In this document: positions 1 to 64,000 of the stretch, one piece after another
How the letters are laid out: the number at the start of each line of letters is the position of its first letter
Numbering within the stretch: position 1 is the stretch's first letter
Source: Thermoanaerobaculia bacterium
GTDB lineage: Bacteria > Acidobacteriota > Thermoanaerobaculia > Gp7-AA8
Length of the DNA stretch: 64,000 nt
NCBI GenBank assembly: GCA_017883235.1
Contig: JADGNY010000011.1
Span: forward strand, 20-64,019
Direction of reading: 5' to 3'
Made by a program: the position numbers and the translations under genes
The notes under the pieces: generated by a model
What the model was told of the DNA's origin: nothing
The model's database searches: none
The model's input: the letters and a program-made list of their open reading frames with translations, nothing else

Positions 1-31
1 AGGCCAGCTTGTTATTCACAATCAATAACTA

Positions 32-973
32 TTGCACGCCTCATTACAAACGGCGAGGTCTTCGCTTCTTTTAGGTCTAGAGCAGCTACGCATCTGGTTT
101 CTGACACGCTTTCCGCTACACGACATCTGCCACGTAGGCCACACCAGCGGGGTAGTCTTCGCCGGATTCGGAGCCAGCGAGCACCTCCCCTCTGTCGTCG
201 AAATGCACCTGGACGGCGTTATTGACGATAGGCTCCGGCATCTTTTGGGGCAGCACTACTCCATCACCACGGCCAACCCTGCGGCTGTTCTAGCGTTCGG
301 TCAATCGGACATGGTGCGGACATTCATGGAAGGCATCGATCCGCTCGTTACCGACAACCACACGAGAGAGCTGAGGATCTTTTGGAGTGGCTGCATAGAA
401 ATCCTTCTGGCAGAGATCGGCACCAGAAGGAAAGACGCCGCGGAGCGAATACGCGGAATCGCTGCTGGGGCGCTAGAAAAGCAACTCGCCGCGCTGACTC
501 GCTGGCGTCACCGCGAACAGGTCAAACCATCGCTTTACCTTATTCAGTCCCTACCAAAGGATGAGTTGGCAACCGTGGCGGAATCGCTAGTCAGCCTCAC
601 GTCTCTGAAGCGACGCGTATCGATGGACTACAGCGTCGGAGGCCCGATTGATGTGTTGGTCATCTCGAAACATGACGGATGCGTGTGGGTAAAGAAGAAG
701 CAGTATTTTTCCGCTGACTTGAACCCCGGCTTCTTCACCCGAAAGCACATTGCTTGGGAGGAACTCTCAAATGCCACGAAGAGCAAAGGCATCGGTCGCG
801 AAGCCGAAGCGACAGCCGAAAGCGTTTCACTCGATGGAAGCGATTCGCGCTCACTTCTATCCGAAGCCGATCACGGACCCGGAGTTGCCGGCAGCTACTC
901 CACCACCAGCCACAACCACGCTGGCGTCGGAACCCCTTCGCTGGATGATCGAGGAGATCCGAAAGATACCTGA
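32..973 (+). CDS. Ntn-hydrolase / proteasome-beta-like protein, C-terminal portion (possibly truncated or frameshifted)
   Basis: The ORF opens only after TAA at 26-28 (TTG at 32). The segment SVGGPIDVLVISKHDGCVWVKKKQYF resembles the terminal strands of proteasome-type Ntn hydrolases. No N-terminal catalytic region is in frame. The last ~70 aa are low complexity and overlapped by alternative ORF 750-1016. GC is locally lower. Confidence 0.3.
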   Translation: MHASLQTARSSLLLGLEQLRIWFLTRFPLHDICHVGHTSGVVFAGFGASEHLPSVVEMHLDGVIDDRLRHLLGQHYSITTANPAAVLAFGQSDMVRTFMEGIDPLVTDNHTRELRIFWSGCIEILLAEIGTRRKDAAERIRGIAAGALEKQLAALTRWRHREQVKPSLYLIQSLPKDELATVAESLVSLTSLKRRVSMDYSVGGPIDVLVISKHDGCVWVKKKQYFSADLNPGFFTRKHIAWEELSNATKSKGIGREAEATAESVSLDGSDSRSLLSEADHGPGVAGSYSTTSHNHAGVGTPSLDDRGDPKDT

Positions 974-1177
974 CAATTTTGGAAAGCGCCACAAAAACGC
1001 CACAAAAACCCCTTGACGAGGCCGGTAAAAGTACCTATTATTTCCGTCATACCAGTGGAACAAATACTGCAACCGCACGGTTCCGGGGAGACGTTCGGCA
1101 CCGTGTGCGGATGAAGTTTCATCTGAGAACGTCATATTAAAAACACGTAAACCAAAGCATCCTAAAGGTTTAGCAGC

Positions 1178-1414
1178 ATGTCCCAGGGTTGGGAAAAGAG
1201 GCCAGTCATGTCGAAACTAACCGTAGAGTTCAACCCAAAGATGGACGAGATCCTTGCCGGGTTGGCGCAAGAGAAGGGCACGACGAAGGTCGATGTCCTT
1301 CGACGCGCCGTCGCCCTCTACAAATACATCGATTCGCAGCTCTCTCCGCAGGGTCTGCGACACCTCGCGATCACGGAGGAGGATCGGATCGTAAAGGAAA
1401 TTGTCGTACCGTAG
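1178..1414 (+). CDS. Ribbon-helix-helix (CopG/Arc-like) small DNA-binding protein, antitoxin-like
   Basis: 78-aa ORF (alternative ATG at 1208). KLTVEF..MDEILAGLAQEKGTTKVDVLRRAVALYKYI fits a beta-strand plus two-helix RHH layout. Confidence 0.55.
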   Translation: MSQGWEKRPVMSKLTVEFNPKMDEILAGLAQEKGTTKVDVLRRAVALYKYIDSQLSPQGLRHLAITEEDRIVKEIVVP

Positions 1415-1425
1415 CCAGGAGCCGC

Positions 1426-1836
1426 ATGAGCACGGTCGAACCCGCATCGGCACCAGGGTCAACTCCGCCGCGCCACGCGGTAGTTCCGGCTGGCGATGTG
1501 CTAGCGTCGGTCGGCAATGCCGGCGGCCGCAAGCTCACTGGTGAGCAGTGGGTGGCGTTTGCTCTGGCAGGTGCCGTCTTTCTGCTGGTCGTTTCTACGA
1601 TCGTGTTTGACTTCGTCATCTTGAAGGCTGCTTTGCCGCCGATGCCGCCACTGCCTAGAACTACGGCTGAGGCGGATTTAGCCGCTTACAAGGTGGCAGT
1701 CGAGCAATACACGCTGCTCACGAACGCTGCTCACGAACGTGCGCGTAACGTGTTCGAGACCTTCGCAGCGGCCTCCCTGCTTCCCATCTTCACGGGAATC
1801 GTGGGATTCATCTTTGGGCGTGAACGCTCCCCGTAA
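1426..1836 (+). CDS. Hypothetical membrane protein
   Basis: ATG at 1426, 12 nt after the RHH gene stop, in frame with ORF 1189-1836. It has hydrophobic segments WVAFALAGAVFLLVVSTIVFDFVIL and AASLLPIFTGIVGFIF. Confidence 0.45.
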   Translation: MSTVEPASAPGSTPPRHAVVPAGDVLASVGNAGGRKLTGEQWVAFALAGAVFLLVVSTIVFDFVILKAALPPMPPLPRTTAEADLAAYKVAVEQYTLLTNAAHERARNVFETFAAASLLPIFTGIVGFIFGRERSP

Positions 1837-1986
1837 CGTTGCCGGGCGGCGAAAATGACCCCTACCGCCGCCCTCCTCGCCAGCCTGGGCGCGATCACCG
1901 CCGAGACGGAAGACAACCTCAACCCGTGTGTTTTCATCGAGATAGAGCCTGTTACAACTTGCCACCCAAACGCTACCACTACCTCA

Positions 1987-2322
1987 GATTGGACCGATGC
2001 CGCATCAGATTGGATCGATACCGCATCAGATTGGACCGATGCCGCATCAGATTGGTTCGATACCGCATCAAATCGGATCGATGCCGCATCAGATTGGATC
2101 GATACCGCATCAAATTGGATCGATACCGCATCAGATCGGATCGATACCGCATCAGATTGGTTCGATACCGCATCAGATTGGATCGATGCCGCTCCAAATT
2201 GGATCGATACCGCACCAGATTGGATCGATACCGCATCAGATTGGTTCGATACCGCATCAAATCGGATCGATACCGCTCCAAATCGGATCGATACCGCATC
2301 GAATTGGACCGATACCGCAACG
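1987..2322. repeat. Tandem array, 16 x 21 bp (consensus GATTGGATCGATACCGCATCA)
   Basis: 16 head-to-tail 21-mers were counted directly, with point variants. Each unit is centred on a near-palindrome GGATCGAT(A)CC. The array is open in all six frames, which explains ORFs 1855-2418, 1997-3364 and 1979-2320. Confidence 0.9.
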
Positions 2323-2325
2323 GCT

Positions 2326-2363
2326 AACCGACAACCGACAACCGACAACGCGGCGAAGCCGCC
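2326..2363. repeat. (CCGACAA)n heptamer tract plus GCGGCGAAGCCGC mini-hairpin (repeat family copy)
   Basis: AACCGACAACCGACAACCGACAACGCGGCGAAGCCGCC. Near-identical 30-mers occur at 32376-32407 and, reverse-complemented, at 59888-59920, with a related one at 23591-23785. On the minus strand it lies 3 nt after the stop of the 2366-3283 gene, where it would read as a hairpin plus U-containing tail. Confidence 0.8.
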
Positions 2364-2365
2364 GT

Positions 2366-3283
2366 TTACGCGAGTGTTGCCGTCGCCGGCGCCTGCGGCG
2401 CAACCTTCGGCCGGTTGAGCTGGAGATGGCGGGCGGTGCACTCGGCGAACCCTTCGCAACGGATGCAGTAGCGGTCGGAGTGTTCGGGCTTGAAGTCGAT
2501 CGGCTCGCAGATATTGACCCCGCTGACCTTCTCGTGCTGCGCGAGGTCGATCAGACGATTGATGTCGGAGTCGGAGCCTGTGACCAGAGCCCGTTTCATC
2601 GCAACCACGCGGGTGATGTTGCGTGTCGCGGCGATGACCGCGGCATCCTCCGATCCGAGCCTTGGCGCCGGACCGGTCTCGCGCGTGGCGATCGCCAGCA
2701 CCCGCACACGCTGCGAAACGTAATAGCCGAAACCGACAACAGCCCCGGCCAGCGCCGCCAGGTTGGTCTTGCTGCCGAAAAAGACGCCGGTCAGCAACGC
2801 CGCCAGCGCCAGCCAGGCCAGAAACGTCACGCGGATGGGAAGGATCGTCGAGAGATAGAACGTCTGATCGCGGTTGAGGGCGGCGTAGACGAACAACAGC
2901 GTGAAATTGATGAAGAAGGAGCCGAGCAGCGGCGTGTTGAACCAGGCTGCCACGAGCGCCGTCGCCAGCGTCGACATCAGGTAGAAGCGAAGGAAGTTTC
3001 CCGTTCCCCACTGCTCCTCGACGGCGAATCCCATCAGCGAGAGGAGCACGAGATTGAGAAACAGGGTCAGAACGGGCGGGATCGTGAACGCTCCGACATG
3101 CCCGGCCTGGGCGAACTGGTAGGTGAACAGGCGCCAGATCTGTCCGGCGGCGACGGCGTTCCGGTCGAATCCGAAGAGGCGGGTGAACTTCTGGGCGTCC
3201 TGGTACTGGAGAAGGAAGAACGCGACATTCAGGAAAAGGAGAATGTACGTCGAGCGCAGATTTTCACCGCGGCTTCGGAACAT
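2366..3283 (-). CDS. Rhomboid-like polytopic membrane protein with cytoplasmic Cys-rich C-terminal tail
   Basis: Multiple TM helices. IWRLFTYQFAQAGH and GFAVEEQWGTGNFLRFYL resemble the rhomboid core. No clear GxSG catalytic motif was seen, so activity is uncertain. Confidence 0.5.
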   Translation of the reverse strand: MFRSRGENLRSTYILLFLNVAFFLLQYQDAQKFTRLFGFDRNAVAAGQIWRLFTYQFAQAGHVGAFTIPPVLTLFLNLVLLSLMGFAVEEQWGTGNFLRFYLMSTLATALVAAWFNTPLLGSFFINFTLLFVYAALNRDQTFYLSTILPIRVTFLAWLALAALLTGVFFGSKTNLAALAGAVVGFGYYVSQRVRVLAIATRETGPAPRLGSEDAAVIAATRNITRVVAMKRALVTGSDSDINRLIDLAQHEKVSGVNICEPIDFKPEHSDRYCIRCEGFAECTARHLQLNRPKVAPQAPATATLA

Positions 3284-3389
3284 GACGATCCGAACGTAAG
3301 TCCTGGATTGATTAATTCAATGCCTCCCGTGCGGTTGTTACGCATAGGACGGCGAGAGTGTTGAACTCGTTTGCACCCGCTGCAAGAAA

Positions 3390-3866
3390 TTAACGCACCA
3401 CCACGTTGTCCATCCCCTCGAACCGCAGCACGTTGTCGTTGGCAAGGTGATGCTTAGCCGCCACGCCGGCCGCCAGTTCCAGGACGGATGAGGCCTGCGC
3501 GTTCGGCGGATAGTTCGGGCAGGGGTCGGCCTTGCAAGGCTGCACGTCATGGGCGATATGGACGATGCGGTGCTGGCTGTCCATCCAGATCATGTCGAGC
3601 GGGATGAGCGTGTTCTTCATCCAGAACGGATATTCACCGGGCTGCGTGAAGAGAAAGATCATCCCGCGGTCGTCGGCCAGGTGATCGCGGTACATCAGGC
3701 CCTGCGACCGGGTTTCCTCGTCCGAGGCCACTTCGACCGCGACGACGAAATGGTCGGGAAAGACGATGCGCTGGGCACTGGCCGCGGCCATCGTCGTGGC
3801 CGGACTCGGGGCTGGCGTACGCTGGGCGCAGGCAAGAGCCAGCATCAACAGAAAGCTAGATTTCAT
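3390..3866 (-). CDS. DUF192-family secreted protein
   Basis: ATG at 3866 gives signal peptide MKSSFLLMLALACA. GLMYRDHLADDRGMIFLF..FWMKNTLIPLDMIWMD is the typical DUF192 core. The start overlaps the upstream regulator stop by 11 nt. Confidence 0.7.
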   Translation of the reverse strand: MKSSFLLMLALACAQRTPAPSPATTMAAASAQRIVFPDHFVVAVEVASDEETRSQGLMYRDHLADDRGMIFLFTQPGEYPFWMKNTLIPLDMIWMDSQHRIVHIAHDVQPCKADPCPNYPPNAQASSVLELAAGVAAKHHLANDNVLRFEGMDNVVVR

Positions 3867-5259
3867 TTTCCACCTCGACCACCTCGTCCGGCCGCTCGCG
3901 GGAGATGAGGTCATATTTCTTGGCGTAGTAGCGGAAGGAGCGGAACGACATCCGCAGCAGCTCGGCGGCCTGCGTCTGGACTCCGCCGGTGCGCTCCAGC
4001 GCCTTCAGCATGAAGATTTTCCCGATTCCCTCGAGGTGGTCCACCAGCGAGATCCCGTCAGCCGGAAGTTCAAACGTGACGTCCGGCATCGAGCCGCCGA
4101 GAAGAACGTGCTCCGGGAGCGACTTCGTCGTCAACACGTCCGACGCTTCGAGCGCGATCATCCGTTCGATGACGTTCTCCAGCTCGCGCACATTGCCGGG
4201 CCAGTGGTACTTCTCGATCGAGCGCATGGCATCGGACGAGATCCTCTTCTGCGGTACGCCCATCGACTTGGAGTACTTGGTGATGAAGTGTTCCACCAGC
4301 AGGGCGATGTCCTCGCGCCGCTGCCGCAGCGGCGGAAGAGCGATCGGGATCACGTTGATGCGGTAGAAGAGATCCTCCCGGAACGTACCGGCGCGGATCG
4401 ACTCGGCGAGATCGCGATTCGTGGCCGCGATGACGCGCACCTCGACCTGCGTCTCGCTGTTCGAGCCGACGCGGCGGACCACGTGGTCCTGCAGTACGCG
4501 CAACAGCTTGATCTGCATGGCCGTCGAGGTCTCACCGATCTCGTCGAGGAAAATCGTCCCGCGGTCGGCTTCCGTGAAGAGTCCTTTTTTCTCGCGGATC
4601 GCGCCGGTGAACGCGCCGCGCTCATGTCCGAAAAGCTCCGACTCCAGCAGCGTCTCCGGCAGAGCGCCGCAATTGATCGAGACAAACTTTCCCCGGCGGC
4701 CGGAGTTGTAGTGGATGGCCCTGGCGATCAGCTCCTTGCCCGTGCCGGAGTCGCCCGAGATCAGCACCGTCGACGTGGTCTTGGCAATGCGCTGCACGAT
4801 GGAGAAGATCTCCTGCATGCGCGCGCTGCGGCCGATGATGTTGGAGAAGGTGAAGCGCTCCTCGAGCGCCGTGCGGAGATGGATGTTCTCCTCCTCCAGC
4901 TCCTTCCGCTCCGCGGCGTTGCGGACGATGATCTTCAGTTCGTCGATGTCGAACGGTTTGGCGATGTAGTCGAAGGCCCCTGCTTTGAGCGCCTCAACCG
5001 CCGATTTCGTCGACGTGTGTGCGGTGATCATCACCACGGCCACGGACGGCGTCGCTGCTTTCACTTCGCGCACCAGGTCGATGCCCGATCCGTCCGGCAG
5101 CATCAGGTCGCAGAGGATGATGTCGGGCTCGTGTTTCGCCAGCGCGTTTCGCGCCTCGGCAAGCGACCCGGCCGTCTCCACGCGCCAGGCTTCCTCTTCA
5201 AAGACGATCGAGAGAAAGTCGCGTAGCGACGCCTCGTCATCGACGATCAGCAGGTTCAC
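3856..5259 (-). CDS. Sigma-54-dependent response regulator (NtrC/AtoC family)
   Basis: Receiver domain (LLIVDDE, DIILCDLMLPDGSG), AAA+ sigma-54 activator core (GDSGTGKELIARAIH, ESELFGHERGAFTGA, ATNRDL) and a C-terminal Fis-type HTH. Confidence 0.92.
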   Translation of the reverse strand: MNLLIVDDEASLRDFLSIVFEEEAWRVETAGSLAEARNALAKHEPDIILCDLMLPDGSGIDLVREVKAATPSVAVVMITAHTSTKSAVEALKAGAFDYIAKPFDIDELKIIVRNAAERKELEEENIHLRTALEERFTFSNIIGRSARMQEIFSIVQRIAKTTSTVLISGDSGTGKELIARAIHYNSGRRGKFVSINCGALPETLLESELFGHERGAFTGAIREKKGLFTEADRGTIFLDEIGETSTAMQIKLLRVLQDHVVRRVGSNSETQVEVRVIAATNRDLAESIRAGTFREDLFYRINVIPIALPPLRQRREDIALLVEHFITKYSKSMGVPQKRISSDAMRSIEKYHWPGNVRELENVIERMIALEASDVLTTKSLPEHVLLGGSMPDVTFELPADGISLVDHLEGIGKIFMLKALERTGGVQTQAAELLRMSFRSFRYYAKKYDLISRERPDEVVEVENEI

Positions 5260-5367
5260 AAGGCCGGATTATAGGAGTCAGAGGCGGTAGAACGTTACTG
5301 AGGCACTGTTGGCAGAGCCTTGGGCAACCAACGCCGCCGGCCGTGCCGGGCCGCCGGCCGTGCCGGC

Positions 5368-5913
5368 CTACTCGCGGGTGGCGATCGCCGTCCCTGCCGC
5401 GATGACCTGACCGAGGAGAAACAGTTGCGAGATGCCGTGCAGCATTCCGAACTGGCGACGCACCGGATCGTTACTCGGAAGGCTGCTGATCGGCGTAAAC
5501 GACTCGGCGCGGATCATCCGGATGCGGGTGTCGATCAGCGCCTGGAACGACGCCAGGAGGACGGCCACGAAGAGGATGACCAGCATCACCGGCCGGCTGC
5601 GACGCCACTCGAGGAACATGAGCAGAAGAGGCGCGAGAAGGGCAATGTAGTGCCAGCGCGTGAGGATGGCGCCGACGACATTGGCGGCATCGGTGGGATT
5701 GGTGGCCGCGCTGAACGCGGCCGAGGCCGAAAGCATGAGAAATACGCCGCTGCCGAGCCAGAGCGCCTGAATGAGACGGGTGATGAGGCGGGTAAGTGCC
5801 AGCGAGGACTTTCGCGGCGGACGCGATTCCTCAGGCGGCATGCTGACTTCGACGACAGGTGTTTCCTCGAGCGCCGCCGCCGGCGTCGGTTCGATACTCG
5901 GCTCCTCGGTCAT
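5368..5913 (-). CDS. Hypothetical membrane protein (4 TM)
   Basis: The ATG at 5913 overlaps the mtnA stop (ATGA). Hydrophobic helices run through the second half. The upstream part of ORF 5368-6342 is Arg-rich shadow sequence inside mtnA. Confidence 0.55.
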
Positions 5914-6893
5914 CGAAATACCTCTCGAATCGATTCGTCGTACGGCGCGCGCAGCACGCCGCGGTCGGTGATGATGGCGCTGATCAGGCGCGCCGGCGTG
6001 ACATCGAAGGCCGGATGGCGGACGTTGATTCCGTCGGGCGCGATCGAAACACCATTCATCGTCGTGACCTCCGCCGCGCTTCGCTCCTCGATCTCGATGC
6101 CAGCACCTGTCGGTGTGTTCACGTCGATGGTCGACAGCGGCGCGGCCACGTAGAACGGCACGCCGTGCGCGTTCGCGAGAACGGCCACGGTGTACGTGCC
6201 GATCTTGTTCGCCGTGTCGCCGTTCGCGGCGATGCGGTCGGCGCCGACGATCGCGGCGTCGAAACGTCCCTGTTGAAAGAAATGCCCGGCCATGCTGTCG
6301 GTGATCAGCGTGACGTCGATGTTTTCCTGCTTCAGCTCCCACGCCGTCAATCGCGCACCTTGCAGGTAGGGGCGCGTCTCATCGGCGAAGACGGCCACGC
6401 GCTTGCCGCCTTCGACGGCGGCGCGGATCACGCCCAGCGCCGTGCCGTAGCCTGCCGTCGCTAGGGCGCCGGCGTTGCAGTGGGTGAGGATGGTGACGGA
6501 CTCGCCGAGGAGCTCGGCGCCGTAGCGGCCGATGCGCTTGTTGGCTTCGACGTCTTCGCGAAACATCGACTCGGCCTCGGCGGTCAGATCGCGGCCGGCC
6601 TCGCGGGCCGCGAGCATCCGGTCGAGCGCCCACATCAGATTGACGGCCGTCGGACGCGACGCCCGCAACTCCGCGGCGGCGGCATCGACATCATCGTCAC
6701 GCTGGGCCGCAAGCGCGACACCGAACGCCGCCGAGACCCCGATGGCGGGCGCGCCGCGCACGATCATGTCGCGGATGGCCACGGCGACCTCGTGCGCGTC
6801 ACTGCAGGTAACCCAGTGGACGTTTCGGGGCAACAGGCGCTGATCGAGGAGGTCCAGCGCGTTGCCGCGCCAGCGAATAGGTTCAACGTGCAT
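5910..6893 (-). CDS. mtnA: S-methyl-5-thioribose-1-phosphate isomerase
   Basis: eIF-2B/MtnA family motifs: [70 protein letters not shown]. Confidence 0.9.
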
Positions 6894-7027
6894 ACGGTTC
6901 GCAGTGAAAGGCGGTCGTTATACTACGGCCAGGAGTCTGCGCGGCAGAACGATCGAGCGAAGAGGGTGGCCGAGCCTTGGGCAACCAACGCAGCCGGCCG
7001 TGCCGGCCCAGTTTTTCCGGAGGAACA

Positions 7028-8053
7028 ATGGTCAGGGTTGGAGTCAATGGTTTCGGGCGCATCGGACGCAACGTGCTCCGCGCCGCGCTCGAGCGCAATC
7101 TCGATATCGAATTCGTCGCCGTCAACGATCTCACGGACGCCGCGACGCTGGCGTATCTTCTGAAGTACGACTCGGTTCATCACACGATTCCGAACGAGGT
7201 CGGCCATACGGCCAACGGCATCACCATCGACGGGAAAGAGCTGCGCGTTTTCTCTTTCCCCGATCCCTCCGACATTCCGTGGGGCGAAGTCGGCGCCGAG
7301 ATCGTCGTCGAGTCTTCGGGCCGGTTCACGTCGAAGGCGAAGGCATCGCTCCATCTCCGGAAGTCGGTCGAGCACGTGATCATCTCCGCCCCCTCGAAGG
7401 ACGCCGACGTCACCATCTGCATCGGCGTCAACGAGCAGGATTTAGATCCCGCCGCGCACAAGATCGTGTCGAACGCCTCCTGCACCACCAACTGCCTGGC
7501 GCCGCTGGCGAAGGTGCTGCACGAAAAGTTCGGCATCGAGATGGGGATCATGACCACGATCCACTCCTACACGAACGATCAGGAGATCCTCGATCTCCCG
7601 CACAAAGACGTCCGCCGCGGCCGCGCGGCGGCGATGTCGATGATCCCGACGACGACCGGTGCGGCCAAGGCCGTCGGCCTCGTGCTGCCGGAGTTGAAGG
7701 GAAAGTTCGACGGCATCTCCGTCCGCGTTCCCACGCCGAACGTCTCGCTGGTCGATCTGACCTTCCGCACCGAAAAGGCCACGAATGCGGATGAGATCAA
7801 CGCCGTGCTGCGCGAGTCCGCGAACGGCGCGCTGAAAGGCATCCTGACTTACTCCGACGAACAGCTCGTTTCGGTCGATTTCAACCACAACCCGTATTCG
7901 GCGATCGTCGATACGACCTTCACCCGCTCGGTCGATCCGCACATGCACAAGGTGCTGTCGTGGTACGACAACGAGTGGGGCTACTCGAACCGCGTCCTCG
8001 ATCTGATCGCGCACGTGGCGCGGGTGAAGAAGGAGTCGCTGCAACACGCATGA
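7028..8053 (+). CDS. gap: Glyceraldehyde-3-phosphate dehydrogenase
   Basis: MVRVGVNGFGRIGRNV Rossmann start, active-site SNASCTTNCLAP, C-terminal WYDNEWGYSNR. Confidence 0.95.
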   Translation: MVRVGVNGFGRIGRNVLRAALERNLDIEFVAVNDLTDAATLAYLLKYDSVHHTIPNEVGHTANGITIDGKELRVFSFPDPSDIPWGEVGAEIVVESSGRFTSKAKASLHLRKSVEHVIISAPSKDADVTICIGVNEQDLDPAAHKIVSNASCTTNCLAPLAKVLHEKFGIEMGIMTTIHSYTNDQEILDLPHKDVRRGRAAAMSMIPTTTGAAKAVGLVLPELKGKFDGISVRVPTPNVSLVDLTFRTEKATNADEINAVLRESANGALKGILTYSDEQLVSVDFNHNPYSAIVDTTFTRSVDPHMHKVLSWYDNEWGYSNRVLDLIAHVARVKKESLQHA

Positions 8054-9249
8054 TCACTATTCGGACGCTCGATGACCTTTCGCTTTCGCGGGGCGCGCGC
8101 GTCTTCTATCGCGTCGACTACAACGTTCCGCTCGACGGGACGCGGATTACCGATGCCACCCGTATCGAGGAGACGTTGCCGACCCTGCGCCGGCTCCGCA
8201 ATGTCGGTGCGGCCGTCGTGATCGCCAGCCATCTCGGCAGACCGAAGGGCGAGCGGAAGCCGAAGTACTCGCTGGAGCCGATCCGAGCGAAACTGGCCGA
8301 GCTCTTAGGCGCCGAGGTGCAATGGGCGGATGACTGTGTCGGCGACGACGCCGATGCCAAGGCATCGGCTCTCGAGCCGGGCCAGATCCTCCTGCTCGAG
8401 AACCTGCGTTTCCACGCCGGTGAAGAAGCGAATGACCGTACCTTCGCGGAGCAGTTGAGCATGCTTGCGGACTACTACGTCAATGATGCCTTCGGAGCAT
8501 GTCACCGCGCACACGCCTCGATCGATGCCCTGCCGCGACTCTTCGACAAGGCGCGTATCGCGGGCGGTCTTCTGCTGGCGAAAGAAATCGAGTTCCTGCA
8601 GAAAATCACCAACGTTTCTGACCGACCCTTCGTCGCCCTCCTCGGCGGCGCCAAGATCGCCGGCAAGATCGAACCGCTCGAAGCGCTCGTCAAACTCGCG
8701 GACACGGTCCTCGTCGGTGGCGGAATGGCGAACACGTTTCTGGCCGCCCGAGGCGTAGCCATGGGCGGCTCGCTCGTCGACAACGATTCGATCGAAGTGG
8801 CGAAGCGGATCACGAACGTGATGTTGCCGGTCGATCTCATCGTCGCTGACGATCTGAAGGAGCCGAAGACCATCGAGACCGTCGACGTGTCGAGCGGTCT
8901 GACCGCCGGACAGAAGGCCTTCGACATCGGACCGAAGACGATCGCCGCGTACGACGCGGTACTGAAAGCCGCGCGCACGATTTTCTGGAACGGGCCGATG
9001 GGCGTGTTCGAGAACGAAGCCTTCGCGAAGGGAACGATGGCCATGGCGCGATCGGTGGCCGAGGCCGGAGGGACGACGGTCGTCGGCGGCGGCGAATCGG
9101 TCGAAGCCGTGAAAGCGTCCGGTTACGCCAGCCGCATCAGCCATATCTCCACCGGCGGCGGCGCATCGCTGGAGTTCATTTCGGGGGAAACGCTGCCGGG
9201 AGTGGAGGTGCTGAGGTCAGAAAGCAGAAGGCAGAAGGCAGAAGGATGA
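8050..9249 (+). CDS. pgk: Phosphoglycerate kinase (C-terminus extended 11 aa into a repeat)
   Basis: The ATG overlaps the gap stop (ATGA). Motifs RVDYNVPLDG, ASHLGRPKGE and STGGGASLEF are present. The last residues, RSESRRQKAEG, are encoded by the (CAGAAGG)n element. Confidence 0.95.
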   Translation: MITIRTLDDLSLSRGARVFYRVDYNVPLDGTRITDATRIEETLPTLRRLRNVGAAVVIASHLGRPKGERKPKYSLEPIRAKLAELLGAEVQWADDCVGDDADAKASALEPGQILLLENLRFHAGEEANDRTFAEQLSMLADYYVNDAFGACHRAHASIDALPRLFDKARIAGGLLLAKEIEFLQKITNVSDRPFVALLGGAKIAGKIEPLEALVKLADTVLVGGGMANTFLAARGVAMGGSLVDNDSIEVAKRITNVMLPVDLIVADDLKEPKTIETVDVSSGLTAGQKAFDIGPKTIAAYDAVLKAARTIFWNGPMGVFENEAFAKGTMAMARSVAEAGGTTVVGGGESVEAVKASGYASRISHISTGGGASLEFISGETLPGVEVLRSESRRQKAEG

Positions 9250-9289
9250 ATCCTTTCACCTTCTGCCTTCTGCTTTCTGCCTTCTGCCT
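9218..9289. repeat. Heptamer-built hairpin, (CAGAAGG)4 - 13-nt loop - (CCTTCTG)4
   Basis: CAGAAAGCAGAAGGCAGAAGGCAGAAGG ATGAATCCTTTCA CCTTCTGCCTTCTGCTTTCTGCCTTCTG. It covers the pgk stop codon and is a possible terminator. Confidence 0.85.
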
Positions 9290-9295
9290 TTGATC

Positions 9296-9853
9296 ATGCC
9301 TCAGGAAATCGAAGTCAAATTCGCCCTCAAAGACCGCGCCGATCTCGTGCGGAAGCTGCACGACATCGGCGGGCAGCGGCTCTATCCCGAGACCTTCGAG
9401 GACAACATCGTCCTCGACCGCCGCGGCGAGCTGCGGACCAAAGGCTCCCTGCTGCGCGTCCGCAAGTTCGGCAAGTACTCGATCGCCACCTACAAAGGGC
9501 CGATGTCGATCGAGGGAGGGGTGAAGTCGCGCGAGGAAGTGCAGACCGGCGTCGAGAGTTTCGAGCTCGCCATCCAGCTTTTCGACGCCCTCGGATACAA
9601 GCCGGTCTTCCGCTATCAGAAGTTCCGCGAGGTCTGGCGCATCAAAGAGGTCGAAGTGGTCCTCGACCGCACCCCGATCGGCGACTACTTCGAGATCGAA
9701 GGCCCGATCGACGTCATCCGCACCATCGCCGCCGAGCTGGGGATGACGATGGACCAGGCCATCCGGCAGACATACTCGGATCTGTACCGGCTGGCTCGCC
9801 GGACGCGGCCGGATCTTGGGGAGAACATGATCTTTCCGCCGGAGGCGCTTTGA
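9296..9853 (+). CDS. CYTH-domain protein (CyaB/ThTPase-like triphosphate tunnel enzyme)
   Basis: N-terminal EIEVKF (ExExK signature). The ~180-aa size and alternating-strand pattern are typical of CYTH. A TTG at 9290 is an alternative start. Confidence 0.8.
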   Translation: MPQEIEVKFALKDRADLVRKLHDIGGQRLYPETFEDNIVLDRRGELRTKGSLLRVRKFGKYSIATYKGPMSIEGGVKSREEVQTGVESFELAIQLFDALGYKPVFRYQKFREVWRIKEVEVVLDRTPIGDYFEIEGPIDVIRTIAAELGMTMDQAIRQTYSDLYRLARRTRPDLGENMIFPPEAL

Positions 9854-9936
9854 AGGCAGAAGGCAGAAGGCAGAAGGCAGAAGGATGATGCGTTTCCTTC
9901 AGCCTTCTGCCTTCTGCTTTCAGCCTTCTGCCTTCT
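9851..9936. repeat. Second (CAGAAGG)n heptamer hairpin
   Basis: TGAAGGCAGAAGGCAGAAGGCAGAAGGCAGAAGG ATGATGCGTTT CCTTCAGCCTTCTGCCTTCTGCTTTCAGCCTTCTGCCTTCT. It starts on the CYTH stop codon and ends 1 nt before the ATG at 9938. Confidence 0.85.
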
Positions 9937-9937
9937 C

Positions 9938-10948
9938 ATGAGGGCCATGATCCTCGCCGCCGGCTACGGCACGCGTCTCCGGCCGGTGACGTACACACTG
10001 CCGAAGCCGGTCGTGCCGTTGTGCGGACAGCCGCTCGTGGCCTGGGTGATCGAATCGTTGCTTGACTTCGGCATCCGCGATTTCATCGTCAACCTGCACC
10101 ATCTTCCGGAGCCGATTGAGCGGCTTCTTCGGGCCCGGTTTGCGGACGCGCGGTTCGCGTTTTCATACGAACTGGAGATTCTCGGGACGGGCGGCGGCGT
10201 ACGAAAGGTGCGCAGTCTTCTAAAACGGGATCCCGAGTTTTTCCTCGTCAACGGTGACACGATCCAGTTCCCGCCATACGACGCCTTGCGCGCAAGGCGG
10301 AACGAAGCGCTGGCCGTGTTGACGTTGCGCCATCCACCGCCGGGCGATCGCTTCACCCCGGTCTACTTCGATGAGGACCGCGTTACCGGCTTCGGCAAAG
10401 GTACCGGAGAGGCGCTGATGTTCTCCGGCACACACCTGATCTCGAACCGCATCTTCGACTACCTTCCGGACAAAGACTTCTCCGGCATCGTCGACGAGGT
10501 CTATCAGCCGCTCATCGACAGCGGCCGCGAGCGGATCGCGGGCGTCGTCGACGACGGTCTCTGGTTCGACATCGGAACGCCGCAACGCTACGTGGCCGCA
10601 TCGCGCACGCTGCTCGGCCTCACCGTACGTGGCCGGCTCGCGCCCGCGCGCGGCACGCACGTCGCGGGCGACTCGCTGTTCGATGACACGGCAGTCGTGA
10701 CCGGCGCCATGTCGCGCAGCATCGCCGGTGCTCGCAGCGTCATCGAGGGGACATTGGACGACAGCGTGGTCTGGGACGACTGCCGGATCGCCAAGGGCGT
10801 CGTCCTCGACTCCTGCGTCGTCGCGCACGGTGTGGAGATTGCCTCGCCGGTCGAGCTGCGTAACGTCCTGATCTGCCGCGATGATGCAGCCATCCCGCGC
10901 GAAGGAGAGCACCGCTTCGAGCACGGCCTCGTCCTTCTGGACATTTGA
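9938..10948 (+). CDS. Sugar-phosphate nucleotidyltransferase with C-terminal hexapeptide (LbH) domain
   Basis: MILAAGYGTRLRPVTYTLPKP nucleotide-binding loop. The C-terminal region has an isoleucine-patch-like periodicity. Confidence 0.85.
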   Translation: MRAMILAAGYGTRLRPVTYTLPKPVVPLCGQPLVAWVIESLLDFGIRDFIVNLHHLPEPIERLLRARFADARFAFSYELEILGTGGGVRKVRSLLKRDPEFFLVNGDTIQFPPYDALRARRNEALAVLTLRHPPPGDRFTPVYFDEDRVTGFGKGTGEALMFSGTHLISNRIFDYLPDKDFSGIVDEVYQPLIDSGRERIAGVVDDGLWFDIGTPQRYVAASRTLLGLTVRGRLAPARGTHVAGDSLFDDTAVVTGAMSRSIAGARSVIEGTLDDSVVWDDCRIAKGVVLDSCVVAHGVEIASPVELRNVLICRDDAAIPREGEHRFEHGLVLLDI

Positions 10949-10978
10949 CGTTCGATGGCCCTGTTCTAGACTCTGCTC

Positions 10979-13012
10979 ATGTCGATCCACACGCGCGTCG
11001 ACGCGCTCCTGACCCGGCTCGCCTCCCAGCAGCAATTCCCGACCCAGGGGCAGACGATCTTCGTCGACCTCGAGCGGCGGGAGGTGCGCCACGCCTGGAT
11101 TCCCCTTCGCGTGGTCAACGCTCTTCTCGGCGGGCGCGGCGTGAACATGTTTCTCCTGCACAACCTGCTCGATGAAACACTCGAGCCGATTCATCCTCAT
11201 GTCCCGCTCATCTTCGGCACCGGCATCCTGACGTCGATGGTCCCTTCGGCATCGCGCGGCAACGTCACCTCGTGGTCGCCGGAGTCGCGGGTGTTGATGG
11301 ATTCGAACGCCGGCGACTACTTCCCGTCGTTCATGAAGCTCAACGGGATCGATCACCTCGTCCTCTACGGGAAAGCTCCGGCCTGGACGCTGCTGCATTT
11401 CGAGGGGAATGAGCCTCGATTTGTCGATGCCGCGCCGTGGGTCGGGCTCGACAACCTCGATCTGCGCGCGAAGATCGCCGAAGACTTTCACGGAGTCGAA
11501 GGGAAGGACTACGGGCTGGCGGCCATCACCACGGCCGGCGAGAACCTCGTCCTCTGTTCCGGGATCATGGCCGGTCCGAAAGCGATCTACGCCCGCGGCG
11601 GCCCCGGCGCAAAGATGGGGGCGCTCAACCTCAAGGCGGTACTGATTCAGGGACGCCACGCCGACCTCACCACCGCCCGCCCCCACAAGCTCCGCAACCG
11701 GGATGTGGCGTTGAAGCTCCTCAATACCTCGGTGGTGAAGAATGCCCTGAAAAAACGCGGTACGCCGTTCCTCTACAAACCGTCGCGCATGCTCGGCGCG
11801 ATGGGGACGAAGAACAATCAGGAAACGACCTGGACCGACAAGCTCGACGCCGAGAATATCGACCCGTACCGCCCGGGCATGGAGGGCTGTTTCGCCTGCC
11901 CGGTCAACTGCCGGCCGTTGAATGACATGTCGGACGATCGGGTGTCGGGTGTCGGGGGTCGGGAGTCGGAGCTCACAGGTGCTGTACCTGGCTCTACGAC
12001 CCCCGACCCCCGACCCCCGACCCCCGTCCCCGACAAATACATCAAAGGCGACGGTCCCGAGTACGTGACCCTCGGCAAGTTCGGTCCGAACGTCGGCATC
12101 TCCGAGGTGACGCAGGTGCTGCGTCTGAACAACATCTGCAACGACCTCGGACTCGACACCGCCTCCTCCGGCTCGGCGATCTCCTGGGCCATGGAGCTTT
12201 ACCAGCGCGGCATCATCACCCGCGAGCAGACGGAGCTCGATCTGACCTGGGGCAACTACGACGCCATCGAGCAACTTCTCTTCATGACCGCGAAGCGCGA
12301 AGGCTTCGGCGACGTCATCGCCGATTCGTCGCAGGCCGTCGCGAACGGCAAGTATCCGGTCGAGTCGCTCGACTACCTGATGGCCGTGAAGGGTCTCACG
12401 CAGAGCGATCCGCACGATGCCCGCATCCTCAAAGCCTTCGCCCTCGGCCTGGCCGTCGCCACGCGTGGCATGGACCACCTTCGCAACCGTGTGACGCTGG
12501 AGATCAACGCCAAGATCAACGACTCCCCCGATTTCAAGGCCGAGCTATACGGCGGACAGGTCTCCGCGGAGCCGAACAGCTACGAGGGCAAGGAGATCGC
12601 CGTCCGCCGCTGCGAGAACATCTACGCCGTCGGCGACTCGGTCGGCATGTGCCGTTTCACCACGCAGCTCTTCAACTCCCCCTCGCTGCCGGGTTACGAG
12701 GAGTTCGCCGACCAGGTAGCCAACGTCACCGGCATCGAGCTGACGAAGCAGGCCATCGACGGCATCGGACTCAACGTGATGGGCGTCGAGCGTCTCATCA
12801 ACGCCAAACTCGGCGTCACCCGCGCCGACGACACGCTCCCCAAACGCTGGTTCGAGGAAGCGATCGGCGTCGGCCCCTACAAAGGCGAAAAAATCGACCG
12901 CGGCGAGTTCGACAAGATGCTCTCGCGCTTCTACGAGGTCTCGAATCTCACCGAAGAAGGAATGCCGAAGCCGGAATGGCGTGAGGAGCTGGAGACGGTG
13001 CTGACGGCGTAG
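10979..13012 (+). CDS. Aldehyde:ferredoxin oxidoreductase family (tungsto-/molybdopterin enzyme)
   Basis: 677 aa. AFOR N-terminal domain, Cys motif CFACPVNC, GPEYVTLGKFGPN, long alpha-helical C-terminal domain, and neighbouring MoaD-like and MoeA genes. Confidence 0.85.
   Translation: MSIHTRVDALLTRLASQQQFPTQGQTIFVDLERREVRHAWIPLRVVNALLGGRGVNMFLLHNLLDETLEPIHPHVPLIFGTGILTSMVPSASRGNVTSWSPESRVLMDSNAGDYFPSFMKLNGIDHLVLYGKAPAWTLLHFEGNEPRFVDAAPWVGLDNLDLRAKIAEDFHGVEGKDYGLAAITTAGENLVLCSGIMAGPKAIYARGGPGAKMGALNLKAVLIQGRHADLTTARPHKLRNRDVALKLLNTSVVKNALKKRGTPFLYKPSRMLGAMGTKNNQETTWTDKLDAENIDPYRPGMEGCFACPVNCRPLNDMSDDRVSGVGGRESELTGAVPGSTTPDPRPPTPVPDKYIKGDGPEYVTLGKFGPNVGISEVTQVLRLNNICNDLGLDTASSGSAISWAMELYQRGIITREQTELDLTWGNYDAIEQLLFMTAKREGFGDVIADSSQAVANGKYPVESLDYLMAVKGLTQSDPHDARILKAFALGLAVATRGMDHLRNRVTLEINAKINDSPDFKAELYGGQVSAEPNSYEGKEIAVRRCENIYAVGDSVGMCRFTTQLFNSPSLPGYEEFADQVANVTGIELTKQAIDGIGLNVMGVERLINAKLGVTRADDTLPKRWFEEAIGVGPYKGEKIDRGEFDKMLSRFYEVSNLTEEGMPKPEWREELETVLTA
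11939..12034. repeat. 96-nt heptamer hairpin (CGGGTGT/CGGGAGT arms vs CGACCCC arms) inserted in frame in the AOR gene
   Basis: CGGGTGTCGGGTGTCGGGGGTCGGGAGTCGGA - 26-nt loop - CGACCCCCGACCCCCGACCCCCGACCCCCGTCCCCGAC. It encodes RVSGVGGRESELTGAVPGSTTPDPRPPTPVPD between the Cys motif and GPEYVTL. Confidence 0.85.
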
Positions 13013-13023
13013 AATAGAAGGTC

Positions 13024-13425
13024 ATGTTCGTATTCATCAGTCACGGCGATGCCGATCGCGAATTCGCCGCGGAGATTGCCAACTCCCTCCGCGGCGCCGG
13101 TATCGATGCGTGGCTCGACGCCAGCGACGTTGAACCGGGAACGAATTGGCTCCGTTCGGGAGCGAGAGCTCTCGATCGGGCGGATACGATGATTCTCGTC
13201 CTCTCTGCCAAGACGAGCGGGTCCCCGGACTTGAAAAAAGCCTTCGAATTCGCGATGACCACGCCGCGCTTCGAGAACCGCGTCATCACGGTCGAGCGCC
13301 GGACTCCGTCGCAGACGCCGTTCCCATATCCATGGATCCTGCGAGATCTGCCATTCATCAAAGAGGCGCAGGACCCGCAGAGAACGGCGGAGAAAATTCT
13401 CAAGTTCCTGAAGACGGCCGCGTGA
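13024..13425 (+). CDS. Stand-alone TIR-domain protein 1
   Basis: 133 aa. VFISHGDADREFAAEIANSLRGAGIDAWLD..GTNW..TMILVLS matches the bacterial TIR_2 pattern. The usual SxW..E segment is degenerate (SPDLKKAFEFA). It starts 12 nt after the AOR stop. Confidence 0.75.
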   Translation: MFVFISHGDADREFAAEIANSLRGAGIDAWLDASDVEPGTNWLRSGARALDRADTMILVLSAKTSGSPDLKKAFEFAMTTPRFENRVITVERRTPSQTPFPYPWILRDLPFIKEAQDPQRTAEKILKFLKTAA

Positions 13426-13429
13426 GCTG

Positions 13430-13879
13430 ATGGGCTCTCGCAAACGAGCAGGCCGGACGCTTCCCGTCGAAGTCTTTCTCTCTCACTCCGCGAAAGACAG
13501 GCGCTTTCTGAAGCGGCTTGCAGCCGTTCTCCGTAGTCATGGACTGTCCGCCTGGTTCAGTGAGCATGGCGTCCTAGGAGCGGCACAATGGCATGACGAG
13601 ATCGGCGCTGCGCTTGCTCGATGCGACTGGATGATCGTCATCCTGTCGCCGGCGGCGATTGCCTCGCGTTGGGTGAAACGGGAAGTGACACACGCGATTG
13701 AAGAGCCTCGCTTCGACGGACGCATTATTCCTTTGCGCATCAGCGTTTGCGAGGCTAAGGATCTGAGTTGGGTGTTGCCACAGATCCAAACGATCGACTT
13801 CATCGGCCGCTTCGATGACGCCTGTCGAGAATTGTTCGCCATTTGGGGCATCCGCTATCGAAAGGAATCATCCTCATGA
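13430..13879 (+). CDS. Stand-alone TIR-domain protein 2
   Basis: 149 aa. VFLSHSAKDRRFLKRLAAVLRSHGLSAWFSE..AQWHDEI..WMIVILSPAAIASRWVKREV includes the W..E segment that holds the catalytic Glu in TIR NADases. It starts 4 nt after TIR-1. Confidence 0.8.
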   Translation: MGSRKRAGRTLPVEVFLSHSAKDRRFLKRLAAVLRSHGLSAWFSEHGVLGAAQWHDEIGAALARCDWMIVILSPAAIASRWVKREVTHAIEEPRFDGRIIPLRISVCEAKDLSWVLPQIQTIDFIGRFDDACRELFAIWGIRYRKESSS

Positions 13880-14103
13880 TCACCGTCCACCTCCCCGAGC
13901 CTCTGCGCGAAGGCCGAGATGCCATCATGACGATGGACGCAACCTCCCTCGGCGACATCATCGCCCGCCTCAATCTTGCGGAGGACCGCGACGAGTTGTT
14001 CAACTTCGCCGTCAACGGAGAGCTCGTGTTGCATGGCGAGAAAGACGTCACGCTGAAGAATGGCGACGAGGTTGAGATCGTCGTGGCCATCGCCGGCGGC
14101 TGA
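13876..14103 (+). CDS. MoaD/ThiS-family ubiquitin-like beta-grasp protein ending in GG
   Basis: 75 aa. The ATG overlaps the TIR-2 stop (ATGA). FAVNGELV..LKNGDEVEIVVAIAGG-stop is the classic MoaD/ThiS C-terminus. Confidence 0.75.
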   Translation: MITVHLPEPLREGRDAIMTMDATSLGDIIARLNLAEDRDELFNFAVNGELVLHGEKDVTLKNGDEVEIVVAIAGG

Positions 14104-14196
14104 TCAACAATGCAAGCTGCGCCGCATTGATGCGCCGCGGAGCGTGTCGCACCGCTTTTGGGGTGCGGCGGAACAATCTCCAGCTAAACTTCCCTC

Positions 14197-15441
14197 ATGC
14201 CTACCTTCCAACCCTCCCGCCCCGGCGAGCGGATGATCCCTGTCGAAGAGGCTCAGGAGCGAGTGCTGGCCGAGGTGCAACTGCTCGGTACCGAGCAGGT
14301 CGTCTTCACCGACGCCCTCGGGCGCGTGCTGCGCGAGGACGTGCGTGCACGCTTCGATGTGCCGCGCGGCGACAACACGGCGATGGATGGGTATGCCGTC
14401 CGGGCGGACGACATCGCCAATGCTCCTGTGTCGTTACGTGTCGTCGAGAACCTCCCCGCGGGGACGGTGTCCAAGAAGCGGGTTGAAGCGGGGACCGCGA
14501 TCCGCATCATGACCGGCGCGCTGATGCCGGACGGTGCGGACACCGTCGCGCACGTCGAGATCACCGACGCCGGGTCGGAGATCGTGACAGTCAACGAGTC
14601 CTTAAACCGGGGAACCAACATCCGCAGGCGCGGCGAAGACATGCACGCCGGCGACGTCGTTCTTGCGGATGGGACTCCGATTCATGCTGCCGAGGTCGGC
14701 GTGCTGGCCGGTGTGCAGAAACCGGTCGTCCGCGTTGGGCGGCGGCCGAGCGTGGCCATCCTTTCCACCGGCGACGAGATCATCGACGTCGGCGACGAGA
14801 TGGCGTACGGCAAGGTCGTCAACTCGAACTCCTACTCGCTCGCGGCGCTCATCCGTGAAGCGGGGGCGGTCCCGCGGATGGTCGGCATCGTGCCCGATAC
14901 CCCCGAGGCCACCATCGCGGCGATCGAATCAGGGCTCGAGTCCGATTACGTCATCTCCTCCGGCGGTGTCTCGGTCGGTGCCTACGATTTCGTCAAAGAG
15001 GCGCTCGATACCTTGGGCGCGGAGACGAGGTTCTGGCAGGTAGCGATGAAGCCCGGCAAACCGGTGGTCCTCTCGCGGATCCGCGGCCGGCTCTACTTCG
15101 GCCTGCCCGGAAACCCCGTTTCGTGCCTGGTCTCGTTCCTCCTTTTCATCGCACCGGCGATCCGGAAGGCGATGGGACAGACGACGAATCTTCTGCCGCC
15201 GATCGTGCAGACGCGCGTTCTAGCATCGCTGAAATCGCGTGGCGACCGCCGCAACTACATGCGCGTCCGTGTCATGGCGCGGGATGGCGAGCTCGTCTCG
15301 CAGCCGATGATTTCGCAAGGCTCCGGTGTCTCGACGTCGATGGTGCAGGCCAACGGCCTCATGATCGTCGAGGCCGGTGTCACGGCGATCGAGGCGGGGT
15401 CGATGGTGCCGACGGTGCTGGTGGGTCCAGTGCAGTCGTAA
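14197..15441 (+). CDS. moeA: Molybdopterin molybdenum/tungsten transferase
   Basis: GDNTAMDGYAV, ILSTGDEI, SGGVSVGAYDFVKEAL, MKPGKP. An alternative start lies at 14233. Confidence 0.9.
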   Translation: MPTFQPSRPGERMIPVEEAQERVLAEVQLLGTEQVVFTDALGRVLREDVRARFDVPRGDNTAMDGYAVRADDIANAPVSLRVVENLPAGTVSKKRVEAGTAIRIMTGALMPDGADTVAHVEITDAGSEIVTVNESLNRGTNIRRRGEDMHAGDVVLADGTPIHAAEVGVLAGVQKPVVRVGRRPSVAILSTGDEIIDVGDEMAYGKVVNSNSYSLAALIREAGAVPRMVGIVPDTPEATIAAIESGLESDYVISSGGVSVGAYDFVKEALDTLGAETRFWQVAMKPGKPVVLSRIRGRLYFGLPGNPVSCLVSFLLFIAPAIRKAMGQTTNLLPPIVQTRVLASLKSRGDRRNYMRVRVMARDGELVSQPMISQGSGVSTSMVQANGLMIVEAGVTAIEAGSMVPTVLVGPVQS

Positions 15442-15454
15442 GCATTTCGACGAC

Positions 15455-15580
15455 GGAGCGCTGGCGTCTCGCCGGCTGGCCCGGCGTGCGTCTCGCCGCC
15501 GGGTTACCAGCGAATGTTTGGAGTCTTGCCGGGTCGGGGGCGAGACGCCCCCGAGCCAGCCGGCGAGACGCCAGCGCTCC
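15455..15580. repeat. MITE-like element with 25-bp terminal inverted repeats GGAGCGCTGGCGTCTCGCCGGCTGG
   Basis: Perfect TIRs at 15455-15479 and 15556-15580, with inner GGGGGCGAGACGCCCCC. A second copy lies at 35361-35492. Confidence 0.8.
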
Positions 15581-15665
15581 GTTCAGCAACCCCGCCTTCA
15601 ACGAACCCGGCACCTCATTCGTAACCCTCCATCTGGCGTAAATCGCGCAGCAGGGGGCTAGCGAG

Positions 15666-16274
15666 GTGCGTTCCGTCGGTATTGTCTGTGGCTACGATCT
15701 CAACGACGACCTGCCCGGGTACGTGAGATCGGTAGCGCCGCTCATCGCCCGTGAGAATCTCGACTTCGTAATTCTGTCGGGCGGCCGCACGTCTCCGCGA
15801 TCGAATCATTCCGAGGCCTGGGTCATGGCGGGGCACCTGCGCGGTATCGTCCCGGCGCCGGCGTTCGTCCTCGAAGAGCACGCCATGACCACGCTGGAGA
15901 ACCTCATCTTTGCGCGCGGACTGGCAGAGCATCACGCCGGCGTCGTGGCGCGATTCGTCGTCTTCTGCGACCGGGTGCACCAGCGCAAGGTTGCCGCGCT
16001 CTCTCGCCTGATCCTCGGCGCGCGGACGAGCGTTCATTGCGTCGACCACGATGTCACCATGCGCGTTCGCCTTTTCGAGCCGGTCTCGCATGTCATCGAG
16101 GCCGCGGCCGCGCGCGCGCCATGGTTGCGCAAGTACCTTCGCGCCGCCGCCATCCGGTTCAAGGGCGTCCACGAAACGGTCCCGGCCTTGCCGAAGATCG
16201 CGCCGGACGGCAAGCCGCATTTTGGCCGCGATCCGAAAAAGGACGCGGAATCGGCTATCCTCGCGGCCGATTGA
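15666..16274 (+). CDS. DUF218/YdcF-like (ElyC family) protein
   Basis: GTG start. DFVILSGGRT..SEAWVMAGHL..EEHAMTTLENLIF pattern of DUF218. Confidence 0.6.
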   Translation: MRSVGIVCGYDLNDDLPGYVRSVAPLIARENLDFVILSGGRTSPRSNHSEAWVMAGHLRGIVPAPAFVLEEHAMTTLENLIFARGLAEHHAGVVARFVVFCDRVHQRKVAALSRLILGARTSVHCVDHDVTMRVRLFEPVSHVIEAAAARAPWLRKYLRAAAIRFKGVHETVPALPKIAPDGKPHFGRDPKKDAESAILAAD

Positions 16275-16450
16275 AACCCGCAACCGTCATCAAGCTCGCC
16301 ATCGCCGCCGTTCTGGCGCTGCTGTTCGGAGGCCTTGCTCTCCGGGCGGCGATGAGACTGGTCAGCACCGCCGTCCACTCGCTCTTTTTCGGCCTTCTGC
16401 TGCTGATCTTCGTGGTGTGGATTTACGCCACGAGGAAGCGCGAGCAGTAG
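16271..16450 (+). CDS. Small two-TM membrane protein (tentative)
   Basis: The TTG overlaps the previous stop (TTGA). Sequence is VIKLAIAAVLALLFGGLAL...LFFGLLLLIFVVWIYATRKREQ. Confidence 0.35.
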   Translation: MKPATVIKLAIAAVLALLFGGLALRAAMRLVSTAVHSLFFGLLLLIFVVWIYATRKREQ

Positions 16451-16459
16451 CGGCAATCG

Positions 16460-17293
16460 CTACGGCGTCGGCTGCGCGAAGCCGGTGATCACGTACGACC
16501 CGCTCTTCACGTCTTTCTTGATCTTGATGATGTCGTTCTTCTGCGCGTCCTCGAGCAGGTCGCTGAACGTGTTGTAGCCGTAGTACTCCTCGTTGAAGGT
16601 CGGCTTCTTGCGCTGCATGGTCTGCTTGACCATCGAGCCCCAGAGGATCTCTTTGTTCTCGCGCATCAGGGCCTTGATCGAGTCGATCAGGAGCTTGAAG
16701 ACCTCACCCTGCTTCTTGTCCTTGAAGGTCACGTTCGACGGCGCCTTCGTGCCGCGCACGAGGTCCTCGTAGAAGATGAACTCGTCGCAGTTGTCGATCA
16801 GCAGATCGCTCGACGAGTTCTTCACCCCGACGCCGATGACGTGCTTGTCGTTCTCTTTCAGTTTTGAGACCAGCGGGGAGAAATCGGAATCCCCCGAGGC
16901 CACCACGAAGATGTTGATGTGATCCTTCGACCAAGCCATGTCCATGGCATCGACGACCATGCGGATGTCAGCCGAGTTCTTCCCCGAGTAGACGCGGCCC
17001 GGGATCTCGATCAGCTCGATGGCGGCCTCGTGCAGCTCCCGCTTGTAGTCGGGGAACTTGTCCCAGTCGGAGTAGGCGCGTTTGACGACGATCTTCCCCT
17101 TCTCCAGCAGGCGCTCGAGGAGGAGGTTCACTTCGAATTTCTTGTACTTCGCGTCGGTCACGCCAATGGCGATGTTCTCGAAGTCGATGAAAAGTGCGAT
17201 TTTGCTTTCGTTCATGCTGCTTCTTGATGGCGGCGGTCCGACATTCGTGTCGTCCTCGGCCCCATCGTTGTCAAAGTTTGGCTTACGGCTCAT
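16460..17293 (-). CDS. NYN (LabA-like PIN-fold) nuclease domain protein with C-terminal OST-HTH/LOTUS domain
   Basis: IALFIDFENI, VVASGDSDFSPLVSKLKE, C-terminal GYNTFSDLLEDAQKNDIIKI. GC is lower than in the neighbours. Confidence 0.75.
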   Translation of the reverse strand: MSRKPNFDNDGAEDDTNVGPPPSRSSMNESKIALFIDFENIAIGVTDAKYKKFEVNLLLERLLEKGKIVVKRAYSDWDKFPDYKRELHEAAIELIEIPGRVYSGKNSADIRMVVDAMDMAWSKDHINIFVVASGDSDFSPLVSKLKENDKHVIGVGVKNSSSDLLIDNCDEFIFYEDLVRGTKAPSNVTFKDKKQGEVFKLLIDSIKALMRENKEILWGSMVKQTMQRKKPTFNEEYYGYNTFSDLLEDAQKNDIIKIKKDVKSGSYVITGFAQPTP

Positions 17294-17368
17294 CGGTGAT
17301 CAGCCCAGCAGCCTAACACCGAACGGGAACAGCAATTCCAATGCGGGGTCTCGCGGGGCGGCGACTCC

Positions 17369-17613
17369 CATCCTGACGTGGAGCGAAGCGACGCTGTCAG
17401 GATCTCCGGTCAGACCGCTCGGTAGTTGCCCATTGGCAGGGCCGGCGCGGACTCACCGGAGATCCTGACGGTGTCGCTTCGCTCCACGTCAGGATGAACT
17501 CACCAGCGACGCTGTCAGGATCTCCGGTCAGACCGCTCGGTAATTGCCCATCGGCAAGGTCTGCGCGGTCGCACCGGAGATCCTGACACTGTCGCTTCGC
17601 TCCACGTCAGGAT
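17369..17613. repeat. TCCTGACGTGGAGCG-family palindromic element cluster (copy A, 2 units)
   Basis: Units of ~120 nt: CATCCTGACGTGGAGCGAAGCGACGCTGTCAGGATCTCCGGT...ACCGGAGATCCTGAC.GTGTCGCTTCGCTCCACGTCAGGATG. Confidence 0.85.
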
Positions 17614-17676
17614 GAAGCCCCGCAAGCGCGCCCCCGCAACCCCGAGACCCCGCAACCCCATATACACTTCCCACCC

Positions 17677-18630
17677 TTGAAGCACTACATCGCCCTCGCC
17701 CGTCCGTTCACCCTCCTCCCACCGCTCTTCGGCATCGTTTCGGGAGCGGTCTGCGCGTGGGGATCGGCCCACAATCCCGATCCGGCGCGGGCGCTGACGT
17801 CGTCGGTGATCTGGACGATCGTCCTCGGCTCGCTCTGCGCGTCGTTTCTCAACGCGGCGAACAACTCGCTCAATCAGATCTACGACCTCGAGATCGACCG
17901 GATCAACAAGCCGAAGCGGCCGATCGTCACCGGCGAAGTGTCGATCCGCGGCGCCTGGATCTTCACCTGGATCATGTACGTCCTCGGCCTCGTGCCGACG
18001 TGGCTGGTCGTCGTCTATCCCTACACCACGTGGCGCGCCAAGTTCTTCGCACCGCTGCCGCTGCACGAATGCATCGCCATCTACCTCATCGCCTTCATCT
18101 CGACATTCGTTTACTCGGTCCCCGCGCTCGGACGGACGAAGGCGCATCCGATCGGCGCGAACCTGACCATCGCCATCCCGCGCGGCTGTCTCCTGAAGGT
18201 GGCCGGCTGGACGATGGTGGCGAGCGCCAGGACCGCGGAGCCGTGGTTCATCGGCTCGGTCTTCATGCTCTTCCTCCTCGGCGCGGCCTCGACGAAGGAT
18301 TTCAGCGACATCGAAGGCGACCGCGCCGGCGGCTGCCGTACGCTGCCGATCACCTTCGGCGTGAAGCGCGCCGCCTGGATGATCGCGCCGTTCTTCATCT
18401 TCCCGTGGCTGCTCATGCCCCTCGGCGCCGCGACGCACATTCTCACCGGCAACGCCCGGTTCCTCACGATCCTCGGCATCGCCCTGTCGCTCTGGGGCGC
18501 CTACACCGTCTGGCTCATCGTCCGCAATCCCGACGAGCTGACCGCGACGGAGAACCATCCCTCCTGGCGGCACATGTATCTGATGATGATGGCTGCGCAG
18601 GTGGGTTTTGCGGTGGCGTATGTGGTGTGA
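17677..18630 (+). CDS. UbiA-family polyprenyltransferase
   Basis: TTG start. NNSLNQIYDLEIDRINKPKRPIVTGEVS (NxxxDxxxD plus RP..G motif). 8-9 TM helices. Confidence 0.85.
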   Translation: MKHYIALARPFTLLPPLFGIVSGAVCAWGSAHNPDPARALTSSVIWTIVLGSLCASFLNAANNSLNQIYDLEIDRINKPKRPIVTGEVSIRGAWIFTWIMYVLGLVPTWLVVVYPYTTWRAKFFAPLPLHECIAIYLIAFISTFVYSVPALGRTKAHPIGANLTIAIPRGCLLKVAGWTMVASARTAEPWFIGSVFMLFLLGAASTKDFSDIEGDRAGGCRTLPITFGVKRAAWMIAPFFIFPWLLMPLGAATHILTGNARFLTILGIALSLWGAYTVWLIVRNPDELTATENHPSWRHMYLMMMAAQVGFAVAYVV

Positions 18631-18649
18631 CCCCCAACCCCAGAACCCC

Positions 18650-18920
18650 CATCCTGACGTGGAGCGAAGCGACACTGTCAGGATCTCCGGTGCGACCCGC
18701 GCAGACCTTGCCGATGGGCAACTACCGAGCGGTCTGACCGGAGATCCTGACAGTGTCGCTGGTGAGCCCCCCATCCTGACGTGGAGCGAAGCGACACTGT
18801 CAGGATCTCCGGTGCGACCGCGCAGACCCTGCCAATGGGCAACTACCGGGCGGTCTGACCGGAGATCCTGACAGTGTCGCTACGCTCCACGTCAGGATGG
18901 AGCTTAAACACGTCAGGATG
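18650..18920. repeat. TCCTGACGTGGAGCG-family cluster (copy B)
   Basis: Same sequence family as 17369-17613. It fills the whole UbiA / GT-C intergenic space. Confidence 0.85.
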
Positions 18921-18925
18921 GGGGT

Positions 18926-20503
18926 TCAGCGAGCTCGCAGAACCTGATACATCCACACCCCCGGTGGAAAGTCGTACTCATAGTCCTCCACATAGTTCGC
19001 CGCCAGATACGCGTTATACGCATCCCTCTCCGGAAGGTGAAGGTGTACCGCGTACAGCCGGTCGACGAAGGCGTACTGATAGCGTACGGAAGAATCCCGC
19101 TTCGTGAAGAGCACGAAATTCGGTTCCGGGCGTTCGAGCGCGTTGTTGTCGGCGACGAGGATCTTCACCTTCGGGTCGCGCGCCAGCAGGCGGTCGATGT
19201 AGGCATTCACCGGCCCGCGGTCCTGCGCGTGCATGACCGCCGGTCCGTAGAACTCGCCGATGAACCGGTCGCCGTATTGCGAGCCGTAGAAGAGATAGTT
19301 GGGAAAGAAGCGGACGACGTCGTAGAGCTGCACGGCGAAACAGACGGCGATGACGGCCACGAGCGGCGCGGAGACGCGGCGCCGGAATTCGTATCCGAGG
19401 AGAACGGTGGCGATCACGAGGTAGACCAGCGGATAGAACTGCACTTGGTGATGCGGCGCGTCGTAGCGGAAGACCAATCCCTTCAGCGCGAAGTTGATGG
19501 CCACGCTGATGGCGATTGCGGCGAGAAAGGCACGCTGCGTCGTGCGGGGTGCGGGGCGCCGTGAGATGGCCCAGCAGGTCGCCGCCAGCGCCAGCCACCA
19601 CGGCCCGATCTTGATCACGAAGATGACCAGCGAGAAATACCAGGGCGCGTGCGGCGATCCGAGCCCGAGGTAGTTCCAGAACGGATAGGGTTTTGGCAAA
19701 GTACAGGCGCGGATCAGCGCCACGAGCAGCTTCGGCCGTAGGTAGATGACCGAGGTCGCGAAGAACGTGGCCACGGCCACCGGCAGGAAGAGGAGGTCGC
19801 GCCACAACATCCGGCGCTCGCGGCCGATCGTCATCGCATAGAAGACCGCGATGAAGAGGCCGTTGAACACGCCGACGATCGAGCACGATGTCGCCAGTCC
19901 GAAGGCGATCGCGCTGATCAATAGCGGGGTTGCGGCGGGGTCTCGCGGTTTCGCGGTCTCGCGGTGAACAACCTGCGTAACCGCGCGACCCCGAGACCGC
20001 GCCACCGCGTAATAAAACGCAACAAACGACACCGTCGTGAACAGCGTGAAGAGCATGTTCGCGTGCGTCAGCAGCATCCGCCCCGCGGTCAGGAGCTGGG
20101 GCGAGAGGACATACAGCGCGGCCGTCATCGTCGCCACGGCCACGCCGAACTCCCGCCGCGCGAAGGCGTACAGCAGGAACAGCGTCAGAGCGCTGGCGAC
20201 GACGCTGACGGCGTACTGCGCCTCCATTCGAGGCGTGATCGCCAGGACCGTGGCGTGAATGTAGAAGGGGAGGCGCGTCTGCGAGATGTCGTCGAGGCAG
20301 GCAAATGGATCGTGCGTCGCCGCCAGGCAGTGGATGATCTCGATGTCCGTCCCCTCATCCCATGTCGGCGAGATCGAGGCCATGCGGTGGAGGTGCAGGA
20401 AGGCGAACGCCGCGAAGATCACGGCGAAGACGATGTTCGCGGCGCGGGGACGGGAGATCACGACGGCTCGAAGTAGAGCACGAGCACCGCGATCGCCGCC
20501 CAA
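18926..20503 (-). CDS. GT-C fold membrane glycosyltransferase (ArnT/PMT/arabinosyltransferase-like)
   Basis: 525 aa and more than 10 TM helices. The first periplasmic loop carries an acidic motif (TWDEGTD). It is adjacent to a decaprenyl-phosphate phosphoribosyltransferase-like gene. Confidence 0.55.
   Translation of the reverse strand: MGGDRGARALLRAVVISRPRAANIVFAVIFAAFAFLHLHRMASISPTWDEGTDIEIIHCLAATHDPFACLDDISQTRLPFYIHATVLAITPRMEAQYAVSVVASALTLFLLYAFARREFGVAVATMTAALYVLSPQLLTAGRMLLTHANMLFTLFTTVSFVAFYYAVARSRGRAVTQVVHRETAKPRDPAATPLLISAIAFGLATSCSIVGVFNGLFIAVFYAMTIGRERRMLWRDLLFLPVAVATFFATSVIYLRPKLLVALIRACTLPKPYPFWNYLGLGSPHAPWYFSLVIFVIKIGPWWLALAATCWAISRRPAPRTTQRAFLAAIAISVAINFALKGLVFRYDAPHHQVQFYPLVYLVIATVLLGYEFRRRVSAPLVAVIAVCFAVQLYDVVRFFPNYLFYGSQYGDRFIGEFYGPAVMHAQDRGPVNAYIDRLLARDPKVKILVADNNALERPEPNFVLFTKRDSSVRYQYAFVDRLYAVHLHLPERDAYNAYLAANYVEDYEYDFPPGVWMYQVLRAR
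19937..20003. repeat. Short-repeat hairpin (GGTCTCGC-type units) inside the GT-C gene
   Basis: GGGGTCTCGCGGTTTCGCGGTCTCGCGGT GAACAACCTGCGTA ACCGCGCGACCCCGAGACCGCGCC. On the coding strand it encodes about RAVTQVVHRETAKPRDPAATP. Confidence 0.6.
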
Positions 20504-21336
20504 AGAAGCGCGCAGACGATCATCTGCGGGTCGCGCACCAGCCGGTCGGTCGGCGACTGGTCATGATCGATTTCCAGGAGGTACCGGTAGCGGAAGACGC
20601 CGAACAGCACCACCGGCACGGTCGCGGCGAGCTGGGGGCGCACGGTCACGATGTAGAGGCCGTAGAAGACGAACGTGGCCACCACGGCGATCCCGGAGTA
20701 GTAGTCCATCAGCGCCACCGTGTAGTGCTGCAACACGGCCCGGAACCCGCCGGCGGGCGTCGTCGTCAGCAGCTCCTGTCGGCGCTTGGTCGCTGCCAGG
20801 TAGAGCGCCAGCGACAGTGTGGTGATGAACATCCAGACCGAGAGCACCACGTCGATCGCCACAGCGCCTCCCCACACCCGCAGCACGAAGCCGCAGGCGA
20901 TGGCGAAGAGGTCGACGATCGGCATCGTCTTCAGCCGGATCGAGTAGAACGTCGTCAGCCCGAGGTAGAGCGCCACCGCCAGCAGAAACTTCGGCGCGAC
21001 GAAAAACGCGGCGACGAGCAGAAGGGGAATGGCAATCGTAACGATCGTTACCGCGGCCCGTGGCGGGATTTCCCCCGAAGCGATCGGCCGCAGACGCTTG
21101 ACCGGATGCGCGCGGTCGCTCTCGATGTCGAACAGGTCGTTGATGATGTACGCGGCCGATGCCGCGCCGCAGAAGATGGCGAAGGCGGCCAGGGAGTGGA
21201 GCACCGCGTTCGCCGACGTGAACGAGCGCGAGAAGATCAGCGGCGCGAGCACGAACCCGTTCTTCAGCCACTGCGCCGGGCGAAGCAAACGGATCACGGG
21301 TAGCTCCCATCCTGACGTGGTTGTCTGGCTCCCCAT
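20458..21336 (-). CDS. Decaprenyl-phosphate phosphoribosyltransferase-like (UbiA superfamily)
   Basis: LRPAQWLKNGFVLAPLIFS and YIINDLFDIESDRAHPVKRLRPIASGEI match DPPR synthase-type enzymes. Confidence 0.8.
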   Translation of the reverse strand: MGSQTTTSGWELPVIRLLRPAQWLKNGFVLAPLIFSRSFTSANAVLHSLAAFAIFCGAASAAYIINDLFDIESDRAHPVKRLRPIASGEIPPRAAVTIVTIAIPLLLVAAFFVAPKFLLAVALYLGLTTFYSIRLKTMPIVDLFAIACGFVLRVWGGAVAIDVVLSVWMFITTLSLALYLAATKRRQELLTTTPAGGFRAVLQHYTVALMDYYSGIAVVATFVFYGLYIVTVRPQLAATVPVVLFGVFRYRYLLEIDHDQSPTDRLVRDPQMIVCALLWAAIAVLVLYFEPS

Positions 21337-21600
21337 CCTGACAGCGTCGCTGGTGAGTTCATCCTGACGTGGAGCGCAGCGACACTGTCAGGATCTCCGG
21401 TGCGACCGCGCAGACCCTGCCGATAGGCGACTACCGAGCGGTCTGACCGGAGATCCTGACAGTTTCGCTACGCTCCACGTCAGGATAAAGCTTGCGCGCC
21501 GGCCCTGCCAATGGGCAACTGCCGAGCGGTCTGACCGGAGATCCTGACAGTTTCGCTGGTGAGTTCATCCTGACAGTTTCGCTACGCTCCACGTCAGGAT
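21308..21600. repeat. TCCTGACGTGGAGCG-family cluster (copy C)
   Basis: Same family. It overlaps the first codons of the 20458-21336 gene and fills the divergent intergenic region. Confidence 0.85.
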
Positions 21601-21627
21601 AAAGCTAGGCGCAGTTACAATCAACCC

Positions 21628-22542
21628 GTGCTTTCCCTCGAACCCGAGCTGACCGCGAGCGGCGACCCCGCCGCCGCCCGTCTCATCGCCATCGAGCGCC
21701 GTGACGTCGTCAGCATCTATCCCGAGCTGCGCCTCCTGACGTGGGCCGGCGTGATGCTGATCTCCTGGGGCGTCGGGCTCTACATCTCCAAACATCTCGA
21801 CGACATCGGCCCGCTGGCCATCGCCGCGGCCATCGGTCTCGCCGCGATCGCCTGCTACGCGTGGTCGTTTTACAAGAAGGCACGCCAGGCGGCGCTGGTC
21901 GACGACTACGTCCTCCTTCTGGGCGCGCTCCTCGCCAGCGCCGACGTCGGTTACATCGAGTATCACTACCACCTCCTCGGCGCGAGCTGGTCGCGGCACT
22001 TCCTCTTTCTCGCCCTCCTGCACGCGGTCACGGCGTACATCTTCCAGTCGCGCCTCGTGCTCTCGCTCGCGGTGGCCTCGCTTGCGGCGTGGCTCGGGAT
22101 CGAGCGGCGAACGTTCGATGCCATCTTCGACTCCCCGGTCGCGACCGCGGACCGCGCCTTCGTCTGCGCGGCCGTCGTCATGGCCTGGCGCGTCGTCGAT
22201 CGAGCCGTGCGGAGTACCACGACGTTCAGCTCTCTCTTCGATCACGCTGCCGCCAACCTTGCCTTCTGGGGCGCGTTGACGCTGGCGGTGCACAAGGAGA
22301 CGCGGCTGCTGGGATGCGCGCTCGCCATCGCCCTGGCAGTCGTCTCGATGCTCCATGGCCGGCGCATTCGCGAAGCCACATTTGTCATCTACGCCTGGGT
22401 CTACGGAACGATCGCCGTCGACATCGTCGTCTGCGATGCCATCCATGAGGAAGTTCTCATCGCCCTTTACCTTCTCGTCTCCACGGTCGCGGCCATCGTC
22501 GGTCTTTTCGTTTCGCACGCGCGGATGCGGAGGGCGGCATGA
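21628..22542 (+). CDS. Hypothetical polytopic membrane protein
   Basis: GTG start, ~8 hydrophobic helices, no recognisable catalytic motif. Confidence 0.6.
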   Translation: MLSLEPELTASGDPAAARLIAIERRDVVSIYPELRLLTWAGVMLISWGVGLYISKHLDDIGPLAIAAAIGLAAIACYAWSFYKKARQAALVDDYVLLLGALLASADVGYIEYHYHLLGASWSRHFLFLALLHAVTAYIFQSRLVLSLAVASLAAWLGIERRTFDAIFDSPVATADRAFVCAAVVMAWRVVDRAVRSTTTFSSLFDHAAANLAFWGALTLAVHKETRLLGCALAIALAVVSMLHGRRIREATFVIYAWVYGTIAVDIVVCDAIHEEVLIALYLLVSTVAAIVGLFVSHARMRRAA

Positions 22543-23588
22543 CCGACTGGTTTCCGGGACCATCGGTCGCCGACGAGCGCGCCGAGGCCCTGCAGAAGTT
22601 GCTGCCGGGTACGAAGCCTCAGACACCGTGGCGGCACAACGGACTGCTGTTGCGCATCGTCTTCACCGTCTTTGCGCTCATCGCCGTCTCCGCGTTCTTC
22701 GGCTTCTTCAGCCTGCTGATGATGCCGAAGGGATGGCTCACCGCCGCGGCGGCGATCGGCACCGCCGAGTGGCTGATCCGTCAGCATCACTTCTTCCGCA
22801 CCGGCATCGAGTCGGGGCTCTGGATCTGCGGCACCTTCGCCTTCATCTTCGGGCTGCCCAGCTCGGGGAAGATCGAGGCCATCCTCGTCTTCGCCGCCGC
22901 TGCGGCTCTCTCGGGCTGGCGGATGCGCAACACATTCTTCGGCGTCTTCGCGGCGATCCTGGTCGTCGCCTATGTCGCCTTCAAGTGGAATCACGATCCA
23001 CTGCCGGCCATGGCCGTCGCCTCCGCCGTGACCATCGGCGCGACGATCGCGCTGCAGCGTGTCTGGCAGCGGCCGTCGACCGAGCGTCTCTTCGCCGGCC
23101 TCGTGCTGGCGATGCCGGTGACCGGCTATCTGGCCAGCATCGGCCAGTCGCTCTTCCGGTCGGAGCCGGCGATCAATGTCCCTCTGGCTATCATCCTCGG
23201 CGCGACCGCGATCGTGCTTCTCGCCTGCGGCGTGCTCTGGCGCAACCGCGTTCTCCTCGTTTCCGCCGTCCTGACGATCGCCTGCGCGGCGGTCGAGCTG
23301 CGTAACCTCGTTCATTTCCCTAACGAAACGAAGCTGATCGCCGCCGGCGTCCTCGTCGCCGCCATCGCTGCCGCCCTCGGGCGCGCGCTGCGCGATGCCA
23401 CCCGAGGCTTCGTCGTAACTCCCGTGCAGAGCAGCGGCTACGAGGAAGCGATGCAGATCGGCGGCATCATCAGCGTCGCCCCGCACGGCAGCGCGCCGGC
23501 GTCGCATCACACCGGCCCCGACCTCGCCGACTCCTCCGGTCCGACAGACAAATCCTTCGGCGGCGGGGGAGCGGGAGCGGGCTACTAA
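22539..23588 (+). CDS. Hypothetical polytopic membrane protein
   Basis: The ATG overlaps the previous stop. It has ~9 hydrophobic helices and a Gly-rich C-terminus (SFGGGGAGAGY). Confidence 0.6.
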   Translation: MTDWFPGPSVADERAEALQKLLPGTKPQTPWRHNGLLLRIVFTVFALIAVSAFFGFFSLLMMPKGWLTAAAAIGTAEWLIRQHHFFRTGIESGLWICGTFAFIFGLPSSGKIEAILVFAAAAALSGWRMRNTFFGVFAAILVVAYVAFKWNHDPLPAMAVASAVTIGATIALQRVWQRPSTERLFAGLVLAMPVTGYLASIGQSLFRSEPAINVPLAIILGATAIVLLACGVLWRNRVLLVSAVLTIACAAVELRNLVHFPNETKLIAAGVLVAAIAAALGRALRDATRGFVVTPVQSSGYEEAMQIGGIISVAPHGSAPASHHTGPDLADSSGPTDKSFGGGGAGAGY

Positions 23589-23590
23589 CG

Positions 23591-23785
23591 GCGCTTCGCG
23601 CGTTATCGGTTGTCGGTTATCGGTTGTCGGTTGGTCGGTTGAGCGAGGAGGCCCTTTTTGCTCGACCGACGACCGACAGCCCAACAACCGACAACCGACA
23701 ACCGACAACCGACAACCGATAACCGATAACCGATAACCGACAACCGACAACCGACAACCGACAACCGATAACGCGCGAAAGCGCA
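23591..23785. repeat. Large asymmetric heptamer hairpin, (GGTTRTC)~5 vs (CCGAYAA)~15, capped by GCGC-TTC-GCGC mini-hairpins
   Basis: GCGCTTCGCGCGTTATCGGTTGTCGGTTATCGGTTGTCGG...(CCGACAA/CCGATAA)n...CCGATAACGCGCGAAAGCGC. It starts 2 nt after the stop of the 22539-23588 gene. Confidence 0.85.
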
Positions 23786-24078
23786 GAACCGGTAGTGTTC
23801 CACGTGTCACAACCGTTGTGCATGGCTGCTCGAAGTCCTCGGACGGCCGAAAAAAACCAGCCTCGAGCGCCAGGAATCGCCGCTTTTCCGCAGGCCTCCC
23901 ATCCCCCAGCCCCCAAGCGCAAGTTTTTTCCGGCTGCGTCTGCTATTTCCTTCGGAATCGCATCGTAAATCCTGCGGAAAAAGGACTCGCCAAATCTGCA
24001 TGAGAATCATGTGCAAAACATGTGGAAAAGGCGTTGATTTTCTGCGGATTACGCGTCAAAGGACTGTCGAAAACCCTG

Positions 24079-24087
24079 TGGATAACC
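24079..24087 (-). promoter_or_regulatory. Perfect DnaA box (TGTGGATAA = TTATCCACA on the minus strand)
   Basis: Exact 9-mer. Same-orientation near matches lie at 24022-24030 (TGTGGAAAA) and 24144-24152 (TGTGGACTA). Confidence 0.4.
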
Positions 24088-24205
24088 TGCGTAGAACTGG
24101 CGGAATAGCCGCGGAGAACCATTCGAAAGCCCGTCTACATCCTGTGGACTAACTCGTTGATTCAGCGAATACTTACGCTTCCTGTTGTGTTTCCACCAAT
24201 TACGA

Positions 24206-24221
24206 CCACAACATCTTGTGG
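24206..24221. promoter_or_regulatory. NrdR-box-like palindrome upstream of nrdJ
   Basis: CCACAACATCTTGTGG fits the NrdR box pattern acaCwAtATaTwGtgt. A weaker second box, GCACAACATATGACTG, lies at 24264-24279. TTGACA at 24231-24236 with TACGTT 17 nt downstream sits between them. Confidence 0.4.
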
Positions 24222-24469
24222 CCACAGACTTGACATCCGTTTCCACCCGGCGTACGTTGTCCGGCACAACATATGACTGGAGAGCGCGGGGAGGATTGAT
24301 GAAGGATTTGAAACACGTTTCCCGTCTTGCCACCCGGAGTCCACGGCGATCCGTTTCACTGCAGATTCGCGAGTATCAGGTCACCGTCAAAGTCAAGACA
24401 CCAGTCCCTCAGGCCCGCCCCTCCGGCGCGCGCTTGCTGGCTCGCTAACAAACTACACAACTCACCCGG

Positions 24470-24493
24470 AGCGCCCCGCGTAGGGGCGCTTTT
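24470..24493 (+). terminator. Intrinsic-terminator-like hairpin in the nrdJ leader (possible attenuator)
   Basis: AGCGCCCC GCGTA GGGGCGCT followed by TTT, 25 nt upstream of the AAGGAGA RBS and the ATG at 24518. Confidence 0.4.
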
Positions 24494-24517
24494 GCGTCGA
24501 ATCAAGGAGAACAGGCC

Positions 24518-27352
<2,835 letters not shown>

Positions 27353-27415
27353 CACAAAGCAGGTTGGAACCCCTAATGCGTGTCGGGCCACGCGAATAAA
27401 AGGGCTACTAGAGAA

Positions 27416-28609
27416 ATGATGCCGACGCTTAGCTCAACGTATGACCAATGGATACCCGGTGTTCTTTCGAAGATTCAGATCAAAGCATTAATCGCCGACG
27501 ACTTCATTACAAACACGTCGTCTGAGCCTAGTGCATTCGATTACTCCTCGATGGATCTTCATTTGACGGAGGAAGGGTATCGGCTACCCAATGGCTCGAT
27601 AAAACCCTCCGGTACCAGGTACCTCCACCACGTAAAGCTTTCAAGTAAATGCGAAACACTGTCACCCGAAGGTGACGGGTCATTTCTTCTTAAACGGCAG
27701 CACACGTATCTCTTCAAACTCTCGGAGAGACTTGTGCTCCGCGAAGTCATCCGAGAGATGGGCGGTCTTTACGGGCAAGCAACAGCAAAGAGTTCAGTCG
27801 GTCGCGTCGATGTTCTGGCGCGGCTCATCGTAGACGGCTCACGTGATTATGAGATCTTCGCCCCTGAGGATTTTACTGACCGTGACGGCAAGGGTGATAT
27901 GTATGTTGAGATCACCCCCATTACATTCGATGTGAAGCTACGCCCCGGAGGATCAGTCAATCAGTTGCGCCTTTTTTTGGGTGCACCTAGTGAAGTAGAG
28001 ATGAGGGGCGATGTTTTGTATCGTAGGGTGCTGCGCACCGCGGGCAACAACTCTGATGGATCGCTCTCCGTCAACCTCGACGATACTACTATCTGTGGAG
28101 AATCGACTGCGGCGTTTGTCGCGACGCCTCCTTCGGAGCAGAACTCGAGAGAACCGGTTCGGCTATGGAAAGATGACAAGATCGAGAAGCCTAACCCTAG
28201 GCTCTTCTGGAGTTTACTGAAAGCCGACGAGTACAAGCGGCTTACCATCGCGAAGGATAATTTCTACATTCTGCGTTCGAAGGAAGCTATCGCTCTACCC
28301 AAAGGTGTGGCAGTGTATTGCCGCGCATCAGACGAAACCATCGGTGAAATGCGGATTCATTATGCGGGATTTGTCCACCCTCTCTTCGGGTACAATCGCA
28401 CTGACGGTAAAGTCGGGACGCCGCTAATCTTTGAGGTCAGAGGGCACAACGTGAACGTGAGTCTGGTGGACGGCGAAAGAATGGCGAAACTGACATTCTA
28501 TCGGATGTCTCAAGATGCAGTGCAGGATGCTGAGACCGATATGTCGTACAACGATCAAGAGCTGCAGCTTTCGAAATTCTTCGCCGATTGGAGCCCGTCT
28601 CAGAATTAA
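27416..28609 (+). CDS. Tandem-domain dCTP deaminase-like protein (long DCD / PF06559-like architecture)
   Basis: Half 1: GVLSKIQIKALIADDFI, SSMDLHL, AKSSVGRVDVLARL, MYVEITP..GSVNQLRLF. Half 2: FYILRSKEAIALP, IHYAGFVHPLFG, GTPLIFEVRGHNVNVSL..MAKLTFYRM. These parallel the Dcd motifs (GRSSLARLG, VLE, QL.F). The gene is markedly AT-richer than nrdJ. An alternative GTG start lies at 27380. Confidence 0.7.
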   Translation: MMPTLSSTYDQWIPGVLSKIQIKALIADDFITNTSSEPSAFDYSSMDLHLTEEGYRLPNGSIKPSGTRYLHHVKLSSKCETLSPEGDGSFLLKRQHTYLFKLSERLVLREVIREMGGLYGQATAKSSVGRVDVLARLIVDGSRDYEIFAPEDFTDRDGKGDMYVEITPITFDVKLRPGGSVNQLRLFLGAPSEVEMRGDVLYRRVLRTAGNNSDGSLSVNLDDTTICGESTAAFVATPPSEQNSREPVRLWKDDKIEKPNPRLFWSLLKADEYKRLTIAKDNFYILRSKEAIALPKGVAVYCRASDETIGEMRIHYAGFVHPLFGYNRTDGKVGTPLIFEVRGHNVNVSLVDGERMAKLTFYRMSQDAVQDAETDMSYNDQELQLSKFFADWSPSQN

Positions 28610-28625
28610 AGACGTCTGTATCGCT

Positions 28626-29744
28626 ATGATAAACACGCAAGCCGATATTCGTGTGATTCGCCTTAGCGCGAGCGACGTCTCGCATGGGACGGACCATCTT
28701 CGTGCTTTTGAAAAACTAATTCTGACGAATGAAGATAGCTATCCGAGAATCAATAGATGGCTGCACGAAAAGGTTTTGGATGGTGTCAAGACCGGCGAAC
28801 GGGTGGCGTTCGTTGGCTACAATGGTTCACAGCCAGCCATCTCAGCAGTGGTAAAGCGCGGCAAGTGTTCGAAGTTTTGTCATCTCAGGATTGATCATGG
28901 TCTACAAAACGTCAATCTCGGCGATATGTTTTTTGCCATGATGTCGAGTGAAGTGAAGAAGTTCGCATCCGAAGTTCACTTCACACTGCCGGAGAGTTTG
29001 TGGGCTGAGAAGCGTGGTTTTTTTCAGAGCTTCGGGTTTTCTTCTGCTGCCGTCTCTCGTACGCAATATCGTCTTGGAGAAGTTGAGTTACGGTGTTCTG
29101 CTTCCTTCGAAAACGTGTGGTCAGCGACGCGTCGAAAATTGCCGAAGCTCGCACGCACTTTTCGCTCTGGTGGCTACCACCTTGAGATGCCGCTACTGAT
29201 GTCGCTCAAGCCATGTTTCGCGGAAGCTATCTTCAATGGAATGAAACGCTACGAGATACGTAAAAAGTTTTCCCGTCGATGGCTCGGAGCTCGTGCCGCG
29301 ATTCTCGCGACGCGCCCGACCAGCGCTCTTTTTGGAGAAGTGACAATTGGGACGATTCGGCATGCGCCCCCGTCAACCATTTGGAGCAGCTTCGGAGACT
29401 CGCTAGGTTGTTCCGAGTCGGAATTTGTCGATTATTGCGTTGACGCGAAGGAAGTGTTTGCTATTGAGCTAACCGAAGTAACTCCGTATCTGTTTCCAGT
29501 TCCCTTGCGGCAATTGGCCTATCTTCTGGATCGCGAGCTGCAACCGCCACAATCTTATTCTGATCTCTCTGAATCGCCATCGTGGCGCGAAGCGGTTTCA
29601 CTAGCTGCGATTCTCCACGGTAATTTGACCGTCCCTCCGAAGCTGGTGGCGCATCATCGTCTTCAAGACGTGTGGTTACCCAACGAGACAAAGACTTTGT
29701 TTGACTACGAACGGCGTCTGTCATTGTCACCGCCTGTCAGTTAA
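28626..29744 (+). CDS. GNAT-like acetyltransferase / ASCH (PUA-like) domain fusion protein
   Basis: The N-terminal ~170 aa have a GNAT-like pattern (VAFVGYNG..ISAVVKRG...LGDMFFAMM..EKRGFFQSFGF). The C-terminal part, PLLMSLKPCFAEAIFNGMKRYEIRKKF..AAILATRP..LFGEVTIGTI..IWSSFG..SESEFVDYC..VFAIEL, fits the ASCH pattern. It starts 16 nt after the previous stop and is low in GC. Confidence 0.6.
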   Translation: MINTQADIRVIRLSASDVSHGTDHLRAFEKLILTNEDSYPRINRWLHEKVLDGVKTGERVAFVGYNGSQPAISAVVKRGKCSKFCHLRIDHGLQNVNLGDMFFAMMSSEVKKFASEVHFTLPESLWAEKRGFFQSFGFSSAAVSRTQYRLGEVELRCSASFENVWSATRRKLPKLARTFRSGGYHLEMPLLMSLKPCFAEAIFNGMKRYEIRKKFSRRWLGARAAILATRPTSALFGEVTIGTIRHAPPSTIWSSFGDSLGCSESEFVDYCVDAKEVFAIELTEVTPYLFPVPLRQLAYLLDRELQPPQSYSDLSESPSWREAVSLAAILHGNLTVPPKLVAHHRLQDVWLPNETKTLFDYERRLSLSPPVS

Positions 29745-29854
29745 AGTATCTCGCCGCTTCTGTGAAAGAGAGACCACACCTCGTTGGTAAGTTGGGGTCG
29801 TATCTGGAAAATCAACTTAACGTGTCCCGGCCGGCGAAGCCGGCGTGAGAGCCG

Positions 29855-30589
29855 ATAGAGGTAGGGAGAACCCGTTAGGGCTCCCCCTCCCTCCGCACCG
29901 GACGTGCGGATCTCCCGCATCCGGCTCTCCAGTTGGCGGTCCTGTTCAGGATAGATGTACACGTGGGACTTGCATCGCGGTGAAAGAGGTCCGACGTGCT
30001 GGCTCATGCGAGCCGCTCTGTCACCAGAGTCGATCTACATCGGTTGCTCACCGGCCCTGCGCGTATGAACTCGAATTCGTCTGCTCATATCTGTCGCGTT
30101 CTAGCCTTTCGGCAATGGACGATCAGCGCGTTTCCGGCTTGCTCCCGATCCACCTTCCTGCCTCCCTTTGCTCCACGCCCGTTACGACGCTTCCTTGCTC
30201 CTATGGAGGCTCTGACTCCCGCCCGCCTTTCACTCGCGCGGAGGGGTATCCCCGATTCACGACACCTGAATCTTTCTGTCGTTCTGTGTCCAACCACCCG
30301 ATGTCTTCCCATGTCCGCTTTCCCTTCGCTCGTTTCTTCTCGCGTTCTGGGGTCGTCACCTTAGGACCGTTTCTCGTCTGCGCCCACAGGTTCTCTCGGC
30401 TTCGCCACTGGCTAGCAGGCTCGCCAAGACACCAGGCCGAATCGACTTCCTCTCGTACGGACCGACAGACTCGCCTTCCGTTGCTCCCCACCTCGCCTTC
30501 CGGCGACGCAGTTACCGTCGGCTTTCAACCAGTCGAGCGTTTGGTTGAGAGTGTTTTCACCTCCTCTTCAGATGTGCTCTCTGGCGCAC
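29855..30589 (-). mobile_element. ORF-less group II intron (IIC-like), 735 nt
   Basis: The minus strand starts GTGCGCCAGAGAGC. Near the 3' end is a domain V-like hairpin, GAGCCGGATGCGGGAGATCCGCACGTCCGGTGC (AGC triad, 2-nt bulge). It is followed by a domain VI-like stem with a bulged A (CCCTACCTCTAT) 7 nt from the end. The intron sits 3 nt downstream of the GC hairpin CCCCCGCCTGAAGGCGGGGG. Its boundaries are defined by comparison with the empty site at 31775-31825. No RT-like ORF is present; ORF 29845-30813 is antisense noise. Confidence 0.75.
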
Positions 30590-30654
30590 TAGCCCCCGCC
30601 TTCAGGCGGGGGGACACCGTGTCCCCCCAAGTTGGGAGCCCGCTTCAGCGGGCG
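30590..30654 (-). repeat. Occupied intron target: hairpin module (GCCCGCTGAAGCGGGC ... CCCCCGCCTGAAGGCGGGGG CTA)
   Basis: Reverse complement of 30590-30654. It is a paralogue of 31733-31797. Confidence 0.7.
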
Positions 30655-31019
30655 GCAGGAATCGCGCGGACGGCTCGAGGTCGTAGGTCTGTCCCGAGTC
30701 GCTTCACCGCACACCTCGGTTCCGTTTCGCCTTCCGTTCGGGTTTCTGCATTCACATGGTCTCGAGAGCGATGGTGTGGTGCCAGTCACGTCGGCGACGC
30801 GCCCTGGCCGTGATCCACTCGAGAGCTGGCCGGGTGATCATGCTGATCTGGTAGGCCACGATCTTGATCACGGCGCAACAGGCAAGCCCGCGTTCTTCGA
30901 CTACTTGGCCGCCTATCGTCGGCTCGTCGAAAAGGTTGTCCTAAAGTCTCGAGCGAGCGATTAGCCTCGGCCATCGGATGACGCTCGCTCAGGGCAGGCT
31001 GCGAGCCGGAGTAGGTTTT

Positions 31020-31086
31020 ATCTGCGTACATCTGCGCTATCTGCGGATGGATGTTTTATCCGCAGATGACGCAGATGTACGCAGAT
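31020..31086. promoter_or_regulatory. 67-bp nested palindrome (ATCTGCG repeats), possible operator of the antitoxin gene
   Basis: ATCTGCGTACATCTGCG..ATCTGCGGAT..ATCCGCAGAT..CGCAGATGTACGCAGAT, ending 40 nt upstream of the ATG at 31126. Confidence 0.4.
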
Positions 31087-31125
31087 GAGTGCCGCGTGGC
31101 TCGGGAGGGCAGGCGGGCGGCGAGA

Positions 31126-31425
31126 ATGTCGTTCATGGCACGCGACCTGGAGACGATGGTTCGTAACGCGTTGGAGCTCTCGGAGAGCGATCGGGCGACG
31201 CTGGCCCGCCTGCTGATCGAGAGCCTGGAGCCGCCGCCTGATCCCGAGGTCGAAGAGCTTTGGGCGGTCGAGGCCGAGCGTCGCTGGCAGGAGATTGAGT
31301 CGGGCGCCGTTCAGGCTGTCCCGTGGGAAGAGGTTCGTGCGCGATTGTTCGCCGGGGATGATCAGATCGGGGTTGACCCGGAAGCCGATTGTGCTCAACC
31401 GAAGAAGCGTCGCCTTGCTCGGTAG
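31126..31425 (+). CDS. Putative addiction-module antitoxin component (TIGR02574/Unstab_antitox-like), orphan
   Basis: LELSESDRATLARLLIESLEPPPDPEVEELWAVEAERRWQEIESGAVQAVPWEEVRARL is the typical pattern. No toxin ORF lies downstream. The 3' tail runs into the TAGGGCCATGGCCCTA repeat. Confidence 0.7.
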   Translation: MSFMARDLETMVRNALELSESDRATLARLLIESLEPPPDPEVEELWAVEAERRWQEIESGAVQAVPWEEVRARLFAGDDQIGVDPEADCAQPKKRRLAR

Positions 31426-31438
31426 GGCCATGGCCCTA

Positions 31439-31712
31439 TCGCGGAAGAGAAAATGCTTCTTGCAGAGGAGTTTTCGCTTCCTGCAGAGGCCGAAACTCCT
31501 CTGACAGAGCACTTTTGGCTTCTTTCAGAACACCGAAATCCTCCTCGATAGGGCCATGGCCCTACCTCAGAAGGAAACCTGTTCTGAGGGAACAAAAAAC
31601 GCTCCTCAAGAGGAGAATCTGCTTCTGCGAAAGCGAAACTGTTCTCGAAGAACGATAGACGCTCTCGAGGAACGAAGAACGCTGTCGAGGAACAAAAAAC
31701 GCTGTCGGAGCG
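31439..31712. repeat. Degenerate 20-22-nt periodic array of mini-hairpins, split by the palindrome TAGGGCCATGGCCCTA (31423-31438 and 31549-31564)
   Basis: Example units: AGAGGAGTTTTCGCTTCCTGC / AGAGGCCGAAACTCCTCTGAC / AGAGCACTTTTGGCTTCTTTC / AGAACACCGAAATCCTCCTCG. These are followed by about 7 further ~21-nt units ending ...AACAAAAAACGCTGTCGGAGC. Confidence 0.5.
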
Positions 31713-31732
31713 ACTGGCAACGGCTCTCTTTC

Positions 31733-31825
31733 GCCCGCTCAAGCGGGCTCGCGAAATGGGAGGGGATCGCGGTTCCCCCGCCTGAAGACGGGGGCTACGG
31801 TCTTACGCCGGCTTCGCCGGCGGGG
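31733..31825 (+). repeat. Unoccupied paralogue of the group II intron target (three-hairpin module)
   Basis: GCCCGCTCAAGCGGGC ... CCCCCGCCTGAAGACGGGGG CTA | CGGTCTTACGCCGGCTTCGCCGGCG. The occupied copy reads ...GGCGGGGGCTA[intron]CGGCTCTCACGCCGGCTTCGCCGGCC. Confidence 0.7.
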
Positions 31826-32138
31826 GTTGTCACGCGGAACTTGCGAGCGGAGGTAACGCCTTGCATACTCGGGATATGCCCGCCGCCGGCAAGCACTTTC
31901 TGGACGACTTCGAGTCCCTTCCCGATCCGAGAAGCGGGAGGTTCTGTCGAATCTTCTCAGGAGCTCACGGGACATCGACTACTCCGAGGTCGGTGACGAG
32001 GAGTTGGTGGCGGCTGCCGATGCGGTCTTCATCGAGTACGACCGGATGGAATGGAACGATTGAACGTGCCGAATCGCGGGGAGGACGATCCCCGTAACAG
32101 GCCGCTTGCCCCTTTGGGCGAACGGCGACAACTACTCC

Positions 32139-32327
32139 GAGGCAGTTAACTGCCTCTCGGAGGCAAATCACTGCCTCTCGGAGGCAAATCACTGCCTCCC
32201 GGAGGCCATTAACTGCCTCTCAGAGGCCATTAACTGCCTCCCGGAGGCCATTAACTGCCTCTCGGAGGCCATTCACTGCCTCCCGGAGACCGTTAACTGC
32301 CTTTCGGACACCGTTCTCTGCCTCCTG
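32139..32327. repeat. Tandem array, 9 x 21 bp of palindromic units (GAGGCAGTTAACTGCCTCTCG type)
   Basis: Nine head-to-tail 21-mers were counted. Unit 1 contains the perfect palindrome GAGGCAGTTAACTGCCTC. The array explains the N-terminal CLSEA repeats of ORF 32106-32909. Confidence 0.9.
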
Positions 32328-32375
32328 GCGGGCGACCTCGTTACAATATCCACCAAAATTGGATGCTGCCGCGGC

Positions 32376-32407
32376 CAACCGACAACCGACAACGCGGCGA
32401 AGCCGCA
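32376..32407. repeat. (CCGACAA)n + GCGGCGAAGCCGC element copy
   Basis: CCAACCGACAACCGACAACGCGGCGAAGCCGC, same as 2328-2363. Confidence 0.8.
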
Positions 32408-32426
32408 GAAAACAGGAGGCGTTACC

Positions 32427-32909
32427 TTGAATCGTCTGCTTCGCAGTCTTGCTGTGCTTCTCATCCTCACCGCTCCCGCCCTCTACGCGGCGGAGCCGAA
32501 GGAAACGATCCATGTCGTCATCACCGGGGGAGCGAATGCCGGGACGTATGACGGGACCACCGACCGCGGCGGCTGTTCGGCGGGGATGACGGGGAAGGGC
32601 TCGTGGGGGAATCAGTACTCGCTGGTGAAGGAGAACAATCCCAAGGTGTTGAACAGCCTGCAGCTCATCGTGCCGGACGCCAAGGCGGCGGCCTCGGGGA
32701 CGCACGACTTCTTCCTCAATGTCGCGTTCGGCCGAATCACGGCGCGGGTCGCGGAGTACAAGGTGGAGACGGAGAAGAAGAGCGGCAGCGGGACGGTCAC
32801 CGTCCACGACAAGGGCGCAACGGCCGTCGTGAACTTCGACGCCACCACCGCCGCGGGCGTTCATCTGGTCGGGACGATCGACTGCAAGAGCGTGCTGCGG
32901 GCGCAGTAG
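32427..32909 (+). CDS. Small secreted protein of unknown function
   Basis: TTG start 8 nt after AGGAGG (32414-32419). Signal peptide LNRLLRSLAVLLILTAPALYAAEP. The mature part is beta-rich. Confidence 0.65.
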   Translation: MNRLLRSLAVLLILTAPALYAAEPKETIHVVITGGANAGTYDGTTDRGGCSAGMTGKGSWGNQYSLVKENNPKVLNSLQLIVPDAKAAASGTHDFFLNVAFGRITARVAEYKVETEKKSGSGTVTVHDKGATAVVNFDATTAAGVHLVGTIDCKSVLRAQ

Positions 32910-33119
32910 TTTTTCACGCGGAGGCGCGGAGGGAAACAGATCGCCGATTCCCGATTTCAGCCCCGCGCTCGGCGCAGCGCGAGCGCGGGGTATCGGTGGT
33001 GATGTGGAAGCGGCCGCGGAGGCGGTCGCCACAGGTGTTGGCAAATCGCGCGTCTGGTGCGAAATGGACGGTTTGTCCCGGCCGCCTCCGCGGCCGGCAA
33101 ATTGGGTGACACGCTTTTA

Positions 33120-33420
33120 CCCCGCGCTCGCGCTACGCCGAGCGCGGGGCCTGGAGAGTGGACGGCCGCGTTAGCGGCTCAAGAAGGTAGCCAGGGGTGC
33201 GAGCGTTTTTTGCGAGCACCCCTGGAATCCGATGCGATCTGAAATCGTGCCGCGTCAGCGGCACTGGATGGAGTCCCGGTCACTCCAGTGCCGCTGACGC
33301 GGCACCAAACCACGACATCTCGTAGCCAGGGGTGCTCGCAAAAAACGCTCGCACCCCTGGCTACCATCTCTTTGCCGCTAACGCGGCAACCCCGCGTTCG
33401 CGCTGCGGCGAGCGCGGGGT
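33120..33420. repeat. ~300-bp modular long palindrome (two inverted ~150-bp elements)
   Basis: Both arms carry the same ordered modules: CCCCGCGCTCGC..GCGAGCGCGGGG, GCCGCGTTAGCGGC, GTAGCCAGGGGTGCGAGCGTTTTTTGCGAGCACCCCTGG, TGCCGCGTCAGCGGCACTGGA. The symmetry centre is near 33276. An extra module-1 copy lies at 32961-32990. Confidence 0.8.
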
Positions 33421-33514
33421 TGGATTGTAGAGCGCGCCTTCGCGCGCATCCGAGGGCTGACGTCAATCACGTTGGCTTGGGCGAGGCCCGCGTTGTGATC
33501 TCCGCGGCTTCGCT

Positions 33515-35332
33515 CTACCAATACCCCCGCTTGGCCCCAAACATCACCTCGTAAACCTTGCGCGCCCAGCTCCGTTTGCCGAACTCGACGCGGCCGGAGG
33601 ATTCCTGGGAGAGCCACTCTTTGATCGGAAGGGTGAATCCGGTCTTGCGGCGCTGGAGGACTTCGGGCGGTAGCGGGGGCCGCGGCGCGGCGGCGAGGAG
33701 TTGTTTGCCGCGCCGGCGGCGGGTGACCAGGACCGGGGCGATCTTGCGCAGAAGGTGGGCGTCGACTAGCGGGACGCGGACTTCGAGCGAATGCGTCATC
33801 GAGGCCCAATCCATATCGCGCAGAAGTTGGTTGCGGAGGTAGAGCGACGACTCCAGGGCGGCCACGCGGGCGAAGGGGTTGCCGGGGTCGGGGGTGACGG
33901 TGCGCTCGATGATCGTCAGCATGTCCAGCCGGGCCAGCCCCTCGGCGGCGATCTCGTCGCCGAGGAGTGAGGGGAGCTCCGCGGAGAGGAAGCGGCCGCG
34001 CTTGACCAGGTAGGCGCCGGCGTAGCTGCCGCCGTAGCGGACGATCTCGCCCATCTTCGGGCTGATGTGGCGGCTGCGTCTGGCCAGGGCGTCGTTGACG
34101 CGGTGCACCGCGCCGCCGAGGCCGGGGACGCGCGCCAGCACCGACGTCACCGGCATCCAGCGGGGGATGTCACGGAATGACGTATAGCCGCCGAACAGCT
34201 CATCGCCGCCGGTGCCCGACATGGCCACTTTCAGGCCGAGGTCGTGCGCGGCTTTGCTGATGAAATAGCTGTTGAGGCCATCGACGCTCGGCTGATCCAT
34301 CGCCGCAAAGATCAGCGGAAGCTCGGCGCGGAAGGCGGACAACGACAACTCCTGGATTTCATGGCGGACGCCGTATTGCCGCGCCACGAGCGCCGCCAGC
34401 GGTGCTTCGTCGTTGATGCGCCCGCGGTACTCCTCGAAGCGGAGCGTCATCGTCTGCAGATCGGTAGCGCCGCTCTCGCGCGCGAGGGCGACCACGGCGG
34501 TGGAGTCGATGCCGGCGGAGAGAAAGGCGCCGACCGGAACGTCGGCTACCATGTGATAGCGCACTGATTCGAGCACGGCGTCGTGGACGATCTCCAGCCG
34601 CTGAGCATCGGTAAACACACCGGCGCCTTCGACGGCATCGCGCAGCGTCGCGGCGATCGAGAGGTATTCGACCGGCTCCCCTATGCCGTTTCCATCGACG
34701 TATGCATACGAGCCCGCCGGCAGTGACCGGATGGCGCGATACATTGTGAAGGGTTCGGGTACCGTTCCGCGCAGAAAGAAGCCGGCGGCGCCCGCGGGAT
34801 CGAACTGTCTCGATACCTTGCCGCCCGCCGCCAGCGCGCGCACTTGCGATGCCATGCGCAGCGTCGCTCCGTCGTCGGCGTAGTAGAGCGGCTTGATGCC
34901 GTAGGGATCGCGGGCCAGCAGCATCCGGCGACGGGCGGCGTCCCAGAGCGCGAAGGCGAACATGCCGCGCAACTCGCCGAGCATCCTCTCCTGCTTTTCG
35001 TCGTAGAGCTGCAGCAGTACCTCGGTGTCGGACTGCGATGTGAAGCGGCGTCCGCGCGCTTCGAGGTGCGCGCGCAGCTCGCGGTAGTTGTAGATCTCGC
35101 CGTTGAAGGTGATGGTCAGCGGCCCGAAGTGCTTCGGCTGCGCGCCGCCGGGGGAGAGATCGATGATGGAGAGCCGCCGGTGTCCGAGCCCGACCCGGCC
35201 ATCGTCCGAGAACCATGCGTCGCCGGCATCGGGACCGCGGCTGTGCATGCACTCACGGGTGGCGATCACCTCATCGCGATCGACCGGGGGGGCGGTGTCG
35301 CGATAGGCGAAGACGGCGTTGATGCCACACAT
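33515..35332 (-). CDS. asnB: Asparagine synthase (glutamine-hydrolysing)
   Basis: Start MCGINAVF (Cys2 Ntn amidotransferase), HRRLSIIDL, PP-loop FLSAGIDST. The ATG at 35332 was verified in sequence. Confidence 0.88.
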   Translation of the reverse strand: MCGINAVFAYRDTAPPVDRDEVIATRECMHSRGPDAGDAWFSDDGRVGLGHRRLSIIDLSPGGAQPKHFGPLTITFNGEIYNYRELRAHLEARGRRFTSQSDTEVLLQLYDEKQERMLGELRGMFAFALWDAARRRMLLARDPYGIKPLYYADDGATLRMASQVRALAAGGKVSRQFDPAGAAGFFLRGTVPEPFTMYRAIRSLPAGSYAYVDGNGIGEPVEYLSIAATLRDAVEGAGVFTDAQRLEIVHDAVLESVRYHMVADVPVGAFLSAGIDSTAVVALARESGATDLQTMTLRFEEYRGRINDEAPLAALVARQYGVRHEIQELSLSAFRAELPLIFAAMDQPSVDGLNSYFISKAAHDLGLKVAMSGTGGDELFGGYTSFRDIPRWMPVTSVLARVPGLGGAVHRVNDALARRSRHISPKMGEIVRYGGSYAGAYLVKRGRFLSAELPSLLGDEIAAEGLARLDMLTIIERTVTPDPGNPFARVAALESSLYLRNQLLRDMDWASMTHSLEVRVPLVDAHLLRKIAPVLVTRRRRGKQLLAAAPRPPLPPEVLQRRKTGFTLPIKEWLSQESSGRVEFGKRSWARKVYEVMFGAKRGYW

Positions 35333-35360
35333 TGGGGCGGGAGTATACGTAGGTCTCATC

Positions 35361-35492
35361 GGAGCGCTGGCGTCCTCGCCGGCTGGCTCAGCGGCGTCTC
35401 GCCGCTGAACGGGGCGAGACTCGAGACATTTGGTCGTAACCACGGGCGGGGGCGAGACGCCCCCGCGCCAGCCGGCGAGACGCCAGCGCTCC
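35361..35492. repeat. Second copy of the GGAGCGCTGGCGTC(C)TCGCCGGCTGG-TIR MITE-like element
   Basis: TIRs at 35361-35386 and 35468-35492. The inner GGGGGCGAGACGCCCCC matches copy 15455-15580. Confidence 0.8.
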
Positions 35493-35523
35493 GGGCGCTT
35501 CGCGCTTCGCGCTTTCGCGCCGG

Positions 35524-36495
35524 TTACCGCGTGCCGCTGATCGCGATGGGCCTCGCGGCGTCGACGCGGATGGAGACGTTGCTGGCGGGGAAGGCGTCGG
35601 CCGAGGAGCCGTGGCGGCGGACCCAGACGACGACGGTGTAGACGCCGGGGCCGTCGGGGAGGGGGATGGCGAAGGCGAAGTGGCCGTCGGGGGCGACCTG
35701 GAAATCGCCGCGGCGGCCGTCGCTGTATTGCTCGGTCACTTCTTCGACTCCGCCGCCCACGCGGCGCGTGAATGTTCCCTTGAGCCGCGGCAGGTATTCG
35801 CGCCGTGACTCCGGCAAGCTGTAGCTCTGGATCCTGTTCGCCGTCACCGCCGCCATCGGCTGCGGCAGTGGCTCATGATGAACGGTGATGGCCTCGGTGT
35901 CATAGCCTTTGGCGGCGCTGCCGCTGCAGAGGATCGGTTGCGCCGACGATACCCGGCGCGGCAGCGGGCGCGTCCAGGCGATGTAGCGGCGGATGAACTC
36001 CTGCGTCATCCGCAGCTCGCCGCGCTCCCACGCCAGGCCGATGCCGACATGGGTCGCGGCCGGATCGAGGATGGTGCGCCGGTGGCCGTCGTGCGGAGGC
36101 AGTTCCGCCATCATGGCCGCCTCGGAGCGCCGCATCATGTCGTACAGCGCGCGGTCGTTGAAGCCGTAGTTCGCCGACCACGCCGCGGCGTTCTCGCTGA
36201 CGCCGTCGTTGCCGCCGCCGAAGGAGTAGCGCATGTACGGCGCCTCGCCGTCGGTAGTGAAATGCCCGGTGGTGCCGTTGCGGATCTGTGCGCGGCAATA
36301 GGCATCGGCGATTGCCGACGCCTGCGCATCGAGCTGCACCGGACGGAGGCCGAACTTGGCGCGGTCATGGTTGATGAGGCGCACCAGCTCCCCCCGCAGC
36401 GTCATCCGCGTCTCATCCGCCGCCCCTTCGCCCTGCGCGAGCGTCGCGCCGAAGGTGAAGGCGACTGTCAAAGCGACGAGAAGAAGGTTCTTCAT
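35524..36495 (-). CDS. Secreted CAP/SCP/PR1-like domain protein
   Basis: Signal peptide MKNLLLVALTVAFTFGATLAQG. INHDRAKFGLRPVQLD..ADAYC..GHFTTDG..ENAAAW is typical of the CAP domain. Confidence 0.7.
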   Translation of the reverse strand: MKNLLLVALTVAFTFGATLAQGEGAADETRMTLRGELVRLINHDRAKFGLRPVQLDAQASAIADAYCRAQIRNGTTGHFTTDGEAPYMRYSFGGGNDGVSENAAAWSANYGFNDRALYDMMRRSEAAMMAELPPHDGHRRTILDPAATHVGIGLAWERGELRMTQEFIRRYIAWTRPLPRRVSSAQPILCSGSAAKGYDTEAITVHHEPLPQPMAAVTANRIQSYSLPESRREYLPRLKGTFTRRVGGGVEEVTEQYSDGRRGDFQVAPDGHFAFAIPLPDGPGVYTVVVWVRRHGSSADAFPASNVSIRVDAARPIAISGTR

Positions 36496-36543
36496 GGGAA
36501 GTGTGTCTGTAACTTCGGTGCCGGGTAGTTTATTCGGATCGCC

Positions 36544-39500
36544 CTACCGCACCGGCAGTTCAATCGAAATCCGAAACCCCGGATTCAGATTCTCGGCGTG
36601 GACCGAGCCGCCGTGTTCTTCGATCGCTTTGCGGGTGATGGCCAGGCCGAGGCCGGTGCCGGAGGTCTTGGTGGAGAAGTAGGGGTCGAAGATCTTCGAG
36701 AGGACCTCGGGGGCGACGCCGGGGCCATCGTCATCGACGAAAACGACCACTTTCGAGTCGACGCCGTAACTGGCCAGGAGCACATGGCCGCCGGGGGCGG
36801 CCTGGAAGGCGTTCTCGATCAGGTTGGCGATCGCGCCGCGGAGGAGGCGGGCGTCGCCGGAGAAGGTCTCCGGCGTCGACGGCTTGATGTCGGCGCGGAA
36901 GTGGATGCCGCGCTCGCTGCTCTCGGCGTAGCTCGATGCGATCTCCTCGAGCAGTCGCCGCATCGGCACCGGTTTGCGCTGTACTTTACGCAGGGAGGCA
37001 TAGTCGCCGAACTCCCTCGACGTTTCGCGCAGCGTGACCACCTGCCGGAGGATGTTCTCGACCCCTGCGGTCACGATCCTGGCCAGGTTGGGATCGTTGT
37101 TCTCCGCCACGGCGCGCAGATGCTCGGCCGTCAACTGGATCGGCGTCAGCGGGTTCTTGATCTCGTGCGCGACCTGGCGGGCCATCTCTCCCCACGCTTC
37201 GAGCCGGTTCGAGCGGAGGATCTCGGTCACATCCTCGGCGATGAGCATTTCTTCATCACTTCCCGGAAGCGGAACGATCGATACGCGGTAGGTGCGGGCG
37301 TTTCCGTCCTGTTCGTTGTCATTGACGCTGAGCTCGATCTCTTTGGCCTCCGCGCGGCGGGCGCGGTGAGAGGCGAGGAAGGCATGCACCTCGTCGTGAA
37401 ACTCGATGTTCTTGCCGAACAGCTTGCGCGCCGCGGCATTGGTCTCCGACACCTGCATCGCCCCATCGAGGACGACCACGGCGGCGTTGATGTTCTCGAG
37501 CAGCGCCTGCAGGCGGTCGCGCTCGTGGCGGAGGTCGTTCTGCTGGCGGTGGATGGACTGGGCCATGTCGCGGAACGTCGTCACCAGCAGGCCGAGGTCC
37601 GGATCGGAGGGGACGGCGAGCTGGGTGTCGAAATCGCCGCGCGCCACCGCACGGGCGCTGCCGACCAGTGCCTGCACGGGGCGCGTCACGCTGCGGGCGG
37701 CGACGTAGGCGACGAAGATCGCCGCCAGGACGATGAAGATCAGCAGCATGTAGATCGTCGTGGCCAGGTCGTTCACCTGCGCCTCGATCTGGCGCCCCTG
37801 AACGATGAGCGGGAGCCCCATCGTGTAGCTCTGGCCGCGCACGAGGTTGATCCGCGAATAGATCTCGATGAACGGTGTGCCGCCCGATCTGCGGATCGCC
37901 AACTGTTTGCCACCGACGACGATGTTTTCGTAGACATCGCCCGGCAACCGCTCGGATTCGACGCGGGCGGCGAAGAGATCGCGGCGGCTCGACGCGATCA
38001 GCTTGTCGTCACGGTAGAGATGGAGATCGTGGCCGATGACGCGCGCCAGCCAGCTCAGCACGTCGTCGTCGAGCACCTGTTCCGGATGCGACGTCGACGT
38101 CGTCGATGCCAGGTAATCCTCGATCACCCGCTCCGCGGCGGTGAGCGCGGTCTGCCCGCGGTCGAGATACTCCGCCTCCAGCCGGTTGGCCAGATAGGCG
38201 CGGACGAAGAGGACGAAGACGATCAACGGAAGGACGACGACGGCGGTCAGATAGAGGGAGGTGCGGGTGCGGAAGTCGAGGTTGCGCGGGGAGCGGCGGA
38301 TGACCGGCACGATGACCGGCAGCGAGCGAGCGACGATCACCGCCAGCACGAAGGCGATGGCCCAGATGGCGACGCCTCCGGCGCGGCGGACCTGCTGTCC
38401 GCGCGTTGCCACCTGCAAGGGGAAGGCGTAGAGCGCGTCGTCCGTCCGGTGCACGTAGACCGCCGATCCCGCCCCTTCGTTCTCTTCGATCCAGATGCCG
38501 TGTCCCGGCTTGAGCGTGGCGAAGTAGGAGGTCGGGCTTCGCGGCAGGCGCACCGTGGTCGTGCCGTGCGGGTTGCCGTCGCTGTCGAAGACGACGATCT
38601 CGCGTTGCGGCCGGAGTCCGGTGACGGTGTCGGAGAACGACGGTTCGAAGAAGTCGCGGTAGACGTCGGCAAACGTCGTCGCCCCCGGATCCGCCGGGTT
38701 CACCACATGCACGCTCCCCTCGGCGACCGGAATCCCGCCGATGGTGAGGTCGAAGTCGTGGTGCAGCAGCACGCGGGTCACGCTACCCATCGTCAGTACT
38801 TCGCCTCCGGTCTCCCGCCGCCGTTCGCTGAACTGCGGAAGGCCGACGCCGAATCGGCTGAGCGGGTGGTCGAAGATGTCGTGCACCGAGATGACCGCAG
38901 GCACGCGCCACTTCGAGAGGTCGCTGCGCAGCCAGAGCGCGTAGGCGAGGTCCTCGAGGTTCATCTTCCGGTAGTCGTCGGGAAGAATGGAGGTCAGCTC
39001 CATCTCCGCGAACTCGTTGCGAAGCGTGTCTTCGATCATCGTCCGGAGCTGGCCGGCCTCCCCGACCACCAGCGGCGCGTAGGTGTCGGCGATGAAGTGG
39101 CGCGCGCTCGACCGCTCGAAGAGCTGCAGCGGCATGTAGACCACCAGCACCAGCAGCAGCGCACTTCCGAGCGCGCGCAGGGTGAAGTTCGCCGTCAGCG
39201 CGTGCAGGAGCAGCGAGATCACCACTCCCGCCGCGATCCAGAGGAAGGCCCGTTTTGGCGTGTACCCGAGATTCATCGCCGTGACGGCGAACGGGATGGC
39301 GATGATGGCGATGCCGAGCAGCGTGGCCACCCGCGACGATTCGTGACGGGTGAGCTGCAGCAGCGCAAAGCCGAAGAGCAACAGCGCGCCGAGGAGGATG
39401 CCCTGTGCAGCGGAGACGGGGAGGATGTGATCGGGCACCGTGGAGATGCGCGAGTTGTCGACCAGGTTCCGGATCAGCGCCATGTAGCCGCCGGCGGCGA

Positions 39501-40638
39501 TGGCCGCGACGACCGTGCGGGCGATCTGTATCGGCATCGATGCCCCTCGTTTCCGGGTCAGCGCCAGGACGATGGCCAGGATGGCGGCGGCGCTGACGAG
39601 CAGGTCGAACGGTGACCGGCTGAACGGTCCGAGCATGCGCGAGGCAAAGAGATCGAACCGGAAGATCTGCCACGGATCCTCATCGACGCGCATCGGCAGG
39701 AGTGCCACGCGGGCGGCCAGGACGAGGAGGATGGTGGTGAGAGGGCGTGGGGTTGTCGGTTGTCGGTTATCGGTTATCGGGTGTCGGGAGTCGGGAGTCG
39801 GGAGTCGGGTGTCGGGTGTCGTAATCCGACCTTCGCTGTCGGTGGTCTCTCCGACCCCCGACTCTCGACTCCCGACTCCCGTGCCCGCGTCCCACGTTCC
39901 GCTCCACACTCCCCACAACACGATCAGCGTCGCCAGTGCCAGGAGGATCGAGGCGACGTCGTGACCGATGGCGCGCGCGGCGTCCATGACGTCGGCTTTC
40001 GCACGGGGCGTGACATCGATCCAGAGCGTCGCCGATGGACGGCGCTCCACGACGAAGCGCAGGGAGCCGCGCTCCTGCCGCAGCACGCCGGCGTGAAACA
40101 TCGTTCCGTTCACCCAGTCGTCATCGTCGAGATCGAAGAGCCCCGGCCCCTTCGGCTGATTCGGGACGCGCTCGAAGGCCTGCACCGAGACGGCCGGATT
40201 CGGCAGCGGCCGCGAACGGACGATGTAGAGACTCGTGGCGTCGAACTCGTAGCTGGTCGCGCCCGGCGTGCGGAGGTCTTCGCCCCACCAGGCGATGGCG
40301 TCGCCATTCGGGGCGATGATGCGGATGCCCTGGCGCACGCCGTTGGCTTCGCGGCGAAGCATGGCGAACATCGCCTCGCGGCTGGCGGACGGATTCGCCT
40401 TGAGCTTGGCAGTGACGCGATCGACGGCGGCGTCGAGCCTCGATTCGGTGTGAGCCACATCGCCCCGGATGCGCTGCACTTCATGGCCCAGGTGAAGCGA
40501 GGAGCGTTGATTGAAATCGCCCCCGATCCGCAACACCATCACCTGCATCGTCAGCCAGGCGATGCCGGCGAGCAAAAGAACGACCGCCGCGGCGCGCGCG
40601 GCGGTCGTTCGGGCTACCCGTGTGAGGTGAAGCCGCAT
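36544..40638 (-). CDS. Large multi-TM sensor histidine kinase (HAMP-PAS-HisKA-HATPase)
   Basis: 1364 aa. H-box ARQVAHEIKNPLTPI, N/G boxes IENAFQA, DDGPGV, GTGLGLAI. Several TM segments and an extracytoplasmic N-terminal domain. Confidence 0.9.
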   Translation of the reverse strand: MRLHLTRVARTTAARAAAVVLLLAGIAWLTMQVMVLRIGGDFNQRSSLHLGHEVQRIRGDVAHTESRLDAAVDRVTAKLKANPSASREAMFAMLRREANGVRQGIRIIAPNGDAIAWWGEDLRTPGATSYEFDATSLYIVRSRPLPNPAVSVQAFERVPNQPKGPGLFDLDDDDWVNGTMFHAGVLRQERGSLRFVVERRPSATLWIDVTPRAKADVMDAARAIGHDVASILLALATLIVLWGVWSGTWDAGTGVGSRESGVGETTDSEGRITTPDTRLPTPDSRHPITDNRQPTTPRPLTTILLVLAARVALLPMRVDEDPWQIFRFDLFASRMLGPFSRSPFDLLVSAAAILAIVLALTRKRGASMPIQIARTVVAAIAAGGYMALIRNLVDNSRISTVPDHILPVSAAQGILLGALLLFGFALLQLTRHESSRVATLLGIAIIAIPFAVTAMNLGYTPKRAFLWIAAGVVISLLLHALTANFTLRALGSALLLVLVVYMPLQLFERSSARHFIADTYAPLVVGEAGQLRTMIEDTLRNEFAEMELTSILPDDYRKMNLEDLAYALWLRSDLSKWRVPAVISVHDIFDHPLSRFGVGLPQFSERRRETGGEVLTMGSVTRVLLHHDFDLTIGGIPVAEGSVHVVNPADPGATTFADVYRDFFEPSFSDTVTGLRPQREIVVFDSDGNPHGTTTVRLPRSPTSYFATLKPGHGIWIEENEGAGSAVYVHRTDDALYAFPLQVATRGQQVRRAGGVAIWAIAFVLAVIVARSLPVIVPVIRRSPRNLDFRTRTSLYLTAVVVLPLIVFVLFVRAYLANRLEAEYLDRGQTALTAAERVIEDYLASTTSTSHPEQVLDDDVLSWLARVIGHDLHLYRDDKLIASSRRDLFAARVESERLPGDVYENIVVGGKQLAIRRSGGTPFIEIYSRINLVRGQSYTMGLPLIVQGRQIEAQVNDLATTIYMLLIFIVLAAIFVAYVAARSVTRPVQALVGSARAVARGDFDTQLAVPSDPDLGLLVTTFRDMAQSIHRQQNDLRHERDRLQALLENINAAVVVLDGAMQVSETNAAARKLFGKNIEFHDEVHAFLASHRARRAEAKEIELSVNDNEQDGNARTYRVSIVPLPGSDEEMLIAEDVTEILRSNRLEAWGEMARQVAHEIKNPLTPIQLTAEHLRAVAENNDPNLARIVTAGVENILRQVVTLRETSREFGDYASLRKVQRKPVPMRRLLEEIASSYAESSERGIHFRADIKPSTPETFSGDARLLRGAIANLIENAFQAAPGGHVLLASYGVDSKVVVFVDDDGPGVAPEVLSKIFDPYFSTKTSGTGLGLAITRKAIEEHGGSVHAENLNPGFRISIELPVR
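39751..39881. repeat. Composite heptamer element (GGTTGTC/GGTTATC + GGGAGTC/GGGTGTC arms, CCCGACT return arm) in frame in the kinase gene
   Basis: Ten consecutive heptamers at 39751-39820, then a loop, then CCGACCCCCGACTCTCGACTCCCGACTCCCG. It encodes GVGSRESGVGETTDSEGRITTPDTRLPTPDSRHPITDNRQPTT. Confidence 0.8.
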
Positions 40639-40702
40639 GGTGTGTGGTGAACCAGTGGATTAGTGATGAGTAGATTAGCCCGCATTTCAACCCTGTTACC
40701 TC

Positions 40703-40923
40703 GAGAGCCCTTCTCCCCCGCGGTTTCTTGCGGGGGAGAAGGTGCCGACAGGCGGATGAGGGGGCGATTCACGAGGACGTCATTTGCGCTCGAGCAGAAT
40801 GCGACGATTTCAATCGGTCTCAGACGGGAATCGGTAGATCGCACATATCGCGTATACGCCCCCCTCATCCGCCTGTCGGCACCTTCTCCCCCCGCAAGAA
40901 ACCGCGGGGGGAGAAGGACTCTC
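40703..40923. repeat. 221-bp MITE-like element with ~62-bp terminal inverted repeats
   Basis: The left arm is GAGAGCCCTTCTCCCCCGCGGTTTCTTGCGGGGGAGAAGGTGCCGACAGGCGGATGAGGGGGCG, with its reverse complement at 40857-40923. Each TIR contains its own hairpin. ORFs 40614-40988, 40663-41070 and 40728-40991 are artefacts of it. Confidence 0.8.
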
Positions 40924-41000
40924 GACGAAAGGGCGTGGCAAGTAGTCTCGAATCTGCGTGCCCACGAATCCACGAATCCACTAGTCACTAATTCACGCCG

Positions 41001-41435
41001 TTACTTCCCTGCCGACCGGATCGATACCACCGACCACTGCCCGTCGGGCTTCTGGCCGAGGGTGATGTAGAGCTCGCGCGTCTCGGGCTTGCCGGCGTTC
41101 TGAATGGTCCAGGTTCCGGTGATGTGGTACTGCGCCTCGGCACTCTTCTTCTTCGCGTTTTCCTCTTCGAAAGCGGTCGGTTTCACTTTGCTGAAGAGGC
41201 CGTCGAGCAGGTAGGAGGCCTGATCGCGGCCGAAGAATCCGCTCTGATCGACGAGCCCCGGGAACTGCAACATCACCTGGTCTCCCTTGGCCATCCCGGC
41301 AACGATGGCCTGCGGATCGCCGCCGCTGAAACCGCGCTTCAGGTTCGACACCGCCACATCGAGATTCTTGAACTGCGCGGAGGCGGCGAGCGGAACGAGA
41401 AGGAGCAGGAAAGCGAACTTGGCCGAGAGTCTCAT
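41001..41435 (-). CDS. Secreted DUF4783/SnoaL-like small protein
   Basis: ATG at 41435 gives signal peptide MRLSAKFAFLLLLVPLAASAQ. The ~125-aa mature alpha+beta protein has a family pattern resembling DUF4783. Confidence 0.5.
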   Translation of the reverse strand: MRLSAKFAFLLLLVPLAASAQFKNLDVAVSNLKRGFSGGDPQAIVAGMAKGDQVMLQFPGLVDQSGFFGRDQASYLLDGLFSKVKPTAFEEENAKKKSAEAQYHITGTWTIQNAGKPETRELYITLGQKPDGQWSVVSIRSAGK

Positions 41436-41498
41436 GGTGATCTCCAATGAGTGCCGTAACGGGTTTCGAAGGGTCATTATTCTAGCAGATTCAATGAG

Positions 41499-42173
41499 TT
41501 AGCCGGACTCGCAAAGGGTCATGATGTCCTCACTTCGGGACGCGATTCCGCGCCCGGCGGCGGTCTCCCGGAAGTCGTCCGGGACCGGTGCGGCGACGCG
41601 AAGTGGCTCATTCGTCAGCGGATGCGTCATCGAGAGCTCGCGTGCGTGCAACATCGGCCGCACTTCGTTTCGCTGTCCGTACAGCCAGTCGCCGGCCAGC
41701 GGATGACCGATCGCCGCCAGATGGACGCGGATCTGGTGGGTGCGCCCGGTGAGCAGGTCGACGGCGACGAGCGATCCGGCCGGAGTCGCCCGCAGCGGCG
41801 TGACGATGGTCAGCGCACGTTTGCCGCCGTCGCCGACGCCGAAGGAGATCGGTCCGATGCGGATGAGCGGTGCATCGATGGTCTGCTTCTCGCCGAGCTC
41901 TCCTTCACAGATCGCCACGTAGCGTTTGCGTATCCGCTTCCCTTCGAATTGCCGCGTCAGGTTGGCGTTGATGGAGGCGAGCTTCGAGAAGAACATCACC
42001 CCGCTCGTGCCGCGGTCGAGCCGCTGCATGAGGAAGAGCGGTTGTGTGTGCTGCATGGCCACTTCGAGCAGCACCGGCTCCTCGGCGTCGTAGCCCCGCT
42101 GCACGACGATCCCGGCTGGTTTGTTGACGAAGAGAAGGGCGGAATCCTCGTAGAGGATGTCGAGACTCAGAAC
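41499..42173 (-). CDS. RluA-family pseudouridine synthase (start codon unresolved)
   Basis: ILYEDSALLFVNKPAG, catalytic RLDRGTSGVMFF, HQIRVHLA. No ATG, GTG or TTG lies between the conserved N-terminus and the distant ATG at 42389. Confidence 0.8.
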   Translation of the reverse strand, partial: VLSLDILYEDSALLFVNKPAGIVVQRGYDAEEPVLLEVAMQHTQPLFLMQRLDRGTSGVMFFSKLASINANLTRQFEGKRIRKRYVAICEGELGEKQTIDAPLIRIGPISFGVGDGGKRALTIVTPLRATPAGSLVAVDLLTGRTHQIRVHLAAIGHPLAGDWLYGQRNEVRPMLHARELSMTHPLTNEPLRVAAPVPDDFRETAAGRGIASRSEDIMTLCESG

Positions 42174-43129
42174 TTCACTTCCTCGTCGGGGTGCAGACGC
42201 TTGCGGATCTCCCAGCGAATGCGTCGAAGCTTCGGCGTCACGAAGTAGCCAACGCGCGCCAGCCAGCGCATCGGGGCTCGTTTCGGCGTGGCAACGGCGA
42301 TGGCGTGATACGGCGGCAGACCGTCGGCCAAGGCCTGCTTCTCCGCCGCGATCAGATCGCCGGCGAGTGATTCCGGAGCGCGGCTCCAATCGATCGCCGG
42401 AAAGAAAACCGACAGAATCGTGCCGCCGTAATCGCGCCTTGCCAGCAGCCGGAAGCCGCGCGCGAGCTGCGGCATGATTTCGCTCGAGCGGATCGCTTCT
42501 GACGGATCGACCGGATGGATCGGCAGCGGAAGGAGGTCAAAGAGCCGGCATTCCGCCGGCATCTGCGCGAACAGCGCCCGATGCGGGGCAATGAGCACGT
42601 CATCCCAATCGAAGCGCGAGGGTCCGATGTACTCGTCGATGTAGAGCAATCCGCCGCGCCGCAGCGTGCGCAGGATCGCCGCCATCAATTTCTCCAGCTT
42701 GGCCACGTGATGCAGTGACTGATGAAAGAAGACGATGTCGTAGGCGTTACGAGGGAGCTTCGGTTCGTTGAAGTCGTCGACGTAGTAGTGAATGTGGTCC
42801 CCGACGCCTTCCTCGGCCGCCAGGTTCCGGGCGATGTCGATCGATCCCGGCGAGCCGTCGAAGGCATCGACCTGCCGGCAGATCCCGCGCCGGATCAGGT
42901 CGCGCTCGAGCGGACCGGTTCCGCAGCCGATGCTCAGAGCGCGGCCGAAGCGGCGTGTGCCGAGGAATTGGAGAAACCAATCCATGGGCCAGATGTGCGG
43001 AGAACCGCTGATCGACGCATTGATATATTCGCGGACCGATGGGTCGGCCATCCAACTGACATGCGTCGGCGAGACCGACTCCTGGTCCCAGAACTGCGCA
43101 GCCGCATCCTGCTGTTTTTCCTCGCTCAC
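42167..43129 (-). CDS. Class I SAM-dependent methyltransferase
   Basis: Motif I ALSIGCGTGPLERDL, DAFDGSP, YDIVFFHQSLHH, LRRGGLLYIDEY. The GTG at 43129 is chosen because the upstream part of the ORF overlaps the next gene and is low complexity. Confidence 0.8.
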   Translation of the reverse strand: MSEEKQQDAAAQFWDQESVSPTHVSWMADPSVREYINASISGSPHIWPMDWFLQFLGTRRFGRALSIGCGTGPLERDLIRRGICRQVDAFDGSPGSIDIARNLAAEEGVGDHIHYYVDDFNEPKLPRNAYDIVFFHQSLHHVAKLEKLMAAILRTLRRGGLLYIDEYIGPSRFDWDDVLIAPHRALFAQMPAECRLFDLLPLPIHPVDPSEAIRSSEIMPQLARGFRLLARRDYGGTILSVFFPAIDWSRAPESLAGDLIAAEKQALADGLPPYHAIAVATPKRAPMRWLARVGYFVTPKLRRIRWEIRKRLHPDEEVKF

Positions 43130-43217
43130 GGGCGTGCATTCTCGCACACGGATCTCCCGCTGACCGGGCGTGTGAGGCCGGCTTGCGCCGGCCTCACAAT
43201 CACTGCTTGTTGCGATA

Positions 43218-43550
43218 TTACTGACCGCAGGAGTGCCCCTGATCGTCCACCAGACGCAGGTTGAGCTGCGCGCTGCCGACGGTGAACTGTCCTGTGCCGG
43301 CACCTCCGGCTGCGGTCTTGCGAACCCAGAGATTGATCTTGTTTCCGTGACCGGATCCCCAGAGATAGGCGTCAATGAAGAAGTAGATCTGCGATCCGCC
43401 CGTCGCGGGGACGTTGTAGGAAACGAAACCGTTTTCGATCGCCCGATCGAAGTCGTTCGGATTGTTCGGATCCTTCAACGCGATGTTCTCGACCGCGACC
43501 TGGCACCACGATCCAGTCCAGGCCGAACCCGTTCGTCCGACCAGATCCAC
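43218..43550 (-). CDS. C-terminal module of a secreted beta-rich protein, in frame with the upstream gene across a single TAG
   Basis: The first canonical start is the GTG at 43550. The 49 codons between the TAG (43695-43697) and this GTG read EQPLDDHPITTGPNTTIRPGAGAWTKLATIDIPPNTSPTGYNWIGGGY, which is protein-like. Confidence 0.45.
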   Translation of the reverse strand: MDLVGRTGSAWTGSWCQVAVENIALKDPNNPNDFDRAIENGFVSYNVPATGGSQIYFFIDAYLWGSGHGNKINLWVRKTAAGGAGTGQFTVGSAQLNLRLVDDQGHSCGQ

Positions 43551-43694
43551 ATACCCCCCGCCGATCCAGTTGTAGCCGGTCGGGCTGGTGTTGGGCGGAA
43601 TATCGATCGTCGCCAGCTTCGTCCATGCTCCGGCACCTGGTCTGATCGTTGTGTTCGGTCCGGTCGTAATGGGATGGTCGTCCAGGGGCTGCTC

Positions 43695-44738
43695 CTAGTC
43701 CAGGAGGATGTAGGCGCGCGGTTGCTCCGGAAGCGTGGCCGGATAGTCATCGGCAGTAATCGGCCCTGCGGTGTCGGCCGAATACGCCTGATAACCATCC
43801 GATTGCGGGAATCCGATTGCCTGGATCTGGCAGTACTGCAATGACGTGGTATGCCCGCTATTGTTCTTTGCCCAAAGCTGCACTACGTGATGGCCCGGTG
43901 TGAGGCGCGCGGTGATTCCAGGGTTCGGAATGGCGTCGAATCCATTGACCCCATCCGGGAAATACGGCGGAACATGGACCGTGGAGTTGTGGCCATTGGA
44001 GCCGAGGTTGTCGATTCCGTATCCGATCAACAGCGCATCGCCCGATGTACCGCTGACGAACTGGATGTAGGACTGCATCTCGATGTCGACGCTCTCCGTG
44101 CTGTTGTTGTCGAAGGAGGCTTCGCCGAGCTTGACCCACGAACTTCCAACCGTCTGGACGGAACTGTCTGTCGACGTGCCGCCACCGTACATGCCGGGAG
44201 AAGCAGTGGCCATGACGTACGGCATATCGATCGTCATGCTGGCGTCGGCGAGAAGCCGCACACTGACGTAGATATCGTAATCACCCGCGCTGAGCGGTCC
44301 GGCGAAGGCATTGAACCATTCTCCCTGCCGATCGAGTCCGCTGGCGATCGCCGCCCTGACCTTGCGGGTATAGCTGCTCTGGGACACGAGCGTTGAACCC
44401 TGAAAAACCGAAACCTGTGTCTCGAAGTTCGAACCGACTGGCGCGTTCGTGCTGGTCACGCTGTACTGCACGCGAATGGCCGCGTTGAAGGTCCCAGTGC
44501 TGCTCAACTCGCCGGCCCCGGCGGCGCATGGCTGCTGAATGACGACCCACGGCGCCGAGGTAGCGCTTCCGTTGACGGTAACCGGCGTTCCTGAGATCGC
44601 TTCCACGAACGGATATGCGGATCCGTGTGTGAAGTAGTGACCGCAACTGCTGTAGGCGCAGGGTGCGGCGTACGCTATCGACCCTGACCAGAGAACAACG
44701 AACAACGTGTAAACGGTGTAGCGAAACAACGACTTCAT
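43695..44738 (-). CDS. Secreted protein of unknown function
   Basis: Signal peptide MKSLFRYTVYTLFVVLWSGSIAYA. Ser/Thr/Gly-rich beta-type composition. Lower GC. Ends in TAG. Confidence 0.7.
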   Translation of the reverse strand: MKSLFRYTVYTLFVVLWSGSIAYAAPCAYSSCGHYFTHGSAYPFVEAISGTPVTVNGSATSAPWVVIQQPCAAGAGELSSTGTFNAAIRVQYSVTSTNAPVGSNFETQVSVFQGSTLVSQSSYTRKVRAAIASGLDRQGEWFNAFAGPLSAGDYDIYVSVRLLADASMTIDMPYVMATASPGMYGGGTSTDSSVQTVGSSWVKLGEASFDNNSTESVDIEMQSYIQFVSGTSGDALLIGYGIDNLGSNGHNSTVHVPPYFPDGVNGFDAIPNPGITARLTPGHHVVQLWAKNNSGHTTSLQYCQIQAIGFPQSDGYQAYSADTAGPITADDYPATLPEQPRAYILLD

Positions 44739-44872
44739 ATGGTCTCCAATGGAAAGTTATTTGACAGCGGTTGCCAGAACTCGCCATGGGAGTTAATTAA
44801 TCCTTTTTATTGCCGTCGGGCTCGGTGTAGCTAAGTCTGACCAGCGATATACCGCTGTGCCCGTCAGCGGTC

Positions 44873-46057
44873 TCAGCCGGCTGCCCGATACAGAAGAAAC
44901 TCTTCGCGCGCGTCGGTGAAGCCGTGCAGCGGCTCCTTCCACTCACGAACCCATTCGTCGATATTGCCGCCGCTCTCGACCAGCTCGCGATACCGCGCGC
45001 TGCCGGCCAGGAGATCGATGGCCAGCCGGTCGGAGACGAACTCGTAGGTCTCGCGGCGCCAGTCGAACTTCTCGGGGTTCATGTCGCGGGCGACTTTCAC
45101 GATCCAGAGTCCCGTCCGGTACGGCTCGAACGCGCCGCGATTCGTCACGTGCAGCTCGGCGCCGCCGCAGACCTTGCCGGCGTGTTTCTGGAACGTCGGC
45201 AGGAAGTAGTGAGGGCGGAAGCGGATGCCCGGCAGTCCCAGCCCATTCAGCCGCTCGGCCAGGCGGAACGGATCGAGCCATGGAGCGCCGAACAGCTCGA
45301 ACGGATGCGTCGTGCCACGACCCTCGCTCAGGTTCGTTCCCTCGATCAGGCACATGCCGGGATAGACCGCCGCCGTGGAGACCGTCGGCATGTTCGGCGA
45401 CGGAAGCACCCAGGGCAGCCCGGTGTCTTCCCACCACATCGCGCGTTGCCATCCGCGCATCGGCACGACCAGGAGATCGCAGTTGAGCTGAAACGTTTTG
45501 TTGAAGTAGCGGGCCAGCTCGCCTGCCGTCATCCCGTGCCGCGCCGGCAGCGGATACATGCCGACAAAGCTCGAGAACTGCTCCTCCCGGATGTTGCCTT
45601 CGAGATGGACGCCGTCGATCGGATTGGGGCGGTCGAGCACGATCACCTGTGCCTCTGCCTTTGCCGCCTCGCGCATGCAGAGCGCCATCGTGTAGATGAA
45701 GGTGTAGTAGCGGGAGCCGATGTCCTGCAGATCGATGACCAGGGCGTCGAGATTGCGCAGGAGCTCCTGCCGGGGAGCGAGATCGTTCTCGCTGGCGCCG
45801 TAGAGCGAGTAGACGGTCAGTCCGGTCATCGGATCGACGGAGTGATCGACGTGGGCCATGTCCTGCGCCTCGCCCCAGATGCCGTGCTCCGGGCCGAAGA
45901 GGGTGGTCAGCGTCCATCCGTGCCCGCGGTGCAGCAGATCGACCGAGTGGCGCAGGTCGCTCGTCACTCCGCTCTGGTTGGTGACGAGGCCGATGTTCCT
46001 GCCGGCGATGGGACGAGGATCGTCGAGGAGTACCTCGAGTCCTGTTTGGACGGTCAT
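44873..46057 (-). CDS. DUF1343 family protein (NamZ-like exo-beta-N-acetylmuramidase)
   Basis: IGLVTNQSGV, LFGPEHG, VIDLQDIGSRYYTFIYT, VLDRPNP. The ATG at 46057 overlaps the mogA stop (ATGA). Confidence 0.7.
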   Translation of the reverse strand: MTVQTGLEVLLDDPRPIAGRNIGLVTNQSGVTSDLRHSVDLLHRGHGWTLTTLFGPEHGIWGEAQDMAHVDHSVDPMTGLTVYSLYGASENDLAPRQELLRNLDALVIDLQDIGSRYYTFIYTMALCMREAAKAEAQVIVLDRPNPIDGVHLEGNIREEQFSSFVGMYPLPARHGMTAGELARYFNKTFQLNCDLLVVPMRGWQRAMWWEDTGLPWVLPSPNMPTVSTAAVYPGMCLIEGTNLSEGRGTTHPFELFGAPWLDPFRLAERLNGLGLPGIRFRPHYFLPTFQKHAGKVCGGAELHVTNRGAFEPYRTGLWIVKVARDMNPEKFDWRRETYEFVSDRLAIDLLAGSARYRELVESGGNIDEWVREWKEPLHGFTDAREEFLLYRAAG

Positions 46058-46533
46058 GAATGTTCTGTCTTCCCTTCGAGGAGTTGCAGCGCATGCGGGA
46101 TGAGGTGCAGAACCGCCTGCAGATTCTCCCGCGCGCCGCTCTCGCTCCCCGGCAGATTCACGATGAGTGCCGTCCCGCGTGTCGCTGCCTGCGCGCGCGA
46201 CAGCGGCGCCATGGCCGTTTTCTGCAGCGATGCCGCGCGCATGATCTCCCCGAATCCCGGAATGACTTTCTCGCACACCTGCAACGTCGCCTCGGGAGTG
46301 ACATCGCGCGCCGCGATCCCCGTCCCTCCGGTGGTCACGATGAGCCGCACCCCGTCGCCGGCAGCCGTTTCGATGGCGTTCGCAATGTCGTCGATGTCAT
46401 CAGGCACTATCAATACGGCATCGACGCTGTAACCGTTGGCCTCCAGGATCTCCCGCACCGCCGGTCCGGAGCGATCGACGCGTTCCCCGCGGGACGAGGC
46501 GTCGGAGCAGGTGATGACGCGGGCTGTCGGCAT
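46054..46533 (-). CDS. mogA: Molybdenum cofactor biosynthesis protein MogA/MoaB
   Basis: VITCSDASSRGERVDRSGP, LIVTTGGTGIAARDVTPEA, NLPGSE. Confidence 0.88.
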   Translation of the reverse strand: MPTARVITCSDASSRGERVDRSGPAVREILEANGYSVDAVLIVPDDIDDIANAIETAAGDGVRLIVTTGGTGIAARDVTPEATLQVCEKVIPGFGEIMRAASLQKTAMAPLSRAQAATRGTALIVNLPGSESGARENLQAVLHLIPHALQLLEGKTEHS

Positions 46534-46584
46534 CGCGCGATTCTATGCGCGCCCGCGCCGATAGACGTCTTTGCGGTGGCGACG

Positions 46585-46899
46585 CTATATGCGGCCACGA
46601 CGCTTCATATCGTCAGCAAATGTCTCGAAACCAACCGTTGGGTCGTTGCGCCGCTGCTCAAAGATGGCGTGGTCCGCCTCATCCTCGGCAAGGAAGTCCT
46701 CGAGAGGAATGTTCGGCTCAGCACGGCGCCGCTCGAGGTCAGCCAGATCTTCGGCCTCCTCTTCGTAGTCCGCGAGAGACTGCCTGACGACCTCATTGAC
46801 AATGTCCGAGATCGAAGTATTTGCCGCGGTAGCTCTCTCCAACAGCGCATGGTGGAGCGCTGGATCAAAGTAGATTGTCTCGCTCTTGGTCGCAGACAT
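46585..46899 (-). CDS. Ribbon-helix-helix antitoxin-like protein, orphan
   Basis: KSETIYFDPALHHALLERATAANTSISDIVNEVVRQSL is an RHH N-terminus, followed by an acidic tail. There is no partner toxin ORF within 50 nt on either side. Confidence 0.55.
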   Translation of the reverse strand: MSATKSETIYFDPALHHALLERATAANTSISDIVNEVVRQSLADYEEEAEDLADLERRRAEPNIPLEDFLAEDEADHAIFEQRRNDPTVGFETFADDMKRRGRI

Positions 46900-46937
46900 G
46901 ATGGCATTCTAGTGTTTTCACCTTTCTAACGACTTCC

Positions 46938-48119
46938 ATGCGCCGTACCGACTTCTCCTACCACCTCCCGCCCGACCTCATCGCCCAGGAGCCGCGCGAG
47001 CGCGGGCGGTCGCGGATGATGGTGGTCAGCCAGCACGCCATCGAGCACGACTCGTTCGCCAACTTTCCGGAGCGGCTGGCGCCGGGGGATGTGTTGGTCA
47101 TCAACGACACCCGTGTCATTCCGGCGCGGCTCTTCGCGAAGCCAAAGACGGGGATGTCGCGGCCGATCGAGATCCTGCTCACTCGCCGGGTCGCACAGAC
47201 AAGAGTGTCTGTGCCACATACATCAGAGGTTGCAATTCTGAGACGGTCTCAGCCACGGGAAGCCGGCCCTGTGGCTCAGCCCCCCGAACGTTCGGGAGTG
47301 TCTGAGCCACAGGCGAAACACAATGTGGCACAGACACTCTTGTCTGTGCCGGAGGTTTGGGAGGCCTGGTGCAAGCCCGCCAAGCGCGTGAAGATCGGCG
47401 ACGAGCTGATTTTCAGCGACAGCCTCCGCGCGAACGTCATCGGGAAAGACGGAGGCACCGTCGTTCTGACATTCGAAGGGGACACGGAAGAAATCGAGCG
47501 CATCGGTATCCCGCCTCTTCCGCCGTACATCGCCCGCGAGACGCCGCGCGACTCCGACCGCGAGGCGTACCAGACGGTCTATGCCGCCGAGCGTGGTGCG
47601 ATCGCCGCGCCGACGGCGGGACTGCACTTCACGCCGGAGATTCTCGATCGGATCGAAACGCGGGGAATCGAGGTCGTGCGGATCACGCTGCACGTCGGTA
47701 TCGGCACATTCAAGCCGGTAAAGGTCGACGACATCGCCGATCACGTCATGGATTCGGAGCAATACGAGATCAGCGCCGGCTCCGCGTCGCGCCTCAATCG
47801 CGCGCTCGATGAACGTCGCCCCATCGTCGCCGTCGGTACGACCTCGGTGCGCACGCTGGAGAGCGCGATCCGCGCGGGTGAGGGGCGCTTCGTCGCCGGC
47901 CGCGCCGAAACGTCGATCTTCATCACCCCCGGTTTCGACTTTCGCGCAGTTGACAGGATGTTGACCAACTTCCACCTGCCGGAGTCGACACTGCTGATGC
48001 TAGTCTCCGCGTTCGCGGGGATCGAGACCATCCGGCGCGCGTACGCCGAGGCAATCTCACGCCGGTACTCTTTCTACAGCTACGGCGACTGCATGTTCCT
48101 CAATGAAAGGATCCGATGA
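46938..48119 (+). CDS. queA: S-adenosylmethionine:tRNA ribosyltransferase-isomerase, carrying a ~52-aa palindromic-element insertion
   Basis: FSYHLPPDLIAQEP, LVINDTRVIPARL, PLPPYI, AAPTAGLHFT, VGTTSVRTLES, HLPESTLLMLVSAF. Confidence 0.92.
   Translation: MRRTDFSYHLPPDLIAQEPRERGRSRMMVVSQHAIEHDSFANFPERLAPGDVLVINDTRVIPARLFAKPKTGMSRPIEILLTRRVAQTRVSVPHTSEVAILRRSQPREAGPVAQPPERSGVSEPQAKHNVAQTLLSVPEVWEAWCKPAKRVKIGDELIFSDSLRANVIGKDGGTVVLTFEGDTEEIERIGIPPLPPYIARETPRDSDREAYQTVYAAERGAIAAPTAGLHFTPEILDRIETRGIEVVRITLHVGIGTFKPVKVDDIADHVMDSEQYEISAGSASRLNRALDERRPIVAVGTTSVRTLESAIRAGEGRFVAGRAETSIFITPGFDFRAVDRMLTNFHLPESTLLMLVSAFAGIETIRRAYAEAISRRYSFYSYGDCMFLNERIR
47193..47349. repeat. ~157-bp nested palindromic (MITE-like) element in frame inside queA
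   Basis: The outer arms are GCACAGACAAGAGTGTCTGTGCCACA and TGTGGCACAGACACTCTTGTCTGTGC. The inner arms are CTGAGACGGTCTCAGCCACGG and CTGTGGCTCAG..GTCTGAGCCACAGG. It encodes AQTRVSVPHTS...NVAQTLLSVP between conserved QueA blocks. Confidence 0.85.
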
Positions 48120-51100
48120 AACGCATTCTCATCGTTCTGCTTGCCTCACTCTTCGTTGTCTCCGCCGTCCCGGCGCAGACGCCGCCTCCTCCCGCCGACA
48201 AGAAGGCGGAGACAAAGGAACCGGATAAGGCCGAGAAGAAGGACGAGAAGAAAGAAGAGAAGAAGTGGGACGTCGACAATCCGCCCGGCCCGCACTACGA
48301 CGTTCCCATCGATGTGACCGAGGGGACGTGGCTGTCGCTCGACGTCAGCCCGGATGGTAACGAGATCGCCTTCGATCTCCTCGGCGACATCTACACGATC
48401 CCCTTGACTGGCCCGACGCCCGGCGGTGAGGCCAAGTCGCTCACCAGCGGCGTTGCCTGGGACATGCAGCCTCGCTACTCGCCGAACGGCAAGTGGATCG
48501 CCTTTACCAGCGACCGCGCCGGCGGCGACAACATCTGGATCATGAACCGCGACGGCTCGAAGCCGCAGCAGGTGACGAAGGAAACCTTCCGCCTGCTCAA
48601 CGAGCCGTATTGGTCGCCGGACTCGGAGTACCTCGTCGCCCGCAAGCACTTCACCGCCGAGCGTTCTCTCGGCGCCGGCGAGATCTGGCTCTACCACCGC
48701 AGCGGCGGCGAAGGGTTGCAGCTCACGAAGAAACGCACCGAGCAGAAAGACACCGGCGAGCCGGCGCTCTCGCCCGACGGCCGCTACGTCTACTACAGCG
48801 ACGACTCCACGCCGGGCGCGATCTTCGCCTACAACAAAGACCCGAACGGACAGATCTTCATCATCCAGCGTCTCGACCGCCAGACCGGCGAGATCGAGCC
48901 GTTCGTCACCGGACCAGGCGGATCGGTGCGGCCAACGCCGTCTCCCGACGGTAAGTCGCTCGCGTTCATCCGGCGTGTCCGCTACAAGTCGACGCTCTAC
49001 GTCCTCGATCTCGAGTCGGGTAAAGAGACGCCGATCACCGACATCCTCGATCGCGACATGCAGGAGACGTGGTCGATTCACGGCCTCTATCCGTCGATGG
49101 CCTGGACGCCGGACAACAAGTCGATCGTCTTCTGGGCCGGCGGCCACATCAGCCGCATCGATGTCGCCACCAAAGCAGTGACGCCGATCCCCTTCCACGT
49201 TCACTCCTCGCGCCGCATCGAAGAGGCACTTCGTTTTCCCGTCGAGGTCGTGCCCGCGACCTATCCGGTGAAGATGCTGCGTTGGGCCTCGGTCTCGCCG
49301 AATGGTAGACAGGTCGTCTACGGTGCGCTCGGCTACCTCTACATCCGCGATCTTCCTGTCGGAACGCCGCACCGGCTGACGAAACAGACCGATCACTTCG
49401 AGTGGTATCCGGCCTGGTCGCGCGACGGAAAATCGATCGTCTACACCACCTGGAACGATCAGACCCTCGGCACGATCCGGATCGCGCCGGCCACCGGAGG
49501 CGAAGGGCGCGTCATCACCGACAAGCCCGGCCACTACCTCGAGCCGGCGTTTTCTCCCGACGGCACGAAGGTGGTCTACCGCACGGCCAGCGACGGCGAG
49601 CTGCGGTCGGCGCTCTGGTCGCGCGAGACCGGCATTTATGTCGTTCCCGCCGCGGGCGGGAAATCAACCCGGATCACGAAGAAAGGGGCCTCGCCGCAGT
49701 TCGGTGCGTCGAACGACCGCGTCTTCTTCATGACCTTCGAGGATGAGGATAAGCGCGGCCTCCATTCCATCGGCATCGATCGAACCGACGAGCGCGCGCA
49801 TCTGCTCTCCGCGTTCGCGACGGAGTACGCTCTCTCGCCCGACGAGAAGTGGGTGGCCTTCCGCGAGAAGTTCAACGCCTACATCGCGCCGTTCGTCCGC
49901 ACCGGCAAGACCATCGACATCGGACCGGACACGAAGTCGATTCCGGTGGCGAAGGTCACGAAGGAAGCTGGCGAGTATCTGCACTGGGCCGGCGATGGCT
50001 CGCGGCTCTACTGGTCGCTCGGTCCGGAACTCTTCTCGCGCGATCTGAAGGACTCCTTCGCCTTCATCGCCGGCGCGCCGGAGAAACTGCCCGACGCTCC
50101 CGCCACCGGAACGAACATCGGATTCACACAGCCTGCCGACGTCCCCAGCGGCCGCCTGGCGCTGACCGGGGCACGGATCATCACCATGCACAGCGATGAG
50201 GTCATCGCCGACGGCACGGTGGTCATCGACCGCAACCGCATCACCGCGGTCGGTCCGCGCGCGAGCACTGCCGTCCCCGCCGGCGCGAAGGTCATCGACG
50301 TGGCCGGCAAGACCATCATGCCCGGCATCGTCGACGTGCATTGGCACGGCCCGATGGGAGCGGACGAGATCATCCCGCAGCAGAGCTGGGTCAACTACGC
50401 GGCGCTCGCCTTCGGCGTGACCACGCTTCACGATCCCTCGAACAACTCCTCGGAAATTTTCACTGCCGCGGAGATGCAGCGCGCCGGCGAGATCGTCGGG
50501 CCGCACATCTTCTCCACCGGCACGATCCTCTACGGCGCCAAGGCGCCGGTCAAAGCCGACATCGCCAATCTCGACGACGCGCTCTTCCATCTCCGGCGCA
50601 TGAAAGCGATCGGCGCGATCAGCGTGAAGAGCTACAACCAGCCGCGCCGGGATCAGCGGCAGCAGGTCATCGAAGCAGCCCGCCAGACCGGCATGATGGT
50701 CGTCCCCGAGGGGGGCTCGCTGTTCGAGCACAACATGACCATGGTCGTCGACGGGCATACCGGCGTCGAGCACTCCATCCCGGTGGCCAAGGCGTACGAC
50801 GACGTGGTACAGCTCTGGTCGAAATCGCACAGCGGCTACACCCCGACGCTGATCGTCGGCTACGGCGGTCTGTGGGGCGAGAACTACTGGTACGCGAAGA
50901 CGAACGTCTGGGAAGACAAGCGCCTGCTGAACTTCGTGCCGCGGCGCATCATCGACTCGCGTTCGCGGCGCCGCACGCTGGCACCGGATGATGAGTGGAA
51001 CCACTTCAGCAATGCCGCACTGGCCAGGAAGCTCAACGACGCCGGCGTCTCCGTCCAGCTCGGCGCGCACGGCCAGCGCGAAGGTCTCGGCGCGCACTGG

Positions 51101-51433
51101 GAGCTCTGGATGTTCGTGCAGGGCGGCATGACCCCGCTGCAGGCCATCCGCGCCGCCACGCTCAGCGGCGCGCACTACATCGGCATGGACAAGGACATCG
51201 GCTCTCTCGAGCCGGGGAAGATCGCCGATCTGCTCGTGCTGGATGCGAACCCGCTCGACAACATCCGCAACTCCGAGTCGATCCGCTACACCATCGCCAA
51301 CGGCCGCATCTTCGATGCCATGACCATGAACGAGATCGGTAACCACCCCCGCAACCGCCAGCCGTTTCACTTCGAGCTGCCGGGGGGCGAGGCGGCGGGA
51401 AGTGCGGCGGCGACGACAGACGACGATGATTAG
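48116..51433 (+). CDS. Secreted TolB-like beta-propeller (PD40 repeats) / metal-dependent amidohydrolase fusion
   Basis: Signal peptide and Lys/Glu-rich linker. Repeated SPDG/SPNG-K..AF motifs. The C-terminal amidohydrolase part has PGIVDVHWH and GVEHS. Confidence 0.8.
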   Translation: MKRILIVLLASLFVVSAVPAQTPPPPADKKAETKEPDKAEKKDEKKEEKKWDVDNPPGPHYDVPIDVTEGTWLSLDVSPDGNEIAFDLLGDIYTIPLTGPTPGGEAKSLTSGVAWDMQPRYSPNGKWIAFTSDRAGGDNIWIMNRDGSKPQQVTKETFRLLNEPYWSPDSEYLVARKHFTAERSLGAGEIWLYHRSGGEGLQLTKKRTEQKDTGEPALSPDGRYVYYSDDSTPGAIFAYNKDPNGQIFIIQRLDRQTGEIEPFVTGPGGSVRPTPSPDGKSLAFIRRVRYKSTLYVLDLESGKETPITDILDRDMQETWSIHGLYPSMAWTPDNKSIVFWAGGHISRIDVATKAVTPIPFHVHSSRRIEEALRFPVEVVPATYPVKMLRWASVSPNGRQVVYGALGYLYIRDLPVGTPHRLTKQTDHFEWYPAWSRDGKSIVYTTWNDQTLGTIRIAPATGGEGRVITDKPGHYLEPAFSPDGTKVVYRTASDGELRSALWSRETGIYVVPAAGGKSTRITKKGASPQFGASNDRVFFMTFEDEDKRGLHSIGIDRTDERAHLLSAFATEYALSPDEKWVAFREKFNAYIAPFVRTGKTIDIGPDTKSIPVAKVTKEAGEYLHWAGDGSRLYWSLGPELFSRDLKDSFAFIAGAPEKLPDAPATGTNIGFTQPADVPSGRLALTGARIITMHSDEVIADGTVVIDRNRITAVGPRASTAVPAGAKVIDVAGKTIMPGIVDVHWHGPMGADEIIPQQSWVNYAALAFGVTTLHDPSNNSSEIFTAAEMQRAGEIVGPHIFSTGTILYGAKAPVKADIANLDDALFHLRRMKAIGAISVKSYNQPRRDQRQQVIEAARQTGMMVVPEGGSLFEHNMTMVVDGHTGVEHSIPVAKAYDDVVQLWSKSHSGYTPTLIVGYGGLWGENYWYAKTNVWEDKRLLNFVPRRIIDSRSRRRTLAPDDEWNHFSNAALARKLNDAGVSVQLGAHGQREGLGAHWELWMFVQGGMTPLQAIRAATLSGAHYIGMDKDIGSLEPGKIADLLVLDANPLDNIRNSESIRYTIANGRIFDAMTMNEIGNHPRNRQPFHFELPGGEAAGSAAATTDDDD

Positions 51434-51450
51434 CTGCGCGTTGTCGGTTT

Positions 51451-51758
51451 CATCCTGACGCGGAGCGTAGCGACGCTGTCAGGATCTCCGGTCAGACCGC
51501 TCGGCAGTTGCCCATCGGCAAGGTCTGCGCGAGTCGGTTTCATCCTGACGTGGAGCGTAGCGACGCTGTCAGGATCTCCGGTCAGACCGCTCGGTAGCTG
51601 CCCATGGGCAAGGTCTGCGCGAGTCGGTTTCATCCTGACGCGGAGCGTAGCGACGCTGTCAGGATCTCCGGTCAGACCGCTCGGTAGCTGCCCATCGGCA
51701 AGGTCTGCGCGGTCGCACCGGAGATCCTGACAGTGTCGCTTCGCTCCACGTCAGGATG
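51451..51758. repeat. TCCTGACG-family cluster (copy D): three direct ~96-nt units plus a closing inverted arm
   Basis: GTCGGTTTCATCCTGACG(C/T)GGAGCGTAGCGACGCTGTCAGGATCTCCGGTCAGACCGCTCGG.AG.TGCCCAT.GGCAAGGTCTGCGCGA occurs three times, followed by GTCGCACCGGAGATCCTGACAGTGTCGCTTCGCTCCACGTCAGGATG. Confidence 0.85.
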
Positions 51759-51765
51759 AAACCAG

Positions 51766-52077
51766 TCACCAATATCCGGTAGTCACCTCTACCGGTCCGG
51801 TTACGACGGCCTGACAGGCCAGCCGTTCATCCGGGGCAAAACCGCGCTGACCGGCCACCCGCATCTCGATCATCGTCGGCGGGCTGAGGTTTTCCGCTCC
51901 CGCGAGCACGAGAACCCGGCACCGCCCGCACACCCCGATGCTGCCGCACGAGTTGCCGATCGGGGCACCGGCGCGGCGGGCGGTATCCAGCACGGTTTCG
52001 TTCGGTCTGGCCTCGGCGGCGGTGCCGAGGGGGGTGAATTTCACGAGCACGTGCCGATTCTCGCATCGTCCGTTCAC
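51766..52077 (-). CDS. 2Fe-2S ferredoxin (plant-type fold)
   Basis: NSCGSIGVCGRCRV ... LACQ cysteine pattern, 103 aa. Confidence 0.75.
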   Translation of the reverse strand: MNGRCENRHVLVKFTPLGTAAEARPNETVLDTARRAGAPIGNSCGSIGVCGRCRVLVLAGAENLSPPTMIEMRVAGQRGFAPDERLACQAVVTGPVEVTTGYW

Positions 52078-52151
52078 AAAGAATTCGCTTCGGTCGTAGA
52101 AACTTTCGGCGGTCGGGGGCGTCTATATATGCAAGACAATCGGAGGACTCA

Positions 52152-52484
52152 ATGAGCAGCGCGATCAAGACGACGGACGAGACGAGACTGGCGGAGGAAA
52201 TCGTGGGAACACTCGATGCGGATGCGGTACGGGTCTGCTCGGACGACCGCGACTCGATTCGGTTCGCCATCCGTTCCGCCGGCATGAAGCTGCGCTCGAT
52301 CGTCTTCCGCCGCCTGGCCCTGCGCCGCCTGCTGAGCGATCCGGCCGGCCCGGTGAAGATCGAGTATCTCCAACGCGAGCTCCGCCGCGCGGCAGGTCAA
52401 CGGGTTGAATTCGCCTATCCGCGGAAGAGCATCGTCCGCAAGGATCTGCCGTCCTCACTGGCGCCGCTCGCGCAGGCGCGGTAA
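52152..52484 (+). CDS. Hypothetical protein
   Basis: 110-aa ORF with non-repetitive composition and no recognisable motif. Confidence 0.4.
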   Translation: MSSAIKTTDETRLAEEIVGTLDADAVRVCSDDRDSIRFAIRSAGMKLRSIVFRRLALRRLLSDPAGPVKIEYLQRELRRAAGQRVEFAYPRKSIVRKDLPSSLAPLAQAR

Positions 52485-52602
52485 GTGTCTACTGAAGGAT
52501 CTCCAATGGCAGCGCCTGTGGCACGTGCAGCGAATCTTGACAGACGATCGAATCGTCAGTAGCACTGTGGATTCGCCTGCGAAACGGGAGTAACATGGCG
52601 GT

Positions 52603-53076
52603 ATGTCCGCCGATCTGGATGCTCTTGACCTCAAGATCCTGACCCATCTTCTCCGCGACGGCCGGGCTCCGGCGCAGCAGGTTGCCGATAGCGTCGGCCT
52701 CTCCCGTCCCGCCGTGGCCGACCGTATCGCCCGACTGGAGCGTGACGGTGTCATCCGCGGACATACGGTCGTCGTCGAACCGAAAGCGATCGGGCGAGAC
52801 GTCACCGCCTTCATCGCCGCGCGCGTCCAGAGCCAGCTCGATGCCAGGCAGAAGAAGGCTTTCGATGCGCTGCTGAAGAGCGACGAGGTCGTCGAGGCTC
52901 ACACGGTCGCCGGCGACGATTGCTTCTTCATCAAAGTCCGCACGGACTCGATTCAATCGCTGAACGATCTCGTCTCGAAGCTGACCGCGCCGCCGCTGTC
53001 GCTCGCCACCCGCACCACCATCGTTATGAAGACGCACTGCGAGAAAGTCGGGGGTATCACCCTCGGAGACAAATGA
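52603..53076 (+). CDS. Lrp/AsnC-family transcriptional regulator
   Basis: LDLKILTHLLRDGRAPAQQVADSVGLSRPAVADRIARLERDGVI HTH plus a C-terminal RAM/AsnC_trans_reg domain. Confidence 0.88.
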   Translation: MSADLDALDLKILTHLLRDGRAPAQQVADSVGLSRPAVADRIARLERDGVIRGHTVVVEPKAIGRDVTAFIAARVQSQLDARQKKAFDALLKSDEVVEAHTVAGDDCFFIKVRTDSIQSLNDLVSKLTAPPLSLATRTTIVMKTHCEKVGGITLGDK

Positions 53077-54011
53077 AACACGATCGCGCCCTCGCCTACG
53101 CCGCCTTCGCCGTCGTCTGCATCGTCTGGGGGACGACGTATCTCGCCATCCGCATCGCCGTGACGACGATGACGCCGTTCCTCCTGACCGGCGCACGCTT
53201 CCTCTTTGGCGGCATCGTTCTTTTCATCGTTGCCAGGCTCCACGGCGACACCATCCCGCGCGACCGCCGCGTTCTCGGCAACGTCACTCTCTGCGGCGTG
53301 CTGATGGTGGCGATCGGAAACCTAAGCGTGGTCTGGGCCGAGCAATGGGTGCCGAGCGGGTTTGCCGCGCTCTTCGTCGGAACGGCCCCTTTCTGGGTCA
53401 CCTTGATCGAGCTGTTGCGGCGCTCGGGCGAACGCCTGGAGCTACGCCGCGGCATCGGGATGCTGATCGGCTTCCTCGGCGTGGCTCTGCTCGTCACACC
53501 GCGCGGCGCCGGCAGCGCTTTCGATACCCGCTTCGTCTTCGGCGCGATCGCCATCCAGTTCGGCTGCATCGCCTGGCAGTACGGCACCGTGCGCGGCAAG
53601 TACTACCTCAGCAGCGTTCCGCCGCTGATGTCCTCCGCGTTGCAGATGCTGACGGGCGGCATCGTCGTTACGCTCGCCGGAGCCGGTCTCGGCGAGCTGC
53701 CGCATTTCCACTCCACACCGCGCACGTTCGCCGCGCTGGCCTACCTCTCGCTCTTCGGCTCCGTGCTCGCCTATACCGCGTACGTCTACGCGGCGCGCCA
53801 CCTGCGAACGACGACTTTGTCACTCTACGCCTACGTGAATCCGGTGGTGGCCGTGATCCTCGGATGGCTCGTGCTGCACGAGCAACTGACGTGGGTGTCG
53901 GTCACGGCGATGGCCGTGATCCTCGGCGGCGTGGCGATGGTCCAGAGCGGGCGGGGCGCGACGAAGAAAGTAACGGTTTCGCGCGATGTGCCGGTGGAGA
54001 AGGCGGCGTAG
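53073..54011 (+). CDS. EamA/DMT-family transporter
   Basis: The ATG overlaps the lrp stop (ATGA). Ten TM helices. VVCIVWGTTYLAIRIAV and a duplicated EamA pattern. Confidence 0.85.
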   Translation: MKHDRALAYAAFAVVCIVWGTTYLAIRIAVTTMTPFLLTGARFLFGGIVLFIVARLHGDTIPRDRRVLGNVTLCGVLMVAIGNLSVVWAEQWVPSGFAALFVGTAPFWVTLIELLRRSGERLELRRGIGMLIGFLGVALLVTPRGAGSAFDTRFVFGAIAIQFGCIAWQYGTVRGKYYLSSVPPLMSSALQMLTGGIVVTLAGAGLGELPHFHSTPRTFAALAYLSLFGSVLAYTAYVYAARHLRTTTLSLYAYVNPVVAVILGWLVLHEQLTWVSVTAMAVILGGVAMVQSGRGATKKVTVSRDVPVEKAA

Positions 54012-54019
54012 GAATTTCG

Positions 54020-54403
54020 CTAATCGTGAAGGAGGACTTCGAGGAAGCGGCCGGCCGGTGCGGCATGATCCTCGATTGCGGAAAAAAGGTCCCGTGCTCC
54101 GTCCAGAAACGGAGGTCGATACGCAGGTTGACCGCTCGCATCCAGAAACTCGATGACGAATTGATCGCTTGGTCGACCGGAGAGCAATGCACTTAGAGTA
54201 GACGAAGACGTATGCGTGTGAAATGCCCTGATCCGCTGGCCACGAAACGTCGTCTCGAATGCTTTGTCTATCCGAATTGTGTCCGGCTCGACCTGAGTCG
54301 GTGGAATGCTCTCCCACCGAATCTCGCCTTCCTGCGTCTTCCGTGTGAGACGAGCCAGCGCTTCAACCCATTTTTCCAAGTCAGTCATAGTCGTCGATCC
54401 CAT
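54020..54403 (-). CDS. Hypothetical protein (low-GC cassette, gene 2)
   Basis: 127-aa ORF that overlaps the upstream gene by 19 nt. No motif recognised. Confidence 0.45.
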   Translation of the reverse strand: MGSTTMTDLEKWVEALARLTRKTQEGEIRWESIPPTQVEPDTIRIDKAFETTFRGQRIRAFHTHTSSSTLSALLSGRPSDQFVIEFLDASGQPAYRPPFLDGARDLFSAIEDHAAPAGRFLEVLLHD

Positions 54404-54831
54404 TTTAGGTCAAGTTGAGTCTGACGAATCTCCGCGAGGCACCTCTGCATCGCAACGTAGACCCTCCAGACGATGTCAGCGCTATCGTTCAATTGGTATT
54501 CAGCGGTCGCGAGCAAGACTGCTTTCACGGCCACTCGTGAGCTTCCGCTGACTTTCGATTTCAGAGAACGCAAGAGGACGTCAGATTCTGCCATCAGCAC
54601 TTGAATTTCACTCTTCGATTCAGCGCTGGTGACGCGCAGGCGGAAGAGCTCAGAAGCCTTGCCGCTAAGCTCTTCCGTCAGCTCAGGCACGCGTGCGGTG
54701 AACAGATATGCCCGCCGCAACTTTCGAACGTTGAAGTAGACCAACAGCGTCAGCCCGAGGCTGGCCAGCGATGCGATATCGCTCGCGAACGCAATTGCCG
54801 CCCGAACGGCAGAGTTCAGGAAATGCAACAT
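54385..54831 (-). CDS. Hypothetical N-terminally membrane-anchored helical protein (low-GC cassette, gene 1)
   Basis: TM segment AAIAFASDIASLASLGLTLLVYF, then a predicted helical region. Confidence 0.45.
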   Translation of the reverse strand: MLHFLNSAVRAAIAFASDIASLASLGLTLLVYFNVRKLRRAYLFTARVPELTEELSGKASELFRLRVTSAESKSEIQVLMAESDVLLRSLKSKVSGSSRVAVKAVLLATAEYQLNDSADIVWRVYVAMQRCLAEIRQTQLDLKWDRRL

Positions 54832-54880
54832 CGCGTAGATAGTAACTGCGAAGGCGAGCCCCTGCTATCCTGACCGTGCC

Positions 54881-55621
54881 ATGCCGCGCCCGCGCCTCAT
54901 CGCTGTCGTCGCCGCCATCGCCGTCGTTGCCGTGCTCGCAGTGACGATGCGCGGCGCTCCGCCGAAGCTCGGGCCGACGCCTGTCGTCGTCGAGCTCTTC
55001 ACCTCGCAGGGTTGCTCGAGCTGTCCCCCCGCCGAAGCGCTGATCCACGACATCGCCGGTGATGCCAAGCTGCGTGGCCACGTCATCCCGTTGGCCTTCC
55101 ATGTCGATTATTGGGATCGGCTGGGCTGGCGTGATCCTTTCTCCTCGGCCGAGTGGTCGCAGCGCCAGGTCCGTTACGCCAACACCATGCGCCTCTCCTC
55201 CGCCTACACACCGCAGGCGGTGGTCGGCGGGACCCGCGAATTCGTCGGCTCCAATCACGCCGCACTCGATGTTGCGCTGGAAGGCGCTTCGAACAGCAAA
55301 CCGCGCGGCGATGTCGCACTCACTGCCCGCCGCGAACGCGATACCGTCGTCGTCACGATCCACGCCGCCGTCCCCGCCGAGGCGGACCTGATGCTGGCAC
55401 TGACTCAGGACGGCATCACCACGAAGATCGAGCACGGCGAAAACGCCGGCCGCACGGAGACCAACGACGCCATCGTCCGGCGACTGGTCCGCGTCGACCC
55501 GGGCCAGACGACGATAGCGTTCAAAATCGATCCAGCCTGGCGCAATCTCAGCGCCGCGGCGTTCGTGCAGGATCGGAAAACCCTGGCCATCGGCGCCGCC
55601 GCGGCAGCGCCGGTTCAGTAA
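54881..55621 (+). CDS. DUF1223 thioredoxin-fold protein
   Basis: VVELFTSQGCSSCPPAE, HVDYWD..GWRDPF and TPQAVVGG are the family hallmarks. Confidence 0.8.
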   Translation: MPRPRLIAVVAAIAVVAVLAVTMRGAPPKLGPTPVVVELFTSQGCSSCPPAEALIHDIAGDAKLRGHVIPLAFHVDYWDRLGWRDPFSSAEWSQRQVRYANTMRLSSAYTPQAVVGGTREFVGSNHAALDVALEGASNSKPRGDVALTARRERDTVVVTIHAAVPAEADLMLALTQDGITTKIEHGENAGRTETNDAIVRRLVRVDPGQTTIAFKIDPAWRNLSAAAFVQDRKTLAIGAAAAAPVQ

Positions 55622-55634
55622 CGTAACGTCACCC

Positions 55635-56075
55635 ATGCCCGGCAAAGAAGAATCGATTCGAACTGAAATTCGGCGTTGCAAAACTGCAACGCCGGAGATC
55701 TTGCGCCAAATCGAGGCTGCTCTCGAGGAGAGCCCGTCCGCCGAACTCTGGATCTTGCGTGGTGATGCGATTCAGCTGAGCCAGAGCGATACATACACAC
55801 TCGCAGACGCGGAACAAAGCTATATGCGAGCGGCTGAATTTGAACCCTCGTTGCCGGGGCCATACGAATCGCTCGGCTATTTTCACAGTGCGGTGATGGA
55901 TGACGCGGCGAAGGCAAAGACATTTTTTGAGCGTGCCATCGCTCTCGGCGGCGGCGAGTGGGCGCGGCACGGCCTGGAGGAAGCAGTTACAGAGTTGCGG
56001 GAGCTCGCGTTTGAAGTATCCGCCGAGAAGGTCAATCAAAAGTACGGCGATCTGTTCCGTCGCCTCGCTGGATAG
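55635..56075 (+). CDS. TPR-like helical protein
   Basis: 146 aa. AEQSYMRAAEFEPSLPGPYESLGYFH..AKAKTFFERAIALG resembles TPR repeats. Confidence 0.5.
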   Translation: MPGKEESIRTEIRRCKTATPEILRQIEAALEESPSAELWILRGDAIQLSQSDTYTLADAEQSYMRAAEFEPSLPGPYESLGYFHSAVMDDAAKAKTFFERAIALGGGEWARHGLEEAVTELRELAFEVSAEKVNQKYGDLFRRLAG

Positions 56076-56199
56076 ACGAAAACGATTCCAGCGCAATGCC
56101 TAACTCATCTGCCGTCCGACCTACCAACCCCGAGGGCCATGCAGAACATGACCAGTCGCGCCGAAACGTTGGGGCCGCCATCTCGCACCGAATTGCTGG

Positions 56200-56796
56200 C
56201 TATGGCTGAATGAAGCCGAAATCGACCGCGATATCGTATGCGGCAGCGACGAGTGATCGAAACAGCGAGGCGCGGAACAAAGAGTTGGATCGGACGTCCT
56301 GCTTGAGACGTTTCGATGCTTCGTTCAGGACGCTCAAGCCTTTCCGAATTTCGTTCACCGACGCTGCGTCGGACGAGCCAAACGCATCGAGCAGGCACGC
56401 CACCAAACCGTCGCTTGTTCCGCGATGAATCAAGGGGTCGCGTCCCTTGTAGTCGCTGAGCGTTTTGTCCAGGCGGTAGGGTTGCGCATCGAGCACAAAG
56501 ACTTCGTAGTCAGCCGGATGTAATAACTTAAGCGTACAAGCGACGCCAAGCTCAAAAGGCATGTTGAAGCGTACTGGTGTGCCGACCCTGCTCAAGTCGT
56601 GGATCGAGATCCGGCAGGTCTGCACGAGATCCAGAATGCGAGCCAGACGGCCTTCGCCCTTTTCGCGAACCTCAAGCACGCAATGCGGCTTCTGGCCAAG
56701 GAAGACGAGCACGCCAATCAGCGTGATGAACAGTGGTTCGTAGCGGTCATCAAACGGCGCGTTGACGAATACGCCCTTCGGATCTGGTGTGCTCAC
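56200..56796 (-). CDS. Hypothetical protein (second gene of a coupled pair)
   Basis: The GTG overlaps the upstream stop (GTGA). VFVNAPFDDRYEPLF...ISIHDLSR...RFNMPFELG reads like a conserved alpha/beta core of unrecognised family. Confidence 0.5.
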   Translation of the reverse strand: MSTPDPKGVFVNAPFDDRYEPLFITLIGVLVFLGQKPHCVLEVREKGEGRLARILDLVQTCRISIHDLSRVGTPVRFNMPFELGVACTLKLLHPADYEVFVLDAQPYRLDKTLSDYKGRDPLIHRGTSDGLVACLLDAFGSSDAASVNEIRKGLSVLNEASKRLKQDVRSNSLFRASLFRSLVAAAYDIAVDFGFIQP

Positions 56797-56999
56797 ACAA
56801 CTTTTGCGGCAGCGCGCGACTTCGAGCGAGAAGACCGATCGGTTTTTCCGGCCGCTCGCATGACAAACTTGACAGCGGCTTCCGCACGCCGGGCCTCGCG
56901 AGGAGTAATCCTCAGCGAGGAGGCGATCTCTGACGCGCTGGCTTTCTGAAGCGTCACCTTTTTGAGGGACCGGCGAGCTTTGTGGTTCTTGTCATTCAT
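56793..56999 (-). CDS. Small basic protein, possible DNA-binding partner
   Basis: 68 aa. MNDKNHKARRSLKKVTLQKASASEIASSLRITPREARR is HTH-like. The ATG at 56999 was verified. Confidence 0.4.
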   Translation of the reverse strand: MNDKNHKARRSLKKVTLQKASASEIASSLRITPREARRAEAAVKFVMRAAGKTDRSSRSKSRAAAKVV

Positions 57000-57024
57000 G
57001 ATGCATATCTTACCAGCCCACTGC

Positions 57025-57501
57025 CTACCGCAAGTAGTGGCAGGTGTACCCGTTTGGTTTCCGTTGCAGGTAGTCCTGGTGGTAGTCCTCGGCCTCATAG
57101 AAGTTCGTGAACGGGGCAACTTCCGTCACGATCGGGCGCGGCCATTTCGGCTGGGCACGCTGGATCGCTCGCTCGGCGGCGTCGCGCTGCGCGTCATCGT
57201 GGTAGAAGATCGCCGACCGGTATTGGGTGCCGATGTCGTTCCCCTGCCGGTTGGTGGTCGTCGGGTCGTGCAGGCGGAAGAAAAAATCGAGGATCTCGTC
57301 GAAGGTGATCTTCGTGGGATCGAAGACGATCTGCAGCGACTCGGCATGGCCGGTGCGGCCGGTCTTCACATCTTCGTAGCCCGGTTTGTCGAGCGTGCCG
57401 CCGGCGTAGCCGACGGTCGTGCCGGTTACGCCCGGCAGTTTGCGAACGAGCTCTTCGACACCCCAGAAACAACCCCCGGCAAGCGTGGCCGTCTCCGTCA
57501 T
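57025..57501 (-). CDS. msrA: Peptide-methionine (S)-S-oxide reductase
   Basis: [38 protein letters not shown]. Confidence 0.93.
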
Positions 57502-58091
57502 TTGTGTGCGTCCTTTTTGAACAGATGAAGGTACTCGCCATAACCCTCGGCTTCTAGCTTGTCGACCGGGATGAAGCGAAGCGACGCCGAGTTCATGCAG
57601 TAGCGCTGGCCGGTCGGGGCCGGACCGTCGTCGAAGACGTGCCCGAGGTGGGAGTCGGCGTGCTTCGAACGAACCTCGGTGCGCGCCATGAAGAACTTGC
57701 GGTCGGTCTTCGCCACGACGTTTGCCGGCTCCAGCGGACGGGTGAAGCTCGGCCAGCCGGTGCCGGACTCGAACTTGTCGATCGAGCTGAAAAGCGCCTC
57801 GCCGCTGACGACGTCGACGTAGATGCCGTCCGCGTGATTGTTGCAATACTCATTGCGGAACGGCGGCTCCGTCCCCTCGTGCTGCGTCACTTCGTACTGC
57901 TCCGGCGTGAGGCGCTTCTTGAGCTCCGCGTCGGACGGTTTGACGTAGTTCGCCATCTTGTCTCCTTTGCTGTGGCCCTGCGGACCGGCCGGTGCGGCGC
58001 CGGCCGGGCGCTGCGTGATCATGGTGTAGGCGGCCGCGAGAATGATCGTACCCGCGGCGATCGGCAACCATTTCTTGAGAATCGTGTTCAT
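57498..58091 (-). CDS. msrB: Peptide-methionine (R)-S-oxide reductase with N-terminal signal/anchor
   Basis: [31 protein letters not shown] and [11 protein letters not shown]. The stop overlaps the msrA start. Confidence 0.92.
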
Positions 58092-58165
58092 GGGTGGCTC
58101 CTTGTGCAGATGTACGGAACGGGAGAGGTTCGGGATTCGTTCCAGCGCAACCCCGCAACCCCCGT

Positions 58166-59866
58166 CTAATCCCTCCGGAAATGCGCCCCACGCGACACCG
58201 GATTCCTCAGCGCGGCGTTGGCCACGATCATGGCCATCTGCTGGCCATGGAAGAGCTCGAGGATCGCTTTGCTGATCGTCGACTCGTGGTAGTACTTCGT
58301 CAGGCGGCTGCCGAGCTCGCGCATGTCGGCCACGGCGCGCTTCAGGCGCTCGTAGGTGCGGACGATGCCGACGTAGTTCCACATCGTGTGCTGGATCGTC
58401 GTCCAGTCCTGCAGGATGAGCGCGGGATCTTCCATGTTTTCGTTGCCGGGCGGACGCCAGTCGGGGATTGAAAGCAGGAGTGCATCGTCGATCGACCCGA
58501 TGCCCGGGCGCCGCGTCGAATACGACCGGCGGATGGCGGGCGCGTCGCCGAGGCGGGCACGGCGGGGGAGAGGGCCGGTGGCCGATTCGACGGGAGTTGT
58601 CGATGCCTCGGACTTCTCGCGGATCGACAGCGCCGAGAAGTAGCCCCAGGTCAGCCCCTCGAGCAACGACGTCGATGCCAGCCGGTTGCCGCCGTGCAGG
58701 CCGGTACACGAGGTCTCGCCGATCGCGTACAGGCGTGTCAGCGTCGTCTCGCCGACGTTGTTCGCCAGGATTCCGCCGCAGAAGTAGTGGGCGGCCGGAA
58801 CCACCGGAATCGGCTCACGCTCGATGTCGACGCCGATCTCCGCGCAGGCCTTGCGGATGTTCGGGAAGCGCTCGGCAATCGGTTCGTGACCGTGATAGAA
58901 GTTGGCAAGGTCGAGATAGACGAACTCTTCCTTGTTCGTGGTCATCTCCTCCACGATGGCGCGCGCCACCACATCGCGGGGCGCCAGATCCTTCAGTACC
59001 GGCGAATACTTCTCCATGAAGTACTCGCCCTTCTGATTCCGCAGTCTCGCCCCCTCGCCGCGCAACGCCTCGGAGATCAGATAGTGATTGGCCTTCTTGT
59101 CCGCCAGCGCCGTCGGGTGGAACTGAACGTATTCGGCATTCATCACCCGCGCCCCCGCGCGCTGGGCCATGACCACCCCGTCGCCGATGGCGTTGCGCGT
59201 GTTTGTAGTGTGGAGGTAGATCTGGCCGATGCCGCCCGTGGCCAGGATGGTGAAGTCGCTGAAGATCGTGAAGACCTCGTTCGTGCGGTTATCGAGCAGG
59301 TATGCGCCCGCGCATTCGTTGGTCAGCCCATAGCGGACCTGGATGTCGGTCGGATGATGCTGCGTCGTCAACAGATCGATCGCCGTCATCTCGGTAACCA
59401 GCGTGATGTTCGGCTCGTTCTTCACGCGATTGAGGAGCGACGTCTCGATGGCCCGGCCGGTGGCGTCGCCGGAATGGATGATGCGCGGCAGCGAGTGAGC
59501 CCCCTCCTGCGTCAGATCGAGCTCCCCCTCTTCGCTCTTCGAGAAGGGGACATGCATCTCATCGAGCAGCAACTCTTTGACCACGCGCGGCCCTTCGACA
59601 GCCAGGAACCGTACCGCCTCCTCGTTCGACAGCCCCGCCCCCGCGGCGATGATGTCGTCGATCAGCTTCGCCGGCGTATCGCCCGCCCCCTCATAGATGA
59701 TCCCGCCCTGTGCCCAGAAGGTGTTGCAGTCCTTTGGATCGGCGGCCTTGGTGACGAGGAGGACTTTGATCCCGGCGCCGGCCAGGCAGAACGATGCCGT
59801 GAGACCGGCGATGCCGGTGCCGATGACGAGGACAGGGTAATGATCGCGGTTCTTCAGCGCAGGCAC
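58166..59866 (-). CDS. nadB: L-aspartate oxidase
   Basis: [15 protein letters not shown] fold, [31 protein letters not shown]. Confidence 0.9.
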
Positions 59867-59887
59867 GGTGCGGCATTGTAGTGGGGT

Positions 59888-59957
59888 GCGGCTTCGCCGC
59901 GTTGTCGGTTATCGGTTGCGCGGACCTCCTGACAACTGAAAACCGACGACCGACAAC
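59888..59957. repeat. GCGGCTTCGCCGC + (GTTGTCG/GTTATCG) element with partial return arm
   Basis: GCGGCTTCGCCGCGTTGTCGGTTATCGGTTGCG...AAACCGACGACCGACAAC. The first 33 nt are the reverse complement of the 2328-2363 / 32376-32407 motif. Confidence 0.75.
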
Positions 59958-59962
59958 GATCT

Positions 59963-61225
59963 TCAAACGATCTCCCACCGCTTCGTCAATTGCCGCGACG
60001 CGATGAAGAAGACGATCGCCCATCCGACCAGCACGGCCGCGGGAAGCGCGAGCGACTGCAGCGGCAGCTCGCGCCAGAAGACGTTCGTGAATCCTTCCAG
60101 CGCCCATGAGTTGAAGAGGACCAATCCCGCTTTCTGCAGGCCGGCCGGCATGAGGAAACGGGGGAGCATCGAGCCGCCGATCGCGGAGATCGATAGAACC
60201 ACGAGGGTCGACATCGCGCCGAGCTGGGCGCGGGTACGGCAGATCGAGGCGAGCAGCAGGCCGAAGGCGGATGTGGCCAGCGAGGTGGTCGAGGCCATGA
60301 TCAGAAATCCGCCGATGTGCTCAACCAGTTGCAGCCGGAAGGCGACGGCGCCCCAGACGAACATTATGCAGATCTGTGTGAAGCCGAGGGTCCAGAGATA
60401 GGCCAGCTTGCCGAGGAGAAGCTGCGTCAGGGTCAGGCGGGTGGTCAGGATGCGGTCGAGCGTGCCGCTCTCGCTCTCTTCGAGCAGCGCACCGCCGGCA
60501 TGCGATGCCGTGAAAAGTAGAAACATGACGCCGGTGCCGGCCGCATAGAGCGCCGCCACGACATTCGACTTATTCTGGCCAACGACGTCGGTTTTCTCGA
60601 TCCGGATGAGCGAGTCGGACGACGTGGTGTTGGCGGCCGGCGTCCGCGCGCTGAAGGCTCGGTATCCCTTCATGTTCTGATCGATGGCCGCTTTCTGCTG
60701 CGGCGTCAGGCCGCCGCTCCAGCGATCGACTTCACTGACCCCGGCGTCCATCATCATCTCCGGCATCGACATCATCATCGTCTTCTGCAGCAGTCCGCCG
60801 ACGACCTGATCGGCGATCGGATCGGCGGAGTCGGACATCAGCCGGAAGGCCGGGCCGTTGTTCGCCGCATCGAAGCGGATACGCGTCGTGCCGAAACCTT
60901 TCGGGATCACCAGCGCCACCGGTGCGTCGCCCGCCCGTACGAACGTCTCGGCTGACGCTGCATCGAACGGCTTGGTGCTCTTTTTCGGTGACAGGACGAC
61001 GTCGAGCGCCGACTCGCGTTTGAGCGCTTCGATGAGACGGCGCGAACCGTCGCTCTGATCGAGGTCGGCGATGACCACGGTCGTCTTGGACGTCGTCGAC
61101 TTCTGCGCGCCGAAGATGCCGGCGAAGATCGAGAAGAAGACGATGGGGACGATGAAGCTGAGCATGAGCGCCGCGCGGTCGCGGCGGAGATTGAGCCATC
61201 CGGCTCGGACGACAGATGCGATCAT
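59963..61225 (-). CDS. ABC-2 type transporter permease
   Basis: N-terminal TM, large extracytoplasmic loop, then 5 C-terminal TM helices. Coupled to the ATPase gene (4-nt overlap). Confidence 0.85.
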   Translation of the reverse strand: MIASVVRAGWLNLRRDRAALMLSFIVPIVFFSIFAGIFGAQKSTTSKTTVVIADLDQSDGSRRLIEALKRESALDVVLSPKKSTKPFDAASAETFVRAGDAPVALVIPKGFGTTRIRFDAANNGPAFRLMSDSADPIADQVVGGLLQKTMMMSMPEMMMDAGVSEVDRWSGGLTPQQKAAIDQNMKGYRAFSARTPAANTTSSDSLIRIEKTDVVGQNKSNVVAALYAAGTGVMFLLFTASHAGGALLEESESGTLDRILTTRLTLTQLLLGKLAYLWTLGFTQICIMFVWGAVAFRLQLVEHIGGFLIMASTTSLATSAFGLLLASICRTRAQLGAMSTLVVLSISAIGGSMLPRFLMPAGLQKAGLVLFNSWALEGFTNVFWRELPLQSLALPAAVLVGWAIVFFIASRQLTKRWEIV

Positions 61226-62094
61226 TCGCGTAGACCCTTTCCCGTTAGGTGGAGGAAGACTTTTTCGAGCGATGGCGACTTCATGGTCAGGTCGCGTACG
61301 CCGCTTCCCTGCCTTTCGGCCTCACGCATGACCCGCGGCATATCCGCGGCGTCATCGATCAAGTGCGTGACGTGCGTGCCGTCGGCAAACTCGACGACGA
61401 CCTCCCGTTTGGTGCCGATGGTGTTGCGCACCAGCTCGTCTTTCGTGCCGGTGGCGATGACGCGTCCGGCGTCGATGATGGCGATGCGGCCGCAGAGGCG
61501 CTCCGCTTCTTCCATGTAGTGCGTGGTGTAGATGAGCGAGACGCCGTCGGCGCGGAGCGACTCGATCATCTGATAGATGCGCTCGCGCGACTGCGGATCG
61601 ACACCGACGGTCGGTTCGTCGAGCAGCAGCACCCGCGGGCGCTGCAGGACGCCGACAGCCATGTTGAGGCGCCGTTTCATGCCGCCGGAGAACAGTTTGA
61701 CGGGCTCGTTTGCGCGATCCGACAGCGCGGCCCAGTCGAGAGACCGTTTCATCGCCTCGGCGAGCACCGTGCCGCCAAGCCCGAGGTAGCGGCCGAACAC
61801 GGTGAGGTTCTCGTGTGAGGAGAGGTTGGGATAGAGCGCGATCTCCTGTGGTACCACGCCGACCTCGGCGCGCGCATCGGTGTCGCCGGCCGGAGCCGGT
61901 TTGCCGAAGATGGTCACGGAGCCGCTGTCGGGCCGGACGCGCCCCATGATCGTCCGGACCAGCGTCGACTTGCCGGCGCCGTTCGGGCCGAGCAGGCCCA
62001 GGACCTCCGAAGGCCGCAGCTCGAGTGAAACGCCGTCGAGAGCGCGGCGGGATGCGAACGTCTTCACGACGTTCTCGATCTGTAGTGGATTCAT
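61222..62094 (-). CDS. ABC transporter ATP-binding protein
   Basis: Walker A GPNGAGKST, signature FSGGMKRRL, Walker B LLLDEPTVGVD. Confidence 0.93.
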   Translation of the reverse strand: MNPLQIENVVKTFASRRALDGVSLELRPSEVLGLLGPNGAGKSTLVRTIMGRVRPDSGSVTIFGKPAPAGDTDARAEVGVVPQEIALYPNLSSHENLTVFGRYLGLGGTVLAEAMKRSLDWAALSDRANEPVKLFSGGMKRRLNMAVGVLQRPRVLLLDEPTVGVDPQSRERIYQMIESLRADGVSLIYTTHYMEEAERLCGRIAIIDAGRVIATGTKDELVRNTIGTKREVVVEFADGTHVTHLIDDAADMPRVMREAERQGSGVRDLTMKSPSLEKVFLHLTGKGLRE

Positions 62095-62178
62095 GCCTGC
62101 AATGTAGGTTGGGCGCTGGGGTTCGCCCCGTGTCGAAAGTCATGATCGCGGGATGACAAATGTAAGGATAATCGGCAC

Positions 62179-63135
62179 ATGCGAATCGTCATGACGCTCG
62201 TCCTTCTCGCATCCACAGCATTGGCGCAACAGCCACAGCCGGCACCGCCGGTTCCCGATGCCGCGCCCGCGGACAACGCGCTTCACAGCTCGCTGCTTCT
62301 GCCGAAGGAGATGAGCAAGGCCGTTCCGGTCGTTCTCCTGCTCTCGGGCTCGGGGCCGACGGACCGCAATGGCAACTCGCCGATGCTGCCGGGAAAGAAC
62401 AACTCGCTGCAGATGCTGGCGGAAGGGTTGGCCGGGAACGGCATCGCCTCGCTGCGCTACGACAAGCGCGGTGTCGGTGAGAGCGCCAAGGCGATGGTGT
62501 CCGAAGCCGATCTCCGCTTCGAGACGTACGTCGACGACGCCGTGGCCTGGTGTGAACAGCTTCGCAACGACAAGCGCTTCTCCGCGGTCATCATCGCCGG
62601 CCACAGCGAGGGCTCGCTCATCGGAATGCTCGCGGCGAAACGCTGCAATGCCGCCGGCTTCATCTCCATCGCCGGCGCCGGCCGCGCCGCCGCCGACATC
62701 CTGCGCACGCAACTGGCCGGCAAGCTACCACCGGAGCTGGCGACACAAAGCGATGCGATCCTCAAGAACCTCGAAGCCGGCCAGACGGCCGACAACCCCC
62801 CCGCCGAGCTGGCCGCTCTCTATCGCTCCAGCGTGCAGCCCTATCTGATCTCCTGGTTTCGCTACGACCCGGCGAAATCGATCGCTGCGCTGACGGTCCC
62901 CGTCCTCATCGTGCAGGGAACGACCGACCTGCAGGTAAGTGTCGACGACGCCAAACGCCTCGCCGCCGCAAACCCCAAGGCGAAGCTGCTTCTCATCGAA
63001 GGGATGAACCACGTTCTCAAGGAGGTGCCGCCCGACCGCGAAAAGCAGGTGGCCTCTTACAGCGACCCGAACCTCCTCCTCGCCCCGGATTTTCTACCCG
63101 GTGTGGTCGAGTTTGTGAGGAAGGTGGGGAAGTAG
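62179..63135 (+). CDS. Secreted alpha/beta hydrolase
   Basis: Signal peptide MRIVMTLVLLASTALAQ, nucleophile elbow GHSEGS, C-terminal GMNHVL. Confidence 0.8.
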   Translation: MRIVMTLVLLASTALAQQPQPAPPVPDAAPADNALHSSLLLPKEMSKAVPVVLLLSGSGPTDRNGNSPMLPGKNNSLQMLAEGLAGNGIASLRYDKRGVGESAKAMVSEADLRFETYVDDAVAWCEQLRNDKRFSAVIIAGHSEGSLIGMLAAKRCNAAGFISIAGAGRAAADILRTQLAGKLPPELATQSDAILKNLEAGQTADNPPAELAALYRSSVQPYLISWFRYDPAKSIAALTVPVLIVQGTTDLQVSVDDAKRLAAANPKAKLLLIEGMNHVLKEVPPDREKQVASYSDPNLLLAPDFLPGVVEFVRKVGK

Positions 63136-63148
63136 GAGAATAACAGCC

Positions 63149-63559
63149 GTGCCGGAAACAAAGATCGATGAGTCAGCCGATCCGGTTGAGACTGAGGAAG
63201 ATCCTTGGGCTCGATATGAGCGGGTGAAGTTAACCCCCGAGCAAGTCGCGAAGGGACGCACGGAGCTGCAGAAGGAGATCGATCGCGCCCGCGCCGAGGG
63301 TGTTTACGAAAAGCTGATCGAGTGGAGAGCGAGAAGAGTTGCGAATGCCGAGTCCGAAGAGCCAGATCAGCGAGAAGATCCGTGGGCGCGATACGAGCGG
63401 ATGAAGCTGACTCCCGAACAGGTGGCGCAAGGCCGCGCGGAACTGCAGCGCCGGATTGACAAAGCACGTGCTGCAGGAGTGTACGAGGAACTGATGAAGT
63501 GGAAGGGTAAGGTGCACTGGGACATCGATATCGACGCGCTTCGTGAAGATCGCGACTGA
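63149..63559 (+). CDS. Small protein with an internally duplicated ~55-aa module
   Basis: DPWARYER(V/M)KLTPEQVA.GR.ELQ..ID.ARA.GVYE.L..W occurs twice. Ends KGKVHWDIDIDALREDRD. Confidence 0.55.
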   Translation: MPETKIDESADPVETEEDPWARYERVKLTPEQVAKGRTELQKEIDRARAEGVYEKLIEWRARRVANAESEEPDQREDPWARYERMKLTPEQVAQGRAELQRRIDKARAAGVYEELMKWKGKVHWDIDIDALREDRD

Positions 63560-63592
63560 TTGCGATCGAAAGGGTTTCAGTAGGAATCAACC

Positions 63593-63823
63593 ATGGTGCA
63601 ACCGAAGACCGCAGAACCGAGCGAGACGCTTACCTCCGAGGAGCGCTGGGAACGATACCGTCAGATGGCTCTCACGCCTGAACAAGTGGCGGCGGGTCGT
63701 GCGCGTCTGCAGAAGGAGATCGATCGCGCTCGCGCTGAGGGTGTCTACGAAGGGCTCCTGAAATGGGAAGGAAAGGTCCACTGGGACATTGATATCGATG
63801 CGTTGCGTGAGGATCGCGATTAA
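63593..63823 (+). CDS. Single-module paralogue of the 63149-63559 protein
   Basis: ERWERYRQMALTPEQVAAGRARLQKEIDRARAEGVYEGLLKWEGKVHWDIDIDALREDRD. Confidence 0.55.
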   Translation: MVQPKTAEPSETLTSEERWERYRQMALTPEQVAAGRARLQKEIDRARAEGVYEGLLKWEGKVHWDIDIDALREDRD

Positions 63824-63884
63824 TCGCAATTGACACCAGCACACTCAGGCGGTGGTCGCGACGCGCGCCGGGTGCTGATGTTCA

Positions 63885-63998
63885 GCGCGCGAGAGAAGCA
63901 ATCTTGAGCGGGGAGGCAGGTCTCCCGCCAATCGTTCTCTCCTCCTCGCCGGCCTTTCTCGCCGGTGTCGTCGAGTTTGTGAGGAAGGTGGGGAAGTA
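63885..63998 (+). pseudogene. Degenerate duplicate of the 3' end of the alpha/beta hydrolase gene
   Basis: 63961-63998 (GCCGGTGTCGTCGAGTTTGTGAGGAAGGTGGGGAAGTAG) nearly repeats 63098-63135. Upstream similarity decays (CGCGAGAGAAGCAA vs CGCGAAAAGCAG). Confidence 0.5.
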
Positions 63999-64000
63999 GG

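Follow-up and report, generated by a model that had tools for sequence, protein, structure and literature searches.

A transferable pair of TIR-domain genes inserted into a tungsten-cofactor operon of Thermoanaerobaculia, with a predicted NAD+-cleaving subunit

Two small TIR-domain genes, TIR-A and TIR-B, lie between a gene for an aldehyde:ferredoxin oxidoreductase (AOR) and a gene for a MoaD/ThiS-like sulfur carrier in a Thermoanaerobaculia genome (contig JADGNY010000011.1; the window is the whole stretch analysed, 64,000 nucleotides). Comparison with other loci showed that the two TIR genes form a self-contained, horizontally spreading cassette with the fixed order TIR-A then TIR-B. A recent ancestor of a Thermoanaerobaculia-like clade acquired the cassette as a seamless insertion that separated AOR from the MoaD-like gene dedicated to it, and within the clade its presence or absence is now polymorphic. 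The complete explanation, in which TIR-B would be an NADase controlled by TIR-A, has in our judgment an even chance of being right, its mechanistic part being a proposal from genomics. The features of the locus are as follows.

10979-13012, + strand: AOR, of the tungstopterin enzyme family, 677 aa (Pfam AFOR_N 1.1e-39, AFOR_C 6.8e-95)
13013-13023, + strand: left insertion junction, an 11-nt spacer past the new AOR stop codon, from the 22-locus junction alignment
13024-13425, + strand: TIR-A (TIR1), 133 aa (Pfam TIR_2 E=1.9e-19), the upstream and faster-evolving member of the pair
13240-13242, + strand: codon of TIR-A Ala73 at the catalytic Glu position (SPDLKKA where TIR-B has SRWVKRE)
13430-13879, + strand: TIR-B (TIR2), 149 aa (Pfam TIR_2 E=1.1e-25), the downstream and highly conserved member
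13664-13684, + strand: SRWVKRE motif of TIR-B, with the Glu85 codon at 13682-13684
13876-13879, + strand: ATGA stop/start overlap of TIR-B and the MoaD-like gene, the right insertion junction, from the ORF map and junction alignment
13876-14103, + strand: AOR-linked MoaD/ThiS-like sulfur carrier, 75 aa, ending AIAGG (Pfam ThiS 2.2e-10)
14095-14100, + strand: codons of the C-terminal Gly-Gly of the MoaD/ThiS-like protein
14197-15441, + strand: moeA, for metal insertion into molybdopterin (Pfam MoeA_N, MoCF_biosynth, MoeA_C)

The ORFs confirm the gene order given by the sequence-only reading (AOR, TIR1, TIR2, a GG-ended ThiS/MoaD-like gene and moeA), and AOR, the MoaD-like gene and MoeA are the only members of the window operon around the TIR pair. 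Its spacings also stood for the 4 nt between the TIR-A stop and the TIR-B start, the ATGA overlap and the 93 nt from the MoaD/ThiS-like gene to moeA; the spacer from the AOR stop to the TIR-A start is 11 nt (AATAGAAGGTC) rather than the 12 nt first reported. No plus-strand terminator was found by a terminator scan of the AOR-to-moeA interval, and promoter and terminator sites across 9.8-16.4 kb were no more numerous than in shuffled sequence. Upstream of the operon, an Rfam scan detected neither a Moco riboswitch nor any further known RNA; its sole match was a group II intron fragment elsewhere. Since the cassette leaves no room for an intergenic promoter of its own, its likely route of expression is translational re-initiation on the transcript of the AOR operon.

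The order AOR, TIR-A, TIR-B, MoaD-like gene was seen again on at least nine independent contigs, and both TIR genes are under strong purifying selection (dN/dS 0.052 for TIR-A and 0.062 for TIR-B, with 0.066 for AOR). The recurrence and the dN/dS values together imply that this four-gene order did not arise from chance ORFs. The patchy occurrence of the cassette, together with TIR-B having been lost repeatedly within the crown clade, could suggest that the TIR genes are neutral passengers, decaying remnants of an insertion with no function in the source genome. However, dN/dS of 0.05-0.06 for both genes argues against this, as do the ORFs that remain intact in nine loci (84-95% amino-acid identity) despite a synonymous divergence of about 1, and we consider a neutral passenger very unlikely.

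The history of the insertion was read from a census of 80 metagenomic loci orthologous to AOR at 65-97% identity. The MoaD-like gene directly follows AOR in most of these, usually through the same ATGA overlap, and it is found after AOR in nearly all loci with long enough contigs, with the TIRs present or absent. All of the more than 45 deeper-clade loci lack the TIR genes, and nearly all of them have the MoaD-like gene within about 120 nt past AOR; the ATGA overlap at this junction was seen in 19 loci across the tree. The ancestral and commonest state of the operon is AOR followed directly by the MoaD-like gene. In the alignment of 22 junctions, the TIR-less relatives carry ...GTGCTGACCTCATGATCACC..., which links AOR straight to the MoaD-like gene. 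The overlap of TIR-B with the MoaD-like gene reproduces this ancestral ATGA, and other TIR-bearing loci retain the overlap as ATGA, GTGA or TTGA. The TIR genes are confined to a crown clade in which AOR is at least 86% identical, and they are patchy there: loci with both TIRs (9), with TIR-A only (4) and with neither (19) are interleaved on the tree. The third-position GC content of TIR-A (0.74) and TIR-B (0.62) is lower than that of AOR, ThiS and MoeA (0.83-0.85). The ancestral AOR-MoaD state and this lower GC3 favor the first of two options raised from the sequence, that a TIR pair had simply landed in a cofactor operon.

The second option, an unrecognised TIR-TIR-Ubl module in which the GG-terminated beta-grasp protein is conjugated to, or used with, both TIRs in a three-gene defence system, was rejected by two censuses, one of TIR-B loci and one of AOR orthologues. 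Physical adjacency and the ATGA overlap in the AOR clade are all that favors it. The overlap, however, only copies the ancestral AOR/MoaD junction, and the Ubl follows AOR in nearly all loci with sufficient contig regardless of the TIRs. The AOR-MoaD operons of relatives lack TIRs, and in 79 other species the pair was found without a detected ThiS/MoaD homologue in its vicinity; TIR-less operons and Ubl-less pairs are the two observations that had been named beforehand as counting against the module. Ubl-conjugation defence systems combine a Ubl with E1, E2 or JAB proteins and system genes across taxa. Here a ThiS homologue adjoins the pair in the AOR clade only, and no E1, E2 or JAB family is present among the neighbours of the pair. 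The module is accordingly the least credible of the readings we weighed, and we regard it as extremely improbable. No specific link ties the MoaD-like protein or MoeA to the TIRs; both are part of the ancestral tungsten-cofactor operon of AOR. The MoaD-like protein has a ThiS/MoaD fold and a C-terminal GG and is encoded directly downstream of AOR, with MoeA syntenic in relatives with and without TIRs. A PDB sequence search with the 75-aa Ubl gave only marginal MoaD/ThiS matches (E about 0.5), and the fold assignment rests on Pfam. Adjacency of AOR and MoaD is already documented as a tungsten-cofactor neighbourhood for cofactor biosynthesis (PMC1779556, PMC6365974). In that neighbourhood (Iyer, Burroughs and Aravind 2006; aorD/aorE of Aromatoleum), the same GG-ended protein strictly adjoins AOR with MoeA near; the sole difference here is the foreign TIR cassette at the AOR/MoaD junction in this clade. 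For annotation, this locus is a warning that tight translational coupling to neighbours need not mean a functional module. Here the coupling came with the junction that the cassette entered.

Both proteins have the TIR fold, as had been called from the sequence. Their scores against Pfam PF13676 (TIR_2) are 70.7 bits for TIR1 and 91.0 bits for TIR2, where the gathering cut-off is 28. AF2 models (pLDDT 85 for TIR1 and 83 for TIR2) gave top Foldseek matches in the PDB that are all TIR domains of the flavodoxin-like fold at probability 1.00, the best for both being TIR-STING, TcpB/BtpA, PdTIR, SPARTA TIR-APAZ and BtTir. A TIR-B profile matched BtTir, AbTir and PdTIR in the PDB at E about 3e-11 with the W and E of the W...E motif aligned, and TIR-B Glu85 falls on the catalytic Glu of all three. 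This Glu is present in 81 of 81 TIR-B sequences, and 41 of the 143 columns in the TIR-B alignment are at least 95% conserved. The corresponding position in 81 TIR-A proteins is Glu in 57, Asp in 12, Asn in 9, Ala in 2 and Tyr in 1; Glu-positive pairs include those of gammaproteobacterial MAGs such as L014 and L030. Within the AOR clade, Ala73 and the surrounding KAFEFA motif are invariant in 22 of 22 members. The calls made from the letters, a competent TIR2 with SRWVKRE and a degenerate TIR1, thus held. We infer that TIR-B is the catalytic NAD+-cleaving subunit, and the Ala at the Glu position marks TIR-A of the AOR clade as a putatively non-catalytic TIR.

The pairing itself extends far beyond this operon. 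A TIR-B profile scan matched 163 species, from which 80 loci in at least 12 phyla were kept. TIR-A lies immediately upstream on the same strand in 80 of 80 TIR-B loci, with a median gap of about 24 nt, and the window TIR-A is orthologous to the upstream TIR of all 80 other loci. The two TIRs are an orthologous pair with an obligate TIR-A to TIR-B order, which the sequence by itself could not show and of which the Ubl is not part. In this census only the Thermoanaerobaculia locus had AOR or ThiS near the pair, and no third gene recurred beyond local synteny in the 80 loci. Divergences of TIR-A and TIR-B are correlated (r=0.75), a natural TIR-A~TIR-B fusion exists as one protein (P0153, 288 aa), and the nearest relative belongs to another phylum in 25 of 73 cases. 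Tight intra-operon insertions, for example uppS|pair|cdsA, account for 12 of 74 loci. A Pfam scan of the 142 immediate neighbours found mostly housekeeping genes and no defence-island enrichment, with Mrr_cat only twice. Isolated copies of the pair lie beside AbiE or transposases and inside type I R-M loci. Searches with TIR-B by tblastn gave no match in 50,697 phage records and only one unrelated 267-aa TIR protein in 72,556 plasmids, and an IMG/VR scan gave no relative.

The dependence of the two genes is asymmetric. TIR-B was never found without TIR-A (0 TIR-B-only loci). TIR-A often persists intact on its own; it occurs alone in at least eight loci in total, within the clade (L093, L108, L132, L116, L173 and L174) and outside it (L175 and L180). 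These orphans reflect at least four different deletions or replacements; in L180, a DUF6615 protein stands beside TIR-A where syntenic loci carry TIR-B. Look-ups anchored on TIR-A found the pair in 2 of 4 cases compared with 80 of 80 anchored on TIR-B (hypergeometric P about 0.002), and the orphan TIR-A genes have dN/dS of 0.06-0.17. A database search anchored on TIR-A gave 3004 matches. The layout resembles that of type II toxin-antitoxin modules, with two small co-directional genes separated by a short gap and found, as a mobile unit, in variable contexts, in which the presumed toxin never occurs without its antidote and orphan antidotes exist. The rule that TIR-B is never alone would hold equally if TIR-B were simply inactive without TIR-A.

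In the mechanism that we propose, TIR-B would cleave NAD+ through its invariant W...E active-site motif, and TIR-A, its partner of the same fold, would bind TIR-B and control it. Until TIR-A is removed or remodelled by a trigger, it may block the self-assembly of TIR-B into the oligomer that is active. The pair could then operate as a toxin/antidote or sensor/executor NADase module with no need for a separate effector, and in the AOR clade TIR-A, having lost the catalytic Glu, would serve only as the controlling partner. Several observations oppose a pure antidote role. The catalytic Glu is retained by 70% of TIR-A proteins, and a pure antidote needs no Glu, suggesting that TIR-A may itself be an enzyme in many lineages. 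Unlike typical type II antitoxins, TIR-A carries no DNA-binding domain. The long-term conservation of an orphan, Glu-less TIR-A is also not predicted by a simple antidote. A broader conjecture, which we hold tentatively and as somewhat improbable, is that the cassette is a minimal bacterial module for immunity or addiction that has so far gone unrecognised: one TIR would gate the NADase of its paralogue, the cassette would spread through housekeeping operons and borrow their promoters, and the orphan Glu-less TIR-A would have gained a function of its own. Purifying selection on TIR-A in AOR operons long after the loss of TIR-B suggests such a function in the AOR clade. The mostly housekeeping neighbours, with few exceptions in defence contexts, and the lack of any copy in the phage, plasmid or IMG/VR collections speak against the mechanism proposed here. 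If the module is real, this gated pair of a prokaryote would be the counterpart of the sensor/executor TIR pairs of plants.

Two other readings of the pair were considered. The TIRs could form a Thoeris-like signalling pair, one sensing infection and making an ADPR-derived signal while the other is an NAD+-depleting effector switched on by that signal, or with the effector encoded elsewhere in the genome. Distant TIR-A proteins match the ThsB_TIR Pfam model, TIR-B matches PADLOC ThsB models weakly, and the alternative partner of TIR-A in L180 resembles the use of alternative effectors by ThsB (bioRxiv 10.64898/2025.12.03.692087). However, the catalytic Glu is missing from TIR-A in 24 of 81 species, including all AOR-clade members, with TIR-B intact and conserved, and TIR-B, a bare TIR of 140 aa, has no domain for binding a signal. 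None of the 80 loci has the TIRs adjoining a conserved non-TIR effector (SIR2-SLOG, Macro, SLOG, caspase-like or others), and the 142 immediate neighbours show none of the island enrichment expected of Thoeris. Every match to a Thoeris model of NCBIfam stayed below the curated cut-off; the best, Thoeris_type3_ThcB4, scored 24-30 bits against a cut-off of 220, and the PADLOC ThsB matches are partial. Collectively, these results make a Thoeris-like pair unlikely.

The pair could also be an enzyme made of both TIRs as an obligate heteromer, with a physiological rather than a defensive role, in which the BB loop of TIR-A completes the TIR-B active site and a nucleotide is made or degraded for housekeeping regulation. 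The BB-loop motif of TIR-A, (L)PGxNW, is better conserved than its catalytic Glu, and the housekeeping contexts and 12 intra-operon insertions described above would fit such a role. Moco-related flanks in three further lineages (XdhC in L073, L081 and L090, MoeA genes in L075 and a MoCF_biosynth protein in L039) make a link to pterin or NAD metabolism conceivable. This Moco association is a post-hoc observation (uncorrected P of about 0.01) and remains a weak pattern; by the ORF maps, XdhC of L073 lies outside any Moco-enzyme operon. The presence or absence of the pair among close relatives and its transfer across phyla are unusual for a housekeeping enzyme, and the persistence of orphan TIR-A genes under selection indicates that TIR-A does not need TIR-B. 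We consider a heteromeric enzyme rather unlikely.

With TIR-A control of a TIR-B NADase as the preferred reading, the cassette looks like an undescribed paired-TIR system; we found no description of a two-TIR-only operon in the literature searched, although such an absence is no proof of novelty. To our knowledge, known bacterial TIR systems combine a TIR with a separate effector (Thoeris) or with a partner or sensor domain (CBASS, Pycsar, SPARTA, Avs). An operon that is widespread and consists of two bare TIRs only would be the simplest TIR system yet and would offer a direct handle on the switching of NADase activity by TIR-TIR contacts, a question common to plant NLR pairs and SARM1. Surveys based on defence islands may miss the cassette, which lies outside such islands and in uncultured phyla.

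By profile and by fold, the nearest relatives of the two TIRs with solved structures are the stand-alone TIR NADases AbTir, BtTir, PdTIR and TcpB/BtpA, which have the F(L/I)SH strand, BB loop and W...E catalytic helix in common with TIR-B. Each of those is encoded by one gene, and its self-association is usually driven by an N-terminal extension such as a coiled coil, whereas here two bare TIRs of about 135-150 aa are always co-encoded and one has an invariant active site. Thoeris (ThsB TIR with ThsA or another effector; types I-XI) likewise has a small TIR in a short operon, with weak ThsB profile similarity. The cassette differs in that it lacks a non-TIR effector of any kind (SIR2-SLOG, Macro, caspase-like or other) and is not enriched in defence islands, and its upstream TIR often lacks the catalytic Glu. 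The main text of a 2025 systematic survey of 29 Thoeris configurations includes no TIR-only configuration. Plant RRS1/RPS4, a TIR heterodimer (PDB 4c6t) whose chains are among the Foldseek matches of the TIR models, offers a functional analogy of a competent TIR with a restraining, regulating TIR. The plant proteins are large NLRs from head-to-head genes, unrelated by descent beyond the TIR fold, and the inhibition by TIR-A is one that we only infer. NAD+-depleting toxin-antitoxin modules (RES-Xre, MbcT-MbcA; PMC8494770) share the two-gene, co-directional and mobile layout with the presumed antidote gene first, a toxin that is never alone, common orphan first genes and NAD+ as the predicted target. 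Their toxins have RES or MbcT folds, and the antitoxins, which usually bind DNA, are not related to them, whereas in this cassette the toxin fold is TIR and the candidate antidote is a paralogous TIR.

Five plus-strand genes occupy positions 10979-15441 of the window:

10979-13012, plus strand: AOR (aldehyde:ferredoxin oxidoreductase), with the expected Pfam domains
13024-13425, plus strand: TIR1, 133 aa, Pfam TIR_2 (E 1.9e-19)
13430-13879, plus strand: TIR2, 149 aa, Pfam TIR_2 (E 1.1e-25)
13876-14103, plus strand: MoaD-like gene, 75 aa with C-terminal AIAGG, Pfam ThiS (2.2e-10)
14197-15441, plus strand: moeA, with the expected Pfam domains

The layout described in the sequence-only reading stands for the gene order, the 4 nt between TIR1 and TIR2, the 4-nt ATGA overlap of TIR2 with the MoaD-like gene, the 93 nt before moeA and the AIAGG end; the AOR/TIR1 spacer is 11 nt rather than 12. 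Both small genes do encode TIR domains, as shown by their Pfam matches and by confident AlphaFold models (pLDDT 85 for TIR1 and 83 for TIR2) whose top structural matches are bacterial TIR domains. In a profile-to-PDB search against AbTir, BtTir and PdTIR, the Trp and Glu of the TIR2 segment SRWVKRE matched the catalytic W...E motif; the catalytic role of this Glu is taken from published work on these three proteins. TIR1 carries SPDLKKA at the equivalent position, in agreement with its earlier description as degenerate. Within the AOR reading frame, an imperfect palindrome at 11939-12031 (CGGGTGTCGGGTGTCGGGGGTCGGG... / ...GACCCCCGACCCCCGACCCCCG) codes for ~26 extra residues (…GVGGRESELTGAVPGSTTPDPRPPTPVPD…) and resembles a small repeat element that was inserted in frame into the enzyme gene; AOR is 677 aa long in the window and in loci L092 and L174, compared with 651 aa in L001 and L004.

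The AOR protein was scanned against contigs from public metagenomes, which gave 80 orthologous loci at 65-97% identity. A tblastn search with the window proteins placed the MoaD-like gene directly after AOR in nearly every locus with a long enough contig, and in 19 loci the AOR stop and MoaD start have an ATGA in common (overlap ...GTGCTGACCTCATGATCACC...). Published work describes a dedicated MoaD strictly adjoining AOR, often accompanied by MoeA, and reads this neighbourhood as tungsten-cofactor synthesis (PMC1779556, PMC6365974). On a neighbour-joining AOR tree, TIR genes were present in none of the more than 45 deeper-clade loci and were limited to a young Thermoanaerobaculia-like crown clade with AOR at least 86% identical to that of the window. 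Here, nine loci (window included) carry both TIR genes, four carry TIR1 only and 19 carry neither, and the three states are interleaved on the tree. Loci L094-L096 have AOR 93% and MoeA 97-98% identical to the window, yet their AOR/MoaD junction is seamless and free of TIR genes. In the TIR-bearing loci, a new TAG closes AOR and the TIR2 stop again overlaps the MoaD-like start codon, as ATGA (or GTGA, TTGA). Because this recreates the AOR/MoaD type of overlap, the translational coupling of TIR2 to the MoaD-like gene is inherited from the invaded junction. The GC3 of TIR1 (0.74) and TIR2 (0.62) is lower than that of AOR, MoaD and MoeA (0.83-0.85), which fits a foreign origin. Together with the TIR-less deeper clades, this GC3 difference bears out one of the two earlier proposals, that a TIR pair landed in a cofactor operon. 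Sister lineages carry other small insertions at this junction, namely a minus-strand membrane-protein gene pair and two kinds of short GC-rich repeat element; the junction is thus an insertion hot spot.

The minus-strand cassette, seen in the crown clade at L113 5984-6489 and also in L106, L114, L137, L116 and L174, encodes a multi-pass membrane protein of 128-142 aa and a hydrophobic peptide of 40-50 aa, neither of which matches Pfam. In the window, a GC-rich palindromic element is found 3' of moeA (15453-15582), and the same type separates AOR from the MoaD-like gene at L099 5713-5892 and L115 5950-6117; a different, CTCCGCG-rich element occupies the junction in L098, L104 and L110. Elsewhere in the window, copies of a REP/MITE-like palindromic repeat of ~130 nt (arms 94-98% complementary) at 17365-17614 and 18644-18905 flank a UbiA-family gene (17677-18630) on both sides. 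Long intergenic hairpins of heptamer repeats, (GAAGGCA)n facing (TGCCTTC)n, follow pgk and a CYTH-domain gene (9210-9290 and 9852-9935). Far from the AOR operon, the minus strand at 29855-29929 matches the Rfam group II intron catalytic domain RF00029 (46 bits, gathering score 40).

Close TIR2 homologues (74-95% identity) show the same AOR-TIR-TIR-MoaD order on contigs named Thermoanaerobaculia. Distant homologues (50-60%) are numerous, and every case examined had a second small TIR gene just upstream; by alignment, the upstream members are orthologous to TIR1 (TIR-A) and the downstream members to TIR2 (TIR-B). Scanning one genome per species with a TIR-B profile found 163 species, from which 80 loci were kept, almost all from metagenome-assembled genomes. 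They span Acidobacteriota, Gammaproteobacteria, Alphaproteobacteria, Planctomycetota, Verrucomicrobiota, Binatia, Armatimonadota, Poribacteria, Gemmatimonadota, Chloroflexota and others. HMM searches placed TIR-A directly upstream of TIR-B on the same strand in 80/80 loci, with a median of ~24 nt between the TIR-A stop and the start of the aligned part of TIR-B. The pair thus recurs, but AOR and ThiS homologues were nearby only in the single Thermoanaerobaculia representative. The suggested TIR-TIR-Ubl system is therefore refuted: the MoaD-like gene follows AOR with or without TIR genes and belongs with AOR, and the pair occurs elsewhere without ThiS. Once resolved, the three-gene proposal is ordinary, an accessory cassette in a well-known cofactor operon.

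Clustering of flanking ORFs within 5 kb gave no recurrent extra gene beyond local synteny within families. In a Pfam scan, the 142 nearest neighbours fell into housekeeping families (UppS, CdsA, epimerases and lumazine synthase among them), with almost no defence or mobile-element families, and the pair was absent from phage, plasmid and IMG/VR collections. Both neighbours were co-directional and within 150 nt in 12/74 loci, for example between uppS and cdsA in Pyrinomonadaceae, so wedging into host operons is recurrent and not AOR-specific. Pairwise identities of TIR-A and TIR-B correlate (r=0.75), and the nearest relative belongs to another phylum in 25/73 cases. With the constant pairing and the lack of a shared neighbour, these results indicate a co-inherited, horizontally transferred unit. 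Three other lineages have Moco-related genes beside the pair, XdhC (L073/L081/L090, about 6660-7500), two or three MoeA genes (L075 4198-7398) and a MoCF_biosynth+FLAD1_M protein (L039 2986-3717); this association is probably chance (post hoc, roughly P=0.01 before correction). By eye, a NadE-like gene lies 1.3 kb downstream in L075 and a NadC-like gene 2.6 kb upstream in L073.

The two classes are conserved unequally. Across phyla, 41/143 columns are at least 95% identical in TIR-B versus 16/138 in TIR-A, and the catalytic Glu is present in 81/81 TIR-B versus 57/81 TIR-A proteins (the rest Asp 12, Asn 9, Ala 2, Tyr 1). Ala is fixed at this position in 22/22 TIR-A clusters of the AOR clade, down to 58% identity. 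The TIR-A BB-loop motif PGxNW is better conserved than its Glu. One natural TIR-A~TIR-B fusion was found (protein P0153). The strongest whole-protein TIR-B profile scores in a 1.84-billion-protein library came from very large proteins (1000-2300 aa) that contain 3-7 TIR-like stretches each (P0148-P0152 and many others). TIR-B was never found without TIR-A, but TIR-A without TIR-B is common:

L093 and L132, AOR operons: TIR-B ORF precisely deleted
L108, AOR operon: internal deletion, TIR-B C-terminal codons remaining
L116 and L174, AOR operons: membrane-gene cassette in place of TIR-B
L173, AOR operon: TIR-A alone
L175, outside the AOR clade: clean TIR-B deletion relative to syntenic L176 and L177
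L180, outside the AOR clade: DUF6615 gene (3129-4031) after TIR-A, at the TIR-B position of syntenic L178 and L179

L178, L179 and L180 lie within a type I restriction-modification locus adjoining a HigB/HTH pair, and the DUF6615 case suggests that TIR-A may combine with alternative partners. In a small sample, 2/4 TIR-A proteins looked up were paired, compared with 80/80 TIR-B (hypergeometric P ~0.002).

In pairwise comparisons of the nine AOR loci that carry both TIR genes, dN/dS was 0.052 for TIR-A, 0.062 for TIR-B, 0.066 for AOR, 0.11 for the MoaD-like gene and 0.13 for MoeA, and the low TIR values show that both TIR genes are functional. Synonymous divergence was about 1.0-1.2 for the TIR genes versus 0.6-0.8 for the flanks (0.7-0.77 and about 0.2 between the window and L092), consistent with weaker codon bias, with cassette alleles that predate the divergence of the flanks, or with both. 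In L116, L173 and L174, orphan TIR-A genes that form a second allele class gave dN/dS of 0.06-0.17, and 11 TIR-A clusters (58-74% identity) had no TIR-B counterpart among database matches; Glu-less TIR-A is thus kept by itself over long periods.

It is established that TIR enzymes need the conserved Glu to cleave NAD+ and that they must also oligomerise, with each active site completed by the BB loop of a neighbouring TIR. The invariant TIR-B and dispensable TIR-A active sites, co-inheritance, the fusion and the one-way dependence make a hetero-oligomer the simplest model, with TIR-B the putative catalytic NADase subunit and TIR-A its controlling partner. We favour a version in which TIR-A would hold TIR-B inactive until a trigger acts; such toxin/antidote or sensor/executor logic would explain why TIR-A occurs alone but TIR-B does not. 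Three observations speak against simple restraint: 70% of TIR-A proteins keep the Glu, the pair sits in housekeeping contexts, and orphan TIR-A persists. The main rivals are that TIR-A is an activating co-subunit of TIR-B or that the two form a Thoeris-like signal/effector pair.

Neither TIR1 nor TIR2 reached the curated cut-off of any NCBIfam model, and PADLOC matches were partial, to the TIR domain only. A systematic survey of TIR signalling systems from 2025 describes 29 configurations, each with a non-TIR effector, and selects TIR clusters by enrichment beside defence genes, a filter that the TIR-A/TIR-B cassette would not pass. No two-TIR-only operon was described in the literature searched, which was incomplete in coverage. 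Since no curated model or published operon matches, we class the pair among TIR NADase systems as an apparently undescribed cassette that is widespread, sharply defined and open to immediate testing. The proposed control of TIR-B by TIR-A resembles the restraint logic of NAD+-depleting toxin-antitoxin pairs and the restraint pattern of plant RRS1/RPS4.

Follow-up and report, generated by a model that had tools for sequence, protein, structure and literature searches.

What could two AT-rich genes, one encoding a dCTP-deaminase-like protein with two Dcd-type halves (P1) and the other an acetyltransferase-ASCH fusion (P2), be doing directly behind a ribonucleotide reductase gene? The question arises in the window, the whole 64,000-nt stretch of DNA analysed here, for which a reading made from the letters alone (hereafter the sequence-only reading) had proposed an undescribed module acting on cytosine nucleotides. 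The features on which the argument draws are the following.

24518..27352, + strand: nrdJ, class II (B12-dependent) ribonucleotide reductase, identified as an ORF; upstream context of the pair
27416..28609, + strand: P1, tandem-domain dCTP-deaminase-like protein, 397 aa (Pfam DCD_N/DCD_C/DCD; PDB 2R9Q by sequence and fold)
27458..27982, + strand: N-terminal half of P1 (DCD_N), with the phosphate-binding motif KSSVGR and without motif 3
28175..28582, + strand: C-terminal half of P1 (DCD_C), with YAGFVHPLFG and the catalytic Glu in FEVRGH
28626..29744, + strand: P2, GNAT-ASCH fusion, 372 aa, starting at an ATG (MINTQ) (alignment, profile and fold matches)
28647..29159, + strand: GNAT-fold domain of P2, about residues 8–178 (alignment, fold matches)
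29187..29621, + strand: ASCH domain of P2, about residues 188–332 (PADLOC PDC-M11B, 5GUQ profile, Foldseek)
29855..29929, − strand: group II intron domain V/VI (RF00029), an ORF-less intron just 3′ of P2, outside the module
31051..31425, + strand: orphan antitoxin-like ORF, Unstab_antitox PF09720 (8e-17), mobile debris outside the module
31643–31707 and 32135–32308: tandem repeats

The coordinates, the 16-nt intergenic gap and the composition of two co-oriented, AT-rich ORFs behind nrdJ were all confirmed, and every motif quoted in the sequence-only reading was present, including KSSVGR, FEVRGH, YAGFVHPLFG and GMKRYEIR. The pair has a GC content of 0.51 versus 0.63 in the rest of the window (~12 GC points below its flanks), and nrdJ is host-like in composition (0.638). 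The nrdJ stop codon lies at 27350–27352, and P1 begins either 63 nt downstream at ATG 27416 (MMPTLSS) or 27 nt downstream at GTG 27380, with the alignment of homologues favouring the ATG; a scan of the nrdJ-P1 gap in the window for promoter-like or terminator-like sites found none. With hundreds of conserved homologues for each of P1 and P2, the observation of this gene pair is far beyond chance. Downstream, the window carries an inserted segment (29745 to ~32400) when compared with the syntenic locus L007, whose nrdJ (matching Ribonuc_red_2_N, Ribonuc_red_lgC and TSCPD) is 92% identical to that of the window. The ORF-less group II intron, the repeats and the orphan antitoxin described earlier in this segment are present, but the intron lies on the opposite strand; no reverse-transcriptase ORF for it was found downstream of P2.

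The proposal that P1 consists of two Dcd-type halves was borne out by Pfam, by sequence comparison with PDB 2R9Q and by an AF2 model searched with Foldseek. P1 matched DCD_N (8e-23), DCD_C (6e-28) and DCD (1e-27), with DCD_N (81.5 bits, cut-off 21.4) and DCD_C (97.9 bits, cut-off 22) above their gathering scores in N-to-C order, and aligned over its full length with 2R9Q (E 3e-27 for the single sequence, 1e-43 for the profile over residues 11–378). The AF2 model (pLDDT 90.6) retrieved 2R9Q first (E 1e-28, TM 0.87–0.88) and canonical Dcd structures next, and 1299 homologues of P1 were found. P1 has the same two-half architecture, at full length, as the tandem dCTP deaminases (PF06559 DCD_N plus PF22569 DCD_C; PRK07559; 2R9Q, from Agrobacterium tumefaciens) and the same division of motifs, with the Ser/Arg phosphate motif in the N half and the motif 3 position and catalytic Glu in the C half. 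KSSVGR (27788–27805) is the counterpart of R110-S111-S112...R115 in E. coli Dcd, and Glu340 (28433–28435, in FEVRGH) aligns with the catalytic E138, is invariant in 50 sequences and is also kept in a distant subfamily of the pair.

By contrast, P1 carries an invariant His321 (28376–28378) where Dcd (D128 in E. coli) and 2R9Q (FFDPGFG) have Asp; all P2-partnered DCDs carry YAGF(V/A)HPxFG and FEVRGH, and P1 accordingly lacks the motif-3 Asp-Pro-Gly expected of tandem dCTP deaminases. P1 also differs from the 2R9Q type in being only ~25% identical to 2R9Q, in always having a GNAT-ASCH partner, and in being AT-rich and mobile rather than a core gene. Against the NCBIfam equivalog PRK07559, whose cut-off of 283 bits singles out the housekeeping orthologue, P1 scores 173.1 bits and thus falls short, and PADLOC models, including that for the known anti-phage dCTPdeaminase, gave no family matching P1 at E up to 1. 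No dcd or dut other than P1 was found within the 64-kb window. Since P1 keeps the Glu and the Ser/Arg phosphate motif and has lost the motif-3 Asp, its sequence suggests that it is most likely an active dCTP deaminase that would yield dUTP without a dUTPase step.

For P2, the predicted union of an acetyltransferase-like domain with an ASCH/PUA-like barrel was substantiated by fold matches and by the family profile, which matched ZmASCH (5GUQ) at 2.7e-23; single-sequence Pfam scores lay below the cut-offs for both ASCH (E 0.011; 16.8 versus 21.2) and Acetyltransf_10 (E 0.036; 14.5 versus 23.6). In Foldseek searches with the AF2 model (pLDDT 87.9), the N-terminal half matched dozens of GNAT structures (E 1e-8 to 1e-5, probability 1.0, TM ~0.6), and the C-terminal half matched ZmASCH (E 1e-11, TM 0.81–0.85), a 'GKER' ASCH protein and the best solved relative of this domain. 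Family-invariant residues of the GNAT domain include K83, C85, H86, HFTLPE (118–123), FFxSFGF and Q147-Y148-R149. At the acetyl-CoA pyrophosphate loop, the P2 of the window has QNVNLG, which departs from Q/RxxGxG/A at the first Gly; the distant subfamily has the canonical motif R-G-x-G-x-G/A, and its member P0473 matches Pfam Acetyltransf_1. In the ASCH domain, the octapeptide GMKRYEIR (29238–29261) and the PPQS motif are intact, and K207, E210 and R212 of GxKxxExR are invariant across 50 sequences. The octapeptide Lys/Glu/Arg and the Gln127/Ser128 equivalents (PPQS) of ZmASCH are thus kept, whereas its Tyr47 and Lys53 are replaced by Leu and Ser in the P2 of the window, Tyr being the P2 family consensus at the first position; unlike in ZmASCH, the ASCH domain is joined to a GNAT domain. 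Two analogies drawn in the sequence-only reading did not hold: the GNAT fold matches are generic small-molecule acetyltransferases rather than TmcA, and the ASCH domain is of the GKER/ZmASCH type rather than the YqfB (GKTR) type.

P1 and P2 form an obligate, strictly conserved unit, a stronger linkage than had been claimed: it appears whichever of the two genes the survey starts from, holds for either gene order and extends to a natural fusion. Of the 64 GTDB species loci that could be assessed, from ~ten phyla, 63 have P1 or a P1 remnant immediately 5′ of P2; in metagenomes, all 71 P1 loci with downstream DNA have P2 as the next gene. The distant GNAT-ASCH subfamily also adjoins a tandem DCD, in either gene order, one 724-aa protein is a natural P1-P2 fusion, and the P1 and P2 distance matrices correlate (r 0.78, Mantel p 0.001). 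A third conserved gene was not found in the locus neighbourhoods, nor is there a conserved partner of the polymerase, kinase or glycosylase kind. In six loci (L014, L044, L057, L063, L075 and L077), P2 is kept but P1 is missing or truncated; in L014, P2 stands alone and is apparently intact. P2 is never absent beside P1. Frameshifted P2 genes beside an intact P1 in L069 and L071 may be assembly errors.

The pair is also horizontally mobile: in all 42 loci compared its AT content exceeds that of the flanks (mean 8.8 points), and it is spread over ~ten phyla at a flat 40–50% identity in varied contexts. A search keyed on P2 found relatives, nearly all with P1 next to them, in 68 of 185,579 GTDB species genomes, so close relatives manage without the pair. 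Some flanks carry integrases, transposases and restriction-modification methylases, with single DRT and pAgo matches, and a ScoMcrA-like HNH gene adjoins the pair in one subfamily. One IMG/VR contig has the pair beside a terminase gene, and a T4-like (lytic-type) phage contig carries P2 without P1, which would fit a stolen antidote. An enrichment of defence genes around homologues, suggested earlier as a check, was not seen: most of the 220 genes directly flanking the loci have housekeeping roles, defence matches are few and scattered, and the pair lies outside typical defence islands. Nor does P1 behave as a dcd in conserved housekeeping synteny, an outcome that the sequence-only reading had set against its own proposal, as synteny is not conserved and contexts vary; the pair lacks the host-like composition, broad clade presence and conserved synteny of a housekeeping dcd, even though nrdJ is adjacent in four loci.

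Taking these observations together, we tentatively favour, as the best reading, a dCTP-depleting conflict module that would control the dCTP pool in conflicts with phages. P1 and P2 would work together, as a single unit passed on horizontally, on the pool of cytosine deoxynucleotides, with P2 as the obligate partner contributing a GNAT acyltransferase domain and an ASCH domain predicted to be catalytically intact. The ASCH pocket might read or process a cytosine-type ligand, whether nucleic acid or nucleotide, and the GNAT domain, or the P1-P2 complex itself, might restrain P1 until phage infection or some other trigger occurs. Once released, P1 would use up dCTP while dUTP accumulates in excess, replication would stop, and the pair would constitute a toxin/antitoxin-like abortive-infection module.

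In favour of this conflict module we counted the linkage, the His-variant specialisation, the AT-rich mobility, the phage and mobile neighbours, the kinship of the ASCH domain with the GevA antitoxin family and the precedent of the anti-phage dCTP deaminases, both described below, and the asymmetry of loss; the last, in which P1 is lost with P2 kept and never the reverse, bears only indirectly on a toxin-antitoxin reading. Against it stand the missing PADLOC match for P1, the mostly housekeeping neighbours with few defence matches, and the frameshifted P2 genes beside intact P1 (possible assembly errors). A two-step enzyme pathway would account no less well for the variable gene order and the fusion, both domains of P2 look like enzymes whereas a pure inhibitor would require no catalysis, and the nrdJ (three lineages), ThyX and dnaA-dnaN neighbours point to ordinary DNA-precursor metabolism.

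These last neighbours make a dNTP-supply role a serious rival, because the pair adjoins nrdJ in three of its lineages. As an accessory dNTP-pool module, P1 would supply dUTP, and from it dUMP for thymidylate, from the dCTP of the B12-dependent reductase, P2 would be a regulatory or ancillary subunit, and the pair would spread horizontally as a metabolic add-on or dcd replacement. In the window, L007, L012 and L066, which represent three separate lineages of the pair, nrdJ is the gene immediately 5′ of it and has the same orientation, so that the link to nrdJ, raised earlier as a possibility, gains support; the gap is only 18 nt in L066 and 27–63 nt in the window, where it holds no terminator-like site. 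ThyX adjoins the pair in one locus and a dciA-dnaN-dnaA cluster in another, P1 is well conserved with the Agrobacterium tandem DCD as its closest solved relative, and the predominance of housekeeping neighbours fits as well. Yet a supply role sits poorly with the rarity of P2 relatives among species genomes, the consistent AT-richness relative to flanks, the score of 173 bits against the PRK07559 cut-off of 283, the subfamily-specific His for the motif-3 Asp, and the phage contigs that carry the pair or P2 alone, and it gives no reason for an obligate GNAT-ASCH partner akin to a prophage antitoxin family. We consider it unlikely, though by no means negligible.

The P2 domains themselves suggest another rival, essentially the 'modification' option of the sequence-only reading. 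In such a two-step cytosine-N4 chemistry, P2 would write (GNAT) and/or remove (ASCH) an N4-acyl group on cytosine nucleotides, DNA or RNA, and P1 would deaminate the resulting or competing dCTP species, in the service of modification, sanitation or phage counter-defence. Members of the 'GKER' ASCH group are reported to cleave single-stranded RNA (PMC5615036) and, on overexpression, to remove N4-acetylcytidine from tRNA; the Lys and Glu of the octapeptide, invariant in the GxKxxExR of P2, are the catalytic dyad of the ASCH N4-acetylcytidine erasers (preprint 10.64898/2026.02.27.708502). ASCH-type hydrolases do act on decorated DNA cytosines in defence, as exemplified by BapA of the Brig3 operon, which removes glucose from glucosyl-5hmC DNA (preprint 10.64898/2026.02.25.707755), and DNA-base acetylation by GNAT-EVE proteins was proposed by Iyer et al. 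2013, as cited in PMC7641849. In addition, the GNAT active-site strands are highly conserved, with the canonical acetyl-CoA motif in distant relatives, natural fusion and variable gene order are typical of enzymes of one pathway, and the His-for-Asp change in P1 suggests an altered substrate. However, the Dcd residue replaced by this His contacts the sugar rather than the base in the E. coli Dcd structures, and a writer and an eraser of one mark in a single polypeptide would be paradoxical. ZmASCH, the closest solved relative, does not hydrolyse free N4-acetylcytidine, the GNAT fold matches are generic rather than TmcA/NAT10-like, and a conserved polymerase, kinase or glycosylase partner is lacking, which together leave this chemistry rather improbable.

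Returning to the conflict module, a bolder version combines it with this chemistry: the GNAT-ASCH enzyme might write, erase or sense N4-acylation of cytosine, in nucleotides or in nucleic acids, and thereby gate the His-variant dCTP deaminase, in what would be a widespread, unrecognised immune or conflict mechanism of soil bacteria. We regard this version as a long shot; if true, the collapse of the nucleotide pool would be switched on by acyl-cytosine chemistry, and a GNAT-ASCH copy of their own would be the response of phages.

How does the pair compare with known systems? Full-text literature searches found no published pairing of a dCTP deaminase with a GNAT-ASCH protein, and together with the lack of a PADLOC match for P1 this agrees with the earlier impression that no named system is involved; the pair is apparently undescribed as a module. 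Depletion of dCTP by dCTP deaminases reportedly protects against phage (Tal et al. 2022, Nat Microbiol), the anti-phage enzyme reportedly being a single gene with an N-terminal kinase-like domain. It resembles P1 as a Dcd-superfamily enzyme encoded by an accessory gene, and dCTP depletion is what we propose for the pair; by contrast, the pair has a tandem DCD with a separate GNAT-ASCH partner and is without a match to the PADLOC model. BapA, compared by description, resembles P2 in its ASCH-like barrel and acts on decorated cytosine in an anti-phage operon, but it has two barrels and no GNAT domain, and its partner is a DNA glycosylase rather than a nucleotide deaminase.

P2 also shows kinship with PDC-M11, a PADLOC candidate system. 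This is the GevT/GevA module found in lambdoid prophages, and its counterparts in the literature are the (PIN-)GNAT-EVE plus ASCH operons (Bell et al. 2020, PMC7641849; Iyer et al. 2013); from the matching descriptions, GevT appears to be the GNAT-EVE fusion of Bell et al. PDC-M11B is GevA, as GevA itself matches this model at 6.8e-52, and the same model matches P2 over residues 188–316 (E 2.4e-22). GevA is annotated as an antitoxin and the GNAT-type GevT as a toxin, and the two occupy the rexAB slot of a lambdoid phage. Membership of the pair in PDC-M11/GevT-GevA was considered and rejected on account of the missing A component, with no PDC-M11A model matching P1 or P2, and the different gene layout.

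This kinship also raises the reverse assignment of roles, in which P2 would be the toxin, its GNAT domain, guided by the ASCH domain, acetylating aminoacyl-tRNA or tRNA cytidines in the manner of TacT/AtaT-type toxins and of predicted GNAT-EVE toxins, and P1 would be the antidote or helper. GNAT-EVE proteins that have ASCH partners have been predicted to act as toxin-antitoxin systems (PMC7641849), GevT carries a toxin annotation, and P2 and GevT family alignments are colinear over 160 columns in hhalign, although that match is not significant (E 0.02–0.035, probability ~2%) and P2 has no PDC-M11A match. Moreover, P2 occurs alone, apparently intact, in L014 and in the lytic-type phage contig whereas P1 never occurs alone, and a 397-aa nucleotide deaminase is an unlikely antitoxin, making P2 a very improbable toxin.

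The pair and GevT/GevA are each a tight two-gene mobile module with GNAT and PUA-like barrels, and both are found in prophages. They differ in layout: the GevT/GevA module couples its GNAT to an EVE-like barrel and has a large GNAT gene followed by a small separate ASCH gene, whereas the pair carries both GNAT and ASCH in a single protein, encoded next to a dCTP deaminase. The ASCH domain of P2 is homologous to PDC-M11B/GevA (34% identity, with common GxKxxExR and PPQSY motifs). The claim that the pair corresponds to no named system stands for the whole pair but not for its ASCH half, which belongs to the candidate defence family PDC-M11B/GevA.

The two co-oriented open reading frames that the sequence-only reading had placed 16 nt apart behind nrdJ, the class II (B12-dependent) ribonucleotide reductase gene, were both found at the claimed positions. 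ORF1 encodes P1, a tandem-domain dCTP-deaminase-like (DCD) protein, and ORF2 encodes P2, a GNAT-ASCH fusion protein; P1 was taken as 27416-28609 because homologue starts cluster near this ATG.

Features of the P1-P2 locus in the window
24518-27352, + strand: nrdJ, stop codon 27350-27352
27416-28609, + strand: ORF1 (P1), 397 aa from the ATG at 27416, alternative GTG at 27380
28626-29744, + strand: ORF2 (P2), 16 nt 3′ of ORF1
29855-29929, − strand: domain V of an ORF-less group II intron, Rfam match
31051-31425: orphan Unstab_antitox ORF
31643-31707 and 32135-32308: tandem repeats with 20-nt and 21-nt units

The pair has a GC content of 0.51, compared with 0.638 for nrdJ and 0.63 for the remaining window, in agreement with its claimed AT-richness, and neither a promoter-like nor a terminator-like site was found between nrdJ and P1 in the window. 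The debris described downstream, comprising an intron, repeats and an orphan antitoxin, was likewise present, with the intron lying on the minus strand and no reverse-transcriptase ORF found for it. These elements fall within a segment (29745 to ~32400) that is inserted relative to the syntenic locus L007 and separates P2 from a conserved gene of 160 aa. On the other side, a 7-nt tandem repeat at 23602-23772 (ACCGACA in ~15 copies and GTTGTCG in ~5 copies) separates nrdJ from genes for DUF2157-type membrane proteins. Sequence 5′ of nrdJ (23750-24500) is GC-poor too (0.53-0.54), and no cobalamin riboswitch upstream of nrdJ scored above the Rfam threshold.

Pfam matches, alignment and predicted fold agree that P1 is a Dcd-type double-domain protein, as first read from its motifs. 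P1 matches DCD_N, DCD_C and DCD at about 1e-23 to 1e-28, its alignment to 2R9Q, the tandem DCD structure of Agrobacterium tumefaciens, spans the full length, and its AF2 model (pLDDT 90.6) has 2R9Q as the top structural match (TM 0.88), followed by canonical Dcd and Dcd-dUTPase enzymes. The classical motifs are divided between the two halves in the same way in P1 and 2R9Q, with the Ser/Arg phosphate motif KSSVGR (R110-S111-S112...R115 in Dcd) in the N half and motif 3 with the catalytic Glu, FEVRGH (E340, corresponding to Dcd E138), in the C half. The hhalign comparison of P1 with E. coli Dcd, the sequence of which was checked against 1XS1, is weak (E 0.26) and served motif mapping only. Every member of the P1 subfamily has H-P-x where Dcd and 2R9Q have D-P-G, and this invariant His-for-Asp exchange sets off a new, readily recognised dUTPase/Dcd subfamily, the substrate of which may differ from dCTP. 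In NCBIfam, P1 scores far below the cut-off of the equivalog model that represents the housekeeping tandem enzyme, and it is the only Dcd-like match in the 64-kb window. Assignment to the known defence dCTP deaminase was rejected, as no PADLOC model matched P1.

As a single sequence, P2 falls below Pfam thresholds; both claimed domains are supported by its AF2 fold, and the ASCH domain by a family profile as well. A 50-sequence P2 profile matches Zymomonas ASCH structures at 2.7e-23, and in the AF2 model (pLDDT 87.9) residues ~188-332 superpose on ZmASCH (PDB 5GUQ) with a TM of 0.81-0.85, while residues ~8-178 superpose on many GNAT acetyltransferases. P2 retains a complete ASCH octapeptide (GxKxxExR; Lys, Glu and Arg are invariant), which places it in the ‘GKER’ group of ASCH proteins, whose Lys and Glu act as the catalytic dyad in removing N4-acetylcytidine (preprint 10.64898/2026.02.27.708502). 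In the GNAT domain, the active-site strands contain the invariant residues K83, C85 and H86, HFTLPE and QYR, and the acetyl-CoA loop has the variant sequence QNVNLG, with the canonical RGxGxG and a Pfam Acetyltransf_1 match in remoter relatives. The fold matches of this domain are generic small-molecule acetyltransferases and not TmcA, which corrects the TmcA-type comparison of the sequence-only reading.

Comparative-genomic support for the pair is unusually strong. A P2-keyed scan with one genome per GTDB species yielded 68 loci, all from MAGs and the majority from Acidobacteriota, with further members in Myxococcota, Planctomycetota, Bacteroidota, Ignavibacteria, Latescibacterota, Desulfobacterota, Binatota, and Alpha- and Gammaproteobacteria. 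DNA 5′ of P2 is available for 64 of these loci, and in 63 of them P1 or a remnant of it comes immediately before P2 on the same strand. Conversely, a search with P1-specific peptide patterns brought up 80 metagenome contigs; 71 of these extend more than 270 nt past P1, and in all 71 P2 follows next on the same strand. Co-conservation thus holds from either gene. The P1 and P2 distance matrices are correlated (r 0.78, Mantel p 0.001), and an all-against-all ORF comparison of 72 loci revealed no third conserved gene, the next ORF clusters being antisense ORFs or present in at most seven loci. An exhaustive HMMER search gave no more than 169 representatives with E values up to 1e-30. P0365, a 724-aa homologue known from one contig (L164 6001-8175, Logan SRR22808038), joins P1 and P2 in a single ORF and could be either a natural fusion or the result of a sequencing error that deleted the stop codon.

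Gene loss is asymmetric. P2 is retained with P1 absent or truncated in L014, L044, L057, L063, L075 and L077; among the loci assessed, P2 was never absent beside P1, and it is frameshifted in two, which may be assembly errors. That P2 is itself the toxin is highly improbable, since P2 occurs without P1.

A distant GNAT-ASCH subfamily also adjoins a tandem DCD, with the order DCD to GNAT-ASCH in one case and GNAT-ASCH to DCD in three; an argument based on toxin-first gene order was dropped because of this reversal. The distant DCDs, too, read YAGFAHPxFG and FEVRGH, and His-for-Asp is therefore the hallmark of GNAT-ASCH-associated deaminases. One such module (L165 2420-5069) consists of a MerR-family regulator, GNAT-ASCH and DCD, the last two overlapping by 29 nt, and adjoins dciA-dnaN-dnaA, near replication-origin genes. 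Directly 3′ of a distant DCD/GNAT-ASCH pair in three related contigs is a type IV restriction-like gene with a ScoMcrA-like DNA-sulfur-binding domain and HNH (L168 7045-7866).

P1 and P2 form an obligate, mobile unit. In 42 of 42 loci the GC content of the pair lies below that of the flanks (mean difference 8.8 points), and the genes next to the pair vary between loci. Window positions 27416-29744 are syntenic with L007 8787-11089, where nrdJ is 92% and the pair 62% identical, and the GC content of the pair is ~10-12 points under that of the flanks in both. The AT-richness of the pair is maintained, more than a leftover of recent transfer. The pair, or P2 alone, also occurs on phage contigs: a 43-kb IMG/VR contig contains it in full immediately 5′ of the terminase large subunit gene, and the T4-like contig IMGVR_UViG_3300045016_000140, which has portal Gp20, prohead protease and Gp23 capsid genes, contains P2 without P1. 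On this T4-like contig (L075 9947-11005) the full-length P2 lies between the prohead protease and a 1077-aa ORF, and its GNAT domain has HFTLPL in place of HFTLPE. A BFVD fold search returned no full-length viral counterpart of P2.

As a defence-island test, 220 immediate neighbours were scanned against PADLOC and Pfam. Matches to defence genes are scattered (restriction-modification methylases, DUF5131 and capP, with DRT, pAgo and PD-T4-6 once each) and most neighbours are housekeeping genes, so that any enrichment appears weak. A DUF5131 (Gp37/Gp68-like) gene, matching PADLOC PDC-M30B and PDC-M41B, adjoins the pair in three unrelated loci.

DUF5131 genes beside the pair
L026, 12056-12862
L032, 8027-8758
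L042, 11045-11764

In the window, L007, L012 and L066, which by pair similarity represent three separate lineages, nrdJ is the direct upstream neighbour of the pair, an adjacency far above chance. This recurrence, together with ThyX and dnaA-dnaN as neighbours once each and the largely housekeeping surroundings, is consistent with a role in dNTP supply, the main rival to the conflict reading given below and in our view less likely than it. The conserved 3′ end of nrdJ may serve as a preferred landing site, or else the arrangement is under selection; nrdJ itself keeps a host-like GC content beside the AT-rich pair. Repeated placement behind nrdJ would represent an unusual accessory module wired into dNTP supply, and a metabolic function would mean that a dcd-type enzyme can need a GNAT-ASCH partner. 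We know of no such partner in nucleotide metabolism.

The analysis establishes what the domains are, that catalytic residues are conserved in all three, and that the two genes are obligately linked, mobile and present on phage contigs. As the best reading, we tentatively propose that the pair may be a toxin/antitoxin-like conflict module. P1 would deaminate dCTP to dUTP and presumably stop short of a dUTPase step, since the Asp of motif 3 has been lost, and P2 would form a complex with P1 and control it, a complex suggested by the fusion, if natural. Release of P1 would then drain dCTP and raise dUTP, with the ASCH-GNAT protein acting as a sensor or brake, and the lone phage copy of P2 might be a stolen antidote. 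The fusion and the variable gene order would also agree with a two-step pathway acting on N4-acylated cytosine in nucleotides or nucleic acids, as would the apparently catalytic nature of both P2 domains, and we consider such a pathway unlikely. Should the pair be a conflict module, it would provide a second route to dCTP-depletion immunity, architecturally unrelated to the first, and would open GNAT plus PUA-like (EVE/ASCH) modules to functional study for the first time.

Decorated cytosines are substrates of other ASCH-type enzymes. ASCH proteins have been reported to cleave single-stranded RNA, in the case of ZmASCH (PMC5615036), and to remove N4-acetylcytidine from tRNA (preprint 10.64898/2026.02.27.708502), while BapA, encoded in a defence operon, takes glucose off glucosyl-5hmC DNA (preprint 10.64898/2026.02.25.707755). 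The pair is a two-gene test case for whether the ‘GKER’ ASCH role in bacteria is RNA cleavage, N4-acetylcytidine erasure or sensing. It is absent from PADLOC 2.0, and full-text literature searches returned no description of the pairing, matching only coincidental cyanophage papers; an earlier mention may exist outside the literature and model library covered.

PADLOC candidate-system models of the PDC-M11B type match P2 in its ASCH half (2.4e-22). We identified PDC-M11 with a two-gene module whose members are annotated as GevT toxin and GevA antitoxin (2e-133 for GevT against PDC-M11A, 7e-52 for GevA against PDC-M11B), which in E. coli phage PhiR47_2 (PV340567.1; L158 2950-4378) sits behind cI at the position of rexAB, its two genes overlapping by 23 nt. 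It also occurs on plasmids and prophages of Pseudomonas, Rahnella, Paenibacillus and Lactobacillus. In Lactobacillus prophage Lj965 (L162), a cluster of four tRNA genes lies on one side of it and the terminase genes on the other. No dedicated paper on GevT/GevA was found in the literature searched; the module probably corresponds to the (PIN-)GNAT-EVE + ASCH operons of Bell et al. 2020 (PMC7641849), predicted as toxin-antitoxin or defence systems with experimentally uncharacterised components. GevT has no similarity to P1, and homology of P2 to GevT beyond the GNAT superfamily was not established, as the pairwise and two profile-profile comparisons gave colinear alignments but E values of only 0.02-0.035. 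Like that module, P2 joins a GNAT domain with a PUA-like barrel; however, the PDC-M11A models do not match P2 and the partner gene here is a deaminase. Given these differences and the non-significant GevT comparison, the pair is related to PDC-M11 but does not belong to it. We would place it among the nucleotide-pool-targeting, toxin-antitoxin-like mobile modules assembled from known domains.

Follow-up and report, generated by a model that had tools for sequence, protein, structure and literature searches.

What is the 735-nt segment at positions 29855-30589 on the minus strand of this 64-kb stretch of DNA (the whole of which we call the window), and could it still act as a ribozyme and a mobile element? 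The sequence-only reading had claimed it to be a group II intron without a reverse-transcriptase gene, apparently intact, inserted next to a GC hairpin and still able to splice or mobilise. Our preferred reading, which as a whole we consider likely, is that of a genuine and complete class C intron without an ORF, a member of a non-autonomous lineage that uses a related intron-encoded protein (IEP) in trans, with this particular copy in decay.

The feature is a genuine group II intron, complete but ORF-less, and belongs to class C (IIC). The Rfam domain V/VI model RF00029, whose gathering score is 40, reaches 46.0 bits over 29855-29929 on the minus strand (E = 7e-6 for the whole window), and this is the sole group II match in the 64 kb. 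The intron RNA runs from 5' GUGCGCC at 30589, where the GTGCGCC start had indeed been placed by the sequence-only reading, to 3' ...CCCUACCUCUAU at 29855.

29855-30589, minus strand: complete ORF-less group II intron of 735 nt, 5' GUGCG ... CUAU 3' (RF00029; family 5' HMM; full-length alignment to the relatives L128, L140 and L145; empty site)

Its boundaries were set with the help of an empty site, which we sought using a query made of the 75 nt upstream of the intron joined to the 75 nt downstream. This query matches 31775-31821 on the plus strand, where 23 nt from the 5' flank run straight into 25 nt from the 3' flank, at 94% identity. The empty copy reads ...GGGGGCTA followed directly by CGGTCT..., which puts the insertion point between 31797 (A) and 31798 (C), and because the bases at the intron ends (G and U) differ from those across the empty junction, the intron is exactly 735 nt long. 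Its ends are those of the consensus, with GUGCG at 30589-30585 (5' GUGYG) and ...CUAU at 29855 (3' AY), in agreement with the empty-site paralogue, and the expected ligated exon junction is GGGGGCUA followed by CGGCUC. The RF00029 match and this paralogue together bear out the claim of a 735-nt minus-strand group II intron.

The Rfam search, which had been proposed as a check, gave a divided result: RF00029 scored above its gathering score, but at E values up to 10 the models for domains I-IV gave no group II match in the window beyond RF00029 and a weak plastid domain V model, unlike the relative L001, which does match RF02001. With the domain I-IV models silent on the window, the presence of domains I-III is shown instead by homology to relatives, with which they could nonetheless be aligned, and an HMM of the family's 5' region gives the window 322 bits over 30578-30148. 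The window is bacterial chromosome, with the intron placed between convergent gene sets and bordering a segment of low GC3. A blastn search of the intron against a phage collection gave no match.

The site that the intron occupies is itself a repeated structure, and its parts are as follows.

30593-30612, minus strand: GC hairpin in the 5' exon, CCCCCGCC-UGAA-GGCGGGGG (fold of -18.1 kcal/mol, z = -3.4)
30590-30654, minus strand: upstream portion of the occupied target copy, a REP-like multi-hairpin element some 95 nt long (matched to 31732-31797 by inverted repeats I4 and I6)
29826-29854, minus strand: start of the 3' exon, with C (29854) as the presumed IBS3 and then the hairpin GCCGGC-UUC-GCCGGC of the same repeated element (inverted repeat I9)
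31732-31825, plus strand: empty paralogue of the target element, without an intron and inverted relative to the occupied copy, 1.2 kb from the intron (flank search and repeat finder)

The hairpin of the 5' exon has an 8-bp stem that none of 200 shuffled sequences equalled in stability, and three nucleotides (CUA) separate it from the intron start, so that the claimed insertion 3 nt after a stem-loop is what the coordinates give (hairpin 30612-30593, intron from 30589). There is no run of U after this hairpin, nor was it flagged as an intrinsic terminator. On the other side of the intron, inverted repeat I9 pairs the 3' flank (29826-29850) with 31801-31825. The window thus holds two copies of the target element in inverted orientation, one occupied and one empty, and the same multi-hairpin element flanks the introns in the relatives L145 and L135. 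We also considered an attC/integron target, as suggested by a GTTAAGT close downstream, and rejected it on the shape and orientation of the element, which by inspection consists of three or four separate short hairpins rather than the one long imperfect palindrome of an attC site.

Within the intron, all six RNA domains were found.

30251-30584, minus strand: domain I, intron nt 6-339, with closing stem 6-10/335-339 (covarying pairs, RNAalifold on 18 family members)
30214-30250, minus strand: domain II, intron nt 340-376 (covarying hairpin, columns 417-487 of alignment A2)
30160-30210, minus strand: domain III, intron nt 380-430 (covarying stem, columns 491-569 of alignment A2)
29935-30159, minus strand: domain IV without an ORF, comprising a Shine-Dalgarno-like stub, AGGAAGGUGGA (30159-30149), and then about 185 nt of filler (comparison with relatives)
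29895-29927, minus strand: domain V, intron nt 663-695, with AGC triad, AC bulge and the private mismatch A664-G694 (RF00029 alignment)
29855-29894, minus strand: domain VI, with branch-point A728 (window 29862) and the 3' splice site AU (RF00029 alignment and fold)

Domains I-III of the window intron can be aligned with more than 25 relatives. RNAalifold predicts 85 pairs on an 18-sequence alignment of this region and finds compensatory changes in 62 of them; at the highly conserved columns the window intron shows only two private deviations, a number similar to that of autonomous relatives. A 5'-terminal hairpin, GUGCGC...GCGCAC, which we had first taken as conserved, was dropped in favour of the covarying domain I closing stem that RNAalifold prefers. 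At the 3' end, the domain V-like hairpin that had been described, with its AGC triad and 2-nt bulge, lies at 29927-29895 with AC as the bulge, and the unpaired A that had been noticed in a domain VI-like stem 7 nt from the 3' end is A728, at window position 29862. The fold of domain VI has a lower stem of 5 bp and an upper one of 11 bp, with A728 unpaired between them and separated from the 3' end of the intron by 7 nt (-29.1 kcal/mol, z = -5.1), and where its stem differs between the window and the relative L099, pairing is preserved.

Domain IV is where the window intron departs from its full-length relatives, which have about 1354 nt there and encode an IEP of 408-445 aa, the ATG following the conserved Shine-Dalgarno-like stub. 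The window intron aligns with these relatives over nt 1-442 and again over nt ~640-735. A tblastn search with the relatives' IEPs and a search of the six-frame translation with a family IEP HMM revealed neither an IEP gene nor a remnant of one in the intron or in the 64-kb window; the small ORFs within the intron have no Pfam match, and these results together uphold the claim that the intron lacks a reverse-transcriptase ORF. When domain IV was compared with the IEPs of distant and close relatives, and with full-length relatives at the DNA level, it yielded no credible IEP remnant, one match (E = 0.019) overlapping domain V and not being colinear. The filler is common to the window, L128, L140 and L145 (81-84% identity), and is unrelated to that of L099. 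Since the intron carries no ORF, its dependence on an IEP supplied in trans, as had been claimed, is supported.

We used several searches to place the intron among its relatives. A distant blastn search against plasmids led to ltrA-bearing introns of Paraburkholderia and Cupriavidus, matched in domain I. With the window's domain V as query, a genome scan listed at least 119 stretches, most of them in MAGs of Acidobacteriota, Verrucomicrobiota, Planctomycetota and Gemmatimonadota, and 24 contigs came from metagenomes scanned for a domain I motif peculiar to the lineage. Three metagenome contigs (L128, L140 and L145) carry ORF-less introns of about 737-741 nt that align with the window intron over their full length, at 89% identity for L128 and L140 and 84% for L145, and a MAG of Acidobacteria gp7 (L099) carries an ORF-less intron of 744 nt with 90% identity in domains I-III. 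Within the ORF-less lineage, whose members come from different contigs or genomes, identity in domains I-III is 84-94%. A neighbour-joining tree of this region groups the ORF-less introns of the window, L128, L140 and L099 (~735-745 nt) in a clade that is sister to the full-length, class C-like L124, L142 and L130, with L145 branching just outside the group; L019 and L092 represent independent losses of the ORF elsewhere in the family.

The insertion sites of these copies differ. L128 and L140 sit at the hairpin GCAGGCG-AGGG-CGCCUGC with IBS1 CGGUC and EBS1 GAUCG, and since 44 nt of their 5' flanks are shared, the two may stand for a single repeated target and not for independent events. The element that holds L145 is of the same family as that of the window intron, with A-U in place of C-G as the fifth EBS1-IBS1 pair (UGCUA with UAGCA). 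We rejected L145 as an orthologous locus because tblastx finds no resemblance between its outer flanks and the window; the two share only ~25-50 nt of the repeated element on each side, and the same repeated target is the better reading. The same element family also holds L135, a full-length, IEP-encoding intron with the same EBS1, whose first hairpin agrees with that of the window at 22 of 22 nt, and which could illustrate the type of a candidate autonomous partner.

The simplest reading of these comparisons is that the ORF was lost before the ORF-less copies diverged, and that the ribozyme probably stayed under selection and kept moving thereafter. Of the 113 pairs modelled among the five ORF-less copies (window, L128, L140, L099 and L145), 80 are invariant, 20 are variable but remain paired and 10 have a break in some member. 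Movement of the lineage after loss of the ORF would require an IEP in trans, and the presence of the same filler at two types of target, each with a matching EBS1, argues that the lineage did move with a protein supplied in this way. Copies without a complete IEP are also frequent more widely: among the matches listed, 76 copies with an identical domain V were evaluable for IEP status, of which 15 have none and 16 a partial one. Among them are ORF-less introns of another subtype that look complete, from Longimicrobiales, Tepidisphaeraceae and an unclassified proteobacterial MAG, and in two other genomes among the matches listed, IEP-less and IEP-bearing copies with identical domain V occur together.

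Exon recognition follows from a short pairing between the intron and the end of the 5' exon.

30590-30594, minus strand: IBS1 GGCUA, the last 5 nt of the 5' exon (5/5 pairing with EBS1)
30410-30414, minus strand: EBS1 UAGCC at intron nt 176-180, within the loop of a domain I hairpin (alignment; covariation with the 5' exon)

Across 31 distinct sites of the family, EBS1 and IBS1 pair at 141 of 155 positions, compared with 96.9 +/- 4.8 when shuffled, and none of 10000 shuffles reaches 141. All 15 relatives checked begin their 3' exon with C, and L145 with U; a GC hairpin stands 1-7 nt (mostly 2-5) 5' of the intron in every relative with a readable 5' flank. In a simple test for an EBS2-IBS2 pairing, the complement (CCCGCC) of exon positions -6 to -11 proved absent from the intron, and these positions fall within the hairpin stem. 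In class C introns the EBS1-IBS1 pairing is usually of 3-4 bp. The IEPs of the relatives L027 and L124 comprise RVT_1 and GIIM without an endonuclease domain, and score 204-236 bits against the class C reverse transcriptase structures 7UIM and 6AR1 as against 127-160 bits for IIA and IIB structures. Insertion after a hairpin and the short EBS1-IBS1 pairing are in keeping with the IIC-like behaviour that had been claimed, and the assignment to class C is thus one by insertion behaviour and by the proteins of relatives.

In most of these respects the intron resembles known class C introns. According to PMC1702495, these insert a few nucleotides after an inverted repeat or a terminator-like hairpin. 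Like B.h.I1 of Bacillus halodurans, O.i.I1 of Oceanobacillus iheyensis, GsI-IIC and the E. rectale intron (PDB 7UIM), the window intron has a short EBS1-IBS1 pairing and no complement to positions -6 to -11, it shares with them compact domains I-III of about 430 nt, and it is class C introns whose solved reverse transcriptases are most similar to the IEPs of its relatives, which lack an endonuclease domain. It differs from them in having no IEP, in a hairpin that is not followed by a run of U, in its repeated multi-hairpin target and in an EBS1-IBS1 pairing of 5 bp.

Whether this copy remains functional is a separate matter. The A-G mismatch that had been noted at the second pair of domain V is real and lies between A664 (window 29926) and G694 (window 29896). 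Among the matches listed, all 121 otherwise identical copies of domain V have U at the position of G694, making the G private to the window. The RF00029 score of the window intron, at 46 bits, is some 11 bits below that of the sister copies L099 and L128 (57 each), L145 scoring 53, and in the predicted fold G694 removes two basal pairs of domain V (-17.1 compared with -20.1 kcal/mol). Domain I carries two further private mismatches, A8-G337 in the closing stem (30582/30253) and G74-G111 (30516/30479), bringing the private broken pairs to three, compared with 0-2 in L099, L128 and L140. In the yeast ai5-gamma intron the pairs of the domain V triad, pair 2 included, are essential. In RmInt1, single natural point mutations abolish splicing or retrohoming (PMC4496777), and it is on this, together with conservation, that the functional weight we give to the domain V mismatch rests.

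From its sequence, then, the window intron is most likely a weakened or inactive, decaying non-autonomous copy. The description of the intron as apparently intact is doubtful, and more favourable than it should be, in view of the private G694 (among the 121 copies listed) and the two breaks in domain I. Its supposed ability to splice or mobilise is likewise doubtful, given that G694 costs about 11 bits of RF00029 score and frays two basal pairs of domain V. The copy might nevertheless retain residual or partial activity, since domains I-III, the three breaks aside, are conserved as well as in autonomous relatives. G694 could also be a sequencing or assembly error.

Alternatively, the intron may be functionally intact though non-autonomous, so that it splices, can be mobilised by any related IEP that is expressed and tolerates the A-G mismatch. 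The presence of all domains, an EBS1-IBS1 pairing of 5/5, an intact domain VI and branch A, and just two private changes at the highly conserved columns of domains I-III are all consistent with this, as are the empty cognate target 1.2 kb away and the structure-preserving evolution of the ORF-less relatives; imperfect RNAs can, moreover, be bound and stabilised by IEPs. We nonetheless consider an intact intron unlikely, because the mismatch affects the ribozyme's most conserved helix and occurs in none of the 121 relatives among the matches listed whose domain V is otherwise identical, two more private broken pairs accompany it (one of them in the domain I closing stem), RF00029 scores 11 bits under the sister copies, and the empty copy of the target close by has not been filled. 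A different history, in which the ORF-less state is young, had been offered by the sequence-only reading: the insertion of a full-length class C intron, followed by deletion of its ORF at this locus. The family has lost the ORF repeatedly, with L092 and L019 retaining domain IV remnants that flank, or begin and end, the ORF, and the Shine-Dalgarno stub has been kept in the window copy. Deletion in situ is however not supported, and we give it next to no credence: the ~185 nt of filler are 81-84% identical in L128, L140 and L145, which have other flanks and whose unrelated outer flanks argue against their being one locus, and no IEP remnant appears even against the closest full-length relative.

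The host could instead have kept the intron and hairpin for a purpose of its own where an acquired gene island ends, such as blocking transcription or stabilising RNA, with ribozyme activity being irrelevant. The position between convergent gene sets at the border of the low-GC3 segment would suit such a role, as would copies in the same element in two other contigs (L145 and L135). On the other hand, there is no sign of more conservation than retrohoming to a repeated target would explain, the paralogous element works without an intron, and the domain IV filler evolves faster than the core (81% and 92% identity, respectively, between the window and L128), all of which makes domestication very improbable. 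We therefore return to the reading of a decaying copy from a trans-mobilised lineage, which would entail the following course of events. An ancestral intron would have lost its reverse-transcriptase/maturase ORF, while the shortened RNA retained the ribozyme core together with the stub of domain IV that binds protein in related introns. This RNA would have spread by reverse splicing into hairpin-associated sites followed by reverse transcription, using in trans the IEP of a related autonomous intron, as experiments have shown for the ORF-less TeI3 introns (PMC2882425). The window copy would then, after insertion, have gained the three private pair-breaking substitutions, A8-G337, G74-G111 and A664-G694. 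Counting against the use of a trans-acting IEP in this host, no IEP-encoding intron lies within the 64-kb window.

The closest precedent comes from the ORF-less TeI3 introns of Thermosynechococcus elongatus, whose mobilisation in trans has been demonstrated by experiment (Mohr, Ghanem and Lambowitz 2010, PMC2882425). Like the window lineage, these lost the ORF of domain IV and then spread to several sites with good EBS-IBS pairing, while retaining the domain IVa region and presumably relying on the IEPs of related autonomous introns. Our argument for a trans-acting IEP in the window lineage is the same as that made for TeI3 (PMC2882425). The two cases differ in that TeI3 is of a non-IIC class and its full-length relatives have IEPs with DNA-binding and endonuclease domains (PMC2882425), and in that TeI3 occupies a single genome and has clear N- and C-terminal ORF remnants, whereas the window lineage is spread over different metagenomic contigs or genomes, has no detectable remnant and is known from sequence alone.

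ORF-less copies of B.c.I7 at several sites in Bacillus cereus E33L have likewise been taken as evidence of mobility (PMC2504315). Such copies, like the ORF-less entries of the bacterial group II intron database, are interpreted as being mobilised in trans by a complete relative, and are regarded as comparatively rare (PMC2504315; database PMC3245105). Compared with B.c.I7 and the ORF-less introns of the database, the copies of the window lineage differ from one another by 6-16% and have no autonomous partner seen in the same genome. The survey made by Simon and colleagues is reportedly the main one of ORF-less bacterial introns. Its conclusions on them enter here as relayed in PMC4424553 and PMC3245105 (Simon et al. 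2008). The literature that calls ORF-less introns rare rests on cultured genomes.

For the state of the window copy, the better comparison is RmInt1, an intron of a non-IIC class. Copies of RmInt1 in Sinorhizobium meliloti 1021 look full-length and yet carry single inactivating point mutations, among them one in domain V and another that breaks a domain I pair, in which they resemble the window intron (PMC4496777). Unlike the window intron, RmInt1 encodes its own IEP, and its mutations were tested experimentally (PMC4496777).

The window intron is thus a class C example of an already known kind, that of the ORF-less intron mobilised in trans, and what it adds to the annotation of the window is a 735-nt intron, so far unannotated and probably decaying, within an intergenic repeat. 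It goes slightly beyond the literature in that the ORF-less lineage extends across contigs or genomes, and in how frequent IEP-less or IEP-partial relatives are. It also provides a class C case in which the ORF-less state is older than several insertions in different contigs and in which structure-preserving substitutions followed the loss of the ORF. With an empty and an occupied target only 1.2 kb apart and a natural mismatch in the triad helix of domain V, the locus lends itself to testing trans-mobilisation and how much change the catalytic core tolerates.

Beyond this single locus, we suggest only tentatively, as a possibility about which we remain somewhat doubtful, that the intron belongs to a genome-crossing, MITE-like family of class C introns without ORFs, which over evolutionary time would persist and find new targets in uncultured soil phyla such as Acidobacteriota, parasitising the IEPs of related autonomous introns and homing to a repeated multi-hairpin element. 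In these lineages, copies that lack the ORF or have a degenerate IEP may be common rather than rare. If this pattern holds, non-autonomous "hitch-hiker" introns would be a regular part of the ecology of group II introns in soil bacteria, and one that annotation pipelines keyed to the reverse transcriptase would overlook.

The ORF-less group II intron of the window lies within a repeated multi-hairpin, REP-like element of ~95 nt, of which there are two copies in inverted orientation with ~1.1 kb between them:

30590-30654 plus 29826-29854, minus strand: occupied copy, ~95 nt, holding the intron
31732-31825, plus strand: second copy, ~95 nt, without an intron

The same element flanks the introns of two metagenome contigs, L145 (carrying an ORF-less relative) and L135 (carrying a full-length, IEP-encoding relative). 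Upstream in the occupied copy are the hairpins GGGGGGACA...UGUCCCCCC and CCCCCGCC...GGCGGGGG, which have a C-run in common and are mutually exclusive.

Other repeats lie near the empty copy. A 20-nt tandem repeat (TCTCGARGAACGA...CGC) is present three times directly upstream of it, at 31643-31702, and the palindrome GGTAGGGCCATGGCCCTA occurs twice, at 31418-31447 and 31544-31573. At 32114-32344 there is a 21-nt unit (CTCGGAGGCAAATCACTGCCT and variants) in at least eight tandem copies. Because this last array sits within an ORF of high third-position GC (32106-32909, plus strand), it probably encodes a heptad-repeat protein; searches of Pfam, NCBIfam and PADLOC with this ORF gave no match above family threshold.

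Adjoining the intron, two genes in 27380-29744 (plus strand) have a third-position GC of 0.52-0.57, compared with 0.91 in the adjacent RNR gene:

within 27380-29744, plus strand: dCTP deaminase-like gene with DCD_N and DCD_C domains
within 27380-29744, plus strand: 409-aa ORF, residues 225-353 matching PDC-M11B (E = 3e-22)

PDC-M11B is a PADLOC candidate defence family, and the two low-GC3 genes may represent an acquired defence islet.

The ORF-less introns of metagenome contigs L128 and L140 are 99% identical and have 44 nt of 5' flank in common, target hairpin included (L128 267-310, L140 2514-2557), while their 3' flanks are unrelated to each other; the L140 intron also has a changed 3' end (...CCCCCUAU). 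There may be a second target element that is repeated, or the 3' splice site may have undergone a rearrangement. The L145 intron has the domain V bulge CA in place of the conserved AC (889-963), a 3' exon beginning with U, not C, and three broken pairs private to it, and thus looks like another decaying copy. Family members L077 (7-3460) and L120 (3211-6107) reach 2.9-3.4 kb, and domain IV of L077 contains an additional 439-aa ORF (MPTTYRPYNPEQ...), which may be a transposase that has inserted there.

Among the copies that share an identical domain V, a Thermoanaerobaculia MAG (L035) carries it twice on the same strand, 296 nt apart (2455-2487 and 2751-2783), an arrangement for which a tandem 3' fragment and a nested insertion are both possible explanations. 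Another group (L007, L026, L053, L118, and also L032, L050, L056 and L117) combines the identical domain V with a domain I of a different subtype (Rfam group-II-D1D4-4). These copies come from Longimicrobiales, Tepidisphaeraceae, Vicinamibacteria and one unclassified proteobacterial MAG, have a total length of roughly 0.3-1 kb, and have no IEP within 2 kb. In several of them the domain V-VI match extends over ~150 nt, which points to a large insertion in domain VI. Copies of this subtype may represent additional intron families, ORF-less or miniaturised.
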